Notes under the pieces: generated by a model | What the model saw: the letters and a program-made list of their open reading frames with translations, nothing else | The model's database searches: none | Told to the model about the DNA's origin: nothing | Virus record (IMG/VR): IMGVR_UViG_3300035390_000014 | Span: 64,001-128,000 of that record | Strand: one strand, 5' to 3' | Source: a virus | Taxonomy: Duplodnaviria; Caudoviricetes | DNA: 64,000 nt | Shown here: positions 1 through 64,000 of the stretch, piece after piece | How the letters are laid out: the number at the start of each line of letters is the position of its first letter | How positions within the stretch are numbered: the stretch's first letter is position 1 | Position numbers and translations under genes: made by a program

Positions 1-483
1 ATCTTCTGGTTGCATTCTTTCATACTCTATAGTACAATTCCCACTAGTTGGAGCTGGAGATATTCTAACTATGTTAGGAGTTCTAAATTCAAAAGTTTTA
101 TCCCAATTTGAAAACATTTTTAATTGTCCAGCCATTTCTGTAGCTAAAGCCCAATCTCTAATTTCAAAATGAGACATTGGCCCCATTATCGGTGCTCCAT
201 TTATTAATTCATCCCCACCATCAAAATAAATATCAATAACATTTAAAATTTCAATATTATCAGGATCTTTAATATAAAATTCATTTTGAATATTAGGAAC
301 TTTGTAATTACAATTTGAAAAACATAATGGAACTTTATTAACAGATGGTACATACTCAGAAAATTCTCTAAGCGTATAAGTTACAAATCGTTGAATTATT
401 TGTTTATCATCTAGTTCTACGTGAACATGTGGAAAACCTAAATGATCTTTTATATATCCAAGAACTCTTGAATGATTTAGCAT
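1..483 (-). CDS. T4 gp13-like neck/head-completion protein (runs off the window edge)
   Basis: Hand translation from ATG 483: MLNHSRVLGYIKDHLGFPHVHVELDDKQIIQRFVTYTLREFSEYVP..., resembling the gp13 N-terminus (LGAPIINVELTPDQI...ALELYGEY); AGGAG RBS upstream; open to base 1. Confidence 0.6.
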   Translation of the reverse strand, partial: MLNHSRVLGYIKDHLGFPHVHVELDDKQIIQRFVTYTLREFSEYVPSVNKVPLCFSNCNYKVPNIQNEFYIKDPDNIEILNVIDIYFDGGDELINGAPIMGPMSHFEIRDWALATEMAGQLKMFSNWDKTFEFRTPNIVRISPAPTSGNCTIEYERMQPED

Positions 484-494
484 AACATTCTCCT

Positions 495-1637
495 TTATGT
501 ATATACTATATCGAGGTCTTCTCCTAAAATTTCAACGTTGTTTTTCTCAAGTGCTGATCTCATTGCTTCTAATGAAACAGATTCGTTTTTCTCCATTATT
601 CCTTCAAATCTCTTTTTTCTTCCTAACATTTCAGTTGTGTCTGGGTCGTCAAAAACTCTCGATAATATTTCAAAAGATACTAGTTTGAGATTGTTAGAAA
701 TCAACTTTTCATTACGTTCTGCATCCAGTATCTTATTTATATGTTTGTTCTTATAATCAACCGATGTATCAAAGATTGGTCTGTTCTTTAAAACATTTTC
801 ATTTAATTCGTCCATAGTACCAACCATTTTCTTTAACATTGGAAAAATCTTTAAAAATGTAACACCTCCAATTCCCTTAATTCCAAATACATCATCTCCT
901 GGATCACCCATTATAGCAATAGCTAATGGTTGATATTCATCATCACCAATCCAAGGTTTTTTAGTTTGTTTTGTCATCCCTTCACCAGGTTTAACAATTG
1001 ATTTACCTTGTGAAGTTTTAACAAAATTAAATGAATGTTCACTTAAATTTTGAGACATATCGTGATCATTTGAATAGGTAATATTACCAACATTTGAATC
1101 TGTAGTTATGTCATCAGTTGAATCTACATAATTTCTTGTCATTAGATAATATGGAACAAAATCAGCTTCAAGATTTAATAATCTAATTACTTTAACATCC
1201 GGCATTTTGTTAAAAGCTTTTTCAATAAATCCCAAATTTTGTCTTAATACTTCAAAAAATAATTCTCTATCAACTGCGTCTAAACCATATAAATCATCAA
1301 TACGTCTTGAGATTTTATATTTTTTACTAATATTATTATGATAATATGATTTACCGCTTTCAAAAAATACATAGAAATTTATTTTAATATTTCTTTTTGC
1401 TGCATATGTTTTATGAAATGATATAAAAGATAACAATGAAGTGAATATAGATGTGTCATGTCTATTAGCCATTTTTGTTGATTCAATTAAATTAACAATA
1501 GCATGTTCCATATAAACGGATTGTAAACAATTTTTTAAATCCACATAAATATTCAATGTATTATAATTTTTATATGATACTATTTCATCGAGAATCGAAT
1601 ATGTTGGGTAGTATGAAAGCAGCGAGGCGACTGACAT
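495..1637 (-). CDS. 5'-3' exonuclease / T4 RNase H-like (FEN/PIN + H3TH)
   Basis: EADFV and MGDPGDDVFGIKGIG helix-3-turn-helix motifs. Confidence 0.8.
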   Translation of the reverse strand: MSVASLLSYYPTYSILDEIVSYKNYNTLNIYVDLKNCLQSVYMEHAIVNLIESTKMANRHDTSIFTSLLSFISFHKTYAAKRNIKINFYVFFESGKSYYHNNISKKYKISRRIDDLYGLDAVDRELFFEVLRQNLGFIEKAFNKMPDVKVIRLLNLEADFVPYYLMTRNYVDSTDDITTDSNVGNITYSNDHDMSQNLSEHSFNFVKTSQGKSIVKPGEGMTKQTKKPWIGDDEYQPLAIAIMGDPGDDVFGIKGIGGVTFLKIFPMLKKMVGTMDELNENVLKNRPIFDTSVDYKNKHINKILDAERNEKLISNNLKLVSFEILSRVFDDPDTTEMLGRKKRFEGIMEKNESVSLEAMRSALEKNNVEILGEDLDIVYT

Positions 1638-1638
1638 T

Positions 1639-2694
1639 TTATATCTCCTTTAATAATTCATTTAATCTAATAGAAGAATTTTTACTTTTACTTCTATTTT
1701 CACAATCTTTTAAAATTTCTAAATTTTTCCAATGCCCAATTATTTTATGGTCAATATTATTTTTAAATCCATCATATATAGAATATTTATGATCTAAATC
1801 ATAGCCAAATTCACGACCTCTTAACTCAAAATTTTTAATTTTATGACCATATTTTTGGATAGAATTGTATGTTGATTTATAAACCAAATTTATATAATTA
1901 TTATATTCATTAGATATATTTGGGTCAGAATGTAAATTAAATAATTCACATTCTTGTTTGCATTCGTCACAACAATAAAAATATGATGTATTATTATTTA
2001 ATCCTGTAATACGTTGTTCAATTTCTCTTTTTTCTGGAGTAAACCAACCACCTTGTTCTTTTGAATTAGAACAATTGTTATTTTTACAATGAACTTGTAT
2101 TTCTTTTTCACCCGGTTTGTCAGGATTATATCTCATTTCTTCAACTTTAGTTAATATTGGGTGTTTTCTTTTTAATTTTTCTATAGTTCTTTTTTTAGAG
2201 TTAATTCTATGATTTCTTTTTTCATCTGATTCATTATCAAAATATTTTTTAGAACCAAGTTTAGCTTTTTTAATTCTTAAATTGCGTTCTTCAATGGTTT
2301 CATTTTTAAATCTTTTTAATGAAGCTTTAGAGCAGTTTTTTCTTTTAATATAATTTTTTTTCATTAAAGGTATTATTTTTTCTCTAAATTTATTATCAGA
2401 CCACATTTTAATTGAATTGATTCTTTGTTTTTCTAAAAATTCTGGAGTATTACATGTTTCTTTTAATTTTTTAATTCTCTGATTTTTTTGTTCTTCAGTT
2501 TCATTAGCTAATTGTCTTAACGTATTTTTTCTAGCTTTTTCTTTAAATTCTTTTGTGTTATGAGTTTCTTTTGATTTAATACTAGTTTCTTTTCTTTTAA
2601 TTGGACATTGTTGCCAAAATTCACAACATGTATATTTACCACTTTTATTTTTAAATTTTCCTTCTTGCCCACAACCATATATACATAATTCCAT
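1639..2694 (-). CDS. Modular HNH-type homing endonuclease
   Basis: N-terminal CxYGCG..CC Zn module, basic repeats, Cys-rich IQVHCKN...GWFTP domain, C-terminal DHKYSI...N...N nuclease motif. Confidence 0.7.
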   Translation of the reverse strand: MELCIYGCGQEGKFKNKSGKYTCCEFWQQCPIKRKETSIKSKETHNTKEFKEKARKNTLRQLANETEEQKNQRIKKLKETCNTPEFLEKQRINSIKMWSDNKFREKIIPLMKKNYIKRKNCSKASLKRFKNETIEERNLRIKKAKLGSKKYFDNESDEKRNHRINSKKRTIEKLKRKHPILTKVEEMRYNPDKPGEKEIQVHCKNNNCSNSKEQGGWFTPEKREIEQRITGLNNNTSYFYCCDECKQECELFNLHSDPNISNEYNNYINLVYKSTYNSIQKYGHKIKNFELRGREFGYDLDHKYSIYDGFKNNIDHKIIGHWKNLEILKDCENRSKSKNSSIRLNELLKEI

Positions 2695-2753
2695 ATCATA
2701 TTTCCTTTTTTATAATATGTTCTAAATATAAGTAAGTATTGGTGTAGGATGCA

Positions 2754-3086
2754 TTATTCTTCTCCAAACATATTTATTTCAACTTCTGCAGTTACTGTAT
2801 CGCCAACATTTACATATTGACCAGCATTAAAATTCTTTTTTCTTCTTATATCCATCTCTGGCACACACCATTCAAGATATTGAAGATCACAATCTTTTTG
2901 AACTGAAGCTTCAATTTCACAACTAATACCTTTAGCATTTATTGGAAACATTGATTCTCCTATAAGTTGACCACATATAAAAATTTGGAGATTAGTTTCA
3001 TGAACTTTATCATTTAATATAAACCAATCTCTAAAATCTTCATATTTTCTTTTTATATCAAATTCGCACTTTATAACATTTAACAT
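2754..3086 (-). CDS. Hypothetical protein
   Basis: 110-aa ORF with GAGGTG RBS. Confidence 0.6.
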   Translation of the reverse strand: MLNVIKCEFDIKRKYEDFRDWFILNDKVHETNLQIFICGQLIGESMFPINAKGISCEIEASVQKDCDLQYLEWCVPEMDIRRKKNFNAGQYVNVGDTVTAEVEINMFGEE

Positions 3087-3098
3087 AATTCACCTCAA

Positions 3099-3132
3099 TA
3101 TTAAGGGGGATAAATTAATACCCCCCTTAATA
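3099..3132. terminator. Hairpin, probable intrinsic terminator
   Basis: TATTAAGGGGG...CCCCCTTAATA inverted repeat between two genes. Confidence 0.5.
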
Positions 3133-3138
3133 ATATAG

Positions 3139-3891
3139 TTATTCCTCTATCAAACTGCTTCTACCATAGATAGAAATATCAATATCACCAATAGCAGTTT
3201 TAAAAGTATTTGAGCAAATCTGTTCTTGATAATTATACATTTTCAATTCAATTTTTCCATCATGGTCAATAATAAATGGAGTATTAGTCAAACTACTAGT
3301 ACATTCCATTGGACGTTCTAGAGTAATAGCAGATAGAATTTTAGCACTTTGATCATGCCCCTGAGTTTCCATAGTAATAGAAGCTACTTCATTCTCAAAT
3401 GAAATTTGTGTTGAATTTACATTGAAACTCTGAGCAATAATCCTCATTCTGTCTGAGATATTTAGCTCTATATCAGTTGCTAGAATTACATCTTCTTCAT
3501 TCAATGTAAAAATATGCTCAAGTTCCTCGGATGTAATAAACCTATTATCCATGTATTCAAGCTCTGGGCCTTGAAATTTAATAGAAGAATATTCATCTGA
3601 AAAAGTAAAATTTCCATCATCATCTACAACAATATCAATGGTTTGACTCTGAGTCGAACTTTGACTCAAGAAGATTTTTAACAAATCTAATTTTTGTTTT
3701 AGGTTAACCAATGGTACATCAAGTGTATCAATAATTGGAGTCATATCAATTTCAAATACATTGGCATTATCATTAGTTCTCTGTCTCAGGATTCCACCAT
3801 GAATGTCTGCATCATTGCAAACATCTTTTAAAATTGACAAACATCTCAAGAATTGTTCATAATTCTCCATACTCATATTCACTTGTTCCAT
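3139..3891 (-). CDS. Probable DNA polymerase sliding clamp (gp45/PCNA-like)
   Basis: 250 aa, acidic, beta-rich pattern, near primase and clamp loader; no diagnostic motif. Confidence 0.45.
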   Translation of the reverse strand: MEQVNMSMENYEQFLRCLSILKDVCNDADIHGGILRQRTNDNANVFEIDMTPIIDTLDVPLVNLKQKLDLLKIFLSQSSTQSQTIDIVVDDDGNFTFSDEYSSIKFQGPELEYMDNRFITSEELEHIFTLNEEDVILATDIELNISDRMRIIAQSFNVNSTQISFENEVASITMETQGHDQSAKILSAITLERPMECTSSLTNTPFIIDHDGKIELKMYNYQEQICSNTFKTAIGDIDISIYGRSSLIEE

Positions 3892-3904
3892 GTTTCTTTT
3901 CTCC

Positions 3905-4291
3905 TTAGTTACCGTTATTTAATTTTTTAACAATTGTTACATAAATAAATTTATCATCTTTTATTTCTTTAGATTTTATATAATCCAAAGTAATAAATAC
4001 ACTTTCACCTAATTCAACTATATCCATAACTTTATCTGCTATAAATTTTGTACTCGATTCTTCACCATTCGGTATCGAAAATATAATTAATATAGAATCG
4101 GTTTTTTCATGGGTATAATTAAACATACATGTATTTAACCCTAAAAACTTATACAATTTTTCTTGGGCAGTTGCCTTACAAAATAAACCAAAATAATCTA
4201 AATTTTTTAGATTGCCTGAATATTGTATATCAACATTTTCAATGGTTGCTTCAAATGCTTCTCTAAATTTTTGCTCTAGTTTTTTATTCAT
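3905..4291 (-). CDS. Hypothetical protein
   Basis: 128-aa ORF with RBS in the replication operon. Confidence 0.6.
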   Translation of the reverse strand: MNKKLEQKFREAFEATIENVDIQYSGNLKNLDYFGLFCKATAQEKLYKFLGLNTCMFNYTHEKTDSILIIFSIPNGEESSTKFIADKVMDIVELGESVFITLDYIKSKEIKDDKFIYVTIVKKLNNGN

Positions 4292-4302
4292 ATTTCCCTC
4301 TT

Positions 4303-5292
4303 TTAGCTTAAAATATTTGTACAGCTTATATTAATTGGAGTATCATTAAAATCTTTACCTGTTTTGTTATAATAAACATGTAAGGATTTAATTATGTGTT
4401 TATTATATTTCATAATTTTTTCATAGTAACTTATCGGTATTTCTCTATCTGAAAGAATATGTATTGTAGGTCTAAATATTAATTCATTGAAAATAACGCT
4501 TTTAATAGCTGCTACATATGAAGTTGATAATGCTGCTATATAAGCTCTTACTTTATTTTTTATACCTAATACATCATATATATGTTCCGCATATATATCA
4601 AATATTCCCTCTGCCATTATTATATGATTTGAATCTCTTCTATTTCCAAATAATTTATAATAGTCTAAAAGCTGGGAAGGTTGTAAATCTAATTTATAAT
4701 ATCTAAAATTTGATGTTCCATCTATATTTCTCAATGACACGCATGAATTATTTTCAGTTAAAAATCCAACAAAATTTGTATGCAAATAATCTTTAAATCT
4801 TATAACTTTTTCTGGTAATTGAATATTATTAATTTTTAATAATTCATTTACATCAAATACTAAACCTGGTACTGTTGATAGAGGTATATTAGCAAATTTA
4901 AATCTTTGTTTGATATATAAGGCTTTTAATTTAAAATAATCCTCTCTTAAGTCTGGTAAGGTTATATCTTTTGGTTTATAAATATTTTTTTCAAATTTTA
5001 CTTTTTCTACTTTAAAATGTTTAACTTGCTCCTGATTAACATATTTTATAGAAGTATCATTACCTTCTATTTTTTCTGTTAATTTTCTTATTAAACCACT
5101 TTGATTACACCCACCTCTAAAACAATGAAATATTGGATCATGTAGAGATATCCATAAATGACTTTTACTACTTGACATAGTTTTATCACACCAAGGACAA
5201 GGAACAATAATATTTTTAGGATTCATTTTAACTGGACCTAAATTTTGCTCCAAATAATCTATAAATCCATCATTATATATTCCTACTGTCAT
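4303..5292 (-). CDS. DNA primase (gp61/DnaG-like)
   Basis: CPWCD...HCFRGGC Zn ribbon, TOPRIM EGIFD and SDRE acidic motifs. Confidence 0.8.
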   Translation of the reverse strand: MTVGIYNDGFIDYLEQNLGPVKMNPKNIIVPCPWCDKTMSSSKSHLWISLHDPIFHCFRGGCNQSGLIRKLTEKIEGNDTSIKYVNQEQVKHFKVEKVKFEKNIYKPKDITLPDLREDYFKLKALYIKQRFKFANIPLSTVPGLVFDVNELLKINNIQLPEKVIRFKDYLHTNFVGFLTENNSCVSLRNIDGTSNFRYYKLDLQPSQLLDYYKLFGNRRDSNHIIMAEGIFDIYAEHIYDVLGIKNKVRAYIAALSTSYVAAIKSVIFNELIFRPTIHILSDREIPISYYEKIMKYNKHIIKSLHVYYNKTGKDFNDTPINISCTNILS

Positions 5293-5342
5293 TTAATTAT
5301 CCTTTTTTTAAATGTATAACCATACATTACAAATGAGTGATT

Positions 5343-5528
5343 TCAACCAATACAATCAATTATATATTCAGAAAATGCCTGTCTAACATTGAATTTATTA
5401 TTTGTTCCACAATCAGGACAAATATTCTTAATTAAATGTTCAGTAGTTCCAAGACGAGATCTAGCATAAACTTTATCACATATCTCAGAACATATTGGTT
5501 TAACCAAACATTCTCTACATGGATACAT
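5343..5528 (-). CDS. Small Cys-rich protein
   Basis: CxxC..C...C and CPDC motifs. Confidence 0.45.
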   Translation of the reverse strand: MYPCRECLVKPICSEICDKVYARSRLGTTEHLIKNICPDCGTNNKFNVRQAFSEYIIDCIG

Positions 5529-5800
5529 TAGCTTTCAATATAACCTTCTGCTAGTTTAGTACATCTAACAATCATCCATTTAAAGAAAGTTTCTGAATCT
5601 TTAATATCTTTCATTTTAATTTGAGAATACATAATATCTTTCATTGGTCTAAAAAAAAGATCAAAATTTAATGTTTCCCCTGATGGAGATTCTACTTTTT
5701 TCATTGGACAACCACCTGCTACTGGAGGATGTGAAAAACCACATTCTGGACATATTCCTTGACTCATACCCATTCCACTATTACCTTGTTCATTACCCAT
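5528..5800 (-). CDS. Small Zn-finger protein
   Basis: CPECGFSHPP..C motif. Confidence 0.55.
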   Translation of the reverse strand: MGNEQGNSGMGMSQGICPECGFSHPPVAGGCPMKKVESPSGETLNFDLFFRPMKDIMYSQIKMKDIKDSETFFKWMIVRCTKLAEGYIES

Positions 5801-5844
5801 TTTTAGCTCCTATATGTTTTAATTCTATTTAACAAATTTATCAG

Positions 5845-6171
5845 TCAACCACCTGATCTCATATATTGAATCCAATCTAAAACTCCAGTACCATTACAAG
5901 TAGTACATACTTTTTCATACCCTCCACCTCCACCACATTTTGGACATAACTTCATAGTTACTGTTTCTTCCCATTCTAAATAACCAATACCTTTGCATTT
6001 ATCACAAAATGAATGTCCATCCCATGATGAATCACCAAGACTATTATGATGAACATTTTTAAGTCCAGTACCACTACATTCATCACATAAACGTAGTCCT
6101 TTATGGAAATGTGTTTTTATAACTTCTCTTTTTCTATTCGACTTTAATTGCTCGCTCGGGGATAGGTACAT
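5845..6171 (-). CDS. DnaJ-type CxxCxGxG zinc-finger protein
   Basis: Four CxxCxGxG repeats, ends G-V-L-D-W-I. Confidence 0.7.
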   Translation of the reverse strand: MYLSPSEQLKSNRKREVIKTHFHKGLRLCDECSGTGLKNVHHNSLGDSSWDGHSFCDKCKGIGYLEWEETVTMKLCPKCGGGGGYEKVCTTCNGTGVLDWIQYMRSGG

Positions 6172-6307
6172 TTTTAATTGCCTCCACAGAATCTTTTAGA
6201 ATCTGATTAAATCCGACTTCCATCAATAATCTTGCTTCTTCTGATTCTAAATCCATTGTTACTATTGCTGAACCATCTGGTTGTTCTATTATATCTATAA
6301 TTTTCAT
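6134..6307 (-). CDS. Small hypothetical protein (57 aa, not in ORF track)
   Basis: Hand translation MKIIDIIEQPDGSAIVTMDLESEEARLLMEVG...; GAGGTG RBS. Confidence 0.5.
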   Translation of the reverse strand: MKIIDIIEQPDGSAIVTMDLESEEARLLMEVGFNQILKDSVEAIKNVPIPERAIKVE

Positions 6308-6311
6308 TTTA

Positions 6312-7295
6312 TCACCTCTTTAAATTTGCAAAATATTGAGTTGCGGATTGAATCATCTCAAATATCATAGATGATACATGCATTGACGGAACTAAACATG
6401 TGAGATGATCTCTTGATGCTTTATTAATTATAATTTTGGCAGGAACAGGAATTGATTTATGTTTAAATAAAGCTTCATATATATTTCCATATTCTAAATC
6501 AGGTTTATCAAGTAAAGTAATAACATTACCCATCTCTTTATTAATTTTTGCTGGAGTCCCTGCTTTAATATAATTCATTATTTCTACAATAGAACCAATT
6601 AAAGCTTTTTCAGTTGTTAAAGCAATATCTTTATTAATAAGTAATTTACCAGTGTTAGTATTACGTTGCAGTGTATTAACAATCTTTCTAACATCTGGAT
6701 ATAAATTTTCAACTACAAATCTAATATCTTCATCTGTATATTCAATATTTTCTTCTTTTAAGATTTTAGAAGCATATGCTTCAACATAGTCCATAGGTAT
6801 CTGTTTGAAAACAAACGGTGTGAACCGACTCTGGACGGGGTCTGGGACCTTACTTAAGTAGTTACAGGTTCCAATAAATCTTCCATATCGTGTTTGATAT
6901 TTTTCAATAACTCCACGTAAAGACTTGAACGAATCCAGTGTAAGGTTATCAATTTCGTCAATAAAAACGATTTTATAGCGATCATCTCCAGCGGGTGGAA
7001 CTTTCAAAAAGGGTTCTATTACCTCTTGGACAAAATTTATTGATCTTGCTTCTCTTGAAGAACCATTTGCTTCTAAAAGATTTGATTTTGGCGTATTAAG
7101 AACCCCTTGTGGAGAGCATATGATCCTAGCCAGAGTTGTTTTGCCCCCACCAGCCGGGCCAGAAAGTAGCATATTAGGAATGTCTCCTTTTCCAACAAAC
7201 ATCTCAATTTCGTCTTTATAGTTCTGAGGGAGTACCATATCACCAACCGTCTTTGGGCGCCAGCGCTCAACCCATAAATTACTCTCAATTTTCAT
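6312..7295 (-). CDS. Clamp loader subunit, RFC small subunit / gp44-like AAA+ ATPase
   Basis: LWVERWRP, Walker A GPAGGGKT, Walker B FIDEID, SRF motif. Confidence 0.93.
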   Translation of the reverse strand: MKIESNLWVERWRPKTVGDMVLPQNYKDEIEMFVGKGDIPNMLLSGPAGGGKTTLARIICSPQGVLNTPKSNLLEANGSSREARSINFVQEVIEPFLKVPPAGDDRYKIVFIDEIDNLTLDSFKSLRGVIEKYQTRYGRFIGTCNYLSKVPDPVQSRFTPFVFKQIPMDYVEAYASKILKEENIEYTDEDIRFVVENLYPDVRKIVNTLQRNTNTGKLLINKDIALTTEKALIGSIVEIMNYIKAGTPAKINKEMGNVITLLDKPDLEYGNIYEALFKHKSIPVPAKIIINKASRDHLTCLVPSMHVSSMIFEMIQSATQYFANLKR

Positions 7296-7362
7296 TCTTT
7301 ATTCTCCATTCTCTAATTAACTTTTATCCTTTATAATATGTTCCTACTTGTCAAAATAGTTT

Positions 7363-8369
7363 CTAATTACAAATTTTATTTGCTAAATTTCCTGTGGAAC
7401 ATTCTGTTCCGGTTTCATGTCCATATTTGTAGTGACATTTTTCACAACAAGCAATACCAAAATCAGGATCTAAAACAAAACCAGGTTCTAATTTTTGTGG
7501 GCGAGAATGATGTGCATTTGTTGCAGGTTCTCCACAATATTCACATAAATAATTAGCTCGTTTTAATACAGTTGTTCTCCAAGTTTGATATTCTTCATAT
7601 GTATATAATTTATCAATGTTTTTATTAGGATCACTTTTTAAATGAAATAGAGGACATTCTATTTTACATCCTTCTGAACAATATAAATAACACCCACCAT
7701 TCCCTTTTTCAATTTGTCTTATTCTTTCGTAAAATTGAATTCCAGTTGGTGTAAACCAACCATTTTTTTCTTTTGAATTTTGACATAAATGATTTTTACA
7801 ATGAACTTGTATTATCTTTTCATTTTCTTTACCTGGTTTATATCTCATCTTTTCAACTTTAGAAAATGTTGGATATCGTTCTTTAATTTGATTTATTGTT
7901 ATTTTTTGTGATATTCTATTTTTCTCTAAAACTTCTTTAGAATAAATATTAGTCTTTCCCTTATTCCATGGTATATTTCCAATTAAAGATTTAGATATTT
8001 TTTTCTTGTTTTATTTGTATGAGTTTTTTTATAAAAAGGATTTTTATCTCCAACCATTAATCCTTTGTGAGATATACTTAATTTTTTCCTATGTTCTTCG
8101 GAAAATATTTTACCTTTACTAGATTCTGACATCTTTTTTCTAACTTCATAAGAAAGAGTTTTTCCTTTCATTACAGAAGGTCTTCCTTTCCCAGATTCAC
8201 TCATTTTCTTCTTAGTTTCTTTGGAATGTTTATATCCTATAGATCCAGTTGCTTTTATCTTTGAATTTAGCCGACAAACTGGACATTTAGAATAATGAGA
8301 TGAACAACACCACCTACCATTCTTGAATTGATATTTTGCTTCTTTACCACAACCATATTCACATATCAT
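7363..8369 (-). CDS. HNH homing endonuclease split by a one-base frame discontinuity (track ORFs 7983-8369 and 7363-7848)
   Basis: Downstream frame is open from 8010 to 7363; a -1 shift at the A7 run (7998-8004) gives continuous RKKISKSLIGNIPWNKGK...KVEKMRYKP, matching the paralog at 1639-2694; about 335 aa fused. Confidence 0.75.
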
Positions 8370-8397
8370 AATTTAGACCACCAACTTCCTATTAATT

Positions 8398-8864
8398 TTA
8401 AATAATAAAAAAATCAAATTTTTCTTTTTCAGAATTATTAACATTATTATTATTATTATTATTACCATTTATTTCAGTATAATTTTTAATATAATTATTA
8501 ATAGTATTATTATTAACTATAGATGATGCTAAATCAGTATCAGAATTTATCATAGGAAAAATTGGTTCTTTTTGAAGTGTTTCAGATATATTTCTTAGTT
8601 TGTTAAATTTTAATAATTCTTCATGAAACCCAGGATATAATTTTTTAGCAGCTTCCTTTAAACCAGGATATGCTTCTTCATCGCTAATTTCTCCATTTTT
8701 ATATTTTTTTAATACAACACATCTATCAAATATTTTTTAATTTCTTTTTTATCACGTTTAAGTTCATAATTATCTAATAAAAAACCTTCAAGTGAATAAT
8801 TATCAGTTTCTTCTAAATATTTTTCTACACATTTTATTGCTTCTATATCTAATATTCTAGCCAT
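8398..8864 (-). CDS. Hypothetical protein, apparently frameshifted, with poly-Asn tract
   Basis: ATG 8864 ORF stops at 8709; a second frame is open 8736-8398; they join by -1 at an A6 run (8733-8738). Confidence 0.35.
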
Positions 8865-8924
8865 AATTATACTTCCTTTAAGTTATTTTATAATATGTTA
8901 CTTATTTACAAAAAAAATTACAAA

Positions 8925-8963
8925 AAAAATGTAACCCCATACCAATTCAGGGGTTACATTTTT
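8925..8963. terminator. Intrinsic terminator
   Basis: AAAAATGTAACCCC / GGGGTTACATTTTT inverted repeat with U tracts both ways. Confidence 0.75.
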
Positions 8964-9041
8964 ATTGAGTCTACCTAAGGTTGATCATTCCTTATCCCAA
9001 CCACGCGTCTTTAGACGATTCACCACCTCGACTCAAATTTG

Positions 9042-9236
9042 TTACTTGAGCATCAACAATCTCCGATGCCGTTCAATCCCCTTCATCTTAAACATTGGAT
9101 CATGACTCTGTGCCCAGGCATCAAGAACTGCTTTATCAGTTGAACCAATTTTCAACATACCAAATCCACGAGCTTTTTTAGCGGATTGCCTTTTTTGGTT
9201 CGGGGTTCCTTCAACAAATTTTACACCGTCTCTCAT
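9042..9236 (-). CDS. Small basic hypothetical protein
   Basis: 64-aa ORF, GGAGA RBS, overlaps the upstream stop. Confidence 0.55.
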   Translation of the reverse strand: MRDGVKFVEGTPNQKRQSAKKARGFGMLKIGSTDKAVLDAWAQSHDPMFKMKGIERHRRLLMLK

Positions 9237-9667
9237 TACTTCATCTCCTTTTTAATGATTTGAATTTCAACTATCATTTCTCTCGGGTAAACATTAACAC
9301 CTTTCAATGATCTAAAAATAAATGATGCATCATTAGAACATTGAAACCATTCTAAATAATCTTCAAATGCTAAAAAACCATTATAATCTTTAGTGTCAGG
9401 TTCGACTGTTGTTATTGTAGAAGTTGTTCCTCCTATAAATGTTGTAATACATTCCCAATGATATTTCTTGGTCTTCTTTTTAATAGGTTTAACTGGCGGC
9501 ATCTTCATTGGTTTAACCGGTGGTAATATCGGTTTTGGTCTATCTGGCATTTCAATATACTTACTTAATTTACCAGTTCTAAAAAATTCAACCCAACTTG
9601 TCCTCACTTTCTTTTTCATTATATACCTCTCACCCCAAACAAATAATTCCAGGTTAAAAACAAACAA
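9236..9667 (-). CDS. Hypothetical protein with Pro/Lys-rich linker
   Basis: ORF track; true start probably at MKKK. Confidence 0.55.
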   Translation of the reverse strand: MFVFNLELFVWGERYIMKKKVRTSWVEFFRTGKLSKYIEMPDRPKPILPPVKPMKMPPVKPIKKKTKKYHWECITTFIGGTTSTITTVEPDTKDYNGFLAFEDYLEWFQCSNDASFIFRSLKGVNVYPREMIVEIQIIKKEMK

Positions 9668-9963
9668 CTAAAATGAATTGCCTGATCCCAACCAATCACA
9701 ACAAAGAACCAATGAACTTCTTTCTTTTCCCACAAATAATGAGTAAGTTTGGATGATATAAAATCTACTATAAAATGTGCTCCAATTGTTATCATAGCAA
9801 ATTCTATTCCAAAGTAAAGAAATGGAATTCCATAAACACAACAATGTAACCCTAACCAAAATAAATTATTATGTTTAGATTTAGACATTTTATTTGATTG
9901 CAAAACAAAATCACCAAGAAAATGTAACCACAAAATTAAAAATATAACATTCAAAATAATCAT
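9619..9963 (-). CDS. DUF3307-like membrane protein
   Basis: HFLGDFVLQ, LHC, AHFIVDF and DQAIH motifs. Confidence 0.8.
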   Translation of the reverse strand: MIILNVIFLILWLHFLGDFVLQSNKMSKSKHNNLFWLGLHCCVYGIPFLYFGIEFAMITIGAHFIVDFISSKLTHYLWEKKEVHWFFVVIGWDQAIHFSCLFLTWNYLFGVRGI

Positions 9964-10136
9964 ATAAATCCTCTAACACATAAATATGGAATTCCAAAAG
10001 CAAAAAACATTGATAAAGCTAAAGCAATCCCAATTAGAATCCAAGCAATTTTCCATTTATCTTTATTCATAAAATATACAGATATAAATACCAATCCAAT
10101 AATAAAATAAGATATACAAAGAGTAATACCCATACG

Positions 10137-11369
10137 CTATCCCCAGTAATTATAAATTATAAATAATTTTTCCTTCGCTCTAGTCGCTGCAGTATATAAC
10201 CATCTTGCATAATCTTGATCTGATTGATATCGGTTTCGTTGTTCAAATAAAACAACTTTATCCCATTCAGATCCTTGACTTTTATGTACAGTTGTAGCAT
10301 AACCAAAATCAAACATATCAATGTCTTTTTGATCATACCGTTTCATGTCTTTAGAGAATGTTCTCTTAAAATCAATTTCCATCTCGTCATTGTAATTATC
10401 TTTACCAAAAGCACTTCTAATTGCAAGACTTGAATGTAAATTGTCTTCATAATCATCCATCTTCATTGTCAAATCATATAACTTTTTACTTGCTGGATAA
10501 ATCCAAACTAAGGTTCCCAACTGACCATTTTTAATCCCAGAATCATGATTATTCTTCAAACATATAACTCTTTCATCTGGGTAAGGATTAGGTAATGTAT
10601 ATCCCAATTTATCTCGAGTTTTCATATTTAAATCACACCGAGTTTTATTGAACCCACATAATTGAATAATATCTTTACCCTCTTCTGACCAATTAATTTT
10701 ATCATAGAGAGTTTTAGTTTGAGGTTTGCCCCAATCCAATTTAAAAACAGATCCATCATAAATACCAGGTCTTATATAACCATAACGTCTGATATCTATT
10801 GTCAATTGAATTATTTTACTATCAAGAGCTTGTCTATGAATTTCATGTAATTGTAGATCAGCATCTTTTAACAAATCAAATTTAGGACCAACTGGAGGTA
10901 ACTGACCATGATCACCACAAACAATAATTGGGATTCCATACCGATTTAAATCATCCCATAATTCTTTTGATACCATGCTTCCTTCATCAACAATAATCAA
11001 ATCAACATCTAATTCATCTTTCAGTGCCCACCCGGATAAAATCTTTTTACCATTTTTTCTTTTATATACCGGAGTATACAACAATCCATGTATAGTTCCA
11101 ATGTAATCATAATCTTTAGCAGAATGATTCTTTTCAAGTTTAGTAGCTAATACATGAGCTGCTTTACCAGCAAAGGCACAGAAGGCAATTTTATGGGCAC
11201 CACGTTTTCCTAAATCATGATTAAAACGAATTTTCAATGCAATCTCTGTCATGACTGTTGTCTTTCCAGTTCCAGCATATCCAACTATTCGTAATACATT
11301 TGTTTTCTTTAATCTGTACCACTCAAGTGTTTCGTTTAAAACCATTAACTGCTCTTCTGTTAATTCCAT
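10137..11369 (-). CDS. Dda/RecD-like SF1B DNA helicase
   Basis: GYAGTGKT, VDEGSMV, GDHGQLPPV, YATTVHKSQGSEW, LYTAATRAK. Confidence 0.93.
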   Translation of the reverse strand: MELTEEQLMVLNETLEWYRLKKTNVLRIVGYAGTGKTTVMTEIALKIRFNHDLGKRGAHKIAFCAFAGKAAHVLATKLEKNHSAKDYDYIGTIHGLLYTPVYKRKNGKKILSGWALKDELDVDLIIVDEGSMVSKELWDDLNRYGIPIIVCGDHGQLPPVGPKFDLLKDADLQLHEIHRQALDSKIIQLTIDIRRYGYIRPGIYDGSVFKLDWGKPQTKTLYDKINWSEEGKDIIQLCGFNKTRCDLNMKTRDKLGYTLPNPYPDERVICLKNNHDSGIKNGQLGTLVWIYPASKKLYDLTMKMDDYEDNLHSSLAIRSAFGKDNYNDEMEIDFKRTFSKDMKRYDQKDIDMFDFGYATTVHKSQGSEWDKVVLFEQRNRYQSDQDYARWLYTAATRAKEKLFIIYNYWG

Positions 11370-11371
11370 TA

Positions 11372-11986
11372 TTACCCCTCGTTAATAATTTTAATATCTT
11401 TAAAAACTTCAATGTTTGAATGTGAGATTTTAAATAGAGTATATTTACCAAGATATTTATAAACAGCTTTATGATAATCTGGATCTCCACCCACATAATA
11501 CTTTAAAGCTAATGTTATATCTCCATTAGACTTTTTTAATTTCGATTTTAATATTGCTATTCCCTTCTCAATATTATATGAAATATCAAAAGCTCTCTCA
11601 GGTAAAATTTCAACTCCATCTTCTAGTAATATTTGCATCAACCCTTTAGCACCAGCCTTGGATTTAGAATAAATATTCCACATAGATTCTATTTCTATGA
11701 TACCAACAATAATATCATCTGCTATATGATTTAATCTACATTGAGTTATTATTTCATAAGCAATTTTATCAGCAACTTCTGTTGGTGTAGATGTTTTTCG
11801 AGTTTTAATATATTTACTCAATAACTCTATCTCTCTATCAATCTTAATTTCTTTAACAATTTTTTCTTCAATTATTACTGTTTGAGTATTGTCAATTGAA
11901 GCATTTGTCAAATTATAAAATGCAAGTGATGCCATTATAATAATAAATGAAAACGCTCCAATCCAACCTAATTTACCCTTAAACAT
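11372..11986 (-). CDS. Membrane-anchored lytic transglycosylase (SLT domain)
   Basis: N-terminal TM segment, IEIES, SKAGAKGLMQI, ALKYY motifs. Confidence 0.88.
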   Translation of the reverse strand: MFKGKLGWIGAFSFIIIMASLAFYNLTNASIDNTQTVIIEEKIVKEIKIDREIELLSKYIKTRKTSTPTEVADKIAYEIITQCRLNHIADDIIVGIIEIESMWNIYSKSKAGAKGLMQILLEDGVEILPERAFDISYNIEKGIAILKSKLKKSNGDITLALKYYVGGDPDYHKAVYKYLGKYTLFKISHSNIEVFKDIKIINEG

Positions 11987-12244
11987 TATAATCTCCTATT
12001 TAAAAATTAAAAAAGCTATTTTTAGAATTCCTATCACCCATGGAATAAATAATAAAAATATGAATCCTACAAAACATGAAAATAATAATCCAACCAATTT
12101 TAATTGGTCTATTCCATTTGAAGATGTATCAATTTTATTTTCTAATCCAAACCATTTTAAAACTTTTTCAATCATATTAAATTCTCCTTTTTTAATATGT
12201 TCTATTAGTACAGATTAATTTCTTATACAAATACTGGTTCTATT

Positions 12245-12264
12245 ATGTATATTAATATATATAG
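12245..12264 (-). promoter_or_regulatory. 20-bp motif CTATATATATTAATATACAT, copy 1
   Basis: Exact intergenic copies also at 35801, 50701 and 52723 on +. Confidence 0.6.
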
Positions 12265-12364
12265 AAACTAACTTAATACTATGGGAACATTTCTTTTTTT
12301 ATTGTAACATAATTAAAAGTATTAAAAGAGTAGATTTATAGAGAATTTAGTAAAGGAGAATTGA

Positions 12365-13387
12365 ATGCAATTATTGAGTGAGAGGGGATTTAATAGGCAT
12401 ATATATCCTATAATCCCATATCGTGGAAGAGATTTAAGTAAAGAATATTATGTTAAAAAAGATCCGCAAGGAAAAATTATATTTATGGCAACTAAAGATT
12501 CCAGGTGGAATCTAAGATGTTATAAATTTATGGATTATTTATCTACATTAATTAGAAAACAATTTGATGATTGGATGGTTCAATCAAATCCTGGGTTGGG
12601 ATTAGTAACAGATTATAGAGACCCAAGGTTATCCCAATTTAGTTTATATACAAGACCTGATAATATGTATTATATATTAAAAGGAATGAAAAGTATAGGA
12701 GGAAGAGATTGGGATACATTTAATCCATATAATAAGAATATAAGAATTAATTATAAAGAAGTTGCAAAAGCTTTAAAGTGGGAAAAGAAACATGTTAAAA
12801 CTATAGTTGAAATGATTTCTAATTATAAATTTAGAACTAAATATGAATTTAAAACTGTTGATGTTGATCTTAAAACAACTCCAACCTTTAAAGCAAATTA
12901 TAATAATTTAGAATATAAAACTTTTGAAAGTATATTTAATGCTGAAATTGGTGTTACTAATAAATATAAAGATGGTGATGATCTTAGATTTTTAGATAGA
13001 GGTATAGATGATATAGATATTAATTTTCGCACAGGATTTGGAGTTTGTTTTATCCATAATATTTTTACCGGTGGTTATCAATTAATTAATGAAGATGAAC
13101 CATTATATAATTTATCTGAAAGTACTCAAATTATATATAGAGATAGATTTTTTACATTTAATAAAATGAAACATATTTATTTGAATGATGAATGGATATG
13201 TAATAAACTAGGAATAACTACCAATAATGTTACAGCTAAAAAAAATATAATTAAAAAAATTATAGATGAATTATCCAATATTGAAAAGATTAATTTTGAT
13301 AGGATATGTAATAATGGAAGTTATCAATTTTCTATTGGGAAGAAAAAGAAATCTAATGTAATTCCACTAAGACAATCAAAAGTTTAA
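12365..13387 (+). CDS. Candidate replication initiator / origin-binding protein
   Basis: First + strand gene at the strand switch; stop overlaps an iteron; C-terminus has a winged-helix-like pattern; function inferred from context. Confidence 0.4.
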   Translation: MQLLSERGFNRHIYPIIPYRGRDLSKEYYVKKDPQGKIIFMATKDSRWNLRCYKFMDYLSTLIRKQFDDWMVQSNPGLGLVTDYRDPRLSQFSLYTRPDNMYYILKGMKSIGGRDWDTFNPYNKNIRINYKEVAKALKWEKKHVKTIVEMISNYKFRTKYEFKTVDVDLKTTPTFKANYNNLEYKTFESIFNAEIGVTNKYKDGDDLRFLDRGIDDIDINFRTGFGVCFIHNIFTGGYQLINEDEPLYNLSESTQIIYRDRFFTFNKMKHIYLNDEWICNKLGITTNNVTAKKNIIKKIIDELSNIEKINFDRICNNGSYQFSIGKKKKSNVIPLRQSKV

Positions 13388-13509
13388 CGATATTGTAAAA
13401 AAAACTCATTTTTTTACTTTTACAATATCGTTAAAGAGTTTTTACAATATCGTTAAAGAATCTTACAATATCGTTAAATAAAATAGGCGATTTTTACAAT
13501 ATCGTTAAA
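13383..13509. repeat. Iteron-like array TTACAATATCGTTAAA (candidate origin)
   Basis: Exact direct copies start at 13420, 13442, 13463, 13494; inverted copy 13383-13398. Confidence 0.85.
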
Positions 13510-13810
13510 TTACTATTTGAATATTAATAATGATTAGAATAGGTTATAAGGTGCTTTTTACCATTAAACCTTAAGTTAAAAACTTATAAAAGGAACTAGT
13601 TATCTATAACATTAAATTAAGAATAAAATCAATATTTAAACTACTAATGGAATGTATTTTTACTATGTACACAGACACCCCACTCTACTTACGCCTTGGG
13701 GCGACATAGAGTTCTATTCAACCGTCCTATGTCATTTAATTAAAATCAGGTAACATATTAAAGAGTAAGTAGAGTTTGTAGAATAACTAATAAGAAAGGA
13801 AATTTCAAAA

Positions 13811-15853
13811 ATGAATTATGAAGATTTAAAGTGGATTAACCAGTCATTGTATTCATACAAAGACAAACAGTTTGACTCGAATGGATACTTAGATATTTCA
13901 ATAAACCTTAACACAGAAGATGACATAAACTTCAGTCAACCTAAACTAGTTTTTAATCTAGATAACTTAGGACAGAGAAGAAATGTTAGATTATCATATT
14001 CAAATGTATTAGATTTATTAATGTCTTTTAATGTAGCAATGAAAAATAAAACAGAAGTATATGCAAATCCTCAACAAGGTGACATAACAAAAAGATATAA
14101 TAAAAATAAAGATTTTACCTTTGAATTTAGAGCTTTAAATTCACAACCTTTAGTGGTAATGAAAATTAAACATAATGATTCAGATGAAGGTAAAATAATT
14201 TTTCCATTAGAACCTGAGTTTATTACTATAGGTAAACTACTAAGAATATTTGAGATAGAATATTCAAATTTTGCAATAAATTTGCCTAATAGATATCTTA
14301 CTAGTCTTAGTGCCAATAGACAATTAGAAATGGTTAATTTACTTAGGGCATTACCTAGTCAATTAGTTCCTATTCAAAATGAACAATACCCAGATAGAAG
14401 AGAAGAGATAGAACCATCAATCAATTCAGCTAGCTCCACAGATATAAAATATACAGGTACGCGCTGTGCTAAGTGTGGAGAAGATCAGTTTGATACTCCA
14501 AGTGGGATAACTTGCAAGAATGGTCATGGTGGAGCAGATAGTATAGATGATGCTGCACAAGCAAATGAGTTTGAACAATTTGCTTTAGAAGAGGAGCCAA
14601 AAGTTCGTATTCCTGAGTTAGAAAGTGATGCTTTAGAACCAAGAGAAGCTATATCACAAGAGTATAAGAGTCCGTTTATTGAGCGTACATTGAAGAATAA
14701 TATCCTTAATCTACAAGAGATGTTATACGCGTTATTTACGAACCCTAACCCTTTAAGAACCATTATGGACACGATCAATGAGGGTCAAGGTTATACATTT
14801 TTACCTGGTGTAACTGAAAAAGATTTGAAGTCTATATTGTATATTTCTAATTTATATTTTAAGATGAATTTTCATAGTTATATTAAAAATCAAACTGGAT
14901 TCCCAAGTGCTATCCCTGTTGTTAAATATTTTGGTAATGATGAAGATAGAGATACGATTGAATTGAGTTATGACTTAATGATGATTAGTGCATATCTAAA
15001 ATTGTATAGAAATAGAATGGAATCTATTAACTCTGATCCTTACACTAATGGAGCATTAACACATTTCTCTTTTAGATGTTTTCTTGATGTATCAACATAT
15101 AGTTATTTAAATGGTAAAAATCCAGAAGCTATTAAAAATATAGTAGTATCAAGATTTAAATATTTTAGAGAAACTGGTTTCTTTGATAATTTTGATAAAA
15201 ATTTAGTTGGTGAAAATCAAAAACCAATCTATGAAAATGAAATTGGTGAGTTTGTTGATAAGGTATTTGATAATGTAGTTGAATCAGAAGATATTAACAT
15301 TAGACACTTTAATGCTTATGATGCAACGTCTGTGAAATTACCTCCTGATAATAATTTTAATTTAGAACAAATTACAAATGAAATAGTTAAATATGAGATA
15401 AAAAGTTTGTTTGGTCAAAGAATAGAAGATTTGTCAAATGATGAAGAAATTATTCTTTTATTTAATAAAAAGACTAGAAAAAAAATAAAACCAACTGACC
15501 ATAGACCAGAAAAAAGAAAAGTTGAAACTCATGTTTTAAGATATGTCAAATTGAAAGCTAATGAATTATCAGAAGCTAATAGACAACCTTTTATTGATTA
15601 TGTTGAAGTAATGGAAGGAGAATATAACTTTTTTAATGATCAATTTAAAATGGAAGAATTACCTGAAGTTATATTGCAAACAATTTATACATGGAATAGT
15701 TATATTCTTGAACATATGAAATATACAGATTTTGTATTAAAAGTTGAAGAATGTATAACCAAAGATTTAATTATTTCAAAGATTAAAGAATTATCTGATG
15801 AACCAGTTGAAGATGTTGGTTGGGTTGATGCACTAAGCGAAATAGAATTATAA
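13811..15853 (+). CDS. Large hypothetical protein with small internal Zn-ribbon (CAKC...CKNGH)
   Basis: 680-aa ORF with AAGGA RBS. Confidence 0.7.
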   Translation: MNYEDLKWINQSLYSYKDKQFDSNGYLDISINLNTEDDINFSQPKLVFNLDNLGQRRNVRLSYSNVLDLLMSFNVAMKNKTEVYANPQQGDITKRYNKNKDFTFEFRALNSQPLVVMKIKHNDSDEGKIIFPLEPEFITIGKLLRIFEIEYSNFAINLPNRYLTSLSANRQLEMVNLLRALPSQLVPIQNEQYPDRREEIEPSINSASSTDIKYTGTRCAKCGEDQFDTPSGITCKNGHGGADSIDDAAQANEFEQFALEEEPKVRIPELESDALEPREAISQEYKSPFIERTLKNNILNLQEMLYALFTNPNPLRTIMDTINEGQGYTFLPGVTEKDLKSILYISNLYFKMNFHSYIKNQTGFPSAIPVVKYFGNDEDRDTIELSYDLMMISAYLKLYRNRMESINSDPYTNGALTHFSFRCFLDVSTYSYLNGKNPEAIKNIVVSRFKYFRETGFFDNFDKNLVGENQKPIYENEIGEFVDKVFDNVVESEDINIRHFNAYDATSVKLPPDNNFNLEQITNEIVKYEIKSLFGQRIEDLSNDEEIILLFNKKTRKKIKPTDHRPEKRKVETHVLRYVKLKANELSEANRQPFIDYVEVMEGEYNFFNDQFKMEELPEVILQTIYTWNSYILEHMKYTDFVLKVEECITKDLIISKIKELSDEPVEDVGWVDALSEIEL

Positions 15854-15870
15854 AAGAAAGGAAAATTAAA

Positions 15871-16494
15871 ATGTCATTATCACTTGGAAAATTGTTCGAC
15901 AGAAACTATACTATGAGAATTCCATTTCTAGATGGATACTACAACATTGGAACATTTTTTAATAAAAGATCAACAAGTCTCTTATTCAGTGTTGAACCTG
16001 AGTTTGTTAATAGTAATACCAAACATGGTATCAAAATTAATATGTTTAAGAATTTAAAATCATCTAAATTTACTGAAACATTTTTAAATCTTCATAATTT
16101 TAGAAAGAATACTTTAGATATTATGAATCAATTCGAGAATATTAAAGATGATTATTCATATGAAATTGGATTTATTTTAAATGAAACATTGAAACTATCT
16201 AAGGTTGAAATAAATGGAAAATATCTATATGATGTTTTAAATTTATATGGATTTACAATGACCTCATATGATAGTGAGTTTGTTTTCATTATTGCTGAAA
16301 GACAAAATATACTTAAAAAACTTGGAAAGAAAATGGTTCGTACTACTGGAATCCAAATAAGTACTAGTAATGCTTTGGGTCTTTTAGATGAATTTCATAA
16401 AGAATCCAGGGAGTGTGGTAGAGAAGGGTTACAACCAAAACTAATAATTCCATCTGATGAAAAGGAAATAATCTCATTAGATGATATAGATTAA
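15871..16494 (+). CDS. Hypothetical protein
   Basis: 207-aa ORF with RBS. Confidence 0.65.
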   Translation: MSLSLGKLFDRNYTMRIPFLDGYYNIGTFFNKRSTSLLFSVEPEFVNSNTKHGIKINMFKNLKSSKFTETFLNLHNFRKNTLDIMNQFENIKDDYSYEIGFILNETLKLSKVEINGKYLYDVLNLYGFTMTSYDSEFVFIIAERQNILKKLGKKMVRTTGIQISTSNALGLLDEFHKESRECGREGLQPKLIIPSDEKEIISLDDID

Positions 16495-16509
16495 ATCGGG
16501 GATAAATAT

Positions 16510-17994
16510 ATGACTACTGGAAATGATAAGTTTCATTATCAATTTATACATAATGTATTTGGATGTTTTATTGAAAATACATTAGACTATTTCGCTGATT
16601 ATCTTTATCCAAGATTCCAACATAAAGTCGTTGGTACATATGATAAAGCAGTAGAATATATAACTAAAAAAGATGAACTTGGGAGAGAGGGCGACAAACC
16701 TAATCTCCCTGCATTAATCTTAAACCCAACTGGTGATTTTAATTTAGATGATCCTAATTCTCTTGCACATCAATTTTGGAGATTTCCTCATTTAGCGCCA
16801 GGTCAAGCTGCTGGTTTATTTGACCCAATATATAAAGATAATAATATAGAAATTTCTGTAGCTTTTACTCGATTAAAAGGTGAGATCGAATTATTAGCTC
16901 TATTACCATCATTTTATGAATACTTTGATTTAAAAATATATTTTATTCAAATGTTTGGTGGTGAAGGTAGATATATAGAACCAATGTATTTTAATGATTT
17001 TTTAATTTTACCACCAGAGTTAGTTAATTACCAATATACAAATGATGCTACTGGAGATTCTTATAAACTTGATTGGTCAAATAATGCATATGATTTCTTA
17101 GTTAAAACAACTAATAAAAATGAATTAGTTATTCCTGGTAAAGTAAAACCAAGATATGTATTAAGAGGAATGTCGGATGGTTCTACAAGATATGGTGGGG
17201 CAGATGATTTAGCTAGTTGGAGATTAAGTACAATTGTTGAATATGAAATTGAAATTCCTTCATTTATAATTCTTCAATCTAATGGTGTTATAGAAAATGT
17301 TGATTTCAATATAAACTACGGATCTGTTTATTCTACTAATTCAGAATATAATATACCGAAAGTTCCAGAGTTTCAAGAAGTTATAGAGGCTCATTTAGAT
17401 TCTGGTTTACAAGAAAATAAAAATACTATTGTAAATCCAAACATGAATCCAAGTATTGAAGGTGACCTAACTCCACCTTCTAATGATATGGAGGATGCTA
17501 ATATTCCTCCGGAACCAGCAACACCTAATTTCCAAGAAACTCCACCAACTGGCGGGATCTGTTCTGGAGAAAAAATTATCCGTAGTTTAGAATTTAAAAA
17601 TAGATATTTTCATAAAGTAACTCAAGCTCAATCAGATTCTACTTCAGATATTTTAATTACTTTACCTGAAAAAATATATGACACAACATTATTAAAAGTT
17701 CAATCTAAACATGGTCTAATGGAATATGGAGATCATTATATTATAGAAAATGCTGGAAAAGATTTAAAAATATTAGTTGAAAATGTATTTTTAGATGCTG
17801 GTGATATGCTTGAATTATTTGTATATGATGTTCCATTTAAAGCTTCATCCCAAATATTTATTCTTGGAGCAGCATCTACAATTTCAACAACTGATGAAAC
17901 TCCATTTAGATCTTCAATGATTGTTGAGTGGGCACTTACTGGTACTTCTAAATGTGTTGCTGCAGAACAAAAACCTAATATAACAATAGGATGA
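16510..17994 (+). CDS. Possible gp15-like tail terminator/structural protein
   Basis: N-terminal TYDKAVEY...K...LPALIL echoes gp15 TYASKEHF...LPRINL; beta-rich C-terminal extension. Confidence 0.4.
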   Translation: MTTGNDKFHYQFIHNVFGCFIENTLDYFADYLYPRFQHKVVGTYDKAVEYITKKDELGREGDKPNLPALILNPTGDFNLDDPNSLAHQFWRFPHLAPGQAAGLFDPIYKDNNIEISVAFTRLKGEIELLALLPSFYEYFDLKIYFIQMFGGEGRYIEPMYFNDFLILPPELVNYQYTNDATGDSYKLDWSNNAYDFLVKTTNKNELVIPGKVKPRYVLRGMSDGSTRYGGADDLASWRLSTIVEYEIEIPSFIILQSNGVIENVDFNINYGSVYSTNSEYNIPKVPEFQEVIEAHLDSGLQENKNTIVNPNMNPSIEGDLTPPSNDMEDANIPPEPATPNFQETPPTGGICSGEKIIRSLEFKNRYFHKVTQAQSDSTSDILITLPEKIYDTTLLKVQSKHGLMEYGDHYIIENAGKDLKILVENVFLDAGDMLELFVYDVPFKASSQIFILGAASTISTTDETPFRSSMIVEWALTGTSKCVAAEQKPNITIG

Positions 17995-17998
17995 TATT

Positions 17999-18286
17999 AT
18001 GACTGAGAATAAAGAATTTATACATTTTTGCGATAATCCAAATTGTCCGAATCATAAATTAGAAATGAACTATGAAAGACATTATCATGTTAATATAGAT
18101 GAAGGTGCAACTGGTGGTATATGTGGTATATTAAAAACTCATTTATATTTTTATAAAAAAACGATTCCGGTAAATGCTACATTCATGTCAAGAGGTGTAT
18201 CTCATACAGTAATTACAAATGAGTTTAACTTATGTGATATTTGTAAATCAGCAATAGATTTATATAAGGAAAAGATGGATGAATAA
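17999..18286 (+). CDS. Small Zn-binding protein
   Basis: CDNPNC...CDIC. Confidence 0.55.
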   Translation: MTENKEFIHFCDNPNCPNHKLEMNYERHYHVNIDEGATGGICGILKTHLYFYKKTIPVNATFMSRGVSHTVITNEFNLCDICKSAIDLYKEKMDE

Positions 18287-19094
18287 TTCAAAATTATTAG
18301 AACAAATATATAATACTGATAAAGTTGAAAAGAAAGTAAATGTTTCTGGTGGTATTATTTTTAAAGAACAAGATGATGAAAAACCAGCGCTACTTCTTAT
18401 TCAAAGAGCTAAAGATGACCATTGGCCAAACTTCTTTGAGTTTCCTCGTGGAAAATGTGATGATGGTCCCAATGAAGGATTGATATCTTGTTTAAAAAGA
18501 GAAATAAAAGAAGAGACTGGTTTGGATATTATTCCGTTGAAATTTATTGATAAATTCTCATATACTGCAGATGAAGGAAAAAGACTTTCTACACAACATA
18601 ATTATTTATGTAAAATGAAAGATCCAGATCAAAAAATAAAACTTTCAAAAGAACATCAAGGGTTTCAATGGATTACAACACCTGGTGAAGCCGAAATGAT
18701 TGTACTCCCTGAAATGAAAAGAGCTATAATAAAAGCATTTGAAATGATTGATCCTGATACTCAAATAGTTAATTATCCAGAAAATGATTTTACCCCAAAC
18801 GGGACAATTGAGGAAAATATTATGAACCTTCAAGAAAAAATAAAACATTCAGAATACTTAGTTGATAAATATATAAATGAAGCTGGTGGCGCTGAACTTG
18901 TTAATGCAGGAGCATATGCGGCATCTTCTGCAGCAGCAGTTTCAGGTGAATTGCGTAGAGGTTACGACTGGGTTCAACAAAAAATTAAAGAAAGAAATAG
19001 AAAAAGAATGATAGCTAAACAAGAAAAAGAAAAAATGAAGAAAGAGAAAGAGAGACTAGCTATGAAAAATAAAAATAGAGGCAATATAGCTTAA
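18279..19094 (+). CDS. NUDIX hydrolase with C-terminal extension
   Basis: Nudix box GKCDDGPNEGLISCLKREIKEETGL. Confidence 0.88.
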   Translation: MNNSKLLEQIYNTDKVEKKVNVSGGIIFKEQDDEKPALLLIQRAKDDHWPNFFEFPRGKCDDGPNEGLISCLKREIKEETGLDIIPLKFIDKFSYTADEGKRLSTQHNYLCKMKDPDQKIKLSKEHQGFQWITTPGEAEMIVLPEMKRAIIKAFEMIDPDTQIVNYPENDFTPNGTIEENIMNLQEKIKHSEYLVDKYINEAGGAELVNAGAYAASSAAAVSGELRRGYDWVQQKIKERNRKRMIAKQEKEKMKKEKERLAMKNKNRGNIA

Positions 19095-19116
19095 ACATAT
19101 ATAGGAGTATAATGTT

Positions 19117-20052
19117 ATGGACAAAATACAAAAAGCACAAGATTTAGCTGATATGTTATTAGATGAAATGGAAATTAAACAGGTTGGTGGTGATAAAGGT
19201 GCATTAAAAGATGAACCAGAATCTATTAAAAAATCTGAAGATGATTTAGAAGATTATGTAGAGATGAAAGAATCTGATGAACTTTTAGAAGATGAAGTGG
19301 TTGAAGAAGGTTTATTTAAAAATAAAAATAATCCTGCTCGAAAAAATTCTTTTAATGATTTATATAAAAAAGGTATGAAGAGATTAAAAGATGGTCCTCC
19401 TAAAAAGAAAGTAAAAGAAGAGGCTCAAATTTCGAGTATGGTTGATAATCTAGCAACATATTTGGGCGAAGCTTCTTTAGGTGCTAAAATACAACGTGGT
19501 ATAGCAAGAAATGATAAGAATTATGAAGAGGGAAACGATATGGATCCCACTGCTAAAGCTAATGCTAAAAAACGAAAAGAAGAAAAAACAGTAAAAGAAG
19601 GTATTTTACCATATAAAAAAGTATCAAGAGATATAGAACAGATTAAAGATCATGAATTAGGTAGAAGAGGTTTTGAGAATTCTTATGGTGGTAATACAAA
19701 ATCAAAATGGGGTCCACAAAATAAAAAACGAGAATACATGACTAAAAAAATGAATGATTATAAAAAAAAGATGATTGATAAACCTATGGATTCTTTTAAA
19801 AAGAAACATAATATAAAAGAAGCTGATCAAGTAGCTACTGCTCAACAAAAAAATACTCTTTTTGATAAACTTGAAAGAGTGGTTAAAGATTCTGGTAAAT
19901 TGAAACCTACTATCACTACCGAACCTACCACAGAAGGATCTTTAAAAAATATTCAAGATTGGGGTAAAAAGATAATGATGGGAAAGAGAAAGAAAGGTTT
20001 AAAAATTACTCAAAAAAGAGATAAGGCATTAAAGGATACAGCAGAGGGTTAA
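19117..20052 (+). CDS. Probable head internal/core protein
   Basis: Acidic N-terminus then Lys-rich segments each starting at E-G/E-A, resembling prohead-protease sites. Confidence 0.45.
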   Translation: MDKIQKAQDLADMLLDEMEIKQVGGDKGALKDEPESIKKSEDDLEDYVEMKESDELLEDEVVEEGLFKNKNNPARKNSFNDLYKKGMKRLKDGPPKKKVKEEAQISSMVDNLATYLGEASLGAKIQRGIARNDKNYEEGNDMDPTAKANAKKRKEEKTVKEGILPYKKVSRDIEQIKDHELGRRGFENSYGGNTKSKWGPQNKKREYMTKKMNDYKKKMIDKPMDSFKKKHNIKEADQVATAQQKNTLFDKLERVVKDSGKLKPTITTEPTTEGSLKNIQDWGKKIMMGKRKKGLKITQKRDKALKDTAEG

Positions 20053-20076
20053 TTAATAATTTAATGAGGTGAATCC

Positions 20077-21321
20077 GTGAAAGAGTTTAACTTTGAAAAG
20101 CAGAAAATTAATAGCAAACACGTTTCAGATTTGGATTTAAAAAAACTAGGTTTGTCTGTTGAATTTACTAAACCAGTAGATTCAATAGACGAACTTAGAA
20201 ATAATAAATTTAATATTGTTATATGTGAATGTGTTTCTAATGCGCCATTTACTCAAAATAAATTTAAAAAACAAATTTTAAAGAAGAAACAAAAATATGT
20301 TATGAGTAGTAATATCTATCAACAACTTTGGTATGATATTTATAGAAAGAAAAAAATTCTAAAACCTGCTGGTCCAAAATTTAATAATTTATATAGACCT
20401 TATATTGGACAAAACCTTGATAATAAAACTCTTCTTGTTTCTCGTACCGGTGGTATAGGAGACCTTCTGTTCATTCAACCCAATCTAATATATCTAAAAG
20501 AAAAATACCCAACCTGTAAAATAAAATTTGCCTGTGGTCCGCAATATCAAGATATGGTTAAGTATTGGGATTGTGTTGATGTTCTTTTAGATTTACCTCA
20601 TACACTTAATCATTTTTTACAAGCAGATTACCATGCTTATTTTGAAGGTGTTGTAGAAAGATGTAACGAATCTCATTCAGTAAATGTTTATAATCTATTT
20701 AGTAGATGGTTAGGACTTGATCTACCAGATGATAAACTTATACCAATACAACATCCAGATAATTTAAAAATGGCTATTTGCGATAGATTTCTAAGTGATC
20801 ATAATATTGAAAAAAATAGAATGTTATTATTTCAAATGAGAGCATCGTCTCCTATTAGAACTCCACGCCCTGGTATTTGGAAAGATTTAATGTTAAAGTT
20901 AGTTGATAAAGGATATCAAATTGTTATAACTGACGATCCTTTATTTTCAAAAAACATTGAATTATTTAGAAGTCTTGTTAAATCAGATCAAGTATTTAAC
21001 TTCTCAACTTTTTCACAATCTCTTGATTTTACAATTGCTATGGCCGCATTATCTAAATGTTGTGTATCAACCGATTCATCATTAATACATATAGCGGCTA
21101 GTTTAGGAGTACCAGCTTTTGGTATATACGGACCATTTCCTGGTGAAATTAGATTGACCACATATAACAAAGTAGATTGGATCAACGCTAAAAGTGAATG
21201 CACCCCTTGTTTTCAACATGGTTCAAATCCTTGTAAAAACTCCATTAATGGACATTCAAAATGTTATGATAATATAGACCTAGATGAATGTGTAACTAAA
21301 ATAGAGAGGTTAATATCATGA
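20077..21321 (+). CDS. Glycosyltransferase family 9 (heptosyltransferase-like)
   Basis: GGIGDLLF, TDSSLIHIAASLGVPAFGIYGP, CTPCF. Confidence 0.88.
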   Translation: MKEFNFEKQKINSKHVSDLDLKKLGLSVEFTKPVDSIDELRNNKFNIVICECVSNAPFTQNKFKKQILKKKQKYVMSSNIYQQLWYDIYRKKKILKPAGPKFNNLYRPYIGQNLDNKTLLVSRTGGIGDLLFIQPNLIYLKEKYPTCKIKFACGPQYQDMVKYWDCVDVLLDLPHTLNHFLQADYHAYFEGVVERCNESHSVNVYNLFSRWLGLDLPDDKLIPIQHPDNLKMAICDRFLSDHNIEKNRMLLFQMRASSPIRTPRPGIWKDLMLKLVDKGYQIVITDDPLFSKNIELFRSLVKSDQVFNFSTFSQSLDFTIAMAALSKCCVSTDSSLIHIAASLGVPAFGIYGPFPGEIRLTTYNKVDWINAKSECTPCFQHGSNPCKNSINGHSKCYDNIDLDECVTKIERLIS

Positions 21322-21503
21322 GAAGAAGTGTTTACGAATTAACACCAAAAGAATTTAAAGAACATGTTAAAAATTCTTTAGCGTGTGAAGGTTATACCAA
21401 TAAAAATGAAATGTTAGTAAGAGCTGTTGAAATAATTGAAGAAAAATCCAGACTTATTGAGGTATTAATAAATGATAAAAATAGCAATAACTGTAAGAAA
21501 TAG
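21318..21503 (+). CDS. Small hypothetical protein
   Basis: ATGA-coupled ORF. Confidence 0.45.
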   Translation: MRRSVYELTPKEFKEHVKNSLACEGYTNKNEMLVRAVEIIEEKSRLIEVLINDKNSNNCKK

Positions 21504-22332
21504 ATTAGGTATAACCAAAAAATGTATAGAAGCTCTATTACGACATTCAACTATACCACATCAAATTTATATATATGATAATTTAACAGATTATAAACTA
21601 GAAAATCATTTTGCTTTCTATCATGAATTATTAAAAAAGAAATTAATCCATCAAGTAACATTTAATACAAATGAGTCTTGTTATGGTGCATTTTCTAAAG
21701 CTATATCATTAAATCAATTTGGGTTAAATCATGAGAATGATCCTGAAAAAGATAAATGCGAAATGTTAGTTACTCTTGATAATGATGTAATTGTAATGCC
21801 TGGATGGGATAAAATTTTAAGAGATTCATTTATACATATAAACCAATATAAAATTAAAAATATTTATGTTATAGGACAATATTTAGGTGGTGCTATAAAA
21901 TATGGACAATGGTTAGATAAAGATATAGCTGGTTATAAAGCTTATCATGGAAAATTAGGTGGTAGTTGTTTATGGGCTTCTAAAACTGATTTTTATGATA
22001 AAGTTGGTTTTTTGGATCCAAAACCTTTAGTTGGTTTTAATAAAAAACATGATCAACATTATTGGACCCAAATGGAAACAATAACAAATGGTGGTCCATA
22101 TATTTTAGGATTAGATGCTCCTTTATTTTTATATGGTGGACATATTGCAGGTAGTGTTTGTAATGTAATTGGATTTGGTAATAATGATGCTAAATTAAAG
22201 AAAATTCAATATAGAGAAAACGATGAAAAAATTAAATCTAAATCATTTTCAGAATTTTATGAAATACTTTATAAAGAATATGAACAAACCTTAAAAGATA
22301 AAGTAATTAAAAAAATGAGAGGTGGTATATGA
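21472..22332 (+). CDS. Glycosyltransferase, GT2-like
   Basis: IAITVRNR...IYIYDN, LDNDV DxD motif. Confidence 0.8.
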   Translation: MIKIAITVRNRLGITKKCIEALLRHSTIPHQIYIYDNLTDYKLENHFAFYHELLKKKLIHQVTFNTNESCYGAFSKAISLNQFGLNHENDPEKDKCEMLVTLDNDVIVMPGWDKILRDSFIHINQYKIKNIYVIGQYLGGAIKYGQWLDKDIAGYKAYHGKLGGSCLWASKTDFYDKVGFLDPKPLVGFNKKHDQHYWTQMETITNGGPYILGLDAPLFLYGGHIAGSVCNVIGFGNNDAKLKKIQYRENDEKIKSKSFSEFYEILYKEYEQTLKDKVIKKMRGGI

Positions 22333-22919
22333 GTGCTATGATTAATTTTTTATTGGAAGCTAATTTATCACCGGATGATAAAAAACTTCAAAGAGTTCTT
22401 ATGATGATGGCTGATACTTTTGACAAGGAGCCATTAAATAGAGATCTTAAAAGAGTTACAAATGACCAATTAAGAAAGGTTTATAAAGAAAATAATCTTA
22501 AAAAAGTAAATCATTTAGATTTAGTTGATAAACTACATATTGATAAAAATAAAGCATTGATAATAGGTAGTAGTGTATTAGTTGTTTGCGATGTTGTTAA
22601 AGAAAATGATGATATTGATTTAGTTGTTACTCAACCAGTTTTTAATAAAGCAGCTAAAAATATAAATACAATAAAAACATATAAACGAGAATATAATAAA
22701 GTATTTTATCAAACACCACATCAAGAATTAGAATTAGCAGTAAATTTTCAAATTTTAAATACTACAACTGAAAAACTTATAGACCGAGCTGTTAATATTA
22801 AAGGTTATAATTTTATGAGTTTGAGAGATACTTATAGAATGTATAGGATATTAGATAGACCTAAAGATGTTGAAAAACTTAGAAAACTTAAGAAGATATT
22901 TTCACAAGGACATTTGTAA
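22329..22919 (+). CDS. Hypothetical protein with nucleotidyltransferase-like motif
   Basis: IGSSVL...DDIDLVV and RPKDVEK. Confidence 0.5.
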   Translation: MSAMINFLLEANLSPDDKKLQRVLMMMADTFDKEPLNRDLKRVTNDQLRKVYKENNLKKVNHLDLVDKLHIDKNKALIIGSSVLVVCDVVKENDDIDLVVTQPVFNKAAKNINTIKTYKREYNKVFYQTPHQELELAVNFQILNTTTEKLIDRAVNIKGYNFMSLRDTYRMYRILDRPKDVEKLRKLKKIFSQGHL

Positions 22920-22934
22920 TAAAAAGGGTGAATA

Positions 22935-23828
22935 ATGAAAGAAGATGCTATACTTACGTTTCATGTTGGTGAATTTGGTTGGGAACTCCTTCGCTTCTGT
23001 CCACATGTATTATGGAATTATAGAATAAAATATAAAAGAAAAGTCAAACTAATAGTTTGTAGTAGACAAGAAAGATATGATTTATATGGAAAAGATGTAG
23101 ACGTCTTTCATCCATTTACATTGGATGAGCCTGGTATGAAACAAGATTGTTTTAAATTAACTGGTTTTAGAGATCAAGATTACTATGATTATTTAAATAC
23201 AATAGTTCAATTATATTCTAAAAAATATAATATAATTGATAAAATATATCCAAGCATTGAAAATAGAAAATATACTCAAAGAACTCAATTACCTATGAAT
23301 CAAATGGATTATAATTTTAATGTAAGAGAAAGTAATAAAGATATATACAAGTTTATGTATAAAAATGATAAACCTTCAATTGTTATAGCTCCGAGATATA
23401 GAGAAGGTGTTAAGAGAAATTGGCCACATTGGAAAGAATTTTATGATTTAATAGAACCATATAAAAAATATTTTAATTTTATAATATGTGGCAAAGAACC
23501 TGATGTAATATTGGATGATAGATATTATAAAGCAACATATGCTAATCCAGATTGGGATCATGAAGAAGAGTGGAGTTTAGTTGGGGTTATAATAGAAATA
23601 ATAAAAAATTCTGTTTTGACGATTGGTTCACAATCAGGAATTCCTAACCTTTCAAATCTTTTAGGAACTCCTACCTTACAGTGGGGACATGAAAGACATG
23701 AACATTCTAAAACTTATAATGTCAAAAATACGGAAACTATTTATATTGATGATCCTCTATATAACATTGATCCACATAAAATTATCAAAGAAATGACTAA
23801 ATTTTTAAAAGGAAAAGGACTAGTATGA
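22935..23828 (+). CDS. GT-B glycosyltransferase (GT9-like)
   Basis: GEFGWEL, KRNWPHW, IGSQSGIPNLSNLLGTP. Confidence 0.7.
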   Translation: MKEDAILTFHVGEFGWELLRFCPHVLWNYRIKYKRKVKLIVCSRQERYDLYGKDVDVFHPFTLDEPGMKQDCFKLTGFRDQDYYDYLNTIVQLYSKKYNIIDKIYPSIENRKYTQRTQLPMNQMDYNFNVRESNKDIYKFMYKNDKPSIVIAPRYREGVKRNWPHWKEFYDLIEPYKKYFNFIICGKEPDVILDDRYYKATYANPDWDHEEEWSLVGVIIEIIKNSVLTIGSQSGIPNLSNLLGTPTLQWGHERHEHSKTYNVKNTETIYIDDPLYNIDPHKIIKEMTKFLKGKGLV

Positions 23829-24271
23829 GAATTTTTATAGATATGGATAATACCATATGTAATTATATGAAAAAAAGAGAACAAGTGATACAAGCGTTAC
23901 CATCTATTAAATATCCTCAATCATTACCTAAATTTTTTGAAGATATGGAACCAATGAATGATGCTATAGAAGTAGTTAATTGGTTAAGAAAAATTCATGA
24001 TGTATATATTTTATCAGCTCCATCTGGAAAGAATGTACTTTCTTATACAGAGAAAAGAGTTTGGGTTGAAAAATATTTTGATTATGATTTAGCAGAGAGA
24101 TTAATATTATCTAATTATAAAGATTTTTTGAAAGGTGATGTTTTAATTGATGATCACAAAGACGGAAAGGGTCAGGATAGGTTTGAAGGTGAGCTTATTT
24201 TATACGGCGGATTAAAGTACCCAACATGGATGAAAATTAAACAAAAATTTGAAAAAGGGGTAACAAAATGA
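23825..24271 (+). CDS. 5'(3')-deoxyribonucleotidase (HAD)
   Basis: IFIDMDNTI, EKRVWVEKYF, GDVLIDD. Confidence 0.9.
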   Translation: MRIFIDMDNTICNYMKKREQVIQALPSIKYPQSLPKFFEDMEPMNDAIEVVNWLRKIHDVYILSAPSGKNVLSYTEKRVWVEKYFDYDLAERLILSNYKDFLKGDVLIDDHKDGKGQDRFEGELILYGGLKYPTWMKIKQKFEKGVTK

Positions 24272-24480
24272 GCAACAACCAATTTTTAAAAGATTACGGG
24301 CAAAGAGTTGAAGATATGAATTATACATTGCAAGAATGTATCATGTCAGGTTTTACTGATGGTAAATTAAATTTAGAAGAAGTTATGGAACTCTTTAGAG
24401 GGACTATTGCTGAGATTAAACAACTACAAGAAAAAGTAAATGCTTTATCAGAAGCTTTGAGGAATAATAATGAAAAATAA
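24268..24480 (+). CDS. Small coiled-coil protein
   Basis: 70-aa coupled ORF. Confidence 0.5.
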   Translation: MSNNQFLKDYGQRVEDMNYTLQECIMSGFTDGKLNLEEVMELFRGTIAEIKQLQEKVNALSEALRNNNEK

Positions 24481-24883
24481 AAGTTTGACATTAAAAGTTA
24501 AATCTGAAGATGTTGAAATTATTAGAGAAGAAGACAGTGTTACAATCCATATAAAAAATGATGTTGCTTTAAATATAATTATGGATGGTGGTGGGATGAT
24601 TCATTCAAAAGATGATTTTTTTATTGCAGCAGAAGGTGAGTTAGGTTTAATGTCCTTTGGCAAACCCTTAACTATTGATTCAGTTGATAGTGTAATCCAT
24701 CAAAATTATAGAGAATCAAAATTGTTAAAAGACTTACCTGAATCAATTGAATTTAGAAAAAGATGTGACGAAGAAAATCAAAAATGTATCACATTTGCAG
24801 TTGATCAAGAAGGATTTAATAGACTATTAAAAGACAGAGTTACTATACTAGAACAACAAATGAGTAAACTTTTAGGAGAATAA
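24470..24883 (+). CDS. Hypothetical protein, possibly baseplate/spike-associated
   Basis: Beta-strand-like pattern directly upstream of the PAAR gene. Confidence 0.4.
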   Translation: MKNKSLTLKVKSEDVEIIREEDSVTIHIKNDVALNIIMDGGGMIHSKDDFFIAAEGELGLMSFGKPLTIDSVDSVIHQNYRESKLLKDLPESIEFRKRCDEENQKCITFAVDQEGFNRLLKDRVTILEQQMSKLLGE

Positions 24884-24887
24884 TATA

Positions 24888-25175
24888 ATGCCAGGAGTAG
24901 CAAGAAAAGATGATGTTTGTACTGGGCATGGGTGTTATCCATCAAGACCAAATACTAGTTGGTCATCTGACACTTTTGTAAATGGGCGAAATGTTCACAG
25001 AAAAGGCGACTCTTGGGCTGCACATTGTTGAGGTATTCCATGCCATGGAGGTTCCCTGGCTAGCGGCTCAAGCACACATTTTACAAATGGTAAACAAACC
25101 GGAAGATGTGGTGATCCTGTTAGTTGTGGTTCCTCCGTTGCCTCATGCTCTGGAAATACAATAGTAGGTGGATAA
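24888..25175 (+). CDS. PAAR / gp5.4-like spike-tip protein with in-frame TGA at codon 48 (candidate selenoprotein)
   Basis: MPGVARKDDVCTGHGCYPSRPNTSWSSDTFVNGRNVHRKGDSWAAHC*GIPCHGGSLASGSSTHFTNGKQTGRCGDPVSCGSSVASCSGNTIVGG; both halves carry PAAR motifs; TAA at 25173-25175 abuts next ATG. Confidence 0.9.
25042..25060 (+). promoter_or_regulatory. SECIS-like stem-loop
   Basis: GCCA-U-GGA[GGU]UCC-C-UGGC; stem starts 11 nt after the UGA, G-initiated loop at +19. Confidence 0.55.
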
Positions 25176-26201
25176 ATGGATATCATATTTAATTGTTTGG
25201 ATAGTGGATTAGGTAATAATGGTGGATCAAGGACAATTGTTCGATCAGCTAACACTTTATATAAAATGGGTCATAATGTTTGTATATTAAATCCAGAACC
25301 AAAACGTGTAAGAATGGGAGAATATATATCTTCATCTTATACATGGGACAAAATAGAAGTTCCAGTTTTACATAATATTAATGATGTTAATGTTAATGAT
25401 GTTATTATAGCGACGGCATTTTCTACTGTTAAATCTACAATGGAAGCTCCAGAAAAATTTGGAAAAAAAGTTCATTGGATAAGAGGTTGGGAAACATGGT
25501 CTCACTCTGAAAATTGGATTAAAGAAAATGTTTTGAATCAACCAACATTAAAAATAGTTAATTCTATTTGTATGAAAGATAAATTAAAAGAACATGGTGT
25601 AGACTCTCATATTATTAGACCTGGTTATGATTTCCATGAATTTTATCCTTTAAACGTAAGACAAAATAATAAAGTATTAACTATTGGTTGTTTATATTCA
25701 AAAGGAACTAAACGAGAATCTAAAAGAGTTGATTGGATTTTTAGAGCTGTTAAAGAAATTAAAAAAAAGATGAAAGTACGTTTAATCATGTATGGTTCAG
25801 AAGGTAAACCATCTGTAAATGATCCATTTGATGTATTTAGACCATCTCCATCCAAACAAGCAAAAAATAATATATATAATCATTGTGATATTTGGTTAGC
25901 TCCTACATGCAATGATTCTTTACATATGCCCCCTGCTGAAGCAATGCAAGCAGAATGTTGTGTAGTTGGTACTGATGCTCCAATGAATGGAATGAAAGAT
26001 TATTTAATTAATGCAGAAACTGGAATTGAATCATTTAATACATATGAATCATTTAGAGATTGTATTATTTATTGTTTATTAGTTGGTGAAGAAACAAGAA
26101 TTAAATTTGGAAAAGCAGGTAGAAAAAAGATATTATCCTTAGGTACACGTGAATATAATATGAACATATTAATAAACTATATAGAGGATAATATGTCATG
26201 A
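25176..26201 (+). CDS. Glycosyltransferase family 4
   Basis: GGSRTIV, DIWLAP...PPAEAMQAECCVVGTD. Confidence 0.88.
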   Translation: MDIIFNCLDSGLGNNGGSRTIVRSANTLYKMGHNVCILNPEPKRVRMGEYISSSYTWDKIEVPVLHNINDVNVNDVIIATAFSTVKSTMEAPEKFGKKVHWIRGWETWSHSENWIKENVLNQPTLKIVNSICMKDKLKEHGVDSHIIRPGYDFHEFYPLNVRQNNKVLTIGCLYSKGTKRESKRVDWIFRAVKEIKKKMKVRLIMYGSEGKPSVNDPFDVFRPSPSKQAKNNIYNHCDIWLAPTCNDSLHMPPAEAMQAECCVVGTDAPMNGMKDYLINAETGIESFNTYESFRDCIIYCLLVGEETRIKFGKAGRKKILSLGTREYNMNILINYIEDNMS

Positions 26202-26902
26202 TTAATAAAAACCTATTAATAGAAAAAACATTTGCATGGGATGAAACCATTGAAAACCCAAAGGGTGAAGAATTGGTTATTCTTTGTCATGGATGGAAAA
26301 GCGGTGCAGCTAAATTAAAAGAATTAGCATTATTTTTCAGAAGATATAGATATGCTGTATATAGATTAAATCTTTCAACTACATTTGGTGCCGTTTCTAC
26401 AATAATGAAACAATCTAAAAACCAATTAGAAAAAATAGATTTTGGCTCTGAATATAAAAAAGTATATTTAGTGGGTCATTCTTTTGGAGGAATTATATCT
26501 AAAATTTTATTAAATACCTATATGTTTCCTAATTGTGATAGATTTGTTACTATAGGAACTCCTTGGGATAGTACTCCAACTGCAAGAAAAATTGAAGCTA
26601 ATATAAAATTTGGGGATGACCCGGCTCTTCTTGGTAATGGTTTAAAATTATTAAAAATAGCTAAAGCTTCTAAAATGAAAAATACTAAAATAAGAGTTGG
26701 ATTAATAGGCGGAAATAAACCTTATAATGAAAAACAAGATATTGGTGAAGACTTTGATGGAACAGTTCCAACTGCTTCTGCATTGGCATTAACCGAAAAA
26801 GTTTCTGATAGAAAAACATTTCATTTAAATCATACTGAATTGGTTAATGATACTGCAGTTGCTAATTCTGTGCTTAAATTTTTTAAATCAGGAAAATTTT
26901 AA
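26198..26902 (+). CDS. Alpha/beta hydrolase (lipase/PGAP1-like)
   Basis: LCHGW, GHSFG nucleophile elbow, DGTVP, LNHTEL. Confidence 0.88.
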   Translation: MINKNLLIEKTFAWDETIENPKGEELVILCHGWKSGAAKLKELALFFRRYRYAVYRLNLSTTFGAVSTIMKQSKNQLEKIDFGSEYKKVYLVGHSFGGIISKILLNTYMFPNCDRFVTIGTPWDSTPTARKIEANIKFGDDPALLGNGLKLLKIAKASKMKNTKIRVGLIGGNKPYNEKQDIGEDFDGTVPTASALALTEKVSDRKTFHLNHTELVNDTAVANSVLKFFKSGKF

Positions 26903-26910
26903 AAAGGTTA

Positions 26911-28503
26911 ATGATGGTAAAAAAAATATCTTTTATAAAACTTATTAGATTATGGGGTATTATTTTTATAAGTTCACTTGTTGGTATTATTATTAGTATT
27001 GACATTATTATTACCTATAATGATTTTAATATTCGTATGGATACATTACGTACAAATTATATTAAACAACAAAAAAAAGATGTTAAACGTGAAGTTAATC
27101 GAGTTGTTGAGATGATTAGTTGTGAAAGAATGCAAGATAAAAATGATGAACATACAAAAAGAAGATGGTTAGAAAGAATTAATTATATACGTTTCGGAAA
27201 AAATGATAATGGATATTTATTCGCAGGATCGTGGGATGGAATTAGTCTTGCCCATGGAGATATACCCGAACTAATTGGTAAAGATATTTTAGATTTTACT
27301 GACAGTAAAGGCAATAAAACATCACAACTACTAATAGCTACTTCAAAAATTGAAGGTGGAGGATTTGTTCCTTTTTGGTGGATAAAACCAGATACAGGAA
27401 TAGAAAGTTCTAAGATTACATATGTTGAAGGAATACCAGACTGGGAAATGCTTATTGCTGCAGGAATTTATGATGATGATATAGAGCATGATATAACAAT
27501 TTTACATAATACATTAAATGAACAAATGATATCAAAAATTGGTGTTTTAATTATATTTATTATAATTACATTTTGTGTATTTATATTTCTATTTAATTTT
27601 TTAAGTGGTAAACTAAAAAAAGATTTTAATTTATTTATTTCATTTTTTAAAAATGCAGCTTTATCTGATAAAAAAATTGATAATAAATTTATTAACTATA
27701 TAGAGCTTGAACAAGTATCAGAATATATAAATCAGATGATACAAGATAAATCAGATGTTCAACAAACTATATCAGACGAAAGATTGAAAACTGAAAGACG
27801 TTTAGAACAATCAAGAAAAATGGAATCAATTGGAACATTAACGTCTGGTATTGCTCATGATTTTAATAATATTCTTTTTATAATAAAAGGTAATATTGAA
27901 TTATTGATGATGACTGATAAAAATGAAAAGTTTGATATAATAATAAAAGCTAGTAATCGAGCTATAAAATTAATTGAACAAATTACATCATTTAGTAGAC
28001 ATGATGATGTAGAATTAAAAGATGTTAATATAAAACCAATAATAGTAGAAAGTATTAATTTAAGCAAATCATCAATTTCAGAAAATACAAGCATTATAAG
28101 TGATATAAAAGATGGAAATTATATAGTTAAAACTGATGAAATAAAAATTGGACAAGTGGTTTTGAATTTAATAACAAATGCCTGTCATGCTGTTGAAGAT
28201 ATTGAAGGTAAAATTTTAATTAGTTTGAAAAATATAAATATTCATAATGGTGATTTAATTAAGAAAAATTTACCAAAAGGAGACTACGCTCAATTAAAAA
28301 TTACTGATAATGGGTGTGGGATTGATCCCGAAAATTTAGATAAAATATTTGATCCTTACTTTACTACAAAAGATATATCTAAAGGTACTGGATTAGGATT
28401 ATCTATTGTATATGGAATTATTAAAGAATCTAAAGGTTTTATTAATGTACAAAGTGAATTGAATATTGGAACTACTTTTGATATTTTTATCCCACTTGTT
28501 TAA
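26911..28503 (+). CDS. Membrane sensor histidine kinase with Cache domain
   Basis: Two TM helices around NGYLF...HG..PELIGK...KITYV Cache segment; H-box GIAHDFNN, N-box NLITNACHA, DNGCGI, FDPYFTTK, GTGLGL. Confidence 0.92.
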   Translation: MMVKKISFIKLIRLWGIIFISSLVGIIISIDIIITYNDFNIRMDTLRTNYIKQQKKDVKREVNRVVEMISCERMQDKNDEHTKRRWLERINYIRFGKNDNGYLFAGSWDGISLAHGDIPELIGKDILDFTDSKGNKTSQLLIATSKIEGGGFVPFWWIKPDTGIESSKITYVEGIPDWEMLIAAGIYDDDIEHDITILHNTLNEQMISKIGVLIIFIIITFCVFIFLFNFLSGKLKKDFNLFISFFKNAALSDKKIDNKFINYIELEQVSEYINQMIQDKSDVQQTISDERLKTERRLEQSRKMESIGTLTSGIAHDFNNILFIIKGNIELLMMTDKNEKFDIIIKASNRAIKLIEQITSFSRHDDVELKDVNIKPIIVESINLSKSSISENTSIISDIKDGNYIVKTDEIKIGQVVLNLITNACHAVEDIEGKILISLKNINIHNGDLIKKNLPKGDYAQLKITDNGCGIDPENLDKIFDPYFTTKDISKGTGLGLSIVYGIIKESKGFINVQSELNIGTTFDIFIPLV

Positions 28504-28523
28504 AAATAAATAGGAAAATTCTA

Positions 28524-29084
28524 ATGATAAACAAATACCTACAATACATTCAAGAGTCTGTAAAACCAGATGTACTATATCATGCTGCTTCTGAATTAAC
28601 TAAAACTATTATTCCAAGAAAAAGTAAAATTGGGCATACAGGTAAAATGAAAAAACATTCTTATGTTAATAAGAGTTGGGAGAAAAAAGCTGTATTTTCT
28701 GCTACTACCAAATTAATGTGTTATCCATTTGGTTTAGAAAGAATCAATATGATGTGGCCAGGTAATCATACAGAGGAAGAAGTTAATAGTTGGACTAAAG
28801 CATGTTATCTTTCTACAGGTAAAAATAATATACTAAAAGTTTATTACTGGAATTATACTCCAATAAAACCATTTTATCTTTATTATGTTGATCCAAAAGA
28901 TTTTAAGTTAATAAATGATTCACCTGGTGCTGCAGTGGAACAATGGTATTGTACAAAAGAAGTAATCCCTTTAAAAATAGAAAAAATCTACCCTAATCAA
29001 ATAAAGAAAAGTTGGGAGCGAATTGGTGATAAGGATTGGGAGATTAAAAAACAGAAATATAAAACAAAAGGTTTTTTTAAATGA
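28524..29084 (+). CDS. Hypothetical protein with MINKYLQYIQE leader
   Basis: 186-aa ORF; leader shared with next gene. Confidence 0.6.
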   Translation: MINKYLQYIQESVKPDVLYHAASELTKTIIPRKSKIGHTGKMKKHSYVNKSWEKKAVFSATTKLMCYPFGLERINMMWPGNHTEEEVNSWTKACYLSTGKNNILKVYYWNYTPIKPFYLYYVDPKDFKLINDSPGAAVEQWYCTKEVIPLKIEKIYPNQIKKSWERIGDKDWEIKKQKYKTKGFFK

Positions 29085-29545
29085 TTGATAAATATCTAGA
29101 TCATATTCAAGAAGGATATCTAATTAATGAAAGAACTATTTCAATTGATTTAGATAAATTTGAGAGTGGGGAATCTAATAAACTTTTAGTTGTTGGGTTA
29201 TCCGGTGGTGGTAAATCTACATTATCAAAGTATCTATCTAAAAAATATAATTGCTATCATAATGAATTAGATGACTGTTGTAAAAGTGCTTTAACTCCAG
29301 AAGAATACCAAGACTTTATTATGCTTAATTCAAGAACAGCAAATAATAAAACAATTAGAATATATAAATCTAAGAAGAGAAAAGGAAAACATCAAGATAT
29401 GTCTACAGTAACTGACTTGATTAAACGAGGGTTGATATTAAACTTTAAAAATTTACAGAAAGACGTAAACACATTCAAGAAACTTAGAAAGAAACATGGT
29501 GGTAATATTCAAACATTTGACGTACCTATGTTAAAGGGAGTTTGA
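29081..29545 (+). CDS. P-loop kinase-like protein with MIDKYLDHIQE leader
   Basis: GLSGGGKST Walker A, ELDD. Confidence 0.6.
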   Translation: MIDKYLDHIQEGYLINERTISIDLDKFESGESNKLLVVGLSGGGKSTLSKYLSKKYNCYHNELDDCCKSALTPEEYQDFIMLNSRTANNKTIRIYKSKKRKGKHQDMSTVTDLIKRGLILNFKNLQKDVNTFKKLRKKHGGNIQTFDVPMLKGV

Positions 29546-29549
29546 TATT

Positions 29550-30122
29550 ATGAAACTATACAAACATGAAAATTATAAAGATTATATAAAATGTCAAGAG
29601 GATAAAAATAAAAGAAAAATAACTCTTGTTTGGATTAAACCTCATGAAATAAAATTGATTGCAAATAAAATAAAAAAATATATTCCAAATGCTTCTTTTG
29701 GAATTTGTCATGGTGTTAGAAATGGTTGGGAAGTTAAACAATTAAGAAGTTTATTAAATATTGATGTAATAGGTACAGATATCGCTACATCTGCAACTAA
29801 TTTTGATTATACAATTCAATGGGATTTTCATAATATAAAAAATGAATGGGAAAATAATATAGATTTTATATATAGTAATTCTTTTGATCATTCATATGAT
29901 CCTGAAATGTGTTTGGATAGATGGATGAAATGTATAAAAAAAAGAAAAGGTGTTTGTTTTATTCATTGGATGTCTACTAATGCTGATAAAATAGATTCTG
30001 CTGATTGCTTTGCTGCTACATTAGAAGAATATAGAAAAATGATTAATAAAAAATATCAGGTGGTTGAAGAATTTGGAAATAATGGTAGAATTGTTTTTGT
30101 AATAAAACATAAAGGAAAATAA
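29550..30122 (+). CDS. SAM-dependent methyltransferase-like protein
   Basis: ICHGVRNG, GTDI, WDFH, DFIYSNSFDH. Confidence 0.7.
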   Translation: MKLYKHENYKDYIKCQEDKNKRKITLVWIKPHEIKLIANKIKKYIPNASFGICHGVRNGWEVKQLRSLLNIDVIGTDIATSATNFDYTIQWDFHNIKNEWENNIDFIYSNSFDHSYDPEMCLDRWMKCIKKRKGVCFIHWMSTNADKIDSADCFAATLEEYRKMINKKYQVVEEFGNNGRIVFVIKHKGK

Positions 30123-30206
30123 TCTTTTAATGAGGAACATATTAAATAAATGGACCTTCACTATTTATGGTAGACTTGAAGCTGGATAAAAGATAAGGAG
30201 AACTAC

Positions 30207-30458
30207 ATGTACACAATGCGCGCTGCTGATCCTGATATAAATAGATTTACAGAGTTACCAAACAAAGAAGAAGCGAAAATGATTATTCTGGAACAATTTA
30301 ATATTAATCAAACAGAATTATTATTTTGGTTGGATAACAATACAAAAGTAAAACACGTATTAAAAGAAGATGATTACTATTATATATTTTTTAAAAGTGA
30401 AACTGAATATACAAAACTAAGTGAATATTTAGAAGCCAAAGTTTTTATAGCTGCATAA
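30207..30458 (+). CDS. Hypothetical protein
   Basis: 83-aa ORF with AAGGAG RBS. Confidence 0.6.
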   Translation: MYTMRAADPDINRFTELPNKEEAKMIILEQFNINQTELLFWLDNNTKVKHVLKEDDYYYIFFKSETEYTKLSEYLEAKVFIAA

Positions 30459-30551
30459 GATAGATATAAAAAGTAAGCAGATAGATTTTCTGGAATCGTA
30501 TCCATTTATTAATATATATAATAATAAATTTTAAAATGAAAAAGGTAAATT

Positions 30552-31232
30552 ATGTCTGCACCTAAAAATCCTGATACAATAATTATAAAAAATGAGGCTT
30601 ATCCGCAAGGATTAACTCAGGGACAGGTTTGGAAATATTATCAAGACCATAAAGGTTTTATTTTAAATAATGTAAAAAATAGAGATTTAATGTTTGCTGT
30701 TATGGTTGATCTCAATAAATCAATTATGAAAAGACATTTATCAAAACCAAATGGTATACAATTAAATAATAGTAACTATGACATAGTTTTGTCAGGAAGA
30801 ACTGTAACTATATATCCATCAATGAAAGCATATGAAGATTTTTGTGTTATTGATATAGATAGTGATAATTGGCAAAAAGCTATAGAAGTTACAACCTATA
30901 TTTATAATATTATGAAAGAAGCTAATTTTGTAATGAATTTAAAAATTCTATATACAGGGAAGACTTCTTTTCATATTCATTGTTATCTACGAAATAAATA
31001 TCCTATTAATAAACTCAAGATGATCATTTTAGATCATATCCAAAGAAATCAAAATTCTACATTTACAATTCAACATAAAAGAACATCTACGAAACCTAAT
31101 ATAGATTTATCGCCAATGAAATATAAAGGAACCTATATAGCGGAAGGATCTTTGTCTATATGGGGATTAAAATGTATAACAGTGAACATAAATGATTTAA
31201 GGAATTTTAAACAATGGAAAGCAACAATATGA
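30552..31232 (+). CDS. Stand-alone LigD-type primase/polymerase (AEP) domain
   Basis: IDIDSD, YTGKTSFHIH, IDL motifs. Confidence 0.8.
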   Translation: MSAPKNPDTIIIKNEAYPQGLTQGQVWKYYQDHKGFILNNVKNRDLMFAVMVDLNKSIMKRHLSKPNGIQLNNSNYDIVLSGRTVTIYPSMKAYEDFCVIDIDSDNWQKAIEVTTYIYNIMKEANFVMNLKILYTGKTSFHIHCYLRNKYPINKLKMIILDHIQRNQNSTFTIQHKRTSTKPNIDLSPMKYKGTYIAEGSLSIWGLKCITVNINDLRNFKQWKATI

Positions 31233-32257
31233 AAATGTGGTTATTTAGATCAAATTTGCGATCATTAGAAAGTTATCATTCAATAAAAGATATAGAAACC
31301 TTTAAAGAAGAATGTCATGATTTTTACATATTACAATTAATATGGTTTCTTGAAAATGATTATATTGATGAAGCAATTGTGTGGAGACTAAGACCAAAAG
31401 ATGAACATAAAACCATAAAGAATATTCATTGGAAAGTTAATGATAAATGGTTCAGTCAAGTTTGGGTTGACGACTTTTCAGAAGCTATAGAACAAAATAC
31501 CTTATCAACAGACATCTCACTTTTCAGAGGTGGTTTCCCAGAATATGATAAATTAACACATCATAGAAATAAAAGAAAACTAGGTATTAGATTATATCTT
31601 GGAGCTGGACAAAGAGTATACCCTAAATATGGAGGTCAGTATGACAAATTTTTATTTGAAGAAGAAGTTACCTTTGGGAAAAATACGGTGCCTTTCTATA
31701 AAACTGCGTCGCCTAATATTTTTCATTCAATTCCATCAGCGGAAGATCCTTTATATGACATTTGTTATATCTCCAATTTTAGCCAATTAAGTTATAAAGG
31801 TCAAGAGAAATTTATACAACAGGTAGGAAATTCAAAATATTTACAATCACTTCGCATAGTTCATATTGGAAATAAACCAGAAATTGGAATTTCATTATGT
31901 CTTCAATATAATGTAGATAATATAATATTTAAAGGTTGGGTAGATAGAAATGAATCCAATCGTATAATCAATTTATGTAAATTTGGTTTAGTATATTCAA
32001 ATAAAACTGATGGTTGTCCAAGAGTTATATCAGAAATTTTAACAACAGGTACCCCACTATTTATAAGTGACCAAACCAGAGCTTTAAATTACTATAGATG
32101 CCCAGGTGTTACATCCTTTAATGATGCTGATTTTGAAAGAACCGTTAATGTATGTATGAATGCATATTCTGGAATAAAAGAACAAATGATGAAAAGTAAA
32201 CGTAGATTTACTATGGATTTGATTTGTAGAAGAAATTGGGAACAATGGAATAAATGA
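31214..32257 (+). CDS. GT-B glycosyltransferase (GT4-like)
   Basis: YKGQ...DGCPRVISEILTTGTP. Confidence 0.7.
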   Translation: MESNNMKMWLFRSNLRSLESYHSIKDIETFKEECHDFYILQLIWFLENDYIDEAIVWRLRPKDEHKTIKNIHWKVNDKWFSQVWVDDFSEAIEQNTLSTDISLFRGGFPEYDKLTHHRNKRKLGIRLYLGAGQRVYPKYGGQYDKFLFEEEVTFGKNTVPFYKTASPNIFHSIPSAEDPLYDICYISNFSQLSYKGQEKFIQQVGNSKYLQSLRIVHIGNKPEIGISLCLQYNVDNIIFKGWVDRNESNRIINLCKFGLVYSNKTDGCPRVISEILTTGTPLFISDQTRALNYYRCPGVTSFNDADFERTVNVCMNAYSGIKEQMMKSKRRFTMDLICRRNWEQWNK

Positions 32258-32321
32258 GAAAGTATTTTTAATAATTGGAACATATTATTAAATAAAATGA
32301 ATTTTAAAAGGGGAATAGTAT

Positions 32322-32870
32322 ATGTATGATTTAGTGATATTGTATAGTGGCGGCGCAGATTCAAGAATAATGTTAGAACTTTGTAGAGAACTTGATCTTA
32401 AACCTTATTGTATTATGATTGATTATGGGCAACTTAATAAAGAAGAATTAAAATTTGCAACTAGTCATCTTGAAAAAGCATTGATTGATCACCATACTGT
32501 TTGGATTAAAGGATTGAATGTTGATAGTGGTTTAACAGGAAATGGAATCCCTGATTTTAGTGGAGATGTTCATACAATGCATGTCCCTGGAAGAAATACA
32601 ATGTTTCTTAGTATAGCATATAGTATTGCTGAAAGTAAAGGTATTGATACAATTTGGTTGGGAAGTGATTGGGATGATAGATTAAATTTATTTCCTGATT
32701 GTTATCAAGAATATATTGTTGCAATGAATGAGGCATTTAAATATGCAGGTCCAAAACCAATTAAAATAGAAGCACCTCTATCAGGTCTTTCAAAAGTAAA
32801 TATTATTAAGATGCTTAAAAGTAGAGGAATTGAGGAGCATGAAATCTTTTCTGGATATGGAGATTTGTAA
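32322..32870 (+). CDS. queC: QueC-like 7-cyano-7-deazaguanine synthase lacking the C-terminal Zn site
   Basis: LYSGGADS, DYGQ, VPGRNTMFLSIA, PDC, APL. Confidence 0.8.
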   Translation: MYDLVILYSGGADSRIMLELCRELDLKPYCIMIDYGQLNKEELKFATSHLEKALIDHHTVWIKGLNVDSGLTGNGIPDFSGDVHTMHVPGRNTMFLSIAYSIAESKGIDTIWLGSDWDDRLNLFPDCYQEYIVAMNEAFKYAGPKPIKIEAPLSGLSKVNIIKMLKSRGIEEHEIFSGYGDL

Positions 32871-33048
32871 TGGAGTTTATAAATAATTATTTTTGGATTG
32901 CAGTTATATTTATACTGGTATGGTTTAAAATAGATTGTAGAAAATATAATAGGTTTGTGGTTGATAAATTTGAAGTGTTTATGTATTATATTTTTAGTTA
33001 TTTTACTGTTTTACATTTTATGACTAATGGAATATTTAGGGGTTGAAA

Positions 33049-33612
33049 ATGAAATTAAAATGTATTATTAATTTATTTGGTGGACCAGGTGTCGGTAAAA
33101 GTACTGTTGCTGCAGAATTATTTGCAGTGATGAAAAAAGTAAATTATAATGTAGAATTTGTTACTGAATATGCTAAAGAATTGACTTACGAAGGAAGGTA
33201 TAATATTCTAGAACAGGATCAATTATATGTCTTTGCAAAACAACATAGAAAAATAATGAGATTAAGAGACAAAGTTGAATATATTATAACTGATAGTCCT
33301 TTATTATTATCCGCAGTATATTCAGAATTAAATCCTTATAATGTTTTTGATCATGATTTATTTATAAACTTAGTATATAATATAAATGATAAATATAATA
33401 ACTTAAATATTCTTTTAGAAAGAAATATGAATTTTAATTATAAACAAGAGGGTAGATATCAAGATGAAGCAGGAGCTTTATTTGTAGATAATGCTATAAG
33501 AAAAACTATTGAAAAACAAAAAATAGATATAACGCCTATAATTTCAGATCATTGTACAATAGAAAAAATTATAGCCCTTCAAAAAGGAAAAATGAAAAAT
33601 GAAATGGGATGA
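33049..33612 (+). CDS. NadR/AAA_28-like P-loop nucleotide kinase
   Basis: GGPGVGKST, EYAKEL, ITDSPLL, GRYQ. Confidence 0.8.
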   Translation: MKLKCIINLFGGPGVGKSTVAAELFAVMKKVNYNVEFVTEYAKELTYEGRYNILEQDQLYVFAKQHRKIMRLRDKVEYIITDSPLLLSAVYSELNPYNVFDHDLFINLVYNINDKYNNLNILLERNMNFNYKQEGRYQDEAGALFVDNAIRKTIEKQKIDITPIISDHCTIEKIIALQKGKMKNEMG

Positions 33613-34129
33613 ATATTATTTAGGAATATGTGATGCAGTATCGAAAAAATCTAAATGTCATTCAAGACAAATTGGAGCAATATTAGTTAAAGATAAAATT
33701 GTTATATCAACCGGATATAATGGACCAGCAAGAGATGTTCCAGAATGTAGACTAAGATTATATAGAGATAAGAATATTGAGAAAGAATTAGAGAAAAGAG
33801 AAATAACCGATTCTCAGATAAAAGCTGCATATGATGCTAAAATGTGTCCAAGAAAAGTTATGGGATTTCCTTCTGGTGAAGGACTTGAATGGTGTAATGC
33901 TGTTCACTCTGAAAAAAATTGTTTGTTGGCTGCAGCGAGAATGGGTATATCTACTAAAGGTGCAATTCTTTATATGAATGCTGAAGTATCACCATGTACT
34001 CAATGTTATTCAGCTTGTATTAATGCTGGTATTAAAGAAATTGTATTGATTAAAAATAATATATATGATCCTTCTCTTGAATTTTGTATTGAATATGCAA
34101 AACTGCCAATAAGGGAATTTGATATATGA
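33599..34129 (+). CDS. dCMP deaminase
   Basis: GYNG, HSEKN, PCTQC. Confidence 0.92.
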   Translation: MKWDEYYLGICDAVSKKSKCHSRQIGAILVKDKIVISTGYNGPARDVPECRLRLYRDKNIEKELEKREITDSQIKAAYDAKMCPRKVMGFPSGEGLEWCNAVHSEKNCLLAAARMGISTKGAILYMNAEVSPCTQCYSACINAGIKEIVLIKNNIYDPSLEFCIEYAKLPIREFDI

Positions 34130-34926
34130 AAAATATTTGTGTTATTGGTAATGGTTATGTTGGTGCGGCAATGGTTGAATTGTTAAAAGATAAACATATA
34201 GTTAAAATTAAAGAAATAGATGATGATTACAGAAATGTTAATGAATCAAATTTAGCTATTATATGTGTACCAACTGAAATGAGAGAAGATGGAACATGTG
34301 ATACTTCTATAGTTGAAAAAGTTATTGAAGAATCTAATGCTCCTTATTACTTAATTAAATCAACTGTAACGCCAGGTACCACTTTAGAATTATCTTACAA
34401 ATATAAAAAGAAAATAGTATTTTCACCCGAGTATATTGGAGAAGGAAATTACCCAACCCCTCATTGGGATGGGATTCCACATGCAACAAATATAAAACTA
34501 CATGAATTTCAAATATTTGGTGGCCAAAGAGATCACTGTGGTTTTATGATTGATATTTTTATGCCAATTCTTGGACCTTATTGCAAATTTATTCAAACAG
34601 ATTCAACTTCTGCTGAATTAGTTAAATATATGGAGAATACTTATCTTGCAACTAAAGTAGTTTTTAGTCATGAGTTCGCTCGTATATCAAAACTTTTTGG
34701 AAGAGATTATAATGAAATAAGAGAACTATTTCTTTTGGATAAAAGATGTGAGAGAGGATCTACTGCTATATTTAATGGTAAATTGGGTTTTGGTGGAAAG
34801 TGTTTACCTAAAGATATTGCAGGAATATATGCTGCTGCAAAGGAAAGAGGTTTTGATTCTAAATTTCTGAAGCAAGTTATTGATACTAATAAGGAACTAA
34901 AAAATGAAACAAAGAAAGATAGGTGA
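34126..34926 (+). CDS. ugd: UDP-glucose/GDP-mannose 6-dehydrogenase family (short form)
   Basis: GNGYVG, CVPT, IKSTVTPGT, SPEY, AELVKYMENTYLA, GFGGKCLPKD. Confidence 0.88.
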   Translation: MKNICVIGNGYVGAAMVELLKDKHIVKIKEIDDDYRNVNESNLAIICVPTEMREDGTCDTSIVEKVIEESNAPYYLIKSTVTPGTTLELSYKYKKKIVFSPEYIGEGNYPTPHWDGIPHATNIKLHEFQIFGGQRDHCGFMIDIFMPILGPYCKFIQTDSTSAELVKYMENTYLATKVVFSHEFARISKLFGRDYNEIRELFLLDKRCERGSTAIFNGKLGFGGKCLPKDIAGIYAAAKERGFDSKFLKQVIDTNKELKNETKKDR

Positions 34927-35380
34927 AGAGTTAGAGAAAAATCAAATTAAAGGAGAAGCTATAAGATATGATTATGGTAAACTTCGTTGGGATTTGATGC
35001 CAGATGATGCACTTGAAAAAATTGTTGAAATATATACTCATGGAGCAATTAAATATAATGATGAAAATTGGCGTGATGGGTTTTCATGGAAGCGTTGTAT
35101 TGGTTCTCTAAAAAGACATTTAAAAGCATTCACTACCGGAGAAGATATTGATGAAGATAGTGGAGCATTACATTTAAGTCAAGTAGCATGGAACGCAATA
35201 ACTCTCTTATGGTTTCAAATACATGGTAAAGGAACTGATGATAGAGTTATAACATTTGATCATCCAGAGTTAATGATTCAATGTAAAGAAGATATACAAA
35301 AACAGATTGATATGTTTTGGGAAATTTGTGAAAAAAAGATGAAGGAGAAAGAGAATGGCAAAAGTATATCTAGCAGGTAG
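34904..35380 (+). CDS. dATP/dGTP diphosphohydrolase (DUF5664-like)
   Basis: YDYGKLRWDL, GAIKY..NWR.G, SL.RH...GEDID.DSG..HL. Confidence 0.88.
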   Translation: MKQRKIGEELEKNQIKGEAIRYDYGKLRWDLMPDDALEKIVEIYTHGAIKYNDENWRDGFSWKRCIGSLKRHLKAFTTGEDIDEDSGALHLSQVAWNAITLLWFQIHGKGTDDRVITFDHPELMIQCKEDIQKQIDMFWEICEKKMKEKENGKSISSR

Positions 35381-35792
35381 TATTTGGGAAACTGATTATC
35401 GTGAATATGTCCATAAAAATTATAAAGATAAATTAACAATTTTAGATCCATTAATTGAAAATGGAGTTACTGTAAATATTATAACTAAAACAGTTGATAG
35501 GACAAGAGAAAATTTTGAAATTGTTGAATTAGATAAAGAGATGATTAGAAAATCTGATATCTTTGTTGCTTTTATAAGACAATGGACGGCAGGAACTTTA
35601 ATGGAAATAATGTATGCATATGAAAATCATAAACCTGTATACATAATAACCGACCCGGACGCAGTATTGCATTTAGACATTTGGTTATCATATCATTACA
35701 CAAGAAACTTTTTCAATATTGAAACTTGCTTTGATCATATATTAAAACAAGTTGAATGTAAAGATCAACAAGAAACATTAAACAAAATATAA
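35355..35792 (+). CDS. Nucleoside 2-deoxyribosyltransferase family
   Basis: VYLAGSI, LDP, DKEMI..SD, GTLMEI.YA. Confidence 0.85.
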   Translation: MAKVYLAGSIWETDYREYVHKNYKDKLTILDPLIENGVTVNIITKTVDRTRENFEIVELDKEMIRKSDIFVAFIRQWTAGTLMEIMYAYENHKPVYIITDPDAVLHLDIWLSYHYTRNFFNIETCFDHILKQVECKDQQETLNKI

Positions 35793-35800
35793 TAACCATT

Positions 35801-35820
35801 CTATATATATTAATATACAT
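35801..35820 (+). promoter_or_regulatory. 20-bp motif CTATATATATTAATATACAT, copy 2
   Basis: Exact repeat, intergenic. Confidence 0.6.
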
Positions 35821-35863
35821 ATGAAGTATCAATTATTATATTAATTTTATAGGAGATTTTATT

Positions 35864-36079
35864 ATGACAGACTTTGGTGATGCAATTAGAGAGAATATTA
35901 TTTACACAAGATTTGGTAAAAAATATCTAAAATGTAAAAGAGATGAAGTTATTAAGGAAGGTGCAATGCAGTCTTGGTGCTTTGGTGAATTGCAACCAAT
36001 TATGAATACAGATAGTGAAACAATTGGTGATACTCCATCTTCTTTTTCAGACGAAAGAGATTTCTATAACCCATATTAA
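35864..36079 (+). CDS. Small hypothetical protein
   Basis: 71 aa, AGGAG RBS. Confidence 0.6.
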   Translation: MTDFGDAIRENIIYTRFGKKYLKCKRDEVIKEGAMQSWCFGELQPIMNTDSETIGDTPSSFSDERDFYNPY

Positions 36080-36090
36080 TGAGGTGTTAA

Positions 36091-37401
36091 GTGGATCATA
36101 TTGATATTGTACGAAGGTTGTGTGACAACAACTGTAGCACCTATTTGGTAGGTGGTGGGATCAGGGATATGTTACTTGGTAACGATCCTGATGATTTTGA
36201 TGTTGTCACAGAAGCAACTCCTGATAAGGTGATGGAGTTGTTCAAAGATTGTAATGTAAAACAGGTTGGAAAATCATTTGGAGTTATTTTAGTTGAAGGT
36301 TATGAAGTTGCAACCTTTAGATATGATAGATATAAAGATTCTAAATGTATTGTTTCATTTGCAGATAATATTCATGAGGATTTAAAGAGAAGAGATTTAA
36401 CAGTTAATGCTATGGCATTTTGTGAATTAACTGGAGAATTGATTGATGATCATGGTGGACGAGATGATCTTGATAGAAGGATTATTAAATTTGTTGATGA
36501 TCCTGATATAAGAATTAAAGAAGATCCTTGTAGGATTCTTAGAGCTTGTAGATTTTTATCTAAAATTGATGGAACATTTGAGTATAATACATTCAAATCA
36601 TTAAAAAGAAATGTATGGAAATATAAAATTGCCCCTGAAAGAATTAGACTTGAAATTTTAAAAGCAATGAAAAATAAGGAAGCTTCTAAATTTTTTAAAG
36701 CTTTAAAATCAATTGGTATGTTGAAACATATTCTACCAAGTCTTGATAAATGTTGGAAACATGAACATGGGATCCATCATAAGGAAGATGTATTTGATCA
36801 CTGTATGTATTGTGGAGATTCAATTTCTTGTGATGACCCAATTCTTAAATTAACTGGCTATCTTCATGATGTTGGGAAACCAATTTCTTTTAAAGATGGA
36901 AAGTTTATTTATCATGAGATAGAAGGTGCTGAGGCATTAGAAAAAGAGTTGAAAGCATTAACATTTACTCTTGATGAAATTAAAAGAATATGTAGTCTGG
37001 TTAGATTACATATGAACTCAATTCAAAAAATGACTCCAAAAGCAATTAGAAAGTTGCTTAGAAAATTTGATGAATATGGGGTTATAATTGATGATTTCAT
37101 GGTATTGAGAAAAGCGGATAGAAGAGCTAACATTGCAAGAGAGGATTTTACACCAGAAGAATGGATTGCAATGGAACAACAACTAAGACAAGAGATTCTT
37201 GAAGATAAACCTTTTAACATTCATAGTCTTATATTTAAAGGTAGAGATATCATTGAAGTATTTGATTTATTACCTGGAGCAAGAATTGGTAAGATTCAAC
37301 ATTTGATGATGGATTATATTGTTGAAGAAGGTCAACAATATAATACTTATGAAGATTTAAAGGAATATGTTATTAAAGTTTTAAAAGAAAAATTGGTTTA
37401 G
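36091..37401 (+). CDS. cca: CCA-adding tRNA nucleotidyltransferase with HD domain
   Basis: VGGGIRD, DFDVVT, DLKRRDLTVNAMA, EDPCRILRACRF, ERIRLE, HDVGK. Confidence 0.93.
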   Translation: MDHIDIVRRLCDNNCSTYLVGGGIRDMLLGNDPDDFDVVTEATPDKVMELFKDCNVKQVGKSFGVILVEGYEVATFRYDRYKDSKCIVSFADNIHEDLKRRDLTVNAMAFCELTGELIDDHGGRDDLDRRIIKFVDDPDIRIKEDPCRILRACRFLSKIDGTFEYNTFKSLKRNVWKYKIAPERIRLEILKAMKNKEASKFFKALKSIGMLKHILPSLDKCWKHEHGIHHKEDVFDHCMYCGDSISCDDPILKLTGYLHDVGKPISFKDGKFIYHEIEGAEALEKELKALTFTLDEIKRICSLVRLHMNSIQKMTPKAIRKLLRKFDEYGVIIDDFMVLRKADRRANIAREDFTPEEWIAMEQQLRQEILEDKPFNIHSLIFKGRDIIEVFDLLPGARIGKIQHLMMDYIVEEGQQYNTYEDLKEYVIKVLKEKLV

Positions 37402-37402
37402 T

Positions 37403-37439
37403 AAAAAAATGTCGTGCTTATATAGGCGACATTTTTTTT
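37403..37439 (+). terminator. Intrinsic terminator
   Basis: AAAAAATGTCG...CGACATTTTTT. Confidence 0.75.
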
Positions 37440-37498
37440 GTCAATTTTTTATACAAATGGAACATAATATAAATGAAATGTATATAGGAGAATTAAAA

Positions 37499-38569
37499 AT
37501 GAGCATCGTAGATAAACTAACCAGTCGAGGTTTAATCACCCCACCCCCACATCTTAAAACTAATATTCACTTTGAAGTTATGATGGGATCAATTGCTTAT
37601 GGTTGTAGTAATGATGCATCTGATTGTGATGTTTATGGTTTTAGTATTCCACCAAAAGATATAATCTTTCCTCATATAAATGGTTACATTATTGGGTTTG
37701 GTAGACAACCTAAAAAATTCGAGCAGTATCAGCAGCACCACATCAAGGATGAAATCCATAACAAAGAATATGATATTACCATTTATAATATCATTAAATA
37801 CTTCCAACTTGTAATGCAAAACAATCCTAATATGATTGATTCTTTATTTGTACCAAGAAGATGTATTTTACATTCAACTCAAGTTGGTGAAAGAGTTAGA
37901 GAAATGAGAAGATTATTTCTAACTAAAAAAGCATGGCATACATTTAAAGGTTATGCTTATTCTCAATTGAATAAATGTAAGAATAAAAGTATTCAACAAT
38001 ATATTGAATTATGTAAAAGAATGGAAATTGATTTTCATATCTCTATGGAAGATTTTGATACTTATAATGAGGAAAATTATGTATCAACAGTCAATAGAGA
38101 ATTATTTAAAGCATTATATTCTAAAGTTCATCAATCAGGTAAAATAACTAAACGATTAGACGTTATTGATAAATTTGGTTATGATGTTAAATTTGCTTAT
38201 CATATTGTAAGACTTTTAAATGAAGTTGAGCAAATTCTGGTTGAACAAGATTTAGACCTAGAACGAAATAGAGAACAATTAAAATCTATTAGACGTGGTG
38301 ATTGGACTCTTCCAGAAATTGAAAATTACTTTGCTGAAAAAGAATTATCATTAGAAAAGTTATATACTTCAAGTACTCTTAGACATTCACCAGATGAAGA
38401 AGGTATTAAAAAACTTCTAATGGAATGTTTAGAGATGCATTATGGTAGTTTAGATGCATGTGTTGTACAACCAGATAAAGCTATTGAGGCTTTAAAATTG
38501 ATTGAAGAAATTTCTGGAGGTATATTAAGAAAGAAAAATGAGTTCCTAATTACAGGAAAGGTTTATTAA
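37499..38569 (+). CDS. Pol-beta superfamily nucleotidyltransferase (RlaP/YcgL-like)
   Basis: MGSIAYG...SDCDVYG, NNPNMIDSLF, KFAYHIVRLL; ATG 37499 has an RBS and is preferred over the track start. Confidence 0.82.
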   Translation: MSIVDKLTSRGLITPPPHLKTNIHFEVMMGSIAYGCSNDASDCDVYGFSIPPKDIIFPHINGYIIGFGRQPKKFEQYQQHHIKDEIHNKEYDITIYNIIKYFQLVMQNNPNMIDSLFVPRRCILHSTQVGERVREMRRLFLTKKAWHTFKGYAYSQLNKCKNKSIQQYIELCKRMEIDFHISMEDFDTYNEENYVSTVNRELFKALYSKVHQSGKITKRLDVIDKFGYDVKFAYHIVRLLNEVEQILVEQDLDLERNREQLKSIRRGDWTLPEIENYFAEKELSLEKLYTSSTLRHSPDEEGIKKLLMECLEMHYGSLDACVVQPDKAIEALKLIEEISGGILRKKNEFLITGKVY

Positions 38570-38579
38570 GGAGTTTAAA

Positions 38580-38774
38580 ATGAAAGAAATAACTTTAAAA
38601 TTTGAAACAGAAGAATTGTATAATGATTTTATAGGTTGGTTTTGTGATGGTGGTGGAGAAGATAATTTTTATTCTACAATAGAATATACTGATAGAACAC
38701 CATTTATTACACATACAACTTTTGAAAATAGTAAAGTTAAATCAATTAATTTTAAAGAATGTAATAAAGAATAA
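38580..38774 (+). CDS. Small hypothetical protein
   Basis: AAGGAG RBS; WFCDGGGE. Confidence 0.55.
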   Translation: MKEITLKFETEELYNDFIGWFCDGGGEDNFYSTIEYTDRTPFITHTTFENSKVKSINFKECNKE

Positions 38775-38816
38775 GAAGTTATTATTATCATAAAGAACAT
38801 ATTTAAAAGGTGAATT

Positions 38817-39416
38817 ATGAATAAGTATGACGGACATAGGCAAGATAAAACAGCTAATACTATAGATGAGATTGCTAACAAATTGAAAACAGTGGAGGAT
38901 GAAATGGATAAAGAAATTACAGGCGGAAATGAACAGGCGGTTAAAGTAACACCAATGGAAATTGCTAAATCACTATTGGTCAAAAGAACTTTGAAGGGTG
39001 GGCGAATGGGAATTGATGATGATCTTTGCAACACAAATCTAATTTCAAAGGATTATAGTCCAATGTTTATTAGAAAATTTAATGCGAAGGCCCTACATAA
39101 TTGGCCTCTATATGTATCAATGATTTGTGATGAAGATGTTAGTGATATTGATTCAGTTGTTAATGGTGCTTTGAAAGCTGCTGATGAAGCTGGACTTTTG
39201 GGTAATAATCTTCAGAATATGAGAAATTTGACAGGGATTATTTCTGAGACTCTATCAACATATTATAACAATAAAAAAGAAAATTGTGTTGAGGGAATTG
39301 CTGTAACATTATATATAGACAAAGCTTATATTCAAAGTCTTTCTGGAGACTTTATGAACCATGCCCAGTGTCGCAGTGAATATACTCAGGCATTGATGAT
39401 GATGACACAGATTTAA
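38817..39416 (+). CDS. Hypothetical protein
   Basis: 199 aa, AGGTG RBS. Confidence 0.65.
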   Translation: MNKYDGHRQDKTANTIDEIANKLKTVEDEMDKEITGGNEQAVKVTPMEIAKSLLVKRTLKGGRMGIDDDLCNTNLISKDYSPMFIRKFNAKALHNWPLYVSMICDEDVSDIDSVVNGALKAADEAGLLGNNLQNMRNLTGIISETLSTYYNNKKENCVEGIAVTLYIDKAYIQSLSGDFMNHAQCRSEYTQALMMMTQI

Positions 39417-39572
39417 AATGAAAATTATAGAAGTAAAGTGTTGTGGGGGCTGTCCATATCTATCACCTTATGATTGGCAGTTACCCACAAAATGCACACT
39501 TTTTGATTTTATAATTAAAGATGAATCAATTGTTCATCCTAATTGTAAATTGAAAGATAAGGAAGAATAATT

Positions 39573-39908
39573 ATGGTAGCTAAAGCTCAAGTATATATGT
39601 GTCAATATTGCATGTCTTTATTTTTAGAAGAAGAAGATGCAATTAAATGTGAAGAGATTCATGCTTCTTATACAAATCTTGAAGTAGCTGATAGTAGACA
39701 GTTTGATGATATACATAATGAATATGGAGAACAAAGGTTCCCTAAACATATACTACTATCTGATAAAAGATATAGTGGAGTTTTAGCAGAATACCATCGG
39801 GGGTCAGTTGCTTCTATGGAGGATTTTTATGAACATGAACCTTGGTCTGATGAATCCAATAAAAAAGTTGATGACCGTATGGCGATTAAAACGACTAACG
39901 AAGAATAA
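39573..39908 (+). CDS. C2H2-like Zn-finger protein
   Basis: YMCQYC...CEEIH. Confidence 0.6.
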   Translation: MVAKAQVYMCQYCMSLFLEEEDAIKCEEIHASYTNLEVADSRQFDDIHNEYGEQRFPKHILLSDKRYSGVLAEYHRGSVASMEDFYEHEPWSDESNKKVDDRMAIKTTNEE

Positions 39909-40136
39909 TAAAACTTTATTAACAGAAGGATCTACTATGGGATTTAAATCTACATCTACTATTTTCTATAGTAGATCCTGCATATATTATGATGAAATAG
40001 GGGTTTGTAATAAAAAACCAAGAGATGGTTTATATAGACAGGAATGTAAAGTTCCATGTTCAATTGGTAAGTTTAAAAGACCCCAACCACCACCTCCACC
40101 ACCACCAAGAAAAATTAATTATTAAAGGAGTTATAT

Positions 40137-40856
40137 ATGACAGACAAAGAAATAATTAAAAAAGTTAAAGAATGGTTTGACATGTACCCTCCTGAGTATG
40201 GTTCTATAGAAGAGTGGAATATAATTGATAAAATTAATAAGTTAAAATACCCAAAAAGATATTGGATTGCTGAAACCTTAATTCCAAATACTTGGTGGCC
40301 AATTACTCGAACTTATAATAAAATTGTTAGTTATATAAGATTTGGTTTCTTTGAAAAATTACATTTAATTGATACTAAATTACCTCATGACTATCAAGAA
40401 GTAGATACAAGACTTTTACATGGATCGTTTTCTTTGTTAGTTGATTTTGTTGAAATTGAAAAAGCATGGATGCAAGCAATATTTAGTGAAAATTATAAAA
40501 GACCATGGTGGAAATTAGATAGTCGTTTTAGAGATAGAGAATTAGGATTAAAGTATCTTGATTGGGAAATAACTTTAATCAACAGCGAATATTCTGATCT
40601 TCAAGGCATTAATGCTAAAATTATTAAAGAATTATATCTATGGTGGGTTGATAGTCGCCCAAATAGAATAGAGCCATATAGTATAATGGAAGATATACCA
40701 GAAGATTCAACCGGAAGAAAAGATTGGTTTGGTAAAAAAGATCCTAATAGAACTGAAACTTATAAAATAATTGATAAACTTGAAACAGATTATTTTAATG
40801 AAGATACTTTAATGTTGAAAAAATTAGTTTCAATCAGAGCATCATTGTGGACTTAG
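40137..40856 (+). CDS. Trp-rich hypothetical phage protein
   Basis: 239 aa; ELYLWW...RP and LKKLVSIRASLWT. Confidence 0.65.
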   Translation: MTDKEIIKKVKEWFDMYPPEYGSIEEWNIIDKINKLKYPKRYWIAETLIPNTWWPITRTYNKIVSYIRFGFFEKLHLIDTKLPHDYQEVDTRLLHGSFSLLVDFVEIEKAWMQAIFSENYKRPWWKLDSRFRDRELGLKYLDWEITLINSEYSDLQGINAKIIKELYLWWVDSRPNRIEPYSIMEDIPEDSTGRKDWFGKKDPNRTETYKIIDKLETDYFNEDTLMLKKLVSIRASLWT

Positions 40857-41080
40857 AATATGAATGTAAACTATGTAAAGGCACAGGGTTATTAAATGGT
40901 ACAGGATTAGCAAAAACTATAAAACCAGATATCCCACAATTTTTAGTTTATGAATGCTATGGTTGTCAAGGCACAGGAAAAGTTGATTGGATTACAAATG
41001 TAGTTGGATTTAATGGAGAGATATATCTTTCACGAAGAGTTATAACAAAAGGAGAATATAATGAACTTGAATCCAGGTGA
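40847..41080 (+). CDS. CxxCxGxG-DW Zn-finger protein, paralog 1
   Basis: CKLCKGTG...CYGCQGTGKVDWI. Confidence 0.7.
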   Translation: MDLEYECKLCKGTGLLNGTGLAKTIKPDIPQFLVYECYGCQGTGKVDWITNVVGFNGEIYLSRRVITKGEYNELESR

Positions 41081-41342
41081 AATAATTTGTGACGAATGTC
41101 TTGGAACAGGGGCGTCACTTGCTTATAATTTATGTCCTAAATGTCAAGGTGTTGGCAAACTTGATTGGATTGAAGCAGTAGTTGGTAAAAAAAATGAATT
41201 TATATGGGATAATACAGAAATTATAAAAACTCCACTAACTGCTAAAGAAAGAAGATTAAAAGATTTATGGAATATGGAATTTAAATTAGATGTAAAAAGC
41301 ATATACAGTGAGGATTTGTTCAATGGAATTAAACCCAGGTGA
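41061..41342 (+). CDS. CxxCxGxG-DW Zn-finger protein, paralog 2
   Basis: CDECLGTG...CPKCQGVGKLDWI. Confidence 0.75.
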   Translation: MNLNPGEIICDECLGTGASLAYNLCPKCQGVGKLDWIEAVVGKKNEFIWDNTEIIKTPLTAKERRLKDLWNMEFKLDVKSIYSEDLFNGIKPR

Positions 41343-41646
41343 AATAATTTGTGATCAATGCAATGGTACTGGGAAAGAATATATTGGGGTACCTATACCA
41401 AGAGGCGATATTTATAATAATTGTCCTAAATGTCAAGGTGTTGGTAAACTTGATTGGATTGAAGCAGTAGTTGGTAAAAAAACAAAGAATAATATATTCA
41501 ATGGGGCAACTTGGATGGAACCTAATGGAAATCATCCTTCAAATCCTCAAGTTGGTCAAGCTTATATAAATACAAATAATAATGAGGCCTATGTTTATGA
41601 TGGTAATACATGGGTACAAGTAGTTTCATCTACAACCCAATTATAG
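41323..41646 (+). CDS. CxxCxGxG-DW Zn-finger protein, paralog 3
   Basis: CDQCNGTG...CPKCQGVGKLDWI; C-terminal P.VGQAYINT...YVYDG.TW. Confidence 0.75.
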   Translation: MELNPGEIICDQCNGTGKEYIGVPIPRGDIYNNCPKCQGVGKLDWIEAVVGKKTKNNIFNGATWMEPNGNHPSNPQVGQAYINTNNNEAYVYDGNTWVQVVSSTTQL

Positions 41647-41660
41647 GATTAAAAACTTAA

Positions 41661-42317
41661 ATGGATAATTCTTTATTTATAAATGAAATATGTATAGGAT
41701 TACTTGGTAAATGTAATTGGAATTGTAAATATTGTATAGCAAAGAATAATATTTCTTTTAATGAGGATGATATAATAGAACAAATAGTTCCTATGAAAGA
41801 TAAATTAAAAACATTGTGGTTATCTGGTGGTGAACCTGGAATATTATCTGATAATTTTTGGAACAAACTATTTAATTTAACAGAATATAAACTTAAAATT
41901 TGTACTAATGGAACATTTATTTTAAATGGATTTGCTGATAAATATGAATCTAAGATTAATGCAATTACGATTCATTGTGTAGAAGAATTAGATCAAGATA
42001 TTAATCCAATTGTTTTAAATTTTATTAAAACTACTAAAATTAAATTACAAGTCAATGTTGTTATACATAGATATAACGCTCATTTAATAAAATCTTTTTT
42101 ACAAAAATATAATGATATTAATATTGTATTTAATTTTTCTGATGAAAGCTTTTGCAAAATACCAGATTATAAATATTATATAAATAAAGATGCTGCAATT
42201 GAAATAATAAAGCAATTATCTGGTTTTAAACATTATGGTATTTATACAACACGTTTAGCTAAATGTATTATAAAAAATAATTTTAAATATATAAATCCAT
42301 GGTCAATCAAAAATTAA
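41661..42317 (+). CDS. Radical SAM protein
   Basis: CNWNCKYC, SGGEP, CTNG. Confidence 0.85.
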   Translation: MDNSLFINEICIGLLGKCNWNCKYCIAKNNISFNEDDIIEQIVPMKDKLKTLWLSGGEPGILSDNFWNKLFNLTEYKLKICTNGTFILNGFADKYESKINAITIHCVEELDQDINPIVLNFIKTTKIKLQVNVVIHRYNAHLIKSFLQKYNDINIVFNFSDESFCKIPDYKYYINKDAAIEIIKQLSGFKHYGIYTTRLAKCIIKNNFKYINPWSIKN

Positions 42318-42366
42318 GTAGTTGATTTCTAAAACATATAGAACATATTATAAATGAATGTATTGT

Positions 42367-42442
42367 AGGTCAGTAGCTCTAATGGGAGAGCACCAGACTC
42401 CAAATCTGGGTGTTGGGGGTTCGAATCCCTTCTGGCCTGCCA
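42367..42442 (+). tRNA. tRNA-Trp(CCA)
   Basis: Cloverleaf; CCAGA-CTCCAAA-TCTGG; encoded CCA. Confidence 0.9.
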
Positions 42443-42451
42443 AAATTTTAT

Positions 42452-42527
42452 AGTCCATTAGCTTAATCGGGAAAGCACAGTCCTTATAAGACTGAGAGAC
42501 TGGGATCGTAACCCAGATGGACTACCA
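42452..42527 (+). tRNA. tRNA-Ile(TAT)
   Basis: CAGTC-CTTATAA-GACTG; A73; encoded CCA; variant T-loop. Confidence 0.85.
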
Positions 42528-42552
42528 AACTAATAAAGCAAAGAGGTGAATT

Positions 42553-42852
42553 ATGAATGATAGAGCGAGAACATCGGGAGTAGAAGTGATACCAAAACAA
42601 CAATCAATAGCGGAACTTATCAACAGTAATTTAAATGAAATTTTAGATAGAACTGGTGGTATGGTTAATCGTTTGAATGACATGGAGAGATTTATACTTG
42701 GGTCCAGACCAGACGATCCATCTGAAACCGAAAAAACTGATCCAGTTCTTAGTTCATGGAAACATAAAGTAATGGCCACTTTAAATAAAATTCAATCAAA
42801 TATATCCGATCAAGAAGAAGCAATTGAAAATCTAGAGCAATTTCATAAGTAA
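42553..42852 (+). CDS. Coiled-coil hypothetical protein
   Basis: 99 aa, GAGGTG RBS. Confidence 0.6.
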   Translation: MNDRARTSGVEVIPKQQSIAELINSNLNEILDRTGGMVNRLNDMERFILGSRPDDPSETEKTDPVLSSWKHKVMATLNKIQSNISDQEEAIENLEQFHK

Positions 42853-42859
42853 AAAATAA

Positions 42860-42934
42860 TGGGGTTTGATCTAACGGCTAAGATATCAGGTTTTGATCCT
42901 GACAATGACAGTTCAATTCTGTCAACCCCTTCCA
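42860..42934 (+). tRNA. tRNA-Gln(TTG)
   Basis: TCAGG-TTTTGAT-CCTGA; encoded CCA. Confidence 0.85.
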
Positions 42935-42953
42935 CATACGAAAGGATACTCAT

Positions 42954-43184
42954 ATGACTGAAAACTATGTTGAGGTTCTACCTATTGGAACTATTGTAAA
43001 AGTAGGTGGAGAAATAGACGCAGTAATAGCAGCCATTTCAATACGAGGTATAGAATCATCAATTGCATATGAATGTCAATGGGTTAACGATGTAGTTAAA
43101 ACTCAATGGGTTGATGAAATAATGGTCAAACCAGAAGAAGCTTCGGATAAAATTAAAATAGGATTTAACAAAAAAGGAAAATAA
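42954..43184 (+). CDS. Small beta-barrel hypothetical protein
   Basis: 76 aa, ends KIKIGF. Confidence 0.6.
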   Translation: MTENYVEVLPIGTIVKVGGEIDAVIAAISIRGIESSIAYECQWVNDVVKTQWVDEIMVKPEEASDKIKIGFNKKGK

Positions 43185-43194
43185 GGAGGTTATC

Positions 43195-43704
43195 GTGGAG
43201 AGAGTAATTTTACTAAACAGCGACTATAGCTTTATCAATACTATTGATTGGAAAAAAGCTATGTGTCTATTAGCAAAAGGTAAAGTTGAAGTATTAAAAG
43301 CCACTGATAAAATCCTTAAAAGCTCTGAAAGAACATGGGAAATTTATATTCCTAAAGTTTTGCGTCTTGTTAAATTAGTTAGATCTATTTATCGAACTAA
43401 AGTGCCTTATAGTAAAAAGAATATTATTTATAGAGATAAATTCACTTGTCAATATTGTGGTAAGACAGATAAAAAAATGACAATTGATCATGTTCTACCA
43501 AGTTCAAGAGGTGGTAAATCATCATTTGAAAATTGTGTAGCTTCATGTAAACCTTGTAACAATATTAAAAATGATAAAACTCCAAGAGAAGCTAAAATGA
43601 CTTTAAAGAGACAACCTTTTCAACCAACCATTATGGAGTTTATTACTATTAAAATGAAATTACTTGGAATTGATAAAATACTATCAGATATATGGGATGA
43701 ATAA
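43195..43704 (+). CDS. HNH endonuclease (McrA-like)
   Basis: RDKFTCQYCG...TIDHVLP.SRGG...NCVASCKPCNNIK. Confidence 0.92.
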   Translation: MERVILLNSDYSFINTIDWKKAMCLLAKGKVEVLKATDKILKSSERTWEIYIPKVLRLVKLVRSIYRTKVPYSKKNIIYRDKFTCQYCGKTDKKMTIDHVLPSSRGGKSSFENCVASCKPCNNIKNDKTPREAKMTLKRQPFQPTIMEFITIKMKLLGIDKILSDIWDE

Positions 43705-43707
43705 ATT

Positions 43708-44097
43708 ATGAAATTTGAATTGAATTTTTTGCCAGACGTTCCAACTGTGAATGGACGAATTTATGAAATGAAAGATCTAGAAGAAATATTTTCTAAACCT
43801 GATATTCCAGTAACATCATTTCCATCTAAAGGTATAGAAGTTAATATGTCAGAAATAATTGGTTATGCAAATCTAACTGAATTATCAGAAGATAAAGTTG
43901 AGTTTGAGGTTAGACCTGTTAAACTAGATATGTTAAATGCTATTACAAGTGGAAAATTAACTATTAATGCTTTTGGAGATGTTAAAAGAATTGATGTAAA
44001 AGATGAATGTGGGTTAATAACTGAGACTAAAAAAGTCGTTAAAGATCTTACATTATATCATTTATTTGCAGCTCATGAAACTAAGATAGAAGAATAA
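43708..44097 (+). CDS. Hypothetical protein
   Basis: 129 aa; NGRIY. Confidence 0.6.
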   Translation: MKFELNFLPDVPTVNGRIYEMKDLEEIFSKPDIPVTSFPSKGIEVNMSEIIGYANLTELSEDKVEFEVRPVKLDMLNAITSGKLTINAFGDVKRIDVKDECGLITETKKVVKDLTLYHLFAAHETKIEE

Positions 44098-44190
44098 GGT
44101 AGGTATCCGGCTGGATGAGGAGCCACTCTTGAAAAGTGGTATTAGGGTTTGTAGCTCTATTGGCGGGTTCAAGTCCCCCACCTACCTCCA
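44098..44190 (+). tRNA. tRNA-Ser(TGA)
   Basis: CCACT-CTTGAAA-AGTGG, long variable arm, CCA. Confidence 0.85.
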
Positions 44191-44191
44191 C

Positions 44192-44279
44192 GGAGAAGTT
44201 GACAGTAGGGAGTCAGCTACATTGGAAATGTAGTAAGTGTTAATAGCATTTGCGAGTTCGAGTCTCGCCTTCTCCGCCA
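44192..44279 (+). tRNA. tRNA-Ser(GGA)
   Basis: CTACA-TTGGAAA-TGTAG, long variable arm, G73, CCA. Confidence 0.9.
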
Positions 44280-44385
44280 CAAATTAGGGTGGTAGTTAGA
44301 TAAGAGATATAACAGCGCAGAGGGTACTACGCCTTCAATTGTTAGTCCACCACTCTTTTAACTCATAAATGCATACAGGTGAATT

Positions 44386-44895
44386 ATGACTGATTTTGGA
44401 AAAGAGTTTATTGATAGCATTAAAAATCATTTTGATTTAGATAAAAGATATAAAGCATCTACTAATAGACAGAGCATTAGAAGTGGTGGTAAAAGTATTG
44501 TTGTAGATGGTGATAATGTTATCATCAATGGGAAACGAATTGGAATTGAAGATGAACATTTTGTTCCTAAGAGAGAACCTAAATTTAAAACAAGAGAAGA
44601 ATATGATGCTCATGTTAGTGAAGTAAAGCTTGCAGCACAAGAAAAAGTTCTTGAAAATACATTAAAATTAAAAGCTCTTCAAAGTATAACTGTAGAACAA
44701 TTGAATAAAAAACTTGAAGGGTATGAAATTAATGAATATATAGCTTCTATATTTCAGCAAAAAGTAGCGAACTTTATAGAACGAAGAGCCTATATGATTG
44801 TTGATGAAGCTTTAGAGGATCTTGAAGATGATGGTCGTGTTACAAGAGCAATAAGAGATAGTGTTATTATTAAAATTAAAAACGCTTTCAAATAA
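44386..44895 (+). CDS. Hypothetical protein
   Basis: 169 aa, AGGTG RBS. Confidence 0.65.
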   Translation: MTDFGKEFIDSIKNHFDLDKRYKASTNRQSIRSGGKSIVVDGDNVIINGKRIGIEDEHFVPKREPKFKTREEYDAHVSEVKLAAQEKVLENTLKLKALQSITVEQLNKKLEGYEINEYIASIFQQKVANFIERRAYMIVDEALEDLEDDGRVTRAIRDSVIIKIKNAFK

Positions 44896-45074
44896 AAGGA
44901 GTTATCTATGTGGTTAATCGGAGTAGCAACAACATATATCGGTATAGGGGTATTACTTGCTTGGATACTTTCTACAGCGGGTGGTGAGAAATTTGTTTTA
45001 AATAAAGCAGCATTGCCATTTATTGTAACATGGCCAAAATTAGTTTGGGGAATGATTTTTAAATAATTTAATAT

Positions 45075-45464
45075 GGGGATGAAATGGTATCGCTATAGGT
45101 AGGAATTTTATACTGCGCTTCGTGAATGATTGAGTCACGTTAAAATTGATCATGTAAATACAACTGCAGACAATTTCGCAGATGATTACGCACTAGCAAT
45201 AGCAGCGTAATTCGTTCTAGTTAGTTTATATCTTCGGATTAATATAGGGCGTCGACTTAGAAGATTAGAATTATATTGGTTGGACATAAGATAATTCCAT
45301 GTGACTTTATAATTTGAAACTACTACAGAAATTTATCCTTCAACAATGTTGTTTTGTCAATTCCACATATAGTGATTTGTTGAAGTATTAAAAATTGACT
45401 ATAAGCGTAGATGTATTCTTGGAATATACTATATACTCGAGTTCGACTCTCGACATCTCCACCA
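45075..45464 (+). ncRNA. ssrA: tmRNA, tag peptide ADNFADDYALAIAA
   Basis: 5' GGGGATG pairs with 3' CATCTCC-ACCA; T-arm CTCGAGTTCGACTCTCGA; tag ORF 45166-45210 after ACAACT. Confidence 0.92.
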
Positions 45465-45481
45465 ACTTCAATTTGGTTGAT

Positions 45482-45517
45482 CTCCACTTTTATTTAGAAC
45501 ATATAATAAAAGTGGAG
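45482..45517 (+). promoter_or_regulatory. RBS-sequestering hairpin with GAACATA motif in loop
   Basis: 12-bp perfect stem CTCCACTTTTAT/ATAAAAGTGGAG before ATG 45524. Confidence 0.7.
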
Positions 45518-45523
45518 GTATAT

Positions 45524-46264
45524 ATGAATCAAATATGTAAACATTGTGATAAATTTATAGAAGGAAAACATTCTGTTTATGCTAATCATGTTAGATGGTG
45601 TAAAAAAAATCCTAATAATAAAAAAGAAAATATTAAATTTGGTATTTTAAAAGGGTTAGATAAAAGATTAGGTAAAATAAAAGAATTTAAAGTTAAATGT
45701 AATAATTGTAATAAAATTTTTATTGTTAATGAAAGAGAAAAACAATTTCCTAAAAAAGATAAATATTTTTGTAATAGAAGTTGTGCTAACACCAGAAAAC
45801 ATTCAAAGGAAACTAAAGATAAAATAAGAAAATCATGTTCGCCTAAAATTAAAGAATATTGGAATAATCCAGAATATGTTAAAAAACAAATGTCAAAAAA
45901 TTCTATACTTTTTTCTAAAGGCGAGGTAGTAATTAGAACATATTTTAAATGGAATTTTCCTAATCAAAAATGGACTTTTGGTGGTTGTTTAAAACATAAT
46001 GATAGTAGACTAGTTAGAGATCTTTATTCTAAAAAATTAAAAGTTTGTATTGAATATGATGGTATATGGCATTTTGAAGATATACATGGTCAATTAAAAG
46101 ATAAACAAAAAATTGATAAAGCTCTTGAAGATTGGTGTATACAAAATGATTATAGATTGATTAGGATAAAAGAGGATGTTTTTTTAAAAGATGAAGATTT
46201 TTGGATCGATAAATTAGTTAAAGAAGTTAAATATGGTGTTGCTAAAATAATTAAATTTTATTGA
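45524..46264 (+). CDS. Homing-type endonuclease (PD-(D/E)xK / DUF559-like) with Zn fingers
   Basis: CKHC..H..WC, FCNRSCAN, RDLY...CIEYDGIWHF...D..K...LIRI; ATG 45524 preferred over track start inside tmRNA. Confidence 0.8.
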   Translation: MNQICKHCDKFIEGKHSVYANHVRWCKKNPNNKKENIKFGILKGLDKRLGKIKEFKVKCNNCNKIFIVNEREKQFPKKDKYFCNRSCANTRKHSKETKDKIRKSCSPKIKEYWNNPEYVKKQMSKNSILFSKGEVVIRTYFKWNFPNQKWTFGGCLKHNDSRLVRDLYSKKLKVCIEYDGIWHFEDIHGQLKDKQKIDKALEDWCIQNDYRLIRIKEDVFLKDEDFWIDKLVKEVKYGVAKIIKFY

Positions 46265-46277
46265 AAGGTTTAGATTA

Positions 46278-46511
46278 ATGGCTGAGAAAATTAATACATA
46301 CTATAGAGCTCTATACCATGCTGAGGGGATGAACGGACCAGTATTAACAAAAAGGCAATTAATGAATGAGATAGAAACATCTCTTTTAAATATAAGTAGC
46401 ACTGAGCCTGAAATTTCATTTAGTGTTAGTAAGATGCAATTAACTGAAAAACAATTCAAGGAAAGATCAGACGACTTAAAAAATTATACTTATGCAGGTG
46501 TAGAGAATTAA
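46278..46511 (+). CDS. Small hypothetical protein
   Basis: 77 aa with RBS. Confidence 0.55.
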   Translation: MAEKINTYYRALYHAEGMNGPVLTKRQLMNEIETSLLNISSTEPEISFSVSKMQLTEKQFKERSDDLKNYTYAGVEN

Positions 46512-46517
46512 AATTGT

Positions 46518-46605
46518 GGGGGAGTGGTGAAATTGGGTAAACACACAGCGCTTAAAACGCTGCGGATGGAAATCCTTGTCAGTTCGAGTCTGATCTCCCC
46601 TACCA
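46518..46605 (+). tRNA. tRNA-Leu(TAA)
   Basis: CAGCG-CTTAAAA-CGCTG, long variable arm, A73, CCA. Confidence 0.9.
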
Positions 46606-46616
46606 TTTATTTATAG

Positions 46617-47177
46617 GTGAATATTATGAAAGACATGAATAAGCTAATACAGTTAAGAGAAGCTACACATAAAGATATGATCAAAGGTTTCCAAGAAAGA
46701 GCAAAAGACCTTAGAATGTCTTTTGAAAGACCAAAAAGAGAAAATGGTATGTTATGTGATTTTGGGTGTGGTCAACCAGCTACTTATATGATTCATGGTA
46801 TAAGTTGTTGTAATAAATATGAAAGTCGCTGTCCTGCATATGAAAGATACCAATCAGAAAAAAGACTAGAAATGGTTGGACAAATCCCTCATAGAAAAAT
46901 GAAGGACACGAAATTTAGTTGTTTTTTGAATTACTTTTTCCATGAGGAATGGTATATACATCAGATTATAAACCTCGTAAAATGGGGGTCTAATCGCGTT
47001 ATAAGACAACAGGGGTTTAGGGTATTACCTATAAATCAAGAATTAAAACCAATCAAAACTTGGGACAGAATAACCAGTCCTCACTTCATAATTAATGAAT
47101 CAATGTACATAAGTCAACCAAAAGGTCAATCAATTATAGCAGTACATATTGGAGAATTACCATATGAAACCAATTAG
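46617..47177 (+). CDS. Hypothetical protein carrying the CDFGCG..CC..CP Zn module
   Basis: LCDFGCGQPATYMIHGISCCNKYESRCP. Confidence 0.6.
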   Translation: MNIMKDMNKLIQLREATHKDMIKGFQERAKDLRMSFERPKRENGMLCDFGCGQPATYMIHGISCCNKYESRCPAYERYQSEKRLEMVGQIPHRKMKDTKFSCFLNYFFHEEWYIHQIINLVKWGSNRVIRQQGFRVLPINQELKPIKTWDRITSPHFIINESMYISQPKGQSIIAVHIGELPYETN

Positions 47178-47520
47178 ATGTGTAGTTTGTAGAACTGAAT
47201 TTGATCACGCTGAACTTGATGGGGCACGTGGTTGCCCGGTATGTGGTTATCAAGGACTTACTATGCTAACTAATGGAGATGTAGCTGTAAATATTAATTG
47301 GTTTGAACTTAGGTTGATATGTATGTGGGCTGAATCTTTAGCTTTACAAGTCGGTGATTCCCATAGTCTCAATGCTTTTTATTCAGTAGTTAATGAATTA
47401 AAGAAACAAATACCAGATTCTGGTAAAATAACAATGTTTGATAAAGCACCTGATCTCACTTGTGATTCAGATTATAATATAGATGATTTAGTAGTTCCGG
47501 ATGGGACGATATTCAATTGA
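47149..47520 (+). CDS. Zn-ribbon protein
   Basis: CVVC...CPVCG. Confidence 0.6.
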   Translation: MENYHMKPIRCVVCRTEFDHAELDGARGCPVCGYQGLTMLTNGDVAVNINWFELRLICMWAESLALQVGDSHSLNAFYSVVNELKKQIPDSGKITMFDKAPDLTCDSDYNIDDLVVPDGTIFN

Positions 47521-48905
47521 AGACTAATAATGTTTTAGTGATAGGTGATATAATCCTTGATAAATATATCAAAGGTTCAGTATCCCGCATTTCACCAGAA
47601 GCTCCTGTTCCTATTATTAAAATAGATGATGAACATTACTCATTGGGTGGAGCTGCTAACGTAGCTAATAATTTATCCTCGTTAGGATGCAGTGTTAGTA
47701 TCATTGGTATCATTGGTCTTGATTCCGACGGAAATAAATTAAAACAATTATTTAAAGAAACTAATATTCATTGCTATTTTAATTATAATAAGAATTATAA
47801 AACAACATCTAAGACCAGAATAATTGGTAATAATCAACAGGTAGCAAGACTTGATTATAATGATAATAGTAAACCAGAAGAAATTAGTATTTTTACAATA
47901 GAGCAAACAATTAAAGATGTAATAGATCCATATGATATTGTTGTTATATCTGATTATGATAAAGGAGTTTGTACGAATAGAATATGTCGAACAATAATTC
48001 ATTTATGTAATCAAAAAAATATTCCAGTTATCGTTGATCCAAAGGGAACTGATTGGGATAAATATAGAAAAGCATATATGATAACTCCTAATCTAAAAGA
48101 AACATCTGAGTTAATTGGTAATGAAATTAAAAATACTAATATACAGATTAATGCTAAATGTAGAAATTTAAATGATCAAGTTAGATCTCAATACTTATTA
48201 ATAACAAGATCAGATAAAGGAATGTCTTTAGTTGATGAAGCTGGTATTATTCATATACCATCTAAATCTAAAGAAGTCTTTGATGTTACTGGTGCTGGTG
48301 ATACTGTTATAGCAACTATTGCAGCATTTATTAATAGAATGAAAATAATTGATGTTATTAATTTAGCTAATAAAGCGGCTGGAATAGCAGTATCAAAAAC
48401 AGGAACATCAACAGTAACACAAGATGAATTGAATAATGATCCTATTAGTAATAAGATAATGACTGTAGATTCTTTAATGAAACATGTTAAATTATGGAAA
48501 CAAAAAGAAGAGTCTATCGTATTTACTAATGGTTGTTACGATCTATTTCATAAAGGTCATGCTCATTCAATACATAAAGCATCTGAACTTGGTAATCGCT
48601 TAATAGTTGCTATTAATTCAGATGAATCAGTTCATAGAATTAAAGGTGATAATAGACCATTAAACAATGAATATGATAGAGCATTTGTTATAGCATCTAT
48701 TAATAATGTTGATGCAGTAATTATATTTAATGAGGTTACACCAGATAACATATTACAATTAATCAGACCCAGTGTATTAGTTAAGGGTGGGGATTATATG
48801 CTTCATGAGATTGTAGGAAGAGAATATGCGGATAGAGTTGAAGTTATTAATTATTTACATGGTTATTCAACTACTAAGATGGTTAAAAAAATAGAAGGTA
48901 AATAA
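47517..48905 (+). CDS. hldE: Bifunctional D-glycero-D-manno-heptose kinase / adenylyltransferase
   Basis: GDIILDKY..GSVSRISPEAPVP, DVTGAGDTV, VFTNGCYDLFHKGH, RPLN, LVKGGDY. Confidence 0.95.
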   Translation: MKTNNVLVIGDIILDKYIKGSVSRISPEAPVPIIKIDDEHYSLGGAANVANNLSSLGCSVSIIGIIGLDSDGNKLKQLFKETNIHCYFNYNKNYKTTSKTRIIGNNQQVARLDYNDNSKPEEISIFTIEQTIKDVIDPYDIVVISDYDKGVCTNRICRTIIHLCNQKNIPVIVDPKGTDWDKYRKAYMITPNLKETSELIGNEIKNTNIQINAKCRNLNDQVRSQYLLITRSDKGMSLVDEAGIIHIPSKSKEVFDVTGAGDTVIATIAAFINRMKIIDVINLANKAAGIAVSKTGTSTVTQDELNNDPISNKIMTVDSLMKHVKLWKQKEESIVFTNGCYDLFHKGHAHSIHKASELGNRLIVAINSDESVHRIKGDNRPLNNEYDRAFVIASINNVDAVIIFNEVTPDNILQLIRPSVLVKGGDYMLHEIVGREYADRVEVINYLHGYSTTKMVKKIEGK

Positions 48906-49267
48906 TGGAAAAAATAAAAAAAACATGGGGATGGGAACATTGGTTTGAAAATAATGAAAAATATTGTGGCAAACTGATATTTATAGATTTTAATAAATGG
49001 TCTTCTAAAGGAAAATTTCATTATCATAAATTAAAAGATGAAACTTTCTTTGTTTTGAAAGGTTGTTTAACTCTACAATATTATGAAGATGATATTAAGC
49101 ATTGTTTGAAAATACAGGAAGGTGAATCTTTTCGTATAATGCCAGAGGTTAAACATAGATTTAAAACAAATACAATCAAAGGTTGTGAATTTATTGAAGT
49201 ATCTACACAACACTTTGATGAAGATTCATATAGAACTAAACTTGTAAATGGTGAATGGACAGGATGA
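48905..49267 (+). CDS. Cupin (sugar isomerase / D-lyxose ketol-isomerase-like)
   Basis: KKTWGWE, FHYHKLKDETF, KHRF, EVST. Confidence 0.85.
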   Translation: MEKIKKTWGWEHWFENNEKYCGKLIFIDFNKWSSKGKFHYHKLKDETFFVLKGCLTLQYYEDDIKHCLKIQEGESFRIMPEVKHRFKTNTIKGCEFIEVSTQHFDEDSYRTKLVNGEWTG

Positions 49268-49905
49268 AAAAGATATTAGCAATTGGTGGAGCTGTTATAA
49301 AAACTGCCAAGGGAGAGTTAAGAGAATACATTGAGAATGATCAAATAGAGATGCTTATTCATAACGGAGGGTCTATATTTCACGATTTTCAACAAGCTAT
49401 TGATCCTAATCTCACTTCTCATTCATACCCTTTAAATGATCTAATAAACGATTATTCATGTAATAAAGAAGCTAGTACTTATGTTTGGGAATTTGTAAAT
49501 TATAACACAGCACCAGAAGAGTCAATTACTAAGTTGTGTGTTGATAAAGGTATTCCAGTATTATTATTCACTGGACTTGGTTGTGATTTTTGGCATTTAT
49601 TTGCAACTCCGGATTTATGGTCAGATTATGGCAGACAATCGTATTATTATTTTGAAGAATTATGGAAACGGTTTAAAGATCCTTTTCATTATATTTGTAT
49701 GGGATCAGCAGTTATTCATCCAGAAGTGTTTACTAAAGCAATAGCAGTTGCAAAGAATAAAAATTTTAAATCAGATGTTGTTGATTTTAAATATATGTAT
49801 AGACCTCAGACAAGAATTTCAATTTATGGAACATATTATCATATGACCCATAAAAGATTTTTAGGAGATCAAAATGCCTTATATAAAACCAGAAAGAAAA
49901 AGTGA
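49255..49905 (+). CDS. Deoxyhypusine-synthase-like fold protein (GSAVxxPEVFxKA family)
   Basis: IGGAVIK, LIHNGGSIFHDF, MGSAVIHPEVFTKA. Confidence 0.55.
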   Translation: MDRMKKILAIGGAVIKTAKGELREYIENDQIEMLIHNGGSIFHDFQQAIDPNLTSHSYPLNDLINDYSCNKEASTYVWEFVNYNTAPEESITKLCVDKGIPVLLFTGLGCDFWHLFATPDLWSDYGRQSYYYFEELWKRFKDPFHYICMGSAVIHPEVFTKAIAVAKNKNFKSDVVDFKYMYRPQTRISIYGTYYHMTHKRFLGDQNALYKTRKKK

Positions 49906-50116
49906 ACTCGTTAATGAACAAGCAAATTATTCAGGTGAATTGAATTATAAAATTACTGAGTTAGCTATTGAATACTTAGATCATAAAGGCAAATCATACG
50001 ATACCATTAATGAGATTATGGGAGCAATGGAATGTGCTAAGTTAGAATTTTATCGTAGAGTAGCAGTTCCATATGAGGAAACAAAGAAAGAAGAAAATGG
50101 TGACGTCTATGGCTAA
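49874..50116 (+). CDS. Conserved small phage protein (MPYIK...GELNY family)
   Basis: GELNYKIT, GAMECAKLEFYRRVAVPYE..K...NGDV. Confidence 0.75.
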   Translation: MPYIKPERKSELVNEQANYSGELNYKITELAIEYLDHKGKSYDTINEIMGAMECAKLEFYRRVAVPYEETKKEENGDVYG

Positions 50117-50351
50117 ACAGGTTTGGAAATGTGATTATTGTAGTAAGACTGATGAATCTCATGATGTTATAGTTTCTCATGAATTTAAATGTTCATTTAA
50201 TCCAAAAAATAAATATTGTTGGACCTGTTCTAATCATATAGGTGATGGTTTTTGGATTTATGGTGAAAGTTATACATGTGCTATAAATTTAAATAAAGAT
50301 GATGGTGAAGAAGAAGGTGGCTGTAAAGGGTGGACAAATGAAACCACGTAA
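50073..50351 (+). CDS. Cys-rich Zn-finger protein
   Basis: CDYC..HE..C..NP..CWTC; start probably at MAKQ. Confidence 0.6.
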   Translation: MRKQRKKKMVTSMAKQVWKCDYCSKTDESHDVIVSHEFKCSFNPKNKYCWTCSNHIGDGFWIYGESYTCAINLNKDDGEEEGGCKGWTNETT

Positions 50352-50691
50352 ACTATTATTCTCAGTTGGTAAAAAAGACTTTATAATCCAGACATTTAAA
50401 GCTGGAGGTAAAGGTGGCCAACATCAAAATAAAACAGATTCAGCAGTTCGTATAATTCATCCGGAGTCAGGAGCAGTTGGAGTTAGTCGAAATGATAGAA
50501 GTCAATTTAAAAATAAAAAAATAGCATTTGAAAGATTAACAAAAACAATAAAATTTAAATTATGGATTACTAAACGAGTTAATGAAATTGATGTTGGTAA
50601 AACAATTGAACAACAAGTCGAAGAAGATATGAAACCTCATAATTTAAAAGTTGAAGTTAAAGATGAGAATGGAAAATGGTCAATTGAATAA
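50338..50691 (+). CDS. GGQ peptidyl-tRNA hydrolase (ArfB/PrfH-like RF-1 domain)
   Basis: AGGKGGQHQNKTDSAVRIIH..SG...RSQFKNK..AF. Confidence 0.9.
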   Translation: MKPRKLLFSVGKKDFIIQTFKAGGKGGQHQNKTDSAVRIIHPESGAVGVSRNDRSQFKNKKIAFERLTKTIKFKLWITKRVNEIDVGKTIEQQVEEDMKPHNLKVEVKDENGKWSIE

Positions 50692-50700
50692 AATTACTTT

Positions 50701-50720
50701 CTATATATATTAATATACAT
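50701..50720 (+). promoter_or_regulatory. 20-bp motif CTATATATATTAATATACAT, copy 3
   Basis: Exact repeat, intergenic. Confidence 0.6.
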
Positions 50721-50756
50721 AAGATAGTTTGTATTAATATTATATTGGAGAAATAT

Positions 50757-51746
50757 ATGCGAAAAACTTTAATTGTTGGTGGTGGTATCCAGAGAATGAA
50801 TAATTCTGGAATTGTTACTAAAATGGCTAAACATCTAGGTGGTATGATTACAATGTGTAATGGTATTCTACCTACCTTTCCTCTTGATCAAGATTTAATT
50901 ATATGGATGCCTGATATTGATAATGAGAAGCCGAAAGATTATCCTAAAAAGAAACAAGGAGCAGTTTTAATTTGCTCTAAAGTAATGAGAGAAGGGTATA
51001 CTCATATTGATTCAGTATCACGAATCTTTAAAATGAGAGGTAACGCAGTAATTGAAATTTATAAAAATGAATACGGTATTTATGAATTTGAATTACGAGA
51101 TGCTTTAAATAATTCATGGTGTAATCGAACTTCTAATTTAATATATCTTGTTGATAGTATAATTGAATTATATATCTGGACAAAGTGTAGTATAAGAAAG
51201 AGTCTTGAAAAAGGACTATTTTCTGAACCTGTTATTGATAATATAGAAGAAGTTGAAAGATTTCTTCGTATTAATGAAGAGTTATCACATAAAGTTGCAG
51301 TTGGATGTGGTAATAGATATTTTGGAAATTATAGTACACGATGTACAAGATTATTTCCAAATATGATTTCAAATGAAAATTGGTATTTATTTTCAGGAAG
51401 AAATACTCCAAAGGATTGCATTAAAATTGAAGATATGGTTCCTTGCACTGATGAACGTTATTATGGGGATCGAAAACCTTCTGTTGATGCTCCTGTACAA
51501 ATAGACATATATAAGAAATTTCCTGAATTAAAATTTATGATTCATGGTCATGCCTTTATTGTTAATAATGAAACAACTAAAAATTATTTTCCTTGTGGTG
51601 ATTTGAGGGAAGTTAAAGAAGTTGTTGAAATGATTAAGATAGGCATTAGAACAATTAATCTTAAGAATCATGGATTTCTTATAGTTGGTGAATCAGTAGA
51701 TGAAATAATTAGCCATGCTAATGATTGTGAATTTGTAACATTATAA
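50757..51746 (+). CDS. Class II aldolase/adducin-domain protein
   Basis: KPSVD, FMIHGHA, LKNHGFL. Confidence 0.75.
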   Translation: MRKTLIVGGGIQRMNNSGIVTKMAKHLGGMITMCNGILPTFPLDQDLIIWMPDIDNEKPKDYPKKKQGAVLICSKVMREGYTHIDSVSRIFKMRGNAVIEIYKNEYGIYEFELRDALNNSWCNRTSNLIYLVDSIIELYIWTKCSIRKSLEKGLFSEPVIDNIEEVERFLRINEELSHKVAVGCGNRYFGNYSTRCTRLFPNMISNENWYLFSGRNTPKDCIKIEDMVPCTDERYYGDRKPSVDAPVQIDIYKKFPELKFMIHGHAFIVNNETTKNYFPCGDLREVKEVVEMIKIGIRTINLKNHGFLIVGESVDEIISHANDCEFVTL

Positions 51747-51758
51747 AAAATATTTAAG

Positions 51759-51801
51759 TCGAACTCCTTTTTATTTAGAACATATTTAAAAAGGAGTTCG
51801 A
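51759..51801 (+). promoter_or_regulatory. RBS-sequestering hairpin with GAACATA motif in loop
   Basis: 15-bp perfect stem TCGAACTCCTTTTTA/TAAAAAGGAGTTCGA before ATG 51804. Confidence 0.75.
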
Positions 51802-51803
51802 AT

Positions 51804-52568
51804 ATGATTTGTGAATATTGTAAAGAAGAGCATGATGGTGAATATGGATCTGGTAGATTTTGTAACTCTAAATGTGCGAGAGGATTTTCTACTAAAGCTA
51901 AAAGAAAAGATATAAATAAAAATCTTTCTGAAAAAATGAAAGGGTATAAAACTATACCTGGTGGAATGATTAAACTTTGTGATTATGGTTGTGGAAAAGA
52001 AGCGAAATTTGAAATGACTAATGGAAATTGGTGTTGTGAAAACCATTATTCTAAATGTCCATCTATTATTAAAAAGAATTCAATAGCTTTAAAATCTGCT
52101 TATAAAAGTGGTAGAAAATCAAAATTTATTATGCCACAAGAAGCTTTAGATAGATCTTTAGAAACAAGAAAAAATAATCTATGTGAATATTATAATTCTA
52201 TACCATTTGAAAAGAAACCTGATGCTGAAAGACGAAGAATTATTTTAAATGAACAAGATGAAAAATGTTTGATTTGTGGCATTAAGGATTGGAATAATAA
52301 ATCTTTAGTATTACATCTTGATCATATTGATGGTAATAATCAAAATAATAAAAGAGAAAATTTAAGAATTATTTGTCCGAATTGTCATAGTCAAACAGAT
52401 ACATATTGTAGAGGAAAACCAAAAAATATATCAGATAAAAAATTATCTAAATTACTTATAAAAAATAATTTTAATTTTTGTAAAACATTAAATGAAGTAG
52501 ATTTAGTTCCTGGTGGTTATAACTGGGAACGAATTACAAAATTAGCGAATAAGATTATGCCCGCGTAG
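51804..52568 (+). CDS. HNH homing endonuclease
   Basis: CDYGCG module; C..CG...W....L.LHLDHIDGN..NN..ENLRIICPNCHSQT. Confidence 0.9.
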   Translation: MICEYCKEEHDGEYGSGRFCNSKCARGFSTKAKRKDINKNLSEKMKGYKTIPGGMIKLCDYGCGKEAKFEMTNGNWCCENHYSKCPSIIKKNSIALKSAYKSGRKSKFIMPQEALDRSLETRKNNLCEYYNSIPFEKKPDAERRRIILNEQDEKCLICGIKDWNNKSLVLHLDHIDGNNQNNKRENLRIICPNCHSQTDTYCRGKPKNISDKKLSKLLIKNNFNFCKTLNEVDLVPGGYNWERITKLANKIMPA

Positions 52569-52645
52569 AAGAATTGGTTTATTCAGCAGACTTAGACCCT
52601 GTGCTTTTAATAGGCGTGTGAGTTCGAATCTCACCGTGGGTACCA
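52559..52645 (+). tRNA. tRNA-Leu(TAG)
   Basis: Loop CTTAGAC, long variable arm, A73, CCA. Confidence 0.85.
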
Positions 52646-52652
52646 TATAATA

Positions 52653-52688
52653 AAAGCGGTTACTTGTATATTATAAGTAACCGCTTTT
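52653..52688 (+). terminator. Intrinsic terminator
   Basis: AAAAGCGGTTACTT...AAGTAACCGCTTTT. Confidence 0.8.
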
Positions 52689-52722
52689 CTTCCATAATTC
52701 CACTCAATTAAAAAATCCCAAT

Positions 52723-52742
52723 CTATATATATTAATATACAT
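52723..52742 (+). promoter_or_regulatory. 20-bp motif CTATATATATTAATATACAT, copy 4
   Basis: Exact repeat directly upstream of riboswitch 1. Confidence 0.6.
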
Positions 52743-52772
52743 AACACAATAGATTATTACTTATTTTAATCA

Positions 52773-52854
52773 ACGTCCGAAAAGGCACGGGACATAGGAG
52801 CTCCCACGCAAAGTCACAGGTCATATTTATATGATGGCTGGTCTACCGAAGCGT
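52773..52854 (+). ncRNA. c-di-GMP-I (GEMM-I) riboswitch, copy 1
   Basis: CGAAAAGGC-P2-ACGCAAAG-P3-GGCTGGTCTACCGAA; Vc2-equivalent G20, G21-C46, C22-G45, C44/G83, A47, C92 all present. Confidence 0.8.
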
Positions 52855-52875
52855 CCTTACTGGGAGGATGTTTTA

Positions 52876-53376
52876 ATGAAACGAATGCTAATTTTATTAG
52901 TGTTTATGATCTTATCAACTGGATGTGCAATAAAACCTGTTTATCAAGTGAATGGCTATCCAGTCCCTAATAATGTCATTAAGGCAAAAACATTTGCTTT
53001 AGATTTAACAATAACTTATAATTTACAAAAAACCTTTAATGTAAAAGAAGGCAAAGAATCATATCAAACTTATGATTTTCTACCTTTGACTGATTCAACA
53101 ATATTTAAAATTAAGGATGATGAAAAATTAATTTTTAATATTGATGTTTTCAATCCATTAAAGAAATACTATAAGTTAGTTCAATATACAACTATAGAAG
53201 GAGGTGGTGGAGATGAAGTAGTATTGTACGAAGGTGAATTAAGCAGAAAACATGTATCTGTACATTTACCATTGATCCCAACCAAGTTGGTTAGTTTTTA
53301 TTATGATGCATGTAGTAAAAACGATGACTTGGTTTTTAGGTCCTTTCAAAATCAGTATATTTTCTCTGAATATTGA
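52876..53376 (+). CDS. Predicted lipoprotein
   Basis: MKRMLILLVFMILSTG-C lipobox; ATG 52876 with GGAGG RBS. Confidence 0.75.
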   Translation: MKRMLILLVFMILSTGCAIKPVYQVNGYPVPNNVIKAKTFALDLTITYNLQKTFNVKEGKESYQTYDFLPLTDSTIFKIKDDEKLIFNIDVFNPLKKYYKLVQYTTIEGGGGDEVVLYEGELSRKHVSVHLPLIPTKLVSFYYDACSKNDDLVFRSFQNQYIFSEY

Positions 53377-53396
53377 AGGATGAATTTTTTATACGT

Positions 53397-53490
53397 GAAC
53401 GAACGAAAAAGGCACGGGATCACGTGGTCCCACGCAAAGTCACAGGTCTTTTATAAAGGATAAAAGATGGCTGGTCTACCGAAAACGTTC
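53397..53490 (+). ncRNA. c-di-GMP-I (GEMM-I) riboswitch, copy 2
   Basis: Same core as copy 1 with different P2/P3 loops; P1 GAACG/CGTTC. Confidence 0.82.
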
Positions 53491-53522
53491 TAATTAATTT
53501 TATTTAATTAGGAGTTTTCAAG

Positions 53523-54482
53523 ATGAAAAAAATGTTTAAAAGTTTAGTTATTGGTTTGGCAATTGTTGGTCTGATCGCATCCACAGGTTATGCACGCGGT
53601 GGTTATAATGAAAGCGTTGTAGGCGGCGGCGATATTCAGTTTAACGGTGCTACAATTCCCAATGGAGCTGCTGGCGGTATTTCAGGATCTGGCGGTTTTA
53701 GTGCTGCCCAGTCTGCTGGCGGTGGTTGGGGTCGTGTTGGTGGTGATATTTCCATTGCTGCTGGTGGTGTAACTGATACTACTTCAGGTACATATGTTAA
53801 TAACCACAGAGGTTATACTGAGATTGGTGTTTATAGTCGAAGTGAAAACCTTGCAACCACAAATGGTTTTACCACTATTAATGGTCAGGGTGCTGTAGTA
53901 GCTGAAAGTACTATGATCGGTGGTGCTGCTGAGGGAACATTGAATGGTTCTGTAATTGGGAAATCTCCAAGGTTCTTTACTACTGATGGTGTTAGTGGTG
54001 GAGTTGCTGGTCAGGGTGCTGTAGGTGGATTTGTTGGAGTTTCTGGTCTTGCTCTTGAAGGCGATGTTTCCATGAGAGCTAATCTAGAGTTCTCTGGATC
54101 TTCTTATTCAGATTCTTTTAGATTTGTAGAACGTGATCGCCAAAACGGAACTAAAACAGAAGGTATGGGCACTTATGTTGGAGCCAATACTAATGTTAGA
54201 ACTGATGGTTGGGTAGATCCCAATGGTTTTGTTGAAGGTGGTTTTGTTGCAGCCGGTGGAGCAGCATCTAAAACAGTTCAGAAAAGTGATACTGGATTTG
54301 CCAAAGCTTCTACAGTTGGTACTTATTCAGGTTCAGGTTCTTTAGGTGATAATTATACTGGAAAAGCTAATGGTTATACCAAAACTAGCATTACTCAGTA
54401 TAGAGGTATGACTGGAAGCATCGTTACATCTTCAGCTGGAATGCATGTTGTTTCTACAACATCTCCTGTTCAACATAATTAA
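53523..54482 (+). CDS. Exported Gly/Ser-rich beta-repeat protein
   Basis: Sec-type signal peptide (ASTGYA), Gly-rich low-complexity body, locally higher GC. Confidence 0.75.
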   Translation: MKKMFKSLVIGLAIVGLIASTGYARGGYNESVVGGGDIQFNGATIPNGAAGGISGSGGFSAAQSAGGGWGRVGGDISIAAGGVTDTTSGTYVNNHRGYTEIGVYSRSENLATTNGFTTINGQGAVVAESTMIGGAAEGTLNGSVIGKSPRFFTTDGVSGGVAGQGAVGGFVGVSGLALEGDVSMRANLEFSGSSYSDSFRFVERDRQNGTKTEGMGTYVGANTNVRTDGWVDPNGFVEGGFVAAGGAASKTVQKSDTGFAKASTVGTYSGSGSLGDNYTGKANGYTKTSITQYRGMTGSIVTSSAGMHVVSTTSPVQHN

Positions 54483-54563
54483 ATTACCAATTAACTAAAC
54501 ATCATACCCCCAAGCTTAGATAGTTGGGGGTATAAAATTTGAATTAAACGTAAGAGAATAAAA

Positions 54564-55406
54564 TTGAAAATTTATAAATTTGCATTACTTAGTATTATGA
54601 GTATGTTGATTATGGTGATGTTCACAGTCCCGTCATTTGCTGGTGCGGATGCGGATGCTGATGCTAAAGCTAAAGCTGGTGCAACATCATCCATTGATTC
54701 TCATGATAATATTACCAATCAACGTGGTTATGCCATTCAGGGTCAGGTACAGTACCCCGGAATGCCCGGATACTTTGGTCCCAATAACAAACCCGGTCAT
54801 CAGTTCATTTCCCTTAATAAATTGTTGATGTATAACACAGCTTGGAACATTAAAGCTGAATACGGTTCTACAACCGGCCAGACAATCAATATAACTCCCC
54901 ATGCCAAAATGGTTACCCCGGAAGAAAGAAGTAAAGTTGTCATCTGCACCAAGGATATCTTTGACAAGACCAAATTTGAAATTGATCTCCTTGCAGTCGG
55001 TGCCATTAATTCAACCCAGAAAAATGTTATTTCTTCTGACTTGTTGGATTATGTTTTAGCAACGGCAGCCAAATATGGCGCCACCCATGTCCAGTTTCTG
55101 GCTGAGGGTACTAACACTGAACTCCAGTCTTCTGGTTGGGGTATTGGTCTTAATTATACCAAAGCTACAGATACATCAGTATCAACTGGCGGCACCGGGT
55201 TCTCAACTGGATGGTCCGGTTATCAGAATCTACCCTGGCAGCAATTCTTCTTTTTGAAGGTTGTTAATCCTGGAGCAGTTGCTTCAATTACACCTGATAT
55301 TGAAAAAGCAGATGTTGTTGAAAACGACGTAATTGTAAAAGATAATACCAAAGTAGATAATGCTGTGAAAGAAGCCTCTACAAAACAGGGTGGAAATCAC
55401 AACTAA
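54564..55406 (+). CDS. Exported hypothetical protein
   Basis: Signal peptide ending VPSFA; GADADADAKAKAGA N-terminus. Confidence 0.75.
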   Translation: MKIYKFALLSIMSMLIMVMFTVPSFAGADADADAKAKAGATSSIDSHDNITNQRGYAIQGQVQYPGMPGYFGPNNKPGHQFISLNKLLMYNTAWNIKAEYGSTTGQTINITPHAKMVTPEERSKVVICTKDIFDKTKFEIDLLAVGAINSTQKNVISSDLLDYVLATAAKYGATHVQFLAEGTNTELQSSGWGIGLNYTKATDTSVSTGGTGFSTGWSGYQNLPWQQFFFLKVVNPGAVASITPDIEKADVVENDVIVKDNTKVDNAVKEASTKQGGNHN

Positions 55407-55442
55407 GAATTAAAATTGAGTTAAGTTTATTTAGTGAGTTTA

Positions 55443-55480
55443 AAAAATGAGTCGTCAAGTTATTAGGCGACTCATTTTTT
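55443..55480 (+). terminator. Intrinsic terminator closing the riboswitch cassette
   Basis: AAAAAATGAGTCG...CGACTCATTTTTT. Confidence 0.8.
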
Positions 55481-55598
55481 TGTCATTTTTTTATGAGTAT
55501 AAAACTTGAAGTCCCCTACTGCTAGTTGATTTCTCTAAGCTATTGAACATATTATAAATACTAGTTATTGTATGTTAATTCTTTAATAGAGAGGTTAT

Positions 55599-56933
55599 AT
55601 GAATATAATTGTTCAAATTCCAGATGAAGTTTCTCAAGTTTTAGAAGGCGAAGGTACTAATAAACAAAAAACTAATCGGTTGGCAATGGTTGGATACTCA
55701 GGATATCAGATAAAATATTATTTGAAAGTATGGAGTGAACAAAATAAAGAACCACTAAACTCTTCTGATAATGTTTTACTAGTAAATGGTACTCCTAATA
55801 TTAATAAAGAATTTAAAAACAACAAGGCATCAATTGAAATTGTTTCAACAACAATTAAAACAATTGATGAAGGAATTGCTGCTGCAAATATAGACTTTGA
55901 TGTTTGGGAAGTTGAAAGTGCAAAGGTTGGATCATGGAACACAACAATGAAAATTGATGATGCTCCAGTCCAGGTAGTCAATTATAAAGTTCAGATTAAA
56001 TTAAAAGCAATAGTAAAAAATCATGTTAAAGAAACATTTGAAAAACTATTTGAAAAACTTCCAATAAATAACACATTATATCCAAAACTCCCATCAAAAC
56101 CTAACCCTCAATATATGCTAGAAGTTGGTCTTGTAGATCAACATTTTGGTATGTTAGCATGGGCAAAAGAAACCCTATCAGATTATGATCTTAAAATTGC
56201 TGAACTATTATATATAGAATCAGCAAAGAAAGCCATCAATAGGATAAAAAATCCAGAACAAATAGGTAAAATACTCCTTCCAATTGGTCATGACTTTTTC
56301 CACATTAATGATCAATCCAATACAACTCCAAGAGCAGGCCATCGTTTAGATGTAGATGGACGTCTAGCCAAAGTCTTTTCAGTAGGTATGAGAGCTGCAG
56401 TTAAAGCTATTGATTATTTAAAAACAATTGCTCCTGTTGAAATAGTTTTTGTACCTGGAAATCATGACCCTCAAATGAGCTATTACCTATGTATTACTCT
56501 ACAAGCTTGGTATAGAAATTGTCCAGATATATATTTTGATATAGATCAAGAAGGAATTGTAAATCCTACTGCTAGAAAATATGTGGCATGGGGAAAAGGA
56601 CTATTAGGGATGAGCCATGGATTAGATGAGAAAATGTCTGACCTTCCAGGTATTATGGCTAACGAGGCAAAACATTTATGGGCAAATGCAATATATAAAG
56701 AAATTCATATTGGACATTTTCATAAAGTAAGATCTTCATCAACATTCAAACATTTCACCGATACAGTAAATCAAACAGTTGTTAGAACTTTACCAAGTTT
56801 ATGTGGGAGCGATGATTATTCATATGCACATGGTTGGTTATCAGAAGGAGTGCAGGCAGCTGAATTTTATCTATGGGATAAAGAATATGGACCTGTACAA
56901 TATATCTCAGTAAAAGCAGAAGAAATATTATAA
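55599..56933 (+). CDS. Calcineurin-like metallophosphoesterase
   Basis: DQHFG, GHDFFH, PGNHD, SHG, HIGHFH. Confidence 0.85.
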   Translation: MNIIVQIPDEVSQVLEGEGTNKQKTNRLAMVGYSGYQIKYYLKVWSEQNKEPLNSSDNVLLVNGTPNINKEFKNNKASIEIVSTTIKTIDEGIAAANIDFDVWEVESAKVGSWNTTMKIDDAPVQVVNYKVQIKLKAIVKNHVKETFEKLFEKLPINNTLYPKLPSKPNPQYMLEVGLVDQHFGMLAWAKETLSDYDLKIAELLYIESAKKAINRIKNPEQIGKILLPIGHDFFHINDQSNTTPRAGHRLDVDGRLAKVFSVGMRAAVKAIDYLKTIAPVEIVFVPGNHDPQMSYYLCITLQAWYRNCPDIYFDIDQEGIVNPTARKYVAWGKGLLGMSHGLDEKMSDLPGIMANEAKHLWANAIYKEIHIGHFHKVRSSSTFKHFTDTVNQTVVRTLPSLCGSDDYSYAHGWLSEGVQAAEFYLWDKEYGPVQYISVKAEEIL

Positions 56934-56949
56934 TTAAAAAGAGGAATAA

Positions 56950-57879
56950 ATGAAAATTTTAATTACTGGTGGTGCTGGATTTGCAGGATGTGGTATTGTT
57001 AAAAGATTTTTGAAATTAAATCATGAAGTAACTGTTATAGATATAGTTCCAAAATCACATTCAAATTTACATAATGTTAACGATCATAATTTTTCATATA
57101 TATGGAAATCTGTACATGATGTTAATAAAGAAGATATTAAAGATAAAGAGATTATAATACATTTAGCTGCTCAGGCTGATGTTCCTATGGCATTTGGATC
57201 ACCAAGATGGACTTCATTTCAAAACATTGATGGTTTGTTAGCTATGTTAGAAGTTTGTCGTGGGGAAAAACATATTAAAAAATTTGTAGTAGCTTCATCT
57301 GGTAATGTATTTGGAAGATATAAATATATACCAATAGATGAAAAACATCAATACATGCCACATAATCCATATGCATTTTCTAAAGCTTCTCAAGAGTTAG
57401 CAGCCATGAGTTATTATAGATGTTATAATATACCTATAATTATTTTAGCAACAGGTGTAGTAGCTGGTCCATATATGAGAAAAGAAGTTTTTATTTATAA
57501 ATGGTTATATAATATCCTTACAAATAAACCAACTTATTTAGAAGGTGGGTCCCAAACAAGAGATTTAACATATGTAACAGATACTATAGATGTTTTTAAT
57601 TTAGCTATAGAGGCTCCTGATGAAAAAGTTATTGGCGAAAAATTCTTAATATCATATGGAGAAGAAAATTCAGTTAAGGATCTTCTTGATATGTGTTATA
57701 GTGTTACTGGAGATAAACCAAATATTATTCATACAGATTTCAGACCAGGAGAAGAAGGACAAAGAGAATATTTTGATAATACAAAAGCTAGAAAAATATT
57801 AGGATATACTCCAAAAGTTGATCCACTAGAAACAATTGGGAATATAGCTAATTGGATAAAAAATATAATACTTAAATAA
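56950..57879 (+). CDS. NAD-dependent nucleotide-sugar epimerase/dehydratase
   Basis: GGAGFAG, HLAA, ASS, YAFSK, RDLTYV. Confidence 0.92.
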   Translation: MKILITGGAGFAGCGIVKRFLKLNHEVTVIDIVPKSHSNLHNVNDHNFSYIWKSVHDVNKEDIKDKEIIIHLAAQADVPMAFGSPRWTSFQNIDGLLAMLEVCRGEKHIKKFVVASSGNVFGRYKYIPIDEKHQYMPHNPYAFSKASQELAAMSYYRCYNIPIIILATGVVAGPYMRKEVFIYKWLYNILTNKPTYLEGGSQTRDLTYVTDTIDVFNLAIEAPDEKVIGEKFLISYGEENSVKDLLDMCYSVTGDKPNIIHTDFRPGEEGQREYFDNTKARKILGYTPKVDPLETIGNIANWIKNIILK

Positions 57880-57890
57880 AAGAGGAAAAA

Positions 57891-58613
57891 ATGATTGTAT
57901 ACAAGTATACTGCAGGCACATATATAATAGAAGATTTTAATCAAGAAGTGAATGATGAATTATTCAACAATGTTGTAAATAATTATTTGAAGGCAAGAAA
58001 TGAATTAGATACTAATGCCGAAGTTAAACGGATAATGAGAAAAAATGGCTTTCTTATAGTATGTGGATATGCTAGTTTAAGTAATATTAATTTAGTAAAT
58101 GTTATTAAAGCTTTTTTAGAAATACATAATTTTGTTGTTAATTATATGGAAGATACTCCATCTGAAATTATTAATATTTTGAAGAATTTTTTGCCTGTTA
58201 TAAGTAAAAGAAAAGGAGATCAGTGTGGTGGTATTAATCCTGATACACCATCTATTGATCCTGGGATTTTAGCATTGAGTAATTCTTTAAATTTATTTCC
58301 TGGTATAAAAACATTTTCATCTTGTGAAGGTCATATTAAACAAGACAGTGGCACAATGTATATATTATTTACAGCAGAAACAATGGAGAATTTATCTGAT
58401 CTAGCATTTGTTTTATGGAATGGATTAGAAGAAGTAGCTTCCATTTATCCTGATCTCCCTATGTTTAAATTAACTTTCGATTTTGGTCAATGGCCAAGTA
58501 TTAAGAAAGCATATTTTGAAATGAGATTAGTATATCAAGAAAAATATAGGGTAGATGTTTTTGAATCAGCAGAGATTCTAGCACGGTACATTAAGACCCA
58601 TTCAGTGGGGTAA
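57891..58613 (+). CDS. Hypothetical protein with TYW3-like motif
   Basis: IDPGI..L...LN..PGIKTFSSCEGH. Confidence 0.45.
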   Translation: MIVYKYTAGTYIIEDFNQEVNDELFNNVVNNYLKARNELDTNAEVKRIMRKNGFLIVCGYASLSNINLVNVIKAFLEIHNFVVNYMEDTPSEIINILKNFLPVISKRKGDQCGGINPDTPSIDPGILALSNSLNLFPGIKTFSSCEGHIKQDSGTMYILFTAETMENLSDLAFVLWNGLEEVASIYPDLPMFKLTFDFGQWPSIKKAYFEMRLVYQEKYRVDVFESAEILARYIKTHSVG

Positions 58614-58615
58614 CT

Positions 58616-58900
58616 ATGACATCTTTAAATATATTAATGAAAGATCCAGATTGGCAATTTTTAAGAAAAAAATTGTTAAATAAATGGATGTGTAGACCTG
58701 ATTGGTGTTGTATGGAACTTAGAAAGTATATGGGTAGATATCTTAATACATCACCAAATATTAAATTAAAAATAGTATCAACTTATTTATCTAGTTCTGG
58801 GTTTAGAGTTGGAGCTATTAATCATCCACGTATAACACAATTAAAAACTGAGTTATATTTGGAGATTAAAAAAAGAAAAAATAATAATAAATGGAGTTGA
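58616..58900 (+). CDS. Basic hypothetical protein, paralog A
   Basis: DPDWQFLRKKLLNKW...WCC..LRKY. Confidence 0.65.
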   Translation: MTSLNILMKDPDWQFLRKKLLNKWMCRPDWCCMELRKYMGRYLNTSPNIKLKIVSTYLSSSGFRVGAINHPRITQLKTELYLEIKKRKNNNKWS

Positions 58901-58970
58901 CAAAAAATATGTTATATAGGACACATTAAACGAGTTAAGGAGTCATATATAACACATTAAAGGAGTTACT

Positions 58971-59252
58971 ATGAAACCAATACGAGAGATAGTAAAAAGT
59001 CCAAAATGGCAAAAGGTTAGAGAAAGTCTCTTAGGTAAATGGAATCATGAACCTGAATGGTGTTGTCAACAACTAAGAAAATTTATAAGTCCTTTACATA
59101 AAGCTTCTATAAATGAATTAAGAATAATGATGAATTATTTAACTATAACACCAATAAGAATTGGTAAGATAAAACATCCTTGTATAAATAAATTAAGATT
59201 AGAAGTTTCAATAGAAATGAAAAAGCGTAAAGCAAAGGGGATTTGGAAATGA
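58971..59252 (+). CDS. Basic hypothetical protein, paralog B
   Basis: SPKWQKVRESLLGKW...WCC..LRKF. Confidence 0.65.
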   Translation: MKPIREIVKSPKWQKVRESLLGKWNHEPEWCCQQLRKFISPLHKASINELRIMMNYLTITPIRIGKIKHPCINKLRLEVSIEMKKRKAKGIWK

Positions 59253-59458
59253 TGCATATAAATGATATAGACGGAGAAGAACTTGGTAAATTTTTAAATG
59301 ATGTGCATATTAATTTTTATGGTAATAGTAATTCAAAGGCTAATTTATTTGAAGGTGGAAATGTAGGTCAAGCTATATTAGGTTTAGCTATAGTAGAAGC
59401 ATCTAAAAATATTAAAAAAGGGTTGATTGAACTAGCAAATGCAATAGAAAAGTTATAA
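59243..59458 (+). CDS. Small hypothetical protein
   Basis: 71 aa. Confidence 0.5.
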   Translation: MEMMHINDIDGEELGKFLNDVHINFYGNSNSKANLFEGGNVGQAILGLAIVEASKNIKKGLIELANAIEKL

Positions 59459-59556
59459 GAAACGAACTGTAATAAACACCAGTTAACATCTAAAACTTTT
59501 AGAACATATTATAAATGATCAATTCATGATCTATTAATTACTTTTAGGAGCGTAAA

Positions 59557-59682
59557 ATGAAAATCACCGACTATTGTTATAAACATAGTTTTACGGTTGA
59601 TACAGATTTTACCGCTGATATGGCGCCAGCTTATATTAGTAATCCTGAAACAAATAATCATATTCCGCACAGAAGGCTCTAA
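59557..59682 (+). CDS. 41-aa small ORF (not in track)
   Basis: AGGAG RBS downstream of a GAACATATTATAAAT motif; MKITDYCYKHSFTVDTDFTADMAPAYISNPETNNHIPHRRL. Confidence 0.45.
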   Translation: MKITDYCYKHSFTVDTDFTADMAPAYISNPETNNHIPHRRL

Positions 59683-59794
59683 GCACATCATCGCTGTCCT
59701 TCTTTGGAATTATAAAAGAGGGAATAAGCTCAGACACAACCCTCTTCTTTTATTAAAAAACAAACAAAAAAATACATGAGCGTGAGTTTATTCC

Positions 59795-59871
59795 GGTGGC
59801 GTAGTGTAACTGGCTACACGTCTGATTGTCTATCAGAAAATATGCGGGTTCGAGTCCCGTCGCCATCGCCA
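59795..59871 (+). tRNA. tRNA-Asp(GTC)
   Basis: TCTGA-TTGTCTA-TCAGA, G73, CCA. Confidence 0.9.
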
Positions 59872-59885
59872 AAAATATTTTATGT

Positions 59886-59962
59886 ACCCTTGTAGTGTAA
59901 CTTGGCGAGCACGATTGGCTGTTAACCAATAAGTTCGGGTTCAAATCCTGACTAGGGTGCCA
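59886..59962 (+). tRNA. tRNA-Asn(GTT)
   Basis: ATTGG-CTGTTAA-CCAAT, G73, CCA. Confidence 0.88.
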
Positions 59963-60025
59963 CACAATACTGTTAATCTAGTCAATAGTAATAGCCATTA
60001 GAACATATTATAAAAAGGATATAAT

Positions 60026-60697
60026 ATGTTATGTGATTATGGTTGTGGGCAAGAAGCTAGATATACAATAGGTAATGGTAAATTATGTTGTTCTAAACAT
60101 TATAATTCATGCCCGGAACTTAGAAGAAAGAATAGTAATTCTGTTAAAAAAAGTAGAGAAAAAGAAAAAGAGTTGGGAATAAAAAGATATTCTCCACAAT
60201 ATTTAAAAGTTAAATGTCAATATTGTGATAGAATAACTACACAAAACATGATAAAAAGACATGAAAAATTTTGTTATTTAAATCCATTAAATATAAAATT
60301 ATGCCCTGTTTGTAATAAACCAGTTAAAGATTATAAAAATGCAACTACATGTTCTCAACAATGTGGTCAAAGATATTTCAGAAGTATGTTTGATAAGGTT
60401 AGACGTGAAAGAAATATGAGTTGGATTGATGATTTATATGATGGTGGTTCACATTATAAGACTATTTGTTTTAGATATCATGAGAAAAAATGTATTATAT
60501 GTGGTGAAGATATAGCAGTATCTGTTCATCATTATGATGGAAATCATGATAATAATAAACCAGAAAATTTAGTTCCTTTATGTATGAATCATCATGTTTA
60601 TATACATAGTACAGTTGAAAATATGTATATTATAAAAGAATGTGTTGATGAATATGTTAAGGAATATTGTAAGAAAAACAATTTAATGCACCTGTAA
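60026..60697 (+). CDS. HNH homing endonuclease
   Basis: CDYGCG module; CIICGE....VHHYDGNHDNN.PENLVPLCMNHH. Confidence 0.9.
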   Translation: MLCDYGCGQEARYTIGNGKLCCSKHYNSCPELRRKNSNSVKKSREKEKELGIKRYSPQYLKVKCQYCDRITTQNMIKRHEKFCYLNPLNIKLCPVCNKPVKDYKNATTCSQQCGQRYFRSMFDKVRRERNMSWIDDLYDGGSHYKTICFRYHEKKCIICGEDIAVSVHHYDGNHDNNKPENLVPLCMNHHVYIHSTVENMYIIKECVDEYVKEYCKKNNLMHL

Positions 60698-60761
60698 TTC
60701 AATGGTAGAATGCAAGTTTTGTAATCTTGTTATGGGGGTTCAAATCCTCTCAGGTGCTCCA
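60688..60761 (+). tRNA. tRNA-Thr(TGT)
   Basis: CAAGT-TTTGTAA-TCTTG, CCA. Confidence 0.85.
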
Positions 60762-60770
60762 AACAAATAT

Positions 60771-60847
60771 GCAACTGTAGCTCAGTCTGGTAGAGCGTCT
60801 GGGTGAAGTCCAGAGCGTCGGGGGTTCAATTCCTCTCGGTTGCACCA
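60771..60847 (+). tRNA. tRNA-Phe(GAA)
   Basis: TCTGG-GTGAAGT-CCAGA, A73, CCA. Confidence 0.85.
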
Positions 60848-60857
60848 ATAATTTTAT

Positions 60858-60949
60858 GGGTTCGTCACCTAGATGGCCGATGGTACCAGACTTTTAATCT
60901 GGAGCGGATATCAATCCCCACGTGAGTTCGAATCTCACCGAACCCACCA
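60858..60949 (+). tRNA. tRNA with Lys(TTT) anticodon and 19-nt variable arm
   Basis: CCAGA-CTTTTAA-TCTGG then AGCGGATATCAATCCCCAC, T-arm GTGAG-TTCGAAT-CTCAC, A73, CCA. Confidence 0.8.
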
Positions 60950-61161
60950 TAAAATTTATACAAAAAAAAGATAGACTGACAGATAGATAACGAAATCCCA
61001 AAGGGACCCGTTATAGATAGACAGGGGTTAGTACAATAATCTCTTATATACTAGTTAATAATATATATAGTAATATTTACTATAATGGATTGTATTATAA
61101 GAAACTTTCTTTTTCATATAGAACATATTATAAATGATAACCGTGTATAGGAGAATTTATT

Positions 61162-61677
61162 ATGAGTGTCAAAGATTTGGTAGAAAAAGGTCGTGTCGAT
61201 AAAGAACTAGAATGGATTAAAAAAAGAGAAGCTGAAAAACAAACTCATATTGATGAAAAAGCAAAAAGAGTTAAACAAGCTCAAGCACATATTGATAGTT
61301 TAATGACTGCATTTGAAAAAATATATTTTGATATTGATGCAACTGATGAAGAAGTTGCTAAATGTATATTAGAAGAAAATTATAGTATTATGGATAGTAA
61401 CCAATGTCTGTATAGTCAATTAGCTTTCAGAGAGAAAGATGTTCGTAAATATGTAGATGCTGAAAGACATTCATGGGGGACATCATCTCCACGTGATCAT
61501 GAATTTTATTTAATATCAAAATATGAAAAATATAATATATGGAAAAAAGCTTTAGAAGATAAATTTGGTATATTTATTCAATTCAGAGAAGAAGAACATG
61601 AGGGAGCAAGCAGAGGTTATAATGCTCCACCTGAAAGAGATTCATCTGGCATTGAATGTATTTTAAGTATTAAATAG
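61162..61677 (+). CDS. Hypothetical protein
   Basis: 171 aa, AGGAG RBS. Confidence 0.65.
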   Translation: MSVKDLVEKGRVDKELEWIKKREAEKQTHIDEKAKRVKQAQAHIDSLMTAFEKIYFDIDATDEEVAKCILEENYSIMDSNQCLYSQLAFREKDVRKYVDAERHSWGTSSPRDHEFYLISKYEKYNIWKKALEDKFGIFIQFREEEHEGASRGYNAPPERDSSGIECILSIK

Positions 61678-61853
61678 GAGTCTAAAATGCAAAAAGCTTT
61701 ATATAGAAAACACAATGATAGGCAAATGAATAGTAGTACATATCATAAGAAAGATGGTACTAACATTAGAGCTAAATTAAAAATTCAATTAAAGAAACGT
61801 ATTCAAGAAACTATTTCAGACAAATAGAACATAATATAAATGAATGAGGTTAT

Positions 61854-62027
61854 ATGAAAACCATAGAATGTCCTTTATGTAAAGAGATTATTAAGAAAAA
61901 TAATCTTAAAGGTCATTGTTGGTATGCTCATGCACTTAGTATATCGAAAGATCCTAATAAAAAAAATAAACCATGGGATCAAGTAGGTATTGATAAAATT
62001 AAAAAAGTAATTGGTGGGTTCCCATAA
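61854..62027 (+). pseudogene. 57-aa C2H2 Zn-finger ORF, probable truncated endonuclease N-terminus
   Basis: MKTIECPLCK...HCWYAH...KPW; preceded by GAACATA motif; stop lies inside tRNA-Ser. Confidence 0.45.
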
Positions 62028-62099
62028 TCGGCATTGGAAGTGATTGCTAATCACTCGGGCTTCACAGCTTTGCAGGTTCAAGTCCTGTACCCACCGCCA
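62013..62099 (+). tRNA. tRNA-Ser(GCT)
   Basis: AGTGA-TTGCTAA-TCACT, long variable arm, G73, CCA. Confidence 0.9.
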
Positions 62100-62105
62100 A
62101 AATAT

Positions 62106-62375
62106 GGACAGGTTGCTCAATGGCAGAGCAGCTTTAAAAATATTTATATTTTTAGGGTGTAAGGTGGCTCGAAACCATCCAAGTGCATCAACTATGAGCC
62201 TGTATAGCTTTTGGATAAGCATTATAGATTAAGTAATCTTTAATAGTGTACATAAAATTAGATAAAAGAACTATAATTAGTAGATTTTTTTTATTATTTA
62301 TTTTGATGCGCATTGAGATATTTATATAAGAATTTTCAGTGATCTATCGGGGTTCGATCCCCCTTGCAGGCATAC
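62106..62375 (+). pseudogene. Degenerate tRNA fragments
   Basis: Isolated D-arm GGACAGGTTGCTCAATGGCAGAGC at 62106; orphan T-arm-like hairpins near 62164 and 62348. Confidence 0.4.
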
Positions 62376-62379
62376 CTAT

Positions 62380-62491
62380 GAGCGTGATCTAATAATCGGT
62401 AATATACGTCAGGTAGTATCAAGACAATGCAACCGGGCCTCGCCAAGAAGTACTGATGTAGATATGGGTTCAAGTCCCATTCACGCTCCCA
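62380..62491 (+). ncRNA. tRNA-like RNA with 8-bp acceptor stem and expanded anticodon arm
   Basis: GAGCGTGA/TCACGCTC-CCA; T-arm ATGGG-TTCAAGT-CCCAT; CGTCA/TGATG stem encloses about 40 nt. Confidence 0.65.
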
Positions 62492-62694
62492 ACCATTAAA
62501 CGTATATAGGTGAAATGATGGATGAAAAACTAGATGTATTACAAGATGATTTAAAAATTAAACCCATATCTAAATCAAAATGGTATCAGTTTAATAAAAA
62601 AGAAAAAGAAGGTCTGGCCATTACAGGTATTATAACTGCACTTGTTAGTGTAGGTTTTTATTACTTTATTAAGATTGCTGGATAATAACAATTG

Positions 62695-62783
62695 TGCGCT
62701 ATAGAGTAGTTGGTCAACTCACTTGTCTCATAAGCAAGACTCCCTAACCGGAGACGTAGGTTCGAATCCTACTAGCGCTCCCA
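62695..62783 (+). tRNA. tRNA with CAT anticodon and 17-nt variable arm
   Basis: CTTGT-CTCATAA-GCAAG then ACTCCCTAACCGGAGAC; U1.U72 mismatch; C73; CCA. Confidence 0.8.
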
Positions 62784-62824
62784 AACAACTAAATGTGTAT
62801 TAGTGAATCTAAGGAGAATGTGAA

Positions 62825-63076
62825 ATGGCGTTATTTGGAAATGGTAATGGCAAAAAGAAAACAGTTGCGGGTATTACAGAATCATTAACTAGAATTAAAA
62901 CTGATCTTCAAATTCTTGAACAAGAGACTGCTGAGGAATTGGAACAATATAACCTTGAACAGATGGCGCTTCAACTTAAAATTGAAGGTGCTAAATCTGA
63001 AAAGAGTAAGGGATTTACAATATTTAAAAATATTTCTGCTCTTTTAGGAGAACCTGTAGAAGAAGAAGCTGTTTAG
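62825..63076 (+). CDS. Coiled-coil hypothetical protein
   Basis: 83 aa, AAGGAG RBS. Confidence 0.65.
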   Translation: MALFGNGNGKKKTVAGITESLTRIKTDLQILEQETAEELEQYNLEQMALQLKIEGAKSEKSKGFTIFKNISALLGEPVEEEAV

Positions 63077-63085
63077 TAATGATAT

Positions 63086-63157
63086 GCCGAGAATCTAAGG
63101 AGATATCTATGTTTCATACGCAAAGACTAGTGGATTCGATTTCCACTCTCGGCACCA
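63086..63157 (+). tRNA. Atypical tRNA(CAT) with shortened D-arm
   Basis: GCCGAGA/TCTCGGC-ACCA; loop TTCATAC; T-arm GTGGA-TTCGATT-TCCAC. Confidence 0.6.
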
Positions 63158-63177
63158 AATTAAATTGGGAAGAGAAT

Positions 63178-63759
63178 ATGAATTATATAATTTATAAAAC
63201 TACAAATAAAATAAATTCTAAAATTTATATTGGAGCTCATAAAACAAATAATCTTAAAGATAATTATTTGGGATCAGGAGATCTTCTAATTAAAGCTATT
63301 AAGAAATATGGAACTAAAAACTTTAAAAGAGAAATACTTAAAATTTTTGATAATTCTGATGATATGTATATTATGGAAAAAATGATTGTAAATAAATGTT
63401 TTGTTGAAAGATTAGATACTTATAATTTAAAAATTGGAGGAGTAGGAGGATGGGATTCAGAACCTCGTAAAAGATTTAAATTATTAATGGAAGATGAAGA
63501 ATATGTTAAATGTTTTAGTGAAAAAATTAAAAATGGACAAAAAATTTATATTAAAGATCCTGAAAAAAGAAAAACTTTTTTAAATAAAACTCACAATGAA
63601 GAATCAAAAAAGAAAATAAGTAATTCTAAAAAAGGCACAGGATGTGGAAAAAATAATTCACAATTTGGAACAATGTGGATAACCAATAATATTAAAAATA
63701 AAAAAATAAAGAAAACAGATCTTATTCCAGAAGGATGGAATAAGGGAAGAAAATTCTGA
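63178..63759 (+). CDS. GIY-YIG homing endonuclease (SegA-like) with NUMOD repeats
   Basis: YIIYKTTNKINSKIYIGAH...YLGSG; NSQFGTMWI...PEGWNKGR; ATG 63178 preferred over start overlapping the tRNA. Confidence 0.9.
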   Translation: MNYIIYKTTNKINSKIYIGAHKTNNLKDNYLGSGDLLIKAIKKYGTKNFKREILKIFDNSDDMYIMEKMIVNKCFVERLDTYNLKIGGVGGWDSEPRKRFKLLMEDEEYVKCFSEKIKNGQKIYIKDPEKRKTFLNKTHNEESKKKISNSKKGTGCGKNNSQFGTMWITNNIKNKKIKKTDLIPEGWNKGRKF

Positions 63760-64000
63760 CTTATCCTGTACAACGTATCCATAGAGGATGTGACCCTTTT
63801 AATTAAGGGTGAAGAGCGGGTGTTGACACAGCCAAGCCGGATACTGCTAGTCAACACAATTAGGTTAAGTTGGGCATGTTTTAAATGTGTGATGGTCAAA
63901 AGTGTTTAAAGGATACTGCTGAAATGCTACGTTAGTTAAATAGAGGCTTCCTTGCCCTTGCATTAGGCAGCCATCACACATTTATTTTGGTTCCATCGTC

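Follow-up and report, generated by a model that had tools for sequence, protein, structure and literature searches.

A candidate selenocysteine codon in the PAAR spike-tip gene of a sediment phage

The gene studied here raises a simple question, namely whether an in-frame UGA in its middle ends the protein or is read and, if it is read, as which amino acid. It lies in a 64,000-nt stretch of phage DNA, the whole of which is called the window below; the source is a giant phage from anoxic sediment. The initial annotation had proposed that the gene encodes the PAAR tip of the phage spike and that its UGA specifies selenocysteine (Sec), inserted by the machinery of the host.

An intact PAAR frame with a conserved in-frame UGA

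Direct reading gives one frame (24888-25175, plus strand) of 47 codons, a TGA (25029-25031), 47 further codons and a TAA (25173-25175) that abuts the next ATG, at 25176; the residues flanking the UGA are H-C-*-G-I-P-C-H. Frame, TGA, abutting ATG and the hairpin described below all lie where the initial annotation had placed them. The features of the gene are:

24874..24878, plus strand: Shine-Dalgarno-like AGGAG, 9 nt before the PAAR ATG (direct reading)
24888..25175, plus strand: PAAR spike-tip gene, 95 residues, with a single in-frame UGA as residue 48 (translation)
25029..25031, plus strand: in-frame UGA for residue 48 (His46 + 2), proposed as the Sec codon (homologue alignment)

Table-11 gene callers stop at this UGA. 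Genes in the window are tightly packed under table 11, and TGA is indeed a normal stop elsewhere, ending 22 of the 72 ORFs of at least 100 aa in the 64,000 nt. Next to the PAAR gene in the window lie genes for a nucleotidase, glycosyltransferase and hydrolase and genes of unknown function, and in the relatives compared a conserved 137-aa gene of unknown function always precedes it. Neither a megablast of the PAAR region against GenBank phages nor a tblastn of a large neighbouring ORF against phages gave a match, and a look for RNA-seq runs containing the region returned none.

The product is recognized as a PAAR protein across the UGA. The Pfam PAAR_motif family (PF05488) matches residues 24-86 with 38.7 bits against a cut-off of 27, so that the motif does extend to both sides of the TGA, as had been claimed, and PHROG 281 matches with E=1e-30. 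Solved PAAR proteins align over residues 1-89, and an AlphaFold model of the full-length product (pLDDT 96.9, pTM 0.86) forms a complete PAAR cone that superposes on 9VYI, 9F4B, 4KU0 and 4JIV with a TM of 0.90 and an rmsd of 1.2-1.6 Å. Judging from the model, both halves are needed for the fold, which half a PAAR cone could not adopt.

The TGA is also not peculiar to one assembly. In a second study, of another sediment sample, a 168-nt contig spans positions 24978-25145 with zero differences, a comparison made between contigs and not raw reads, and sequencing or assembly error was on this basis rejected as the source of the TGA. The half of the gene downstream of the TGA is selected like the upstream half, with mean pS/pN values of 0.69/0.31 and 0.71/0.24, respectively (55 pairs). 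Two relatives (L086 and L094) have 295 in-frame codons beyond the TGA, the last 248 of which show a dN/dS of ~0.29 between them, and in TGA-keeping relatives the neighbouring genes are syntenic, at 36-77% identity. The earlier statement that neither half has decayed is borne out, no other lesion being present, and a pseudogene reading was rejected in view of the purifying selection downstream and of more than 20 diverged genes with the TGA and no other lesion. The data show that the PAAR UGA is genuine, that it is conserved under selection and that it is read through.

The initial annotation had suggested aligning homologues to look for Cys/TGA alternation and a conserved hairpin, and had regarded a TGA found in no other homologue as fatal to its reading. 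Both were found. The column of residue 48 holds Cys in 86 of 119 full-length homologues, and TGA in at least 20 distinct relatives, among them L006/L067, L038/L039, L072, L082, L083, L086, L089, L090, L093, L094, L096, L097, L099, L100, L101, L130 and L131. Three database proteins show a 'W' at this position: in P0004 and P0114 it is a TGA translated with table 4, and P0007 comes with no DNA, so that the call was checked in the first two only; both of these being TGA, a true TGG was found in neither. In the tree, the TGA forms cluster with Cys forms as their nearest neighbours, and 2-6 switches are needed. The TGA forms were found partly by DNA patterns requiring CAT at His53, so the codon of His53 is not independent evidence; likewise, Trp43 is TGG in all TGA forms, and in part of them this was forced by the DNA pattern. 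The H-C-C motif that the initial annotation had given for related gp5.4-like proteins holds in the close subfamily, given the prevalence of Cys, but not in V. cholerae VCA0105, which has H-D-K. Homologues in cultured phages amount to 98 records, 38 of them from Campylobacter phages; the two records read (CP81 and Rhizobium RHph_TM21B) have Cys together with Cys16, and no TGA.

All 133 homologues keep H14, H46, H53 and C80, which line up with conserved His and Cys residues in VCA0105. The metal of the PAAR tip has been reported to be held by three His and one Cys (PMC10715212, PMC12407873), and by alignment these four residues are the predicted ligands here. Residue 48 is placed in the apical loop between His46 and His53, and its presence as Cys or Sec is coupled to that of Cys16, two residues after His14, which occurs in 100 of the 103 proteins with Cys/Sec48 and in 0 of the 30 without. 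Of the earlier suggestion that Sec lies at or beside the metal site, the second option fits, since residue 48 is close to His46 but does not belong to the canonical set of four ligands, appearing instead as the partner of Cys16.

A hairpin conserved in the UGA forms

A hairpin follows the UGA after a gap of 10 nt. There are 18 nt between the UGA and the GGU loop, which, counted from the A of the UGA, begins with its G at +19:

25042..25060, plus strand: SECIS-like hairpin GCCA-U-GGA[GGU]UCC-C-UGGC, apical loop 25050-25052 (RNAalifold, covariation)

RNAalifold predicts this hairpin on 11 TGA forms with 77 of 77 cells paired. The closing pair varies (U-A in five forms, A-U in three, C-G in three), each change being a synonymous one in a Gly codon matched by a change among Ser, Thr and Ala. 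Four of the seven pairs are invariant in the alignment, three of them forced by conserved Cys/His/Leu/Ala codons and the fourth needing G as the third base of a Leu codon. The complete hairpin is found in 10 of the 11 TGA forms and in none of 10 Cys forms with the same amino-acid motif (Fisher p = 3e-5, in a test that ignores shared ancestry). It is thus conserved by compensatory change and specific to the TGA forms. L100, L101, L072, L130 and L131 have a hairpin of a second class, its G-first triloop lying at +33.

The folded region is not more stable than chance (MFE -11.2 kcal/mol against a mean of -13.4 for shuffled sequences, z = +0.8), and support for the hairpin therefore rests on covariation and is comparative, not thermodynamic. 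Alone, the hairpin has seven pairs (3 bp, a 1x1 mismatch and 4 bp) and -7.4 kcal/mol; with a lower stem that includes the UGA it reaches -10.4 to -11.2 kcal/mol. The bSECIS model (PMC13188914) describes a loop of 3-9 nt with G in the first two loop positions, the pattern N1-G-[G/U]-N-N2 with N1 and N2 paired, a spacing of 16-37 nt, and an upper stem of 4-16 bp with an MFE of at most -7.5 kcal/mol. Scored against this model, as had been proposed, the hairpin agrees in its loop (GGU, 3 nt, flanked by an A...U pair), in the position of the G and in the 18-nt spacing; for the stem of 3 bp, mismatch and 4 bp, the MFE falls on either side of the limit, at -7.4 kcal/mol alone and at -10.4 to -11.2 kcal/mol with the lower stem. 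Rfam SECIS families gave no match at the gathering score or at E up to 10 in 121 nt at the PAAR site, and none at the zinc-ribbon site described below. Covariance models find little information in short SECIS hairpins of bacteria.

A further comparison is with E. coli fdhF, the prototype of bacterial Sec-UGA genes. In both, the UGA (codon 140 in fdhF) stands at a Cys-equivalent position and the signal lies inside the ORF directly 3' of it. The initial annotation had likened the two in geometry, and the offsets, read for fdhF from NC_000913.3, are in fact equal: with the U of UGA as 0, in both hairpins the U at +17 is unpaired, positions +18 to +20 form the 3-bp helix and GGU begins at +21. They differ in the loop, which is a GGU triloop here (GGA in many relatives) and a GGUC tetraloop in fdhF, and in the unpaired U, which here is part of a 1x1 internal loop, opposite C or U, and forms a bulge in fdhF. 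Moreover, the PAAR gene is viral and its product structural, not an oxidoreductase, and the SECIS role of its hairpin is a prediction from sequence.

Decoding of the UGA

In our reading, UGA-48 is probably decoded as selenocysteine, and the gene yields a PAAR spike-tip protein of full length. A ribosome at the UGA would meet a bacterial-type SECIS 10 nt downstream (the unpaired U, 3-bp helix and G-first GGU triloop), which would recruit host SelB carrying Sec-tRNA(Sec). The proposal of Sec insertion through a SECIS-like hairpin beside the PAAR metal site passed all comparative tests run and can be called partly supported; from these comparisons we infer the reading of the hairpin by SelB, the insertion of selenium and the chemistry suggested below for Sec48.

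TGA-PAAR genes occur in three bacterial genomes, each of which has SelB above the cut-off, tRNA-Sec above the gathering score and a SelD with its own TGA, and the bona fide SECIS hairpins of these SelD genes have G-first triloops (GUG, GUG and GUU) at +23 to +26. One of the carriers is a Desulfobacter MAG (L101), in whose prophage the TGA-PAAR gene directly follows gpV, between gpD and gp25/J/I, in a P2-like baseplate module. The phage record itself (202.7 kb, ~65% complete) contains no tRNA-Sec, selB or selD, so in the proposed mechanism the host would have to supply the Sec machinery; that the phage uses host SelB and tRNA-Sec we infer from the absence of both in a record that is 65% complete. 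A search for this host through the Cache-domain kinase and the HldE-like gene pointed to no host, the named relatives being of mixed phyla and at most ~45% identical.

Two further genes of the same phage, one for a zinc ribbon and one for a homing-endonuclease zinc module, have a UGA where homologues align a Cys, and after it a hairpin with a GGU loop. The features of the first are:

5292..5528, minus strand: zinc-ribbon-like candidate selenoprotein, 79 residues, CPDC ... C-I-G-U (translation, homologues)
5343..5345, minus strand: in-frame UGA of the zinc-ribbon gene, at the second Cys position of the second C-x-x-C knuckle (homologue column)
5311..5328, minus strand: hairpin AAUGUAU[GGUU]AUACAUU, 14 nt after the zinc-ribbon UGA (comparison with relatives)

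The stop codon of this gene overlaps the ATG of the downstream gene (a 329-aa ORF, 4303-5292). When viral contigs were searched by peptide pattern, no zinc-ribbon homologue turned up; the protein database gave two. P0125 (70% identity) has TGA in the same column, read as W via table 4, and the same hairpin, whereas P0126 (47% identity) has TGT (Cys) and no hairpin; the hairpin is identical in the TGA-bearing L123 and absent in the Cys-bearing L124. A crude genome-wide scan for an in-frame TGA with a G-loop hairpin returned mostly out-of-frame noise, and its 35-codon filter excluded the endonuclease site.

The alternative that survives best, which we nevertheless hold to be unlikely, is that the UGA is read through without selenium by a near-cognate or suppressor tRNA (for Trp, Cys, Arg or Gly), the hairpin merely slowing termination or the ribosome. 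What the data show directly is read-through itself, the hairpin is short and unremarkable in its thermodynamics, and the phage does tamper with decoding, its tRNAs including tRNA-Trp(CCA), tRNA-Cys(GCA) and an amber suppressor. The amber suppressor was considered as the UGA decoder and rejected, because its anticodon CUA reads UAG and not UGA; a tRNA with a UCA anticodon is absent from the 202.7-kb record, which speaks against the alternative as a whole. So does the residue-48 column, which alternates with Cys and never with a true TGG in the W calls that could be checked, and the coupling to Cys16, which a residue as bulky as Trp or Arg is unlikely to meet. The hairpin, for its part, matches the fdhF SECIS offsets base for base, the same loop motif recurs after the two other UGA-at-Cys sites of the genome, and Sec machinery is found in every bacterial carrier.

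For some anaerobes, tRNAs for 'recoding with Cys' have been reported. It is conceivable, and in our view very improbable, that SelB and a SECIS are used in the PAAR gene but that cysteine is inserted, by a Cys-charged tRNA-Sec-like tRNA. Cys alternation, a SECIS-like hairpin and SelB in the carriers would fit such a system equally well, and one genome (G074) has three matches above the tRNA-Sec gathering score. The system is rare, however, with Cys as the product there would be nothing to maintain TGA over TGT or TGC for such a time in more than 20 lineages, and the same bacteria make a SelD with its own Sec-UGA.

We give as little weight to the UGA being a genuine stop, with the locus a pseudogene, the source of a 47-residue fragment or an assembly error. 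Termination will certainly compete at any Sec-UGA, so that some truncated product is to be expected, and table-11 callers do stop there; against this stand the identical TGA of the second study, the more than 20 diverged genes with the same TGA and no other lesion, the similar pN/pS on its two sides, the 295 in-frame codons after the TGA in L086 and L094, and a fold that half a cone cannot form. Lastly, a phage or host code with TGA as sense (table 4 or 25) has next to no probability and was rejected for the phage: some pipelines did obtain intact proteins by translating relatives with table 4, but TGA is still a normal stop in the tightly packed window (22 of the 72 long ORFs), the zinc-ribbon relative translated in this way reads on beyond its real stop codon and enters the gene that follows, every TGA form has TGG for Trp43 (partly forced, as noted), and carriers with SelB, tRNA-Sec and a Sec-UGA SelD fit site-specific recoding.

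If the UGA is read as Sec, Sec48 and Cys16 would most likely be joined by a selenosulfide bridge or share in an additional Se/S contact to the metal. In either case, two of the cone's three hairpin tips would be clamped together beside the 3-His/1-Cys metal site. Sec insertion is typically of low efficiency. PAAR has been described as a monomer that tips a trimeric spike (PMC12407873); only about one copy per virion would then be needed, and a low efficiency of Sec insertion would be affordable. The further claim that virion assembly is selenium-dependent appears doubtful, as T4 gp5.4 was reported to be dispensable for particle assembly, being needed for fitness and for infecting some hosts (PMC12407873).

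Known systems and significance

T4 gp5.4 (4KU0), P1 UpfC (9VYI), V. cholerae VCA0105 (4JIV) and E. coli c1882 (4JIW) share the PF05488 fold with the protein described here (TM 0.86-0.90). The present subfamily has the extra coupled pair of Cys16 and Cys/Sec48, whereas the four solved proteins align without it, and only here is residue 48 encoded by UGA.

A parallel among cellular proteins is with the 'CU' selenoproteins SaoL, SaoB and MbdU, non-enzymatic metal-binding proteins of anaerobes (bioRxiv 10.1101/2022.07.06.499078; PMC13188914). Like the PAAR protein as read here, they have a Cys-Sec dipeptide within a site that is presumed to bind metal or is rich in Cys, are typically truncated at the UGA in database entries and are found in selenoprotein-rich anaerobes; unlike it, they serve cellular transport or organometallic functions, and no virion protein is among them. 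The family table of PMC13188914 does not list PAAR (PF05488).

In phages that reassign TAG or TGA (PMC10607447), a stop codon is likewise read as sense in phage genes, but genome-wide, whereas here TGA is still a stop and only single Cys-aligned sites with a local hairpin appear to be recoded. The prokaryotic selenoproteome review of 2026 and the BSepDB paper do not mention phages, viruses or PAAR, and the literature searched yielded no description of a selenium-containing protein of a virus particle. To our knowledge, nearly all selenocysteine described so far sits at catalytic sites, in redox enzymes of cells. Selenoproteins of eukaryotic viruses, such as the poxvirus glutathione peroxidase homologues, resemble the present case in that the virus borrows the Sec machinery of the host for a gene of its own; they differ in having a 3'-UTR SECIS and in being captured host redox enzymes, not components of the particle. 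Redefinition of UGA as Sec has been noted in a few viruses (PMC8310308).

On a wider view, for and against which we see the balance as even, a whole guild of phages and prophages, living on anaerobic sediment bacteria rich in selenoproteins, would put Sec into metal- or Cys-rich sites of their own proteins. This phage would provide three cases, the membrane-piercing tip with its Cys16-Sec48 selenosulfide or metal clamp, the zinc ribbon (C-x-x-U) and the homing-endonuclease zinc module; selenium would then be structural, hardening the tip, and not catalytic, and infectivity would depend on host SelB and on selenium. Genes of this kind are split or mistranslated by gene callers, and both truncation at the TGA and its translation as W were observed here. 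If the reading is true, a Sec-UGA in a phage genome implies a Sec-using host, and the Cys16-Sec48 pair of the tip would offer a compact natural system for comparing selenium with sulfur, as a metal or disulfide clamp in a reducing, sulfidic environment. Selenium biology would extend to structural proteins and to phages, and the infectivity of phages in anoxic sediments would be tied to the availability of selenium and to the SelB of their hosts.

The PAAR gene and its in-frame TGA

The phage record, which comes from a sediment metagenome, is 202.7 kb long, has an estimated completeness of 65% and a G+C content of 29%, and contributes its bases 64001-128000 to the window. The features of the tip gene are the following:

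24888-25175 (+): PAAR gene, 47 codons, TGA, 47 codons and TAA in one frame
25029-25031 (+): in-frame TGA of the PAAR gene, read from the sequence
25042-25060 (+): hairpin GCCA-U-GGA[GGU]UCC-C-UGGC, with comparative support

The initial annotation described a single frame broken by the TGA alone, with PAAR motifs on both sides, no decay in either half and TGA as a normal stop elsewhere, and all of these points were borne out. The ATG is preceded by AGGAG 9 nt upstream, and the TAA runs straight into the ATG of the following gene. The read-through product of 95 residues matches Pfam PAAR_motif above the cut-off in an alignment that bridges the TGA, as well as PHROG 281 (E=1e-30), and its residues 1-89 align to solved PAAR tips. 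Its AlphaFold model, obtained with 63 homologues as input, has a pLDDT of 96.9 and a TM of 0.90 against phage P1 UpfC, T4 gp5.4 and Vibrio cholerae VCA0105; neither half of the gene could form the PAAR cone by itself. TGA terminates 22 of the 72 long ORFs of the window, where table 11 gives a tightly packed gene layout. Downstream of the TGA the 11 full-length TGA forms show pS 0.69 and pN 0.31, compared with 0.71 and 0.24 upstream, with synonymous sites near saturation; because non-synonymous differences are as low downstream as upstream, selection acts on the part beyond the TGA.

The base call was checked at contig level and stands: the TGA is present, at depth 8.6, in the Logan assembly of what is probably the source run, and a 168-nt contig of separate origin, in both sample and study, is identical over 24978-25145. 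The corresponding column is Cys in 86 of 119 full-length database homologues (motif H-C-C-x-x-P-C-H), and TGA at this position recurs in many relatives. A tblastn search of viral contigs found it in L006 and in L038/L039, two loci identical to each other; these three loci share 63-64% identity with the query. Pattern scans at the DNA level, run on viral, metagenome and genome collections, yielded in addition L072, L082, L083, L086, L089, L090, L093, L094, L096, L097, L099, L100 and L101. Three database proteins have 'W' at this column; DNA was read for two of them (all but P0007), and both have TGA translated with table 4, with no true TGG seen in these two.

In the AT-rich relatives the neighbouring genes are syntenic at 36-77% identity, including the upstream 137-aa gene and a glycosyltransferase, and the TGA has therefore outlasted a long divergence. 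In the tree, the TGA forms group together with Cys forms as nearest neighbours and 2-6 Cys/TGA switches are needed, which is the pattern of a selenoprotein family. In our judgement, these comparisons establish read-through of the conserved UGA.

Directly upstream of the PAAR gene lies a gene (24470-24883, +) whose 137-aa product matches no family; it occupies the same place in ten AT-rich contigs with a TGA-containing PAAR gene (36-56% identity) and could encode a protein that works with the tip, for example as a spike piece or chaperone. In two relatives (L086:3145-4173, +, and L094:3305-4333, +) the TGA-containing PAAR is fused to a C-terminal extension of 248 residues, giving 295 in-frame codons past the TGA, and dN/dS between the two is ~0.29 across these final 248 codons. 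The extension has a weak, sub-threshold match to Peptidase_M15_3, and the product would be a tip with a putative cell-wall hydrolase located wholly downstream of the UGA.

The hairpin downstream of the UGA

RNAalifold predicts exactly the same helix for the 11 TGA forms, with 77 of 77 cells paired. The loop-closing pair covaries, being U-A in five forms, A-U in three and C-G in three, the silent third position of a Gly codon changing in step with the first position of a codon for Ser, Thr or Ala. Among sequences sharing the amino-acid motif C-H-G-G-x-L-A, all seven pairs are kept in 10 of 11 TGA forms versus none of 10 Cys forms (Fisher 3e-5, ignoring ancestry), and the Leu codon takes the form YUG in all 11 of the former and in 3 of 10 of the latter. 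The hairpin shows no excess stability over shuffled sequence (z = +0.8), and an Rfam search of the region matched no family. The distant TGA forms L100, L101, L072, L130 and L131 have a second hairpin class, with triloops termed G-first (GGG, GGU and AGU) at about +33.

In E. coli fdhF (NC_000913.3), with the U of UGA counted as 0, a U is bulged out at +17 and a 3-bp helix occupies +18 to +20, followed by the loop GGUC at +21; the phage PAAR has an unpaired U and a helix at the same offsets and the loop GGU at +21, so that the likeness to fdhF noted at the outset extends to individual positions. The bSECIS model requires a loop of 3-9 nt, a spacing of 16-37 nt, a G among the two leading loop bases with the pattern N1-G-[G/U]-N-N2, an upper stem of at least 4 bp and an energy <= -7.5 kcal/mol (PMC13188914). 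Scoring of this type, suggested in the initial annotation, favours the PAAR hairpin for loop length, G position and pattern, and spacing (18 nt), and is borderline for upper stem and energy.

Further UGA codons and the presumed origin of the Sec machinery

Two other genes of the phage carry a UGA at a Cys position:

5292-5528 (-): zinc-ribbon-like gene, CPDC...C-I-G-[UGA], TGA as the last Cys of the second C-x-x-C
G000:C1:151840-152694 (+), phage record outside the window: endonuclease-like gene, TGA in place of the final Cys of C-C-x6-C
8100-8369 (-): paralogue of the endonuclease-like gene, matching the Pfam NUMOD3 motif
near 46755, 51978 and 60032 (+), in the window: the other paralogues

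The zinc-ribbon gene and the one after it (329-aa ORF, 4303-5292) overlap, stop codon with ATG, and a 7-bp hairpin with the loop GGUU lies 14 nt past the UGA; a relative at 70% identity keeps both TGA and hairpin, and one at 47% has TGT, no hairpin and the same end point. The five endonuclease-like paralogues have a common N-terminal C-x-x-C ... C-C-x6-C module, whose last Cys is Cys in four and TGA in the fifth, where an 8-bp hairpin with the loop AGGUC begins 10 nt after the UGA. The occurrence in one genome of three unrelated genes, each with a UGA at a column that is otherwise Cys and with GGU in an apical loop at +21 to +24, points to a single trans-acting reader for the three sites.

The phage record encodes 26 tRNAs, one tmRNA and one amber-suppressor tRNA; tRNA-Sec, a UCA anticodon, SelB and SelD are absent from this 65% complete record, and likewise from two complete large relatives, and the machinery must therefore come from a host. 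Among 401 sampled genomes of the phylum of a Desulfobacter MAG, close PAAR matches were found in three only, each with one TGA. In the Desulfobacter MAG the gene lies in a P2-like tail module (tape measure, gpD, gpV, PAAR, gp25, J, I), alongside SelB (347 bits) and tRNA-Sec (73.6 bits) in the genome; in the other two the site reads H-A-U and H-T-U, and both also carry SelB and tRNA-Sec. All three have SelD with its own Sec-UGA (L136, L138, L135 and L137, in genomes G005, G358 and G074, with two copies in G005). Predicted folds after the SelD UGA have G-first triloops (GUG, GUG and GUU) at +23 to +26 in three of the four genes, the fold of the fourth, in G358, being weak and unclear. The main rival explanation is that the UGA is read through without selenium; we consider Sec insertion via host SelB the best explanation and a quite probable one. 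A full-text literature search turned up no paper describing a selenoprotein of the PAAR family or of phage particles, in agreement with the initial annotation, and neither a 2026 review (PMC13188914) nor the BSepDB paper mentions phage, virus or PF05488.

A cluster of 14 tRNA genes and a full tmRNA spans 42367-62783, with endonuclease-like genes in between.

45075-45464: tmRNA, tag ADNFADDYALAIAA

The amber suppressor, with anticodon CUA (G000:C1:147668-147743, +, outside the window), is labelled tRNA-Pyl by ARAGORN, and despite its presence 9 of the window's 72 long ORFs still end in TAG. By the tRNA region, at 36091-38569 (+), an HD-domain gene resembling CCA-adding/poly(A) polymerases precedes one for an RlaP-like nucleotidyltransferase, and the two seem to be a pair for RNA repair or tRNA maintenance. 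The window also holds a c-di-GMP-I riboswitch aptamer (53401-53483, +; 39.1 bits, Rfam gathering score 35), a sensor histidine kinase with Cache, HisKA and HATPase domains (26911-28503, +), near which no response regulator was seen, and an HldE-like bifunctional heptose-7-phosphate kinase and heptose-1-phosphate adenylyltransferase (47517-48905, +). The closest relatives of the latter are metagenome proteins (50-77% identity; named bacteria ~45% at most), and its presence suggests that the envelope glycans of the host contain heptose.

Residue 48 in the tip

H14, H46, H53 and C80 are invariant in the PAAR homologues and align with the 3-His/1-Cys metal site reported in VCA0105, c1882 and T4 gp5.4 (PMC10715212, PMC12407873). 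Residue 48 lies in the apical loop two positions after His46, just as Cys16 lies two after His14. Cys16 is present in 100 of 103 proteins with Cys or Sec at position 48 and in none of 30 without, and the two residues therefore form a coupled pair, of which Campylobacter CP81 and Rhizobium RHph_TM21B, the cultured phages read, have the Cys-Cys version. In the TGA forms, Cys16 and Sec48 may form a selenosulfide bridge or jointly contact a metal, which would clamp two of the hairpin tips of the cone.

That virion assembly depends on selenium, as first proposed, is doubtful, since T4 gp5.4 is not required for assembly but matters for fitness and for the infection of certain hosts (PMC12407873). 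PAAR is a monomeric tip (PMC12407873), so about one copy per virion would probably be enough, and inefficient Sec insertion would then be tolerable.

What the first reader, a model, noticed from the sequence alone, without database searches (positions are those of the whole stretch)
52773..53490. Two c-di-GMP-I riboswitches in series in a jumbo-phage operon
Seen: two copies of CGAAAA(A)GGCAC-GGGA..TCCC-ACGCAAAGTCACAGGTC...GATGGCTGGTCTACCGAA, with different loops and compensating P1 stems, each directly upstream of a gene. Known: this fits GEMM-I, and G at the Vc2 position-20 equivalent predicts c-di-GMP rather than 3',3'-cGAMP. P2 lacks the usual GNRA tetraloop, so it is a structural variant. 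In copy 1 the 3' P1 strand (GCGTCCT) can instead pair with AGGATGT over the RBS, implying a translational ON switch. Inference: the phage reads the host's sessile/biofilm signal to express exported proteins. Phage-borne GEMM riboswitches are rare; I recall one in a C. difficile temperate phage.
Basis: partly seen in the sequence, partly recalled or inferred. Interest (0 to 1): 0.88.

Follow-up and report, generated by a model that had tools for sequence, protein, structure and literature searches.

The report
Two phage c-di-GMP riboswitches, one operon
A giant phage from sediment carries two RNA switches of the known c-di-GMP-sensing class, each predicted to unlock translation of a cell-envelope protein gene when the host's biofilm signal is high; the switches look genuine and are rarely reported in phages, but they are a known kind.

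Summary
Both elements are present at the stated coordinates. Copy 2 (53397-53490) scores 39.1 bits on Rfam c-di-GMP-I (RF01051, gathering score 35). Copy 1 (52773-52854) scores 31.9 bits, below the threshold but with E = 1.7e-5 for the genome. Both keep the Vc2 ligand-contact nucleotides (G20, A47, C92), the C44-G83 interhelical pair and the AAA linker. Both lack the usual GNRA tetraloop.

A third, homologous copy sits at the same cassette position in an unrelated 42-kb phage-like contig (L008). P1, P2 and distal P3 covary among the copies. In all three, the aptamer's 3' strand also forms a stable hairpin with the Shine-Dalgarno sequence. Forcing the aptamer fold frees that sequence, which predicts translational ON switches.

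The operon runs from a promoter-like motif to a terminator. It encodes a lipoprotein, a Gly-rich protein resembling an outer-membrane beta-barrel, and a third exported protein. This cassette occurs in about 13 phage or metagenome contexts, and most of them lack the riboswitch.

Canonical GEMM-I aptamers occur in other IMG/VR contigs, including a 223-kb phage. This scan has also noted phage GEMM-I on other DNA. The case is a new member of a known kind. Ligand binding is untested.

The parts
52652..52692 (+). Intrinsic terminator hairpin plus T-run after tRNA-Leu (52559-52645). It marks the upstream boundary of the transcription unit.
   Evidence: Read directly from the sequence; tRNA.
52726..52740 (+). 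Promoter-like palindromic motif TATATATTAATATAC, about 30 nt upstream of copy 1.
   Evidence: Four exact copies in the window against 2.8 matches (up to 2 mismatches) expected by chance. The same motif follows the homologous tRNA in relative L003. Promoter function is inferred.
52773..52854 (+). GEMM-I aptamer copy 1. Outer P1 pairs 52773-52776 with 52851-52854; inner P1 pairs 52778-52779 with 52847-52848. G20 equivalent 52784, C44 equivalent 52807, A47 equivalent 52810, G83 equivalent 52837, C92 equivalent 52846.
   Evidence: RF01051 31.9 bits, E = 1.7e-5; RF03167 30.1 bits; own model R1 48.1 bits.
52848..52874 (+). Copy 1 sequestering hairpin of 11 bp. The aptamer's 3' junction and the P1 3' strand pair with the Shine-Dalgarno sequence (GGGAGGA, 52862-52868) and the U-run after it.
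   Evidence: -12.4 kcal/mol, z = -3.2 against shuffles. SD unpaired probability is about 0 in the free fold and 0.2-0.5 with the aptamer enforced.
52876..53376 (+). Lipoprotein gene, 166 aa, with a signal peptide and lipobox LSTGC.
   Evidence: ORF and translation. Homologues at 38-48% identity in cassette relatives. No Pfam, PHROG or NCBIfam match.
53397..53490 (+). GEMM-I aptamer copy 2. Outer P1 pairs 53397-53401 with 53486-53490; inner P1 pairs 53404-53405 with 53480-53481. G20 equivalent 53411, C44 equivalent 53433, A47 equivalent 53436, G83 equivalent 53470, C92 equivalent 53479.
   Evidence: RF01051 39.1 bits, above the gathering score of 35.
53481..53519 (+). Copy 2 sequestering hairpin of 16 bp. 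GAAAAC, the P1 3' strand and an A/U arm pair with the Shine-Dalgarno sequence (AGGAG, 53510-53514) and GUUUUC.
   Evidence: -14.2 kcal/mol, z = -4.4. SD unpaired probability is about 0 in the free fold and about 0.9 with the aptamer enforced.
53523..54482 (+). Gene for a Gly-rich exported protein, 319 aa, predicted all-beta with long hairpins.
   Evidence: AlphaFold2 pLDDT 88.6. The nearest folds are outer-membrane beta-barrels, but the matches are weak: VIA Z up to 7.5, Atlas TM up to 0.45. 30 homologues in metagenomes.
54564..55406 (+). Gene for the third exported protein (p3), 280 aa from a TTG start, with a signal peptide.
   Evidence: 43 homologues. The model core resembles FvfA, DUF4156 and small lipoprotein folds, weakly.
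55447..55481 (+). Intrinsic terminator (8-bp stem, T-run) that ends the operon.
   Evidence: Read directly from the sequence.

Best explanation
Both elements are functional class-I c-di-GMP (GEMM-I) riboswitches on one phage mRNA. That mRNA starts near the promoter-like motif at 52726 and ends at the terminator at 55447-55481. Each aptamer gates translation of the cistron behind it. Without ligand, the aptamer's 3' junction and P1 3' strand pair with the Shine-Dalgarno sequence and the U-run after it, so the ribosome-binding site is closed. When host c-di-GMP binds at the P1-P2-P3 junction, P1 is locked, the sequestering hairpin loses its 5' arm, and the ribosome-binding site opens. These are therefore ON switches. 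The products are a lipoprotein, a protein resembling an outer-membrane beta-barrel, and probably the co-transcribed third exported protein. They would be made mainly in infected cells with high c-di-GMP, that is, sessile or biofilm-state cells. Shown here: family membership by score, conserved contact nucleotides, covariation, and mutually exclusive folds in three independent copies. Inferred: ligand identity, direction of regulation in vivo, and the purpose of the cassette. My guess for the purpose is envelope remodelling such as receptor masking or superinfection exclusion.
For: RF01051 scores are 39.1 and 31.9 bits, and these are the only two matches in the 203-kb record. The G20, C44, A47, G83 and C92 equivalents and the AAA linker are present in both copies and in L008; their roles are described in PMC4744006, PMC5888326 and PMC1950547. 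A homologous aptamer sits at the same intercistronic position in L008, where the flanking proteins are only 27-52% identical but the aptamer cores are identical. On five sequences, 93.9% of cells are paired and 14 of 30 pairs show changes on both sides, against 30-43% paired when the partners are slid. Outer P1 reads ACGU/GCGU, GAACG/CGUUC and GAAGU/ACUUC in the three copies. The sequestering hairpins have z = -3.2, -4.4 and -3.0. SD accessibility rises from about 0 to 0.2-0.9 when the aptamer is enforced. There is no terminator between either aptamer and its start codon. The downstream gene products are exported, as is typical for GEMM.
Against: Copy 1 and L008 fall below the Rfam gathering score. 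All three variant copies lack the GNRA tetraloop that Weinberg 2007 calls almost invariable. They have a 2-nt rather than 3-nt internal loop in P2 and a conserved U.U mismatch near the base of P3, so affinity or specificity could differ. The enforced aptamer costs 3-9 kcal/mol relative to the free fold, which ligand binding would have to pay. With the aptamer enforced, the copy 1 Shine-Dalgarno sequence is only partly freed. The alignment used for pair counts was fitted to the model and holds only five sequences. There are no RNA data, the host is unknown, and no binding assay has been done.
Confidence: 0.75

Rival explanations
1. The aptamers are real riboswitches, but this tetraloop-less phage variant senses a different cyclic dinucleotide, such as 3',3'-cGAMP or another signal of host anti-phage systems, or it is promiscuous.
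For: The variant shows structural departures from the consensus that are conserved in all three copies: no GNRA loop, a 2-nt P2 internal loop and a U.U mismatch two pairs below the pocket. The exact core was not found in 185,579 species genomes or in other IMG/VR contigs. The phage record has no GGDEF or EAL gene of its own.
Against: Position 20 is G, position 47 is A and position 92 is C, the canonical c-di-GMP combination. The cGAMP class has A at position 20 (from my knowledge of Kellenberger 2015 and Nelson 2015, not checked here). The elements score higher on RF01051 than on the GGC variant model, and they fail that model's gathering score.
Confidence: 0.08
2. The aptamers bind c-di-GMP but act in another way, for example as OFF switches, through Rho or RNase access, or by controlling mRNA stability rather than ribosome access.
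For: Most characterised GEMM-I switches, including the C. difficile prophage ones, act through transcription termination and are OFF switches. Thermodynamic folds ignore co-transcriptional kinetics. The copy 1 Shine-Dalgarno sequence is only partly opened in the enforced fold.
Against: No terminator-like hairpin with a trailing U-run lies between aptamer and start codon. The same overlap between sequestering hairpin and P1 recurs in three diverged copies. Vc1 of V. cholerae is a precedent for a GEMM-I ON switch.
Confidence: 0.1
3. The elements are decaying relics of a captured host leader, or chance look-alikes with no regulatory role.
For: Two of the three variant copies score below the gathering threshold. 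Most relatives of the cassette do without any riboswitch.
Against: The cores are identical in two copies within one genome and in a distant contig whose flanking proteins are 27-52% identical. Helices show compensatory changes. G+C is about 20 points above background. Conserved, significantly stable expression platforms are coupled to P1.
Confidence: 0.05

Closest known systems
Vc1 and Vc2 c-di-GMP-I riboswitches of Vibrio cholerae (RF01051; Vc2 structure PDB 3IRW)
   Same: They share the three-helix junction, the G20/A47/C92 contacts, the C44-G83 interhelical pair and the AAA linker. Vc1 is an ON switch in front of a gene for a secreted protein, gbpA.
   Different: The phage copies have no GNRA tetraloop or receptor, a shorter P3, a 2-nt P2 internal loop and a U.U mismatch. 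They are viral rather than chromosomal. One of them is intercistronic.
Cdi1_4 and Cdi1_5 c-di-GMP-I riboswitches in C. difficile prophages phiCD630-1 and phiCD630-2 (Sudarsan 2008; PMC7699646; PMC5473149)
   Same: They are GEMM-I aptamers carried on phage DNA. They are the only phage cases cited in the 2017 survey.
   Different: Those are in temperate prophages of a Gram-positive host. They act by premature transcription termination (OFF) and precede a type I antitoxin RNA. Here there are predicted translational ON switches, in a phage of about 200-300 kb, in front of envelope protein genes.
Canonical GEMM-I in other IMG/VR contigs found here (L014 in a 223-kb record, L026, and L116 with two copies)
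   Same: They are c-di-GMP-I aptamers in phage contigs. L014 and L026 also carry the same three-gene cassette.
   Different: They have GNRA tetraloops and high scores (61.7-88.9 bits). In L014 and L026 the aptamer lies after the cassette, in front of a PfkB-family sugar kinase gene (Pfam-confirmed for L014 only; for L026 inferred from the similar N-terminus).
Tandem riboswitches, such as the triple c-di-GMP-I Bc3-5 of Bacillus thuringiensis (from my own knowledge, not checked here)
   Same: There is more than one aptamer of the same class on one transcript.
   Different: In true tandems the aptamers share one 5' leader and one gene. Here each has its own sequestering hairpin and its own cistron.
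GEMM-Ib 3',3'-cGAMP riboswitches of Geobacter, and the c-di-GMP-I-GGC variant (RF03167)
   Same: Same clan and same fold. Geobacter examples also control outer-membrane proteins.
   Different: GEMM-Ib has A at position 20, whereas these have G. The RF03167 consensus has G at the A47 position, whereas these have A, and the scores of 34.9 and 30.1 bits are far below its gathering score of 59.

Membership tests
c-di-GMP-I riboswitch (GEMM-I, RF01051) | Covariance-model score at or above the curated gathering score (35 bits), copy 2 | tested here: met
   39.1 bits over model positions 1-87 of 87.
c-di-GMP-I riboswitch (GEMM-I, RF01051) | Covariance-model score at or above the curated gathering score (35 bits), copy 1 | tested here: not met
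   31.9 bits, E = 1.7e-5 for the record. The shortfall comes from the missing tetraloop and the short P3. The copy is homologous to copy 2 (48.1 bits on model R1).
c-di-GMP-I riboswitch (GEMM-I, RF01051) | P1-P2-P3 junction architecture supported by covariation | tested here: met
   93.9% of cells paired, 14 of 30 pairs changed on both sides, 0 of 500 shuffles as high, slid controls 30-43% paired. Caveat: five sequences, and the alignment was fitted to the model.
c-di-GMP-I riboswitch (GEMM-I, RF01051) | Ligand-contact nucleotides G20, A47 and C92 (Vc2 numbering) | tested here: met
   G52784, A52810 and C52846 in copy 1; G53411, A53436 and C53479 in copy 2; the same in L008. Roles are given.
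c-di-GMP-I riboswitch (GEMM-I, RF01051) | Universally conserved interhelical C44-G83 pair and AAA linker between P2 and P3 | tested here: met
   C52807 with G52837, and C53433 with G53470. The AAA linker follows the GC pair in all copies.
c-di-GMP-I riboswitch (GEMM-I, RF01051) | GNRA tetraloop on the first hairpin ('almost always' present); a tetraloop receptor in about half of members | tested here: not met
   The loops are a 9-nt loop, ACGU and AUAGG in the three variant copies. The criterion is from Weinberg 2007. It is a frequent feature, not a strictly defining one.
c-di-GMP-I riboswitch (GEMM-I, RF01051) | 5' regulatory configuration with an expression platform coupled to P1 | tested here: met
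   The aptamers end 21 and 32 nt before the start codons. The sequestering hairpins overlap the P1 3' strand.
c-di-GMP-I riboswitch (GEMM-I, RF01051) | Selective, high-affinity binding of c-di-GMP | not testable with these tools
   This needs in-line probing, ITC or equilibrium dialysis.
c-di-GMP-I-GGC variant (RF03167) | Gathering score of 59 bits, and G in place of A47 in the consensus | tested here: not met
   34.9 and 30.1 bits; both copies have A at that position.
GEMM-Ib 3',3'-cGAMP riboswitch | A at Vc2 position 20 | tested here: not met
   G is at that position in all three variant copies. The rule itself comes from my own knowledge.
Tandem riboswitch (several aptamers in one leader controlling one gene) | Adjacent aptamers that share one 5' UTR and one downstream gene | tested here: not met
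   The copies are 543 nt apart and separated by a complete 166-codon gene. Each has its own Shine-Dalgarno hairpin.

The most novel reading that the evidence does not exclude
The tetraloop-less aptamer seen only in phage contigs is a phage-specific GEMM subclass with altered ligand tuning. It would let a giant phage detect a host cyclic-dinucleotide signal other than housekeeping c-di-GMP, for example an immune or stress signal, and answer it by installing its own outer-membrane complex. More modestly, jumbo phages as a group may use GEMM-I to sense the host's sessile state and remodel the cell surface through the envelope cassette and heptose-pathway genes.
Probability: 0.08. Interest if true: 0.85.

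Novelty: new member of a known kind. Interest (0 to 1): 0.52.

Why it matters
A published survey concluded that phages rarely use riboswitches, and it lists only two c-di-GMP-I examples, both in C. difficile prophages (PMC5473149). This case is a very large, uncultivated sediment phage with two such switches in one operon. A distant contig conserves the same design, and other phage contigs carry canonical GEMM-I aptamers. If the switches bind c-di-GMP, these phages read the host's main lifestyle messenger directly through RNA and use it to time production of proteins placed in the host envelope. That would be a cheap route for a virus to sense host physiology, and it gives a first handle on a conserved phage cassette of unknown function. 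The short tetraloop-less aptamers, each with a simple Shine-Dalgarno-sequestering platform, could also serve as compact ON sensors for c-di-GMP.

Tried and rejected
- Exact and degenerate searches for the variant core found nothing in IMG/VR or in 185,579 species genomes.
- A loose GEMM pattern in IMG/VR returned 53 matches that look like chance hits in coding DNA. I therefore do not use it as a census.
- The Gly-rich protein found no relatives in IMG/VR by single-sequence search. The p3 alignment found none in species genomes and none in GenBank phages.
- Ten further cassette contexts with readable intergenic DNA had no GEMM: L003/L004, L007, L024, L029, L030, L031, L011/L012, L092-L095, L096/L097 and L098. 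The close relatives have a terminator-like hairpin instead.
- No GGDEF or EAL gene was found in the phage record. The record is only about 65% complete.
- Sequencing runs gave three sediment DNA samples with identical sequence. There were no RNA runs and no variants.
- Pfam, PHROGs and NCBIfam found nothing for the three cassette proteins. The Atlas feature search for the lipoprotein was uninformative. Fold searches gave only weak resemblance to outer-membrane barrels and to FvfA/DUF4156, so no function is assigned.
- Membership of RF03167 was rejected.
- Terminator-based control was rejected because no terminator lies between aptamer and start codon. The minus-strand 'terminator' at 53435-53412 is simply P2 of copy 2 read backwards.
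- Host assignment failed. The nearest cultured-phage homologues of the neighbouring exonuclease are about 30% identical and infect scattered phyla.
- No complex prediction was run, because I do not claim that the cassette proteins bind each other.

Full report
**Observation**

Two elements, at 52773-52854 and 53397-53490, share identical core segments. They differ in the outer P1 strands, the P2 loop and the distal part of P3.

A scan of the whole window against Rfam 15 puts copy 2 in c-di-GMP-I (RF01051) at 39.1 bits, above the gathering score of 35. A search of the full 202,719-base virus record with RF01051 alone finds exactly two matches. Copy 2 scores 39.1 bits. Copy 1 scores 31.9 bits, with E = 1.7e-5, which is below the curated threshold. 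Fourteen control genomes gave no match above the threshold in the same search.

The aptamers are 47-52% G+C in a window of 29%. The record is an IMG/VR virus estimated at 65% complete. The window also holds a tmRNA, 14 tRNAs, a Dda-like helicase and tRNA nucleotidyltransferases. Calling it a jumbo phage is therefore fair.

**Anatomy of the aptamers**

Numbering follows Vc2. That numbering can be anchored because C44, G45, C46 and A47 are consecutive and G20 directly precedes the G21-C46 pair.

| Vc2 position | Copy 1 | Copy 2 |
|---|---|---|
| G20 | G52784 | G53411 |
| C44 | C52807 | C53433 |
| A47 | A52810 | A53436 |
| G83 | G52837 | G53470 |
| C92 | C52846 | C53479 |

G20, A47 and C92 contact the ligand. 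C44-G83 is the universally conserved interhelical pair. The AAA linker that Weinberg 2007 found in 320 of 322 GEMM sequences is also present.

The departures from the consensus are:
- no GNRA tetraloop on the first hairpin;
- a 2-nt rather than 3-nt internal loop in that hairpin;
- a short P3 without a tetraloop receptor;
- a U.U mismatch near the base of P3.

The GGC-variant model RF03167 also matches, but at 34.9 and 30.1 bits against a gathering score of 59. Its consensus has G where these RNAs keep A47. They are not members of that variant.

**Relatives**

The three downstream proteins have no Pfam, PHROG or NCBIfam match. They do have dozens of metagenomic homologues. The three genes travel together as a cassette in about 13 distinct contexts. 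Most of these look like phage DNA, and some are syntenic with this phage, sharing the tmRNA, tRNAs, an RF-1-like gene and the exonuclease. The cassette was not found in 185,579 species genomes or in GenBank phages.

Most relatives have no riboswitch. One contig, L008 (42 kb, with SLT and PhoH neighbours), has a homologous aptamer at exactly the position of copy 2, between the lipoprotein gene and the Gly-rich gene. It scores 28.2 bits on RF01051 and 50.4 bits on my model R1. Its flanking proteins are only 27-52% identical to those of the window, yet the aptamer cores are identical.

Outer P1 reads ACGU/GCGU in copy 1, GAACG/CGUUC in copy 2 and GAAGU/ACUUC in L008. P2 and distal P3 also change while keeping their pairing.

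Model R1 also picked up canonical, GNRA-capped GEMM-I aptamers in L014 and L026. L014 lies in a 223-kb IMG/VR record and scores 61.7 bits on RF01051. In both loci the aptamer sits after the cassette, in front of a PfkB-type sugar kinase gene. The kinase is Pfam-confirmed for L014 and inferred from the similar N-terminus for L026.

On the five-sequence alignment, 93.9% of cells are paired and 14 of 30 pairs change on both sides. No shuffle out of 500 reaches this. Sliding the partners gives 30-43% paired. That alignment was fitted to the model and is small, so I treat it as support rather than proof.

**Mechanism**

No terminator lies between either aptamer and its start codon. In all three variant copies, a hairpin runs from the inner-P1 G through the junction A-run and the outer P1 3' strand. 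It pairs with the Shine-Dalgarno sequence and the U-run behind it. It is the dominant local fold in each copy.

| Copy | Hairpin energy (kcal/mol) | z against shuffles | Free fold / aptamer-enforced fold (kcal/mol) | SD unpaired probability, free to enforced |
|---|---|---|---|---|
| Copy 1 | -12.4 | -3.2 | -27.0 / -18.3 | about 0 to 0.2-0.5 |
| Copy 2 | -14.2 | -4.4 | -36.7 / -27.5 | about 0 to about 0.9 |
| L008 | -8.7 | -3.0 | -22.0 / -19.0 | about 0 to 0.8-0.9 |

Hairpin figures are, and the other figures are. The energy gap between the two folds is the kind of difference that tight ligand binding could pay.

The named GCGUCCU:AGGAUGU pairing is part of the predicted hairpin. Copy 2 is intercistronic, and copy 1 is in the 5' leader. 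A repeated motif (TATATATTAATATAC, four exact copies in the window, also present in relative L003) lies about 30 nt upstream of copy 1 and may be the promoter. Terminators at 52652-52692 and 55447-55481 bracket the unit.

**What is controlled**

Gene 1 encodes a 166-aa lipoprotein with lipobox LSTGC. Its true start is ATG 52876, not the in-aptamer ATG at 52831.

Gene 2 encodes a 319-aa Gly-rich protein with a signal peptide. A confident all-beta model (pLDDT 88.6) has outer-membrane beta-barrels as its nearest, weak structural neighbours.

Gene 3 encodes an exported protein whose confident core weakly resembles FvfA, DUF4156 and small lipoprotein folds.

Together with the ADP-heptose-type genes nearby, this points to a didermic host and a phage-made envelope assembly. 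Its role is unknown. Receptor masking or superinfection exclusion in crowded, high-c-di-GMP cells is my guess only.

The phage record has no GGDEF or EAL gene, so the signal would be the host's own.

**Comparison and novelty**

The class is well known. The 2017 survey states that phages rarely carry riboswitches, and it cites only two c-di-GMP-I cases, in C. difficile prophages. Those are termination-type OFF switches in front of an antitoxin RNA.

I found no paper describing GEMM-I in large phages. However, a strict pattern search of IMG/VR followed by an Rfam scan gave 11 clan matches above gathering score in 10 viral contigs. One of those contigs has two copies about 575 nt apart. Earlier notes of this scan also report phage GEMM-I in front of exported-protein genes on other DNA.

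So this is a new member of a known kind, with an unusual tetraloop-less aptamer form. Two switches in one operon is a less common arrangement than a single leader switch, but it is not a true tandem riboswitch.

**Limits**

The host is unknown. No RNA data and no sequence variation were available. Ligand binding, specificity and direction of control are all untested.

Noticed in passing
window 12247-12261 (-), 35804-35818, 50704-50718, 52726-52740 (+); L003 about 3686-3700: The palindromic motif TATATATTAATATAC occurs four times exactly, each shortly upstream of a gene start, and is conserved after the homologous tRNA in a related phage contig. It is a candidate phage promoter or operator.
   Followed up: partly
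L014 4249-4323 and L026 776-849: Canonical GNRA-capped c-di-GMP-I aptamers (L014 scores 61.7 bits on RF01051) lie just after the same three-gene cassette and in front of a PfkB-family sugar kinase gene (heptose kinase-like; Pfam-confirmed for L014 only). In these phages c-di-GMP may gate sugar-nucleotide synthesis instead of the cassette.
   Followed up: partly
L116 2306-2392 and 2881-2968 (-); also L119, L113, L101, L111, L105, L100, L108, L102: Other IMG/VR contigs hold GEMM-I-clan aptamers above gathering score: six score 76-89 bits on RF01051, and three more (L100, L108, L102) score 64-74 bits on RF03167. One contig has two copies about 575 nt apart. Their downstream genes were not examined.
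   Followed up: no
window 54505-54531: A G+C-rich 8-bp hairpin (ACCCCCAA...TTGGGGGT) lies between the Gly-rich gene and the TTG start of the third gene. It could be an attenuator or an mRNA-stabilising element.
   Followed up: no
window 45075-45464 and 42367-62783: The phage encodes a tmRNA (94.3 bits, tag peptide ADNFADDYALAIAA) and 14 tRNAs. Related contigs L003 and L004 carry a homologous tmRNA (122.9 bits).
   Followed up: no
window 51804-52568 and 52559-52645: An HNH endonuclease gene ends 10 nt inside the tRNA-Leu(UAG) gene that precedes the riboswitch operon.
   Followed up: no
window 47517-48905 and 56950-57879: A bifunctional HldE-like gene (PfkB kinase plus cytidylyltransferase) and an NAD-dependent epimerase/dehydratase gene flank the region. 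The phage appears to make nucleotide-activated heptose or a related sugar.
   Followed up: no
L007 4435-6936: The cassette also occurs, without a riboswitch, in a 35.8-kb contig beside a hybrid histidine kinase and genes for Laminin_G_3, transglutaminase, caspase-like and SPRY proteins. That contig may be cellular or another very large phage.
   Followed up: no
L110 7801-7866 (-): A DUF3800-VIII RNA match (59.2 bits, gathering score 40.2) appears in an unrelated IMG/VR contig that the pattern search fetched.
   Followed up: no

Follow-up and report, generated by a model that had tools for sequence, protein, structure and literature searches.

According to our analysis, the plus strand of the window (the 64,000-nt stretch studied here, which corresponds to bases 64001 to 128000 of the 202,719-bp IMG/VR record of a giant sediment phage, about 65% complete and with 30% GC) carries at positions 60858 to 60949 a tRNA gene in which the anticodon UUU sits on a class II body. 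ARAGORN calls it as a tRNA-Lys(ttt) of 92 nt, and the Rfam tRNA model RF00005 matches it over its full length (1-71) with 55.4 bits (E 2.5e-10, threshold 29 bits). The covariance model R1, for which we used 30 long-armed Lys tRNAs from other phages, gives it 86.8 bits, rank 11 of 30 and far above chance. The gene belongs to a set of 26 tRNA genes and one tmRNA that ARAGORN finds in the record, all on a single strand. It is preceded by tRNA-Thr(UGU) and tRNA-Phe(GAA), both class I (60688 to 60847, plus strand, ARAGORN), which are separated from each other by about 9-10 nt, while 10 nt separate the Phe gene from the Lys gene. Given this tight spacing, the three tRNAs probably share one precursor transcript; a scan for promoters and terminators between the three genes returned nothing above shuffle background.

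The ORFs that flank the tRNA cluster are weakly homing-endonuclease-like (HNH and SegE-type GIY-YIG, both below Pfam cut-offs), an arrangement which we take to resemble that of T4-type tRNA regions. A second odd long-armed tRNA, with anticodon CAU, lies at 62695 to 62783 on the plus strand (17-nt variable region, U1.U72 mismatch, C73), and two more are found at record positions 130894 (His(GUG), 15-nt variable region, C73) and 143364 (Gly(UCC), 13-nt variable region, U73). The Thr(UGU) and Asn(GUU) tRNAs of this phage are ordinary class I molecules. The same genome also contains anticodon-less tRNA look-alikes, other odd tRNA-shaped RNAs and a Ro60-like system. No lysyl-tRNA synthetase (LysRS) of class I or class II was detected in the 203-kb record, itself about 65% complete, so charging would fall to the host enzyme. 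A search of the same 203 kb for T4-type RNA ligase 1 and RtcB was likewise negative, a result that is weak for Rnl1, whose control matched no control genome.

The anatomy of the gene can be followed along the plus strand. The acceptor stem pairs GGGUUCG (60858 to 60864) with CGAACCC (60939 to 60945) over 7 bp and is followed by U8 and C9. The D arm (60867 to 60884) consists of a 3-bp stem, ACC/GGU, and a 12-nt loop (U13 A14 G15 ... G18 G19 ... U22), with a U13.U22 mismatch and with A14, G15 and G18G19 present. The sequence of the anticodon arm, CCAGA-CUUUUAA-UCUGG (60886 to 60902), places the anticodon UUU (positions 34 to 36) at 60893 to 60895 and includes the paired C28-N-G30 / C40-N-G42 as well as U36-A-A-U-C40; the definitions of these two stem motifs, paired CNG and UAAUC, were taken from PMC12445682 and PMC12409363. 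The variable region of 19 nt (60903 to 60921), delimited by ARAGORN and the minimum free energy (MFE) fold, is made of a spacer AGC, a hairpin (GGAU at 60906 to 60909, loop AUCA, AUCC at 60914 to 60917) and a spacer CCAC, the last base of which is C48 and can pair with G15. The T arm, GUGAG-UUCGAAU-CUCAC, occupies 60922 to 60938, and the gene closes with the discriminator A73 (60946) and an encoded CCA that ends at 60949. Folded for MFE without constraints, the sequence forms the acceptor, anticodon, variable and T helices, and the acceptor/T arrangement is the standard 7/5.

The variable region of more than 10 nt with its stem-loop, the 3-bp D stem and the unpaired 13:22 position are those of a class II molecule. 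Class I tRNA-Lys, including the T5 tRNA-Lys(UUU), shares with the window's tRNA the CUUUUAA loop, A73, G30:C40 and A31:U39, but combines a variable loop of 4-5 nt with a 4-bp D stem, and neither is found here. On the side of amino acid identity, we found UUU within a CUNUUAA-type loop (CUUUUAA) and A73, as in a lysine tRNA. The sequence-only reading had proposed a Lys(UUU) anticodon on a class II body, which ARAGORN, Rfam and the anatomy bear out; its 19-nt variable region with a GGAT/ATCC hairpin is recovered by both ARAGORN and the unconstrained fold, and the 3-bp D stem, G15:C48 and A73 that it listed are each present. The gene at 60858 to 60949 is thus a real class-II-bodied tRNA with a Lys anticodon.

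The body had also been described as tRNA-Tyr-like. It has in common with bacterial tRNA-Tyr A73, G1:C72, U35, the 3-bp D stem, a GG-CC type D loop and a CAGACU.U.AAUCUG anticodon arm, and the layout of the bacterial tRNA-Tyr variable arm (about 1 nt, 3-4 bp, a tetraloop and 3-4 nt) is similar. The anticodon differs (GUA in Tyr versus UUU), as does the 3' spacer, which is 3 nt in Tyr and mostly 4 nt, of CAUC type, in the family described below. The label therefore suits the D loop, the anticodon arm and the geometry of the variable arm, and does not suit the acceptor stem, which is unlike that of Tyr. In whole-body similarity Tyr does not stand out: the nearest groups are class II Cys, class I Lys, class I Leu and Tyr, all at about 0.52-0.55; within its own phage, the tRNA scores 0.476 against Tyr, 0.611 against Trp and 0.587 against Leu(UAG). 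We rejected a recent anticodon mutant of tRNA-Tyr, since the tRNA is not close to the phage's own Tyr, Leu or Ser genes; on these comparisons, the resemblance to Tyr is a reflection of shared class II design and not of recent descent. The allo-tRNAs (Mukai et al. 2017, PMC5389517) resemble the window's tRNA in that they come from metagenomes and are likewise unusual long-armed molecules, with a variety of anticodons, but their identity is of Ser type and their acceptor/T helices are 8/4 or 9/3. The 7/5 arrangement of the window's tRNA sets it apart from them, and both the allo-tRNA and the Sec-type readings were rejected on this ground.

The gene is a member of a family. A narrow pattern composed of its anticodon arm, 20-32 free bases and GTTCGAATC matches 23 contigs in IMG/VR, and a looser pattern, in which the anticodon stem is left free, gives at least 120 matches there. 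ARAGORN run over the fetched loci reported 1357 distinct tRNAs among the matches listed, and these loci include at least 124 distinct long-armed Lys tRNAs (107 UUU, 17 CUU) from 104 phage loci. Among the matches listed, the anticodon loop is CU[U/C]UUAA in 121 of the 124, and the discriminator is A73 in 100/124 and U73 in 23/124 (19%). Their variable region is mostly 15 or 17 nt long, laid out as about 1 nt, 3-4 bp, a tetraloop and a 3' spacer of 4 nt, in most cases CAUC; CCAC, the spacer of the window's tRNA, is common to 7 members. The 4-bp stem, AUCA loop and CCAC spacer of the window's tRNA fit this layout, while its 5' spacer is 3 nt instead of 1. Most of its nearest relatives (0.70-0.74), the six closest among them, are long-armed Lys tRNAs from other phages. 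With R1, the best scores outside the family are 70.7 bits for class II Cys, 66.6 for class II Thr, 64.8 for Tyr and 63.8 for class I Lys.

UUU and CUU versions occur paired and together cover both Lys codons, and in some phages the long-armed molecules are the only phage-encoded Lys tRNAs; among the matches listed, 40 of 115 loci also have a class I Lys(UUU). When the narrow pattern was run against 596 Gb of cellular genomes (bacteria and archaea, one per species), it matched in 3 places only, all of them in multi-tRNA arrays and two on short MAG contigs. On this distribution we consider the long-armed Lys family to be large and essentially phage-restricted. Full-text searches of the literature did not bring up any account of long-armed phage Lys tRNAs, and the family appears to be unpublished.

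Neither megablast of the 3.5-kb region nor blastn of the tRNA gave a match among cultured phages; cultured-phage members were recovered with a more typical family member as query. The Caulobacter phages phiCbK, CcrBL9 and relatives and the Xanthomonas phage XacN1 carry such genes, with R1 scores of 80.4 bits (CcrBL9), 77.0 (XacN1) and 64.9 and 61.2 (phiCbK). The copies of these three phages are like the window's in their Lys anticodons, class II core and location in a tRNA array, are 84-91 nt long, and are only about 60-70% like it in sequence; the CcrBL9 copy has U73 in place of A73. Cultured-phage records label genes of this kind simply as 'tRNA-Lys', the arm going unremarked; the UUU copy of phiCbK is unannotated in JX163858, and the paper on the XacN1 genome is silent on the variable arm.

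In order to evaluate the arm itself, we compared its pairing across the family. The best stem in the variable region averages 3.73 bp in 30 distinct members, versus 2.65 ± 0.14 in shuffled sequences, and 0 of 2000 shuffles reach the observed value. Cloverleaf and arm together are 93.6% paired on an unfitted MAFFT alignment, as against 35-49% when the partners are slid. The arm helix alone is paired in 72.6% of cells on the MAFFT alignment and in 89.7% on the model-fitted alignment, the latter being biased towards the structure of the model, so that the MFE fold, the shuffle test and the MAFFT alignment serve as the independent checks. With the raw MAFFT alignment as input, RNAalifold missed the arm helix, which we specified and then checked by pair counts and shuffles. 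Double-sided changes are found in all four arm pairs, and the 3-bp D stem of the family is 98.6-98.9% paired, with compensatory changes of its own. The sequence of the arm is free and its pairing alone is conserved. To judge from the compensatory changes, the variable arm is under selection.

These data also bear on whether the RNA decodes at all. It could instead act as a decoy, titrating or inhibiting the nucleases that cut tRNA-Lys; it could also be a pseudogene, or a precursor that loses its extra segment. A decoy finds some encouragement in the paper on the PARIS defence system, which raises roles of viral tRNAs beyond translation rescue, and in the anticodon-less look-alikes of the same genome. 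The 7/5 helices, U33, A37, the GG of the D loop, the T loop UUCGAAU and the encoded CCA are nevertheless all intact and conserved, the UUU/CUU pairs fit the codons, and compensatory changes keep the hairpin, and we regard a non-decoding RNA as very improbable. Splicing of the arm, an eventuality that the sequence-only reading had named against its own proposal, is unsupported because the same compensatory changes maintain the hairpin; we know of no bacterial mechanism by which a variable region would be spliced.

Which amino acid the tRNA carries is a separate question. The lysine identity set consists of the anticodon triplet and A73, and in the human system a transplanted UUU anticodon suffices for lysine acceptance by other tRNAs (PMC9976931). 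Tyrosine determinants include A73, U35, G1:C72 and the long arm, while SerRS depends mainly on the arm and LeuRS ignores the anticodon (PMC9976931). Since the Lys and Tyr determinants overlap, the sequence of a single gene cannot settle identity: A73, G1:C72 and the long arm of the Tyr set are present in the window's tRNA without discriminating between the two, and of the anticodon GUA, absent here, only U35 is common.

We therefore relied on comparisons across loci. In 70 loci with both kinds of Lys tRNA, the acceptor stems of the long-armed tRNAs and of the class I Lys tRNA at the same locus are 0.526 identical, a value reached in 0 of 2000 permutations of the loci, which give 0.420 ± 0.014. 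The same test with Tyr, Leu, Ser, Arg, Thr, Asn, Glu, Phe and Met gave no signal (all p > 0.2). The acceptor helix is therefore tuned jointly with the phage's own ordinary Lys tRNA. The other odd long-armed tRNAs of our first sample have discriminators that suit their own anticodon and not Leu or Tyr (A) or Ser (G), namely, U73 in Cys (3/3), G73 in Trp (2/2) and Asn (1/1), U73 in Gly (1/1) and C73 in His (2/2), and both long-armed His genes encode G-1. The exception is long-armed Met(CAU), with C73 as against A in most class I Met genes.

These observations can be set against a missense or dual-identity tRNA, in which the class II body would be charged by TyrRS, SerRS or LeuRS and would bring Tyr, Ser or Leu to AAA and AAG codons. 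Besides the determinants listed above, the tRNA has G2:C71 next to G1:C72 and A73, and there is a precedent in the nematode nev-tRNAs, which place Leu at Gly codons (PMC4033280). Like the window's tRNA, the nev-tRNAs are class II bodies with anticodons of class I amino acids; they retain the identity elements of Leu/Ser and accept Leu, the codons that they decode are rare, and their expression is weak (PMC4033280). The window's tRNA, in contrast, has Lys-type signals, is without the Leu/Ser elements and reads the commonest codon of its phage, AAA (7.85% of 47,678 codons; AAG accounts for 1.45%), so that missense decoding would strike about 1 codon in 13. The nev-tRNAs were reportedly described by Hamashima in 2012.

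As for each candidate synthetase, the acceptor stems follow the Lys tRNA of the same phage and not its Tyr, Leu or Ser tRNAs. A Leu tRNA would have the A73 that is present, but its A15:U48 core is absent: of the 57 Leu tRNAs from the same loci, 51 have A14A15/U48, whereas most family members have G15:C48. Against a Ser tRNA stand A73 in place of G73 and the 4-nt 3' spacer, and the conserved G1G2/C71C72 and G73 of Ser are absent from the family, the G2:C71 seen here being unconserved in it. In the same loci the 3' spacer is 1 nt in Ser, 1-2 nt in Leu and mostly 3 nt in Tyr tRNAs. The UUU/CUU pairs that cover both Lys codons, in some phages as the sole phage-encoded Lys tRNAs, and the discriminators of the other long-armed tRNAs also argue against missense decoding, which we deem improbable. 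Of the two alternatives offered by the sequence-only reading, the remodelled Lys tRNA is consequently favored by the anticodon loop, A73 and the acceptor co-variation, and the missense tRNA is disfavored by AAA being the commonest codon.

The window's tRNA is, on this comparative evidence, very likely charged with lysine, and some dual charging with lysine and tyrosine falls within the small remaining share of probability. Class II LysRS approaches the tRNA from the side of the variable loop, and the long arm might hinder charging by this enzyme.

One rival account of such a Lys tRNA gives the arm no defence role. The arm would then be a class II legacy needed by the core with its 3-bp D stem, or would serve stability, processing, modification or the binding of a phage factor, and the job of the tRNA would be the plain supply of AAA decoding in a phage of 30% GC. 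With AAA as the top codon and this base composition, codon supply alone justifies the gene, and a free arm sequence with conserved pairing is what is expected of a purely architectural helix. The geometry of the arm is also near that of tRNA-Tyr (1 nt, 3 bp, tetraloop and 3 nt, versus 4 nt in the Lys family), and RNA-binding partners are conceivable in view of the odd tRNA-shaped RNAs and the Ro60-like system of the genome. However, several isotypes have acquired long arms, of different geometries and with a very uneven distribution, which argues for a specific selective agent, and plain supply leaves unexplained why class I and long-armed Lys(UUU) genes stand side by side in many phages and why the design is almost absent from cellular genomes. 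We see an arm without a defence role as a real possibility, though on balance not the probable one.

Among the known targets of tRNA-cutting immunity, tRNA-Lys(UUU) is the commonest. Its cutters include PrrC, RloC, PARIS AriB, P2 OLD, a bacterial Schlafen and Cas13a. PARIS AriB cuts C40|A41 and targets Lys(UUU), Thr(UGU) and Asn(GUU), and P2 OLD cuts after C28 and C40 in the paired CNG motif, with ThrU the fastest of the four substrates compared, the others being Lys(UUU), Asn(GUU) and Val(UAC) (PMC12409363, PMC12445682). The three AriB targets are also the substrates that P2 OLD cuts fastest (PMC12409363, PMC12445682). Phages are known to escape through base changes in the anticodon stem/loop and D loop; the T5 tRNA-Lys(UUU), for instance, resists AriB, its escape being by U39A, A41C and U16C (PMC12409363). 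Whereas T5 escapes by base changes, the window's tRNA keeps U39, C40 and both CNG triplets and bears a 19-nt arm; at position 16, where AriB prefers U, it has A, and at position 41 it has U instead of A. The presumed job of the two is the same, that is, to maintain Lys decoding in infected cells (PMC12409363).

The distribution of long arms over isotypes was examined in loci with long-armed Lys(UUU). Among the matches listed, the long-armed fraction is 17/73 for Lys(CUU), 11/41 for Thr(UGU) as against 1/43 for other Thr (p 0.0014), 11/56 for Asn(GUU), 10/62 for Met(CAU), 6/34 for Trp, 4/27 for Cys and 4/43 for His, with none in Ala, Asp and Phe and 0-1 each in Arg, Gln, Glu, Pro and Val; Thr(UGU) and Asn(GUU) together reach 22/97, versus 41/794 in all other non-Lys isotypes (p 9e-8), in a sample made only of contigs picked for long-armed Lys(UUU), whose members are related, so that the Fisher tests overstate independence. 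Most of the odd long arms fall on Lys, Thr(UGU) and Asn(GUU). The stem motifs that make a tRNA susceptible are retained more often in the long-armed molecules than in class I phage Lys tRNAs. Among the matches listed, all 17 long-armed CUU tRNAs have the paired CNG, as against 23/56 class I phage Lys(CUU) tRNAs (p 8e-6), and, in a contrast restricted to loci whose stem was outside the search pattern, U36AAUC40 is found in 46/79 long-armed and 10/33 class I UUU tRNAs (p 0.012). Such retention would be expected of phages that escape by means of the arm and not by mutating the stem, and it may also simply reflect shared ancestry. The isotype and motif patterns are a plausible fit to nuclease evasion and are correlative only. 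Against evasion, Thr(UGU) and Asn(GUU) have no long arm in this phage, whose other long-armed tRNAs, Met(CAU), His and Gly(UCC), are not among the known targets of AriB or OLD.

With these patterns in mind, we think, at a confidence somewhat short of even, that the arm could protect the tRNA from nucleases that destroy ordinary tRNA-Lys, whether those of host defence or possibly of the phage's own shut-off. PrrC is a poorer candidate because it reads the anticodon loop, which is unchanged in the window's tRNA; AriB and OLD, which cut the anticodon stem at C40 beside the arm, fit better. That the arm acts specifically as a steric shield against Toprim-type and other anticodon-stem nucleases (AriB, P2 OLD), on Lys and elsewhere on Thr(UGU) and Asn(GUU), is possible, if on balance doubtful. 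With a steric shield, the stem sequence needed by LysRS and by modification enzymes would stay unchanged. A long arm may carry costs as well, such as attracting other toxins; MenT3 prefers long-armed tRNAs (PMC7450476).

Taking all lines of evidence together, we read the gene as a working jumbo-phage Lys tRNA whose arm most likely serves to escape tRNA-Lys nucleases, a reading in which our confidence falls only a little short of even. The Lys gene would be transcribed with the adjoining Thr and Phe tRNAs, and the host lysyl-tRNA synthetase would charge its product through the UUU anticodon and A73. The charged tRNA would read AAA and AAG. The family to which it belongs unites the anticodon loop, discriminator and acceptor stem of a Lys tRNA with a class II core, defined by a 3-bp D stem and a stereotyped variable hairpin. 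From this core the arm projects immediately next to the 3' side of the anticodon stem, at the place of the AriB and P2 OLD cuts after C40. While ordinary class I tRNA-Lys would be destroyed by the nucleases, the long-armed Lys tRNA would escape, and translation of phage mRNA could continue once host tRNA-Lys is cut.

Textbooks, like recent reviews, confine bacterial long arms to Leu, Ser, Tyr and Sec tRNAs and call bacterial tRNA genes uniform (PMC4033280, PMC9976931). The phage class II Lys family breaks the long-arm rule, and so do the smaller sets of Thr, Asn, Met, Trp, Cys and His tRNAs. The family raises the question of how LysRS tolerates the arm, and that of whether the shape of the body, beyond mutations of the anticodon loop and stem, is a means by which phage tRNAs escape tRNA-cutting immunity; it also raises the question of such bodies as orthogonal or nuclease-proof tRNA scaffolds. 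The steric shield, if true, would be a general and undescribed 'armoured tRNA' counter-defence in hundreds of phages, and phiCbK and CcrBL9 on Caulobacter and XacN1 on Xanthomonas are cultured systems in which these questions can be addressed.

Besides the long-armed tRNA-Lys(UUU), the window contains a tRNA with the anticodon CAU (62695-62783, + strand) whose 17-nt variable arm has the stem CUCC/GGAG. It carries a U1.U72 mismatch and lacks the three G:C pairs typical of initiator anticodon stems, and its discriminator base is C73, whereas most class I (short-loop) CAU tRNAs in the first, smaller sample of loci have A73. Judging from its sequence, it may have Met, initiator, or Ile2 (lysidine) identity. 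Outside the window, the same phage encodes a long-armed tRNA-His(GUG) at positions 130894-130980 (+) of the whole phage record (G000). Its D arm is of the Leu type (GAAAUUGGUAAAC, with A15:U48), but it has the C73 and the encoded G-1 that mark His identity. Another long-armed tRNA-His, in locus L043 (2618-2705), has a D arm that looks almost the same as the one in E. coli tRNA-Leu. By these features, the long-armed His tRNA looks like a Leu body turned into a His tRNA. The phage also has, likewise outside the window, a tRNA-Gly(UCC) (G000 record 143364-143446, +) with a 13-nt variable region and a Gly-type U73. Two further tRNA genes of this phage, at window 42452-42527 and G000 record 147668-147743, are a tRNA-Ile(UAU) and a tRNA(CUA) of the amber-suppressor type.

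The reverse oddity, Leu anticodons on class I-sized tRNAs, is common in the phage tRNA arrays of loci L023-L152, where the variable region is shorter than 10 nt in about 45 of 102 Leu tRNAs (for example, 15/33 with UAG and 14/25 with CAA). A single short Ser(UGA) tRNA is present as well. Our phage has a 73-nt "Leu(CAA)" tRNA without CCA at G000 record 137503.

Among cultured phages, phiCbK (JX163858) carries a 91-nt long-armed Lys(UUU), called by ARAGORN at L050:1568-1658, which adjoins an annotated 84-nt Lys(CUU) and has no annotation in the GenBank record. In Xanthomonas phage XaC1, an 88-nt class II tRNA (L052:1492-1579) annotated as tRNA-Ser, with the anticodon ACU, which is unusual among bacteria, scores 57.9 bits against the long-armed Lys model. 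The sole bacterial match from a complete genome is Thalassospira xianhensis contig NZ_JPWA01000001 (L048:2536-5596), where a long-armed Lys(CUU) and Lys(UUU) pair lies at the border of an array of 12 tRNAs. At a distance of about 1.3 kb, this pair is accompanied by the two genes of an abortive-infection toxin-antitoxin system, AbiEii/AbiEi (AbiEii, 1e-42), and by a gene with a T5orf172 domain. Enzymes of the AbiEii/MenT type modify the 3' ends of tRNAs.

In the expanded family, U73 replaces A73 in 19% of long-armed Lys tRNAs, compared with 5% of class I phage Lys tRNAs. The carriers include the copy of Caulobacter phage CcrBL9 and one Thalassospira genome copy, both alphaproteobacterial, as well as one tRNA on a Verrucomicrobia-labelled MAG contig. 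A73 is of little importance for class I LysRS (PMC9976931), and U73 in long-armed Lys tRNAs may be linked to hosts with this enzyme.

Follow-up and report, generated by a model that had tools for sequence, protein, structure and literature searches.

By textbook accounts, long variable arms in bacteria belong only to the Leu, Ser, Tyr and Sec tRNAs, with G73 as the discriminator base of Ser and A73 as that of Leu and Tyr, and the initiator tRNA is among the most constrained RNAs of the cell. The closest published cases to the phage tRNA analysed here, which we call tRNA(CAU), are the nematode nev-tRNAs (PMC3333845) and the allo-tRNAs (PMC5389517). These share with it a long variable arm and an anticodon foreign to Leu and Ser, but they are class II bodies of Leu or Ser identity with swapped anticodons that mistranslate, whereas tRNA(CAU) is the reverse construction, a class I initiator body carrying an arm. 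Bacterial tRNA-fMet is marked by a 1:72 mismatch, by G2:C71, C3:G70 and A11:U24 for formylation, and by three anticodon-stem G:C pairs (PMC7949028). Phages mostly avoid encoding tRNA-fMet, as reported in a study in which variable arms are unmentioned (PMC10264068), and full-text searches, with most subscription journals outside their scope, turned up no paper on long variable arms in initiator-type tRNAs.

Compared with E. coli tRNA-fMet of the metZWV/metY type (PMC7949028), tRNA(CAU) has the same CAU anticodon within a CUCAUAA loop, a likewise unpaired 1:72, and the same G2:C71, C3:G70, G4:C69, A11:U24 and G30:C40. It differs in U1.U72 in place of C-A, in C73 in place of A73, in U29:A41 and U31.G39, which leave it without the three consecutive G:C pairs at 29-31/39-41, in a 17-nt paired arm in place of the short variable loop of 4-5 nt, and in being phage-encoded. 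Because defining features are absent (two of the three G:C pairs are lacking, the discriminator is C73 and the variable arm is long), tRNA(CAU) was not filed as a canonical tRNA-fMet. From the class II tRNAs (Leu, Ser, Tyr, Sec), with which it shares a paired extra arm between the anticodon and T arms, it is set apart by the CAU anticodon, C73, a 4-bp D stem, A11:U24 and a short, 4-bp arm stem. A further likeness is found in tRNA-Met t23 of the cultured Bacteroides phage crAss001 (MH675552 5721-5807, 87 nt), which also combines a CAU anticodon, a 1:72 mismatch (C-A), G2C3G4 and a hairpin arm (20 nt), but which differs in its D arm GUGUAAUGGCAACAU (U11:A24), G30G31:C39C40, A73, the lack of an encoded CCA and an unrelated arm sequence. 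The Bacteroides host of crAss001 makes no use of Shine-Dalgarno sites, whereas the tRNA(CAU) phage uses them; tRNA(CAU) adds to the long-armed initiator-like tRNAs a member from a phage with a Shine-Dalgarno-using host, and one with U.U, C73 and a G at -1.

The tRNA(CAU) gene and its genome setting

The window, the whole stretch of 64,000 nucleotides that was analysed, corresponds to bases 64001-128000 of the 202,719-bp IMG/VR virus record IMGVR_UViG_3300035390_000014, which has a G+C content of 30% and is about 65% complete by CheckV estimate. ARAGORN called a tRNA-Met(CAU) of 89 nt, encoded CCA included, on the plus strand at window positions 62695-62783, and Rfam RF00005 matched it at full length (model positions 1-71, the arm being an insertion) with 57.2 bits, well over the gathering score (29); RNAfold returned a cloverleaf with an extra hairpin. 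The 5' strand of the acceptor, UGCGCUA (62695-62701), begins with an unpaired U1 followed by initiator-like G2, C3 and G4, and the 3' end (62773-62783) is made up of UAGCGCU, closing with U72, then C73 at 62780 and CCA at 62781-62783. The acceptor thus consists of U1.U72 atop six Watson-Crick pairs, and a G at 62694, position -1, lies opposite C73. The D arm GAGU-AGUUGGUCA-ACUC (62704-62720) has a 4-bp stem with A11:U24, and the anticodon arm CUUGU-CUCAUAA-GCAAG (62722-62738) holds CAU at 62729-62731 above a stem with U29:A41, G30:C40 and U31.G39. In the 17-nt variable arm (62739-62755), a 4-bp stem CUCC/GGAG (62740-62743 with 62750-62753) encloses the 6-nt loop CUAACC. The T arm, GUAGG-UUCGAAU-CCUAC (62756-62772), gives an acceptor/T architecture of 7/5, not 8/4 or 9/3.

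The gene is intact, and the anatomy given in the initial annotation, namely a 17-nt CTCC/GGAG arm, U1.U72, an anticodon stem that is not GGG/CCC, C73 and G-1, was recovered in full from the sequence, ARAGORN and RNAfold. The intact stems and loops and the encoded CCA led to the rejection of a pseudogene.

On the plus strand of the record, in the interval from 106 to 148 kb, ARAGORN placed a tmRNA and all 26 of the tRNA-type genes that it called. One of them, called as Leu-CAA, is a tRNA mimic and not a tRNA; the 25 true tRNAs all encode CCA (25/25, tRNA(CAU) among them), and the set covers 20 of 20 amino acids and includes a CUA suppressor. tRNA(CAU) was the sole CAU tRNA in the 203-kb record by ARAGORN, Rfam, a loose regular-expression scan and the covariance model R1 described below; by ARAGORN, every other amino acid has a phage elongator tRNA in this record, and both tRNA-Ile(UAU) and tRNA-Ile(GAU) are encoded. 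Shine-Dalgarno-like motifs preceded 113 of the 221 long ORFs, against 9/221 at a control offset, and TAG serves as a stop codon, which together indicate that the phage follows the standard code and that its host recognises Shine-Dalgarno sites. In the 203-kb record, itself about 65% complete, Pfam searches found no formyltransferase, deformylase, MetRS, TilS, IF3, IF1 or HisRS; tRNA(CAU), whatever its role, would therefore work with host enzymes. A promoter and terminator scan gave chance-level matches only.

Small ORFs flank tRNA(CAU), and homing endonuclease genes lie close by, one of HNH type at 60026-60697 and one of GIY-YIG Seg-like type at 63109-63759 on the plus strand (phrog_314, E 1e-39); such genes are usual neighbours in phage tRNA clusters, as exemplified by T4 SegB (PMC2330249). 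The region also contains several tRNA-like elements. At 63086-63157 (plus strand) lies one that neither ARAGORN nor Rfam called, with a perfectly paired 7-bp acceptor GCCGAGA/TCTCGGC, A73, CCA and a canonical T arm, an anticodon-like loop UUCAUAC (CAU) and no proper D arm (R1 19.2 bits, E 5e-5). Its D region contains an AAGGAG ribosome-binding site and its anticodon stem the ATG (63109) of the GIY-YIG endonuclease gene; the element could be what is left of an elongator tRNA-Met gene after the start of the endonuclease gene overwrote it, or a tRNA-like processing signal. An unannotated 106-nt tRNA-like RNA occupies 62381-62489 (plus strand) in a gap without ORFs; it combines an acceptor AGCGUGA/UCACGCU, G-1, C73 and CCA with a T arm AUGGG-UUCAAGU-CCCAU, about 58 nt replace the D and anticodon arms, and it scored 12.8 bits with R1 (E 0.003) with a fold z-score of -2.1. 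Beyond the window, 941 nt past its end, a second Tyr-like tRNA-shaped gene on which ARAGORN was silent directly follows tRNA-Tyr (genome 128941-129024; acceptor GCACGGA/TCCGTGC, A73, CCA, altered anticodon region). Within the window, and thus in a phage genome, RF01051, the model of the c-di-GMP-I riboswitch aptamer, also matched at 53401-53483 (plus strand) with 39.1 bits, its gathering score being 35.

Relatives, open acceptor end and extra arm

Relatives were collected by pattern scans. The first, run on viral contigs with a CUCAUAA loop, a long gap and the GGTTCGAATCC T loop, matched at least 119 viral loci holding at least about 100 different long-armed CAU tRNAs, most of which start with [U/C]GCGGG and end with CCCGC[U/A]A, an initiator-type acceptor that the pattern did not specify. 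The second, which took the D arm and anticodon arm of tRNA(CAU) and left the variable region free, matched at least 118 loci in viral contigs and only 71 in prokaryotes (one genome each from 185,579 species). The two viral scans and one genome scan together gave at least 124 unique relatives sharing the D arm and anticodon arm, mostly from phage contigs; this sample is skewed by the search patterns, yet in all three scans the acceptor end was left unspecified. Megablast of 4 kb and blastn of tRNA(CAU) against cultured phages returned no match, nor did the exact D-arm pattern of tRNA(CAU) in viral contigs.

All 124 listed relatives have G30:C40 and U31.G39, the latter being the defining feature of the clade searched for, whereas 29:41 varies (G:C 57, A:U 59, U:A 8, the last also found in tRNA(CAU)). 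At 1:72 the counts were C-A 31, U-U 18, U-A 18, A-A 15, C-U 12, A-G 9 and a few others, with G:C or C:G in 0/124; G2C3G4 occurred in 112 of the 124 and A73 in 102. Their variable region spans 13-21 nt in 38 and 4-6 nt in 86. An alignment of the 38 long-arm members (A1) revealed positions 2-7 paired in 100% with many compensatory changes, 1:72 paired in 18% and then solely as A:U or U:A, and an invariant A11:U24. This contrast between 100% at positions 2-7 and 18% at 1:72 looks like what would be expected from selection on an open acceptor end. Compensatory changes were found in every stem across the relatives, and the comparison as a whole shows a clade selected for a cloverleaf with a non-paired 1:72. 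The earlier view that the identity of this tRNA cannot be read from the sequence thus gives way to its placement, by the homolog survey, in a family with selected 1:72 non-pairing.

Among the fetched loci, a wider set of 308 unique CAU tRNAs of phages exhibited the same association between the D stem and the acceptor end: with R11:Y24, 1:72 was a mismatch in 95/145 and G:C in 7/145, and with Y11:R24 it was G:C in 57/144. A covariance model (R1) built from the 38 long-armed members, tRNA(CAU) excluded, scored tRNA(CAU) at 82.9 bits (E 1.5e-21), and the next tRNA in the genome, that for Lys, at 44.9 bits. Pairwise identity of tRNA(CAU) was 75-81% to initiator-like relatives, many of them with short variable loops, the closest among the matches listed being L166 (81%), and 54-63% to the other tRNAs of the same phage, class II included. 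These values, the 4-bp D stem and A11:U24 speak against the initial proposal of a class II body fitted with a class I anticodon. The corresponding candidate, a class II body with a swapped anticodon, was rejected on account of the 86/124 listed relatives with 4-6 nt loops and the low identity to the class II tRNAs of the phage.

Those members of the clade that have a short loop were found in filamentous cyanobacteria as well as in about 30 Patescibacteria genomes, where they are the CAU tRNAs with initiator-type ends; they seem to be the ordinary initiator tRNAs of these Patescibacteria, which would make U31.G39 compatible with initiation. By these comparisons tRNA(CAU) belongs to a mostly phage-borne, initiator-like clade. 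The initiator-like flavour noted at the outset proved real, residing in an initiator-type body shared with the relatives. The refuting case named at the outset, a common known phage tRNA-Met variant, held in part: phage metagenomes contain the type in abundance and a sister form is annotated as tRNA-Met in the cultured crAss001, but no paper describing it was found.

The extra arm was judged by folding each sequence alone, since the MAFFT register within the arm was inconsistent (57% paired). Folded singly, 37 of the 38 long-arm members formed a hairpin of at least 3 bp, with a mean of 4.7 bp and a mean z-score of -4 relative to shuffles, usually laid out as one free nucleotide, a stem of 4-6 bp, an often A-rich loop of 5-6 nt and one or two free nucleotides. 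The stem sequences vary freely among the 38. In L166 the arm reads CUUC/GAAG where tRNA(CAU) has CUCC/GGAG, around an identical CUAACC loop, which constitutes a compensatory change. The extra arm is, on this folding evidence, a conserved hairpin, and it is an insertion into an initiator-type body, because the same body occurs with and without it. At least three unrelated types of arm were found on initiator-like phage tRNAs: that of tRNA(CAU), that of crAss001, and one on a body with a full GGG/CCC stem, for example in the 735-kb phage LR756501.

Long variable regions are also present in other tRNAs of this phage, namely tRNA-Lys(UUU) (92 nt, window 60858-60949, plus strand) and, beyond the window, tRNA-His(GUG) (87 nt, genome 130894-130980) and tRNA-Gly(UCC) (83 nt, genome 143364-143446); these regions exhibit no sequence kinship to each other or to the arm of tRNA(CAU). 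An 87-nt Gly(UCC) tRNA in the relative L148 forms a better hairpin than that of this phage. Among the fetched phage loci, tRNAs of at least 80 nt made up 25% of Asn, 18% of Ile, 15% of Cys, 11% of Thr, 8% of Lys and 8% of His tRNAs. The initial annotation had spoken of a systematic remodelling of tRNA bodies, which is fair as a trend, Lys, His and Gly tRNAs being long as well; the arms share no sequence, however, and those on different tRNAs look independently acquired.

Several genomes carry more than one CAU tRNA. Four were found in each of L078 and L043, one short-loop and initiator-like, one long-armed and two in which 1:72 is paired, making them elongator- or Ile2-like; in L237 three of the kinds are present, and in L005 two different long-armed types plus an elongator. 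In six Prevotella/Bacteroides genomes (L242, L249, L255 and L261 among them) a long-armed initiator-like tRNA lies in a conserved tight array of seven or eight tRNAs (Ser, Ser, Phe, Tyr, Trp, Met, His, Cys). A short initiator of the normal kind is present as well in both genomes of this group that were searched, those of L242 and L249, and one of them has a third initiator-like CAU tRNA (L302) with an odd anticodon stem. In a separate set of viral contigs (L114, L023, L065, L093, L118 and L104), long-armed CAU tRNAs have fully paired acceptors of the GGCCC/GGGCC type and, in several, an anticodon stem that opens with G27.U43; they look like elongator Met or tRNA-Ile2 with an enlarged body.

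Competing readings of the tRNA

Elongator tRNA-Met has a Watson-Crick 1:72 and Y11:R24, and tRNA-Ile2 has a paired 1:72 and A73. tRNA(CAU) has neither elongator mark, as its U.U mismatch and A11:U24 show, and most likely it is an initiator-like Met tRNA of the phage, reliant on the MetRS, formylase and IF2 of the host. Our main reading, to which we assign a probability of roughly 0.58, is that tRNA(CAU) would be a functional, phage-encoded, initiator-type tRNA of a clade that retains the formylation and initiator marks (a weak or unpaired 1:72, G2:C71, C3:G70, G4:C69 and A11:U24) but has an altered anticodon stem, and in which about one third of the sampled members carry the arm. Confidence in an ordinary initiator is not high, because tRNA(CAU) is the sole CAU tRNA here and because multi-CAU phages exist elsewhere. 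In L078, L043, L237 and L166, with three or four CAU tRNAs each, the long-armed type stands beside a more canonical short initiator-like tRNA as well as elongator and Ile2-like tRNAs; since it is found there as a possible additional species, the long-armed type may do something besides ordinary initiation.

The best-surviving alternative, though an unlikely one, is an elongator or dual initiator/elongator tRNA-Met that supplies Met at internal AUG codons, with a retained G-1:C73 that could close the acceptor end and so admit EF-Tu. It draws on the fact that tRNA(CAU) is the only CAU tRNA among 25 true tRNAs covering 20 amino acids, a situation repeated at the related locus L148, where the long-armed type is the only CAU tRNA among 17. 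In mitochondria a single tRNA-Met serves both roles, and C73 together with the weak anticodon-stem signature could reduce formylation and P-site preference. One tRNA can also sustain E. coli in both initiation and elongation when formylation is weakened (PMC7949028), which makes a dual role conceivable. However, U1.U72 and A11:U24 are the very marks that divide initiators from elongators, and a strong 1:72 pair was never seen among the listed family members, although one substitution, an easy route, would restore it. L166, moreover, carries a separate ordinary elongator tRNA-Met beside its long-armed type. The open 1:72 and A11:U24 make a plain elongator role improbable.

Decidedly less probable is that tRNA(CAU) has no part in translation and instead lures host defence enzymes that target tRNAs, acts as a regulatory RNA or is a gene in decay. 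This phage is rich in tRNA-like RNAs unable to decode, and in several phages the type comes on top of two or three other CAU tRNAs, hinting at a role past the three standard ones. Such readings have to contend with intact stems, core tertiary nucleotides that are all in place, a CUCAUAA loop and encoded CCA that a pseudogene would not retain, and the compensatory changes found in every stem among the relatives.

The acceptor end invites another reading, in which RNase P leaves G-1 paired with C73 and HisRS charges the tRNA at least partly, or some other factor reads the end. Among the ARAGORN tRNAs of this genome, only tRNA-His and tRNA(CAU) combine a G at -1 with C73, the arrangement of the bacterial tRNA-His end, where G-1:C73 is likewise followed by CCA; the tRNA-like RNA at 62381-62489, 300 nt upstream, also has G-1, C73 and CCA. 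A first table of the listed relatives pointed the same way, with a G at -1 in 3/7 of those with C73 against 8/117 of the others. A dedicated scan for initiator-like relatives with C73 and CCA then gave at least 53 unique tRNAs, and among the 53 listed the base at -1 was T in 29, A in 15, C in 6 and G in 3, a background rate, these three being the ones already in the first table. In the nearest listed relatives -1 is T, combined with U73 in L166 and with A73 in L148. C73 is, by this survey, a recurrent variant among phage initiator-like tRNAs; G-1:C73 covariation as a family feature was rejected with a G in 3/53, and the His-like interpretation offered in the initial annotation found no backing among the relatives. 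With an anticodon that is CAU and not GUG, a G-1:C73 pair that would have to stack on the U.U mismatch, an end that is not conserved in relatives and no phage HisRS found in the Pfam search of the record, charging as His appears very improbable, and the His-like end is not a conserved design but a possibility for this phage alone.

Least credible of all is a tRNA-Ile2 whose C34 host TilS would convert to lysidine so that AUA is read as isoleucine: the CAU anticodon is common to tRNA-Ile2, acceptor positions 2-7 (GCGCUA) are identical to those of the phage tRNA-Ile(GAU) and long-armed Ile2-like tRNAs are known in other phage contigs (L114, L023, L065), but the phage has no need for a CAU-derived AUA reader because it has tRNA-Ile(UAU), which already reads AUA here as in the relatives L148, L239, L085 and L005, and tRNA-Ile(GAU), and the unpaired 1:72, C73 in place of A73 and A11:U24 are non-Ile2 traits within a family whose signature is that of an initiator, with no TilS found in the record by Pfam search.

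Proposed route through initiation and its meaning

If tRNA(CAU) is an initiator-type tRNA, as the main reading holds, host RNase P and 3' nucleases would cut it from a long plus-strand transcript. By the identity rules, host MetRS would charge it with Met through the CAU anticodon, host Met-tRNA formyltransferase would formylate the Met, and the 1:72 mismatch would keep EF-Tu off. IF2 would then deliver it to the P site of the 30S subunit, where phage protein synthesis would start.

The arm and the altered stem may bear on a conflict over initiator tRNA. VapC-type toxins cut initiator tRNA between A38 and C39 (PMC4105405), and position 39 of tRNA(CAU), at this cleavage site, is G. Host nucleases that degrade the initiator tRNA of the cell could plausibly be hindered by G39 and the extra arm from cutting tRNA(CAU), and a nuclease-resistant tRNA(CAU) might keep phage initiation running while the host initiator is depleted. 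Phage tRNAs have been proposed to evade anticodon nucleases by loop mutations (PMC10264068); tRNA(CAU) likewise corresponds to a toxin-targeted tRNA with the cleavage-site nucleotide 39 altered, but here a stem-closing pair has been changed and an arm added. We tentatively entertain, as possible but doubtful, that tRNA(CAU) is a private phage initiator, which the arm and the altered 31:39 would hide from VapC-type toxins or from a phage shut-off enzyme while host MetRS, formylase and IF2 could still use it. A more exotic variant, conceivable for tRNA(CAU) alone, would add a retained G-1:C73, a closed His-like end and a dual role as initiator and elongator.

If the private-initiator reading is true, phages would be using arms on class I tRNAs, here also on those for Lys, His and Gly, as a general means of counter-defence. 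Many phages, at least one of them a cultured crAss-like phage, appear to carry initiator-type tRNAs that break both textbook rules, on where long arms occur and on how constrained the initiator is, and that are nevertheless under purifying selection. Such long-armed initiator-like tRNAs could be ready scaffolds for orthogonal initiator tRNAs with an aptamer-like handle. If they do initiate, they would reveal how much of the initiator signature is dispensable, would provide a natural case of an altered tRNA body with its identity retained, and may expose a phage-host conflict over the start of translation.
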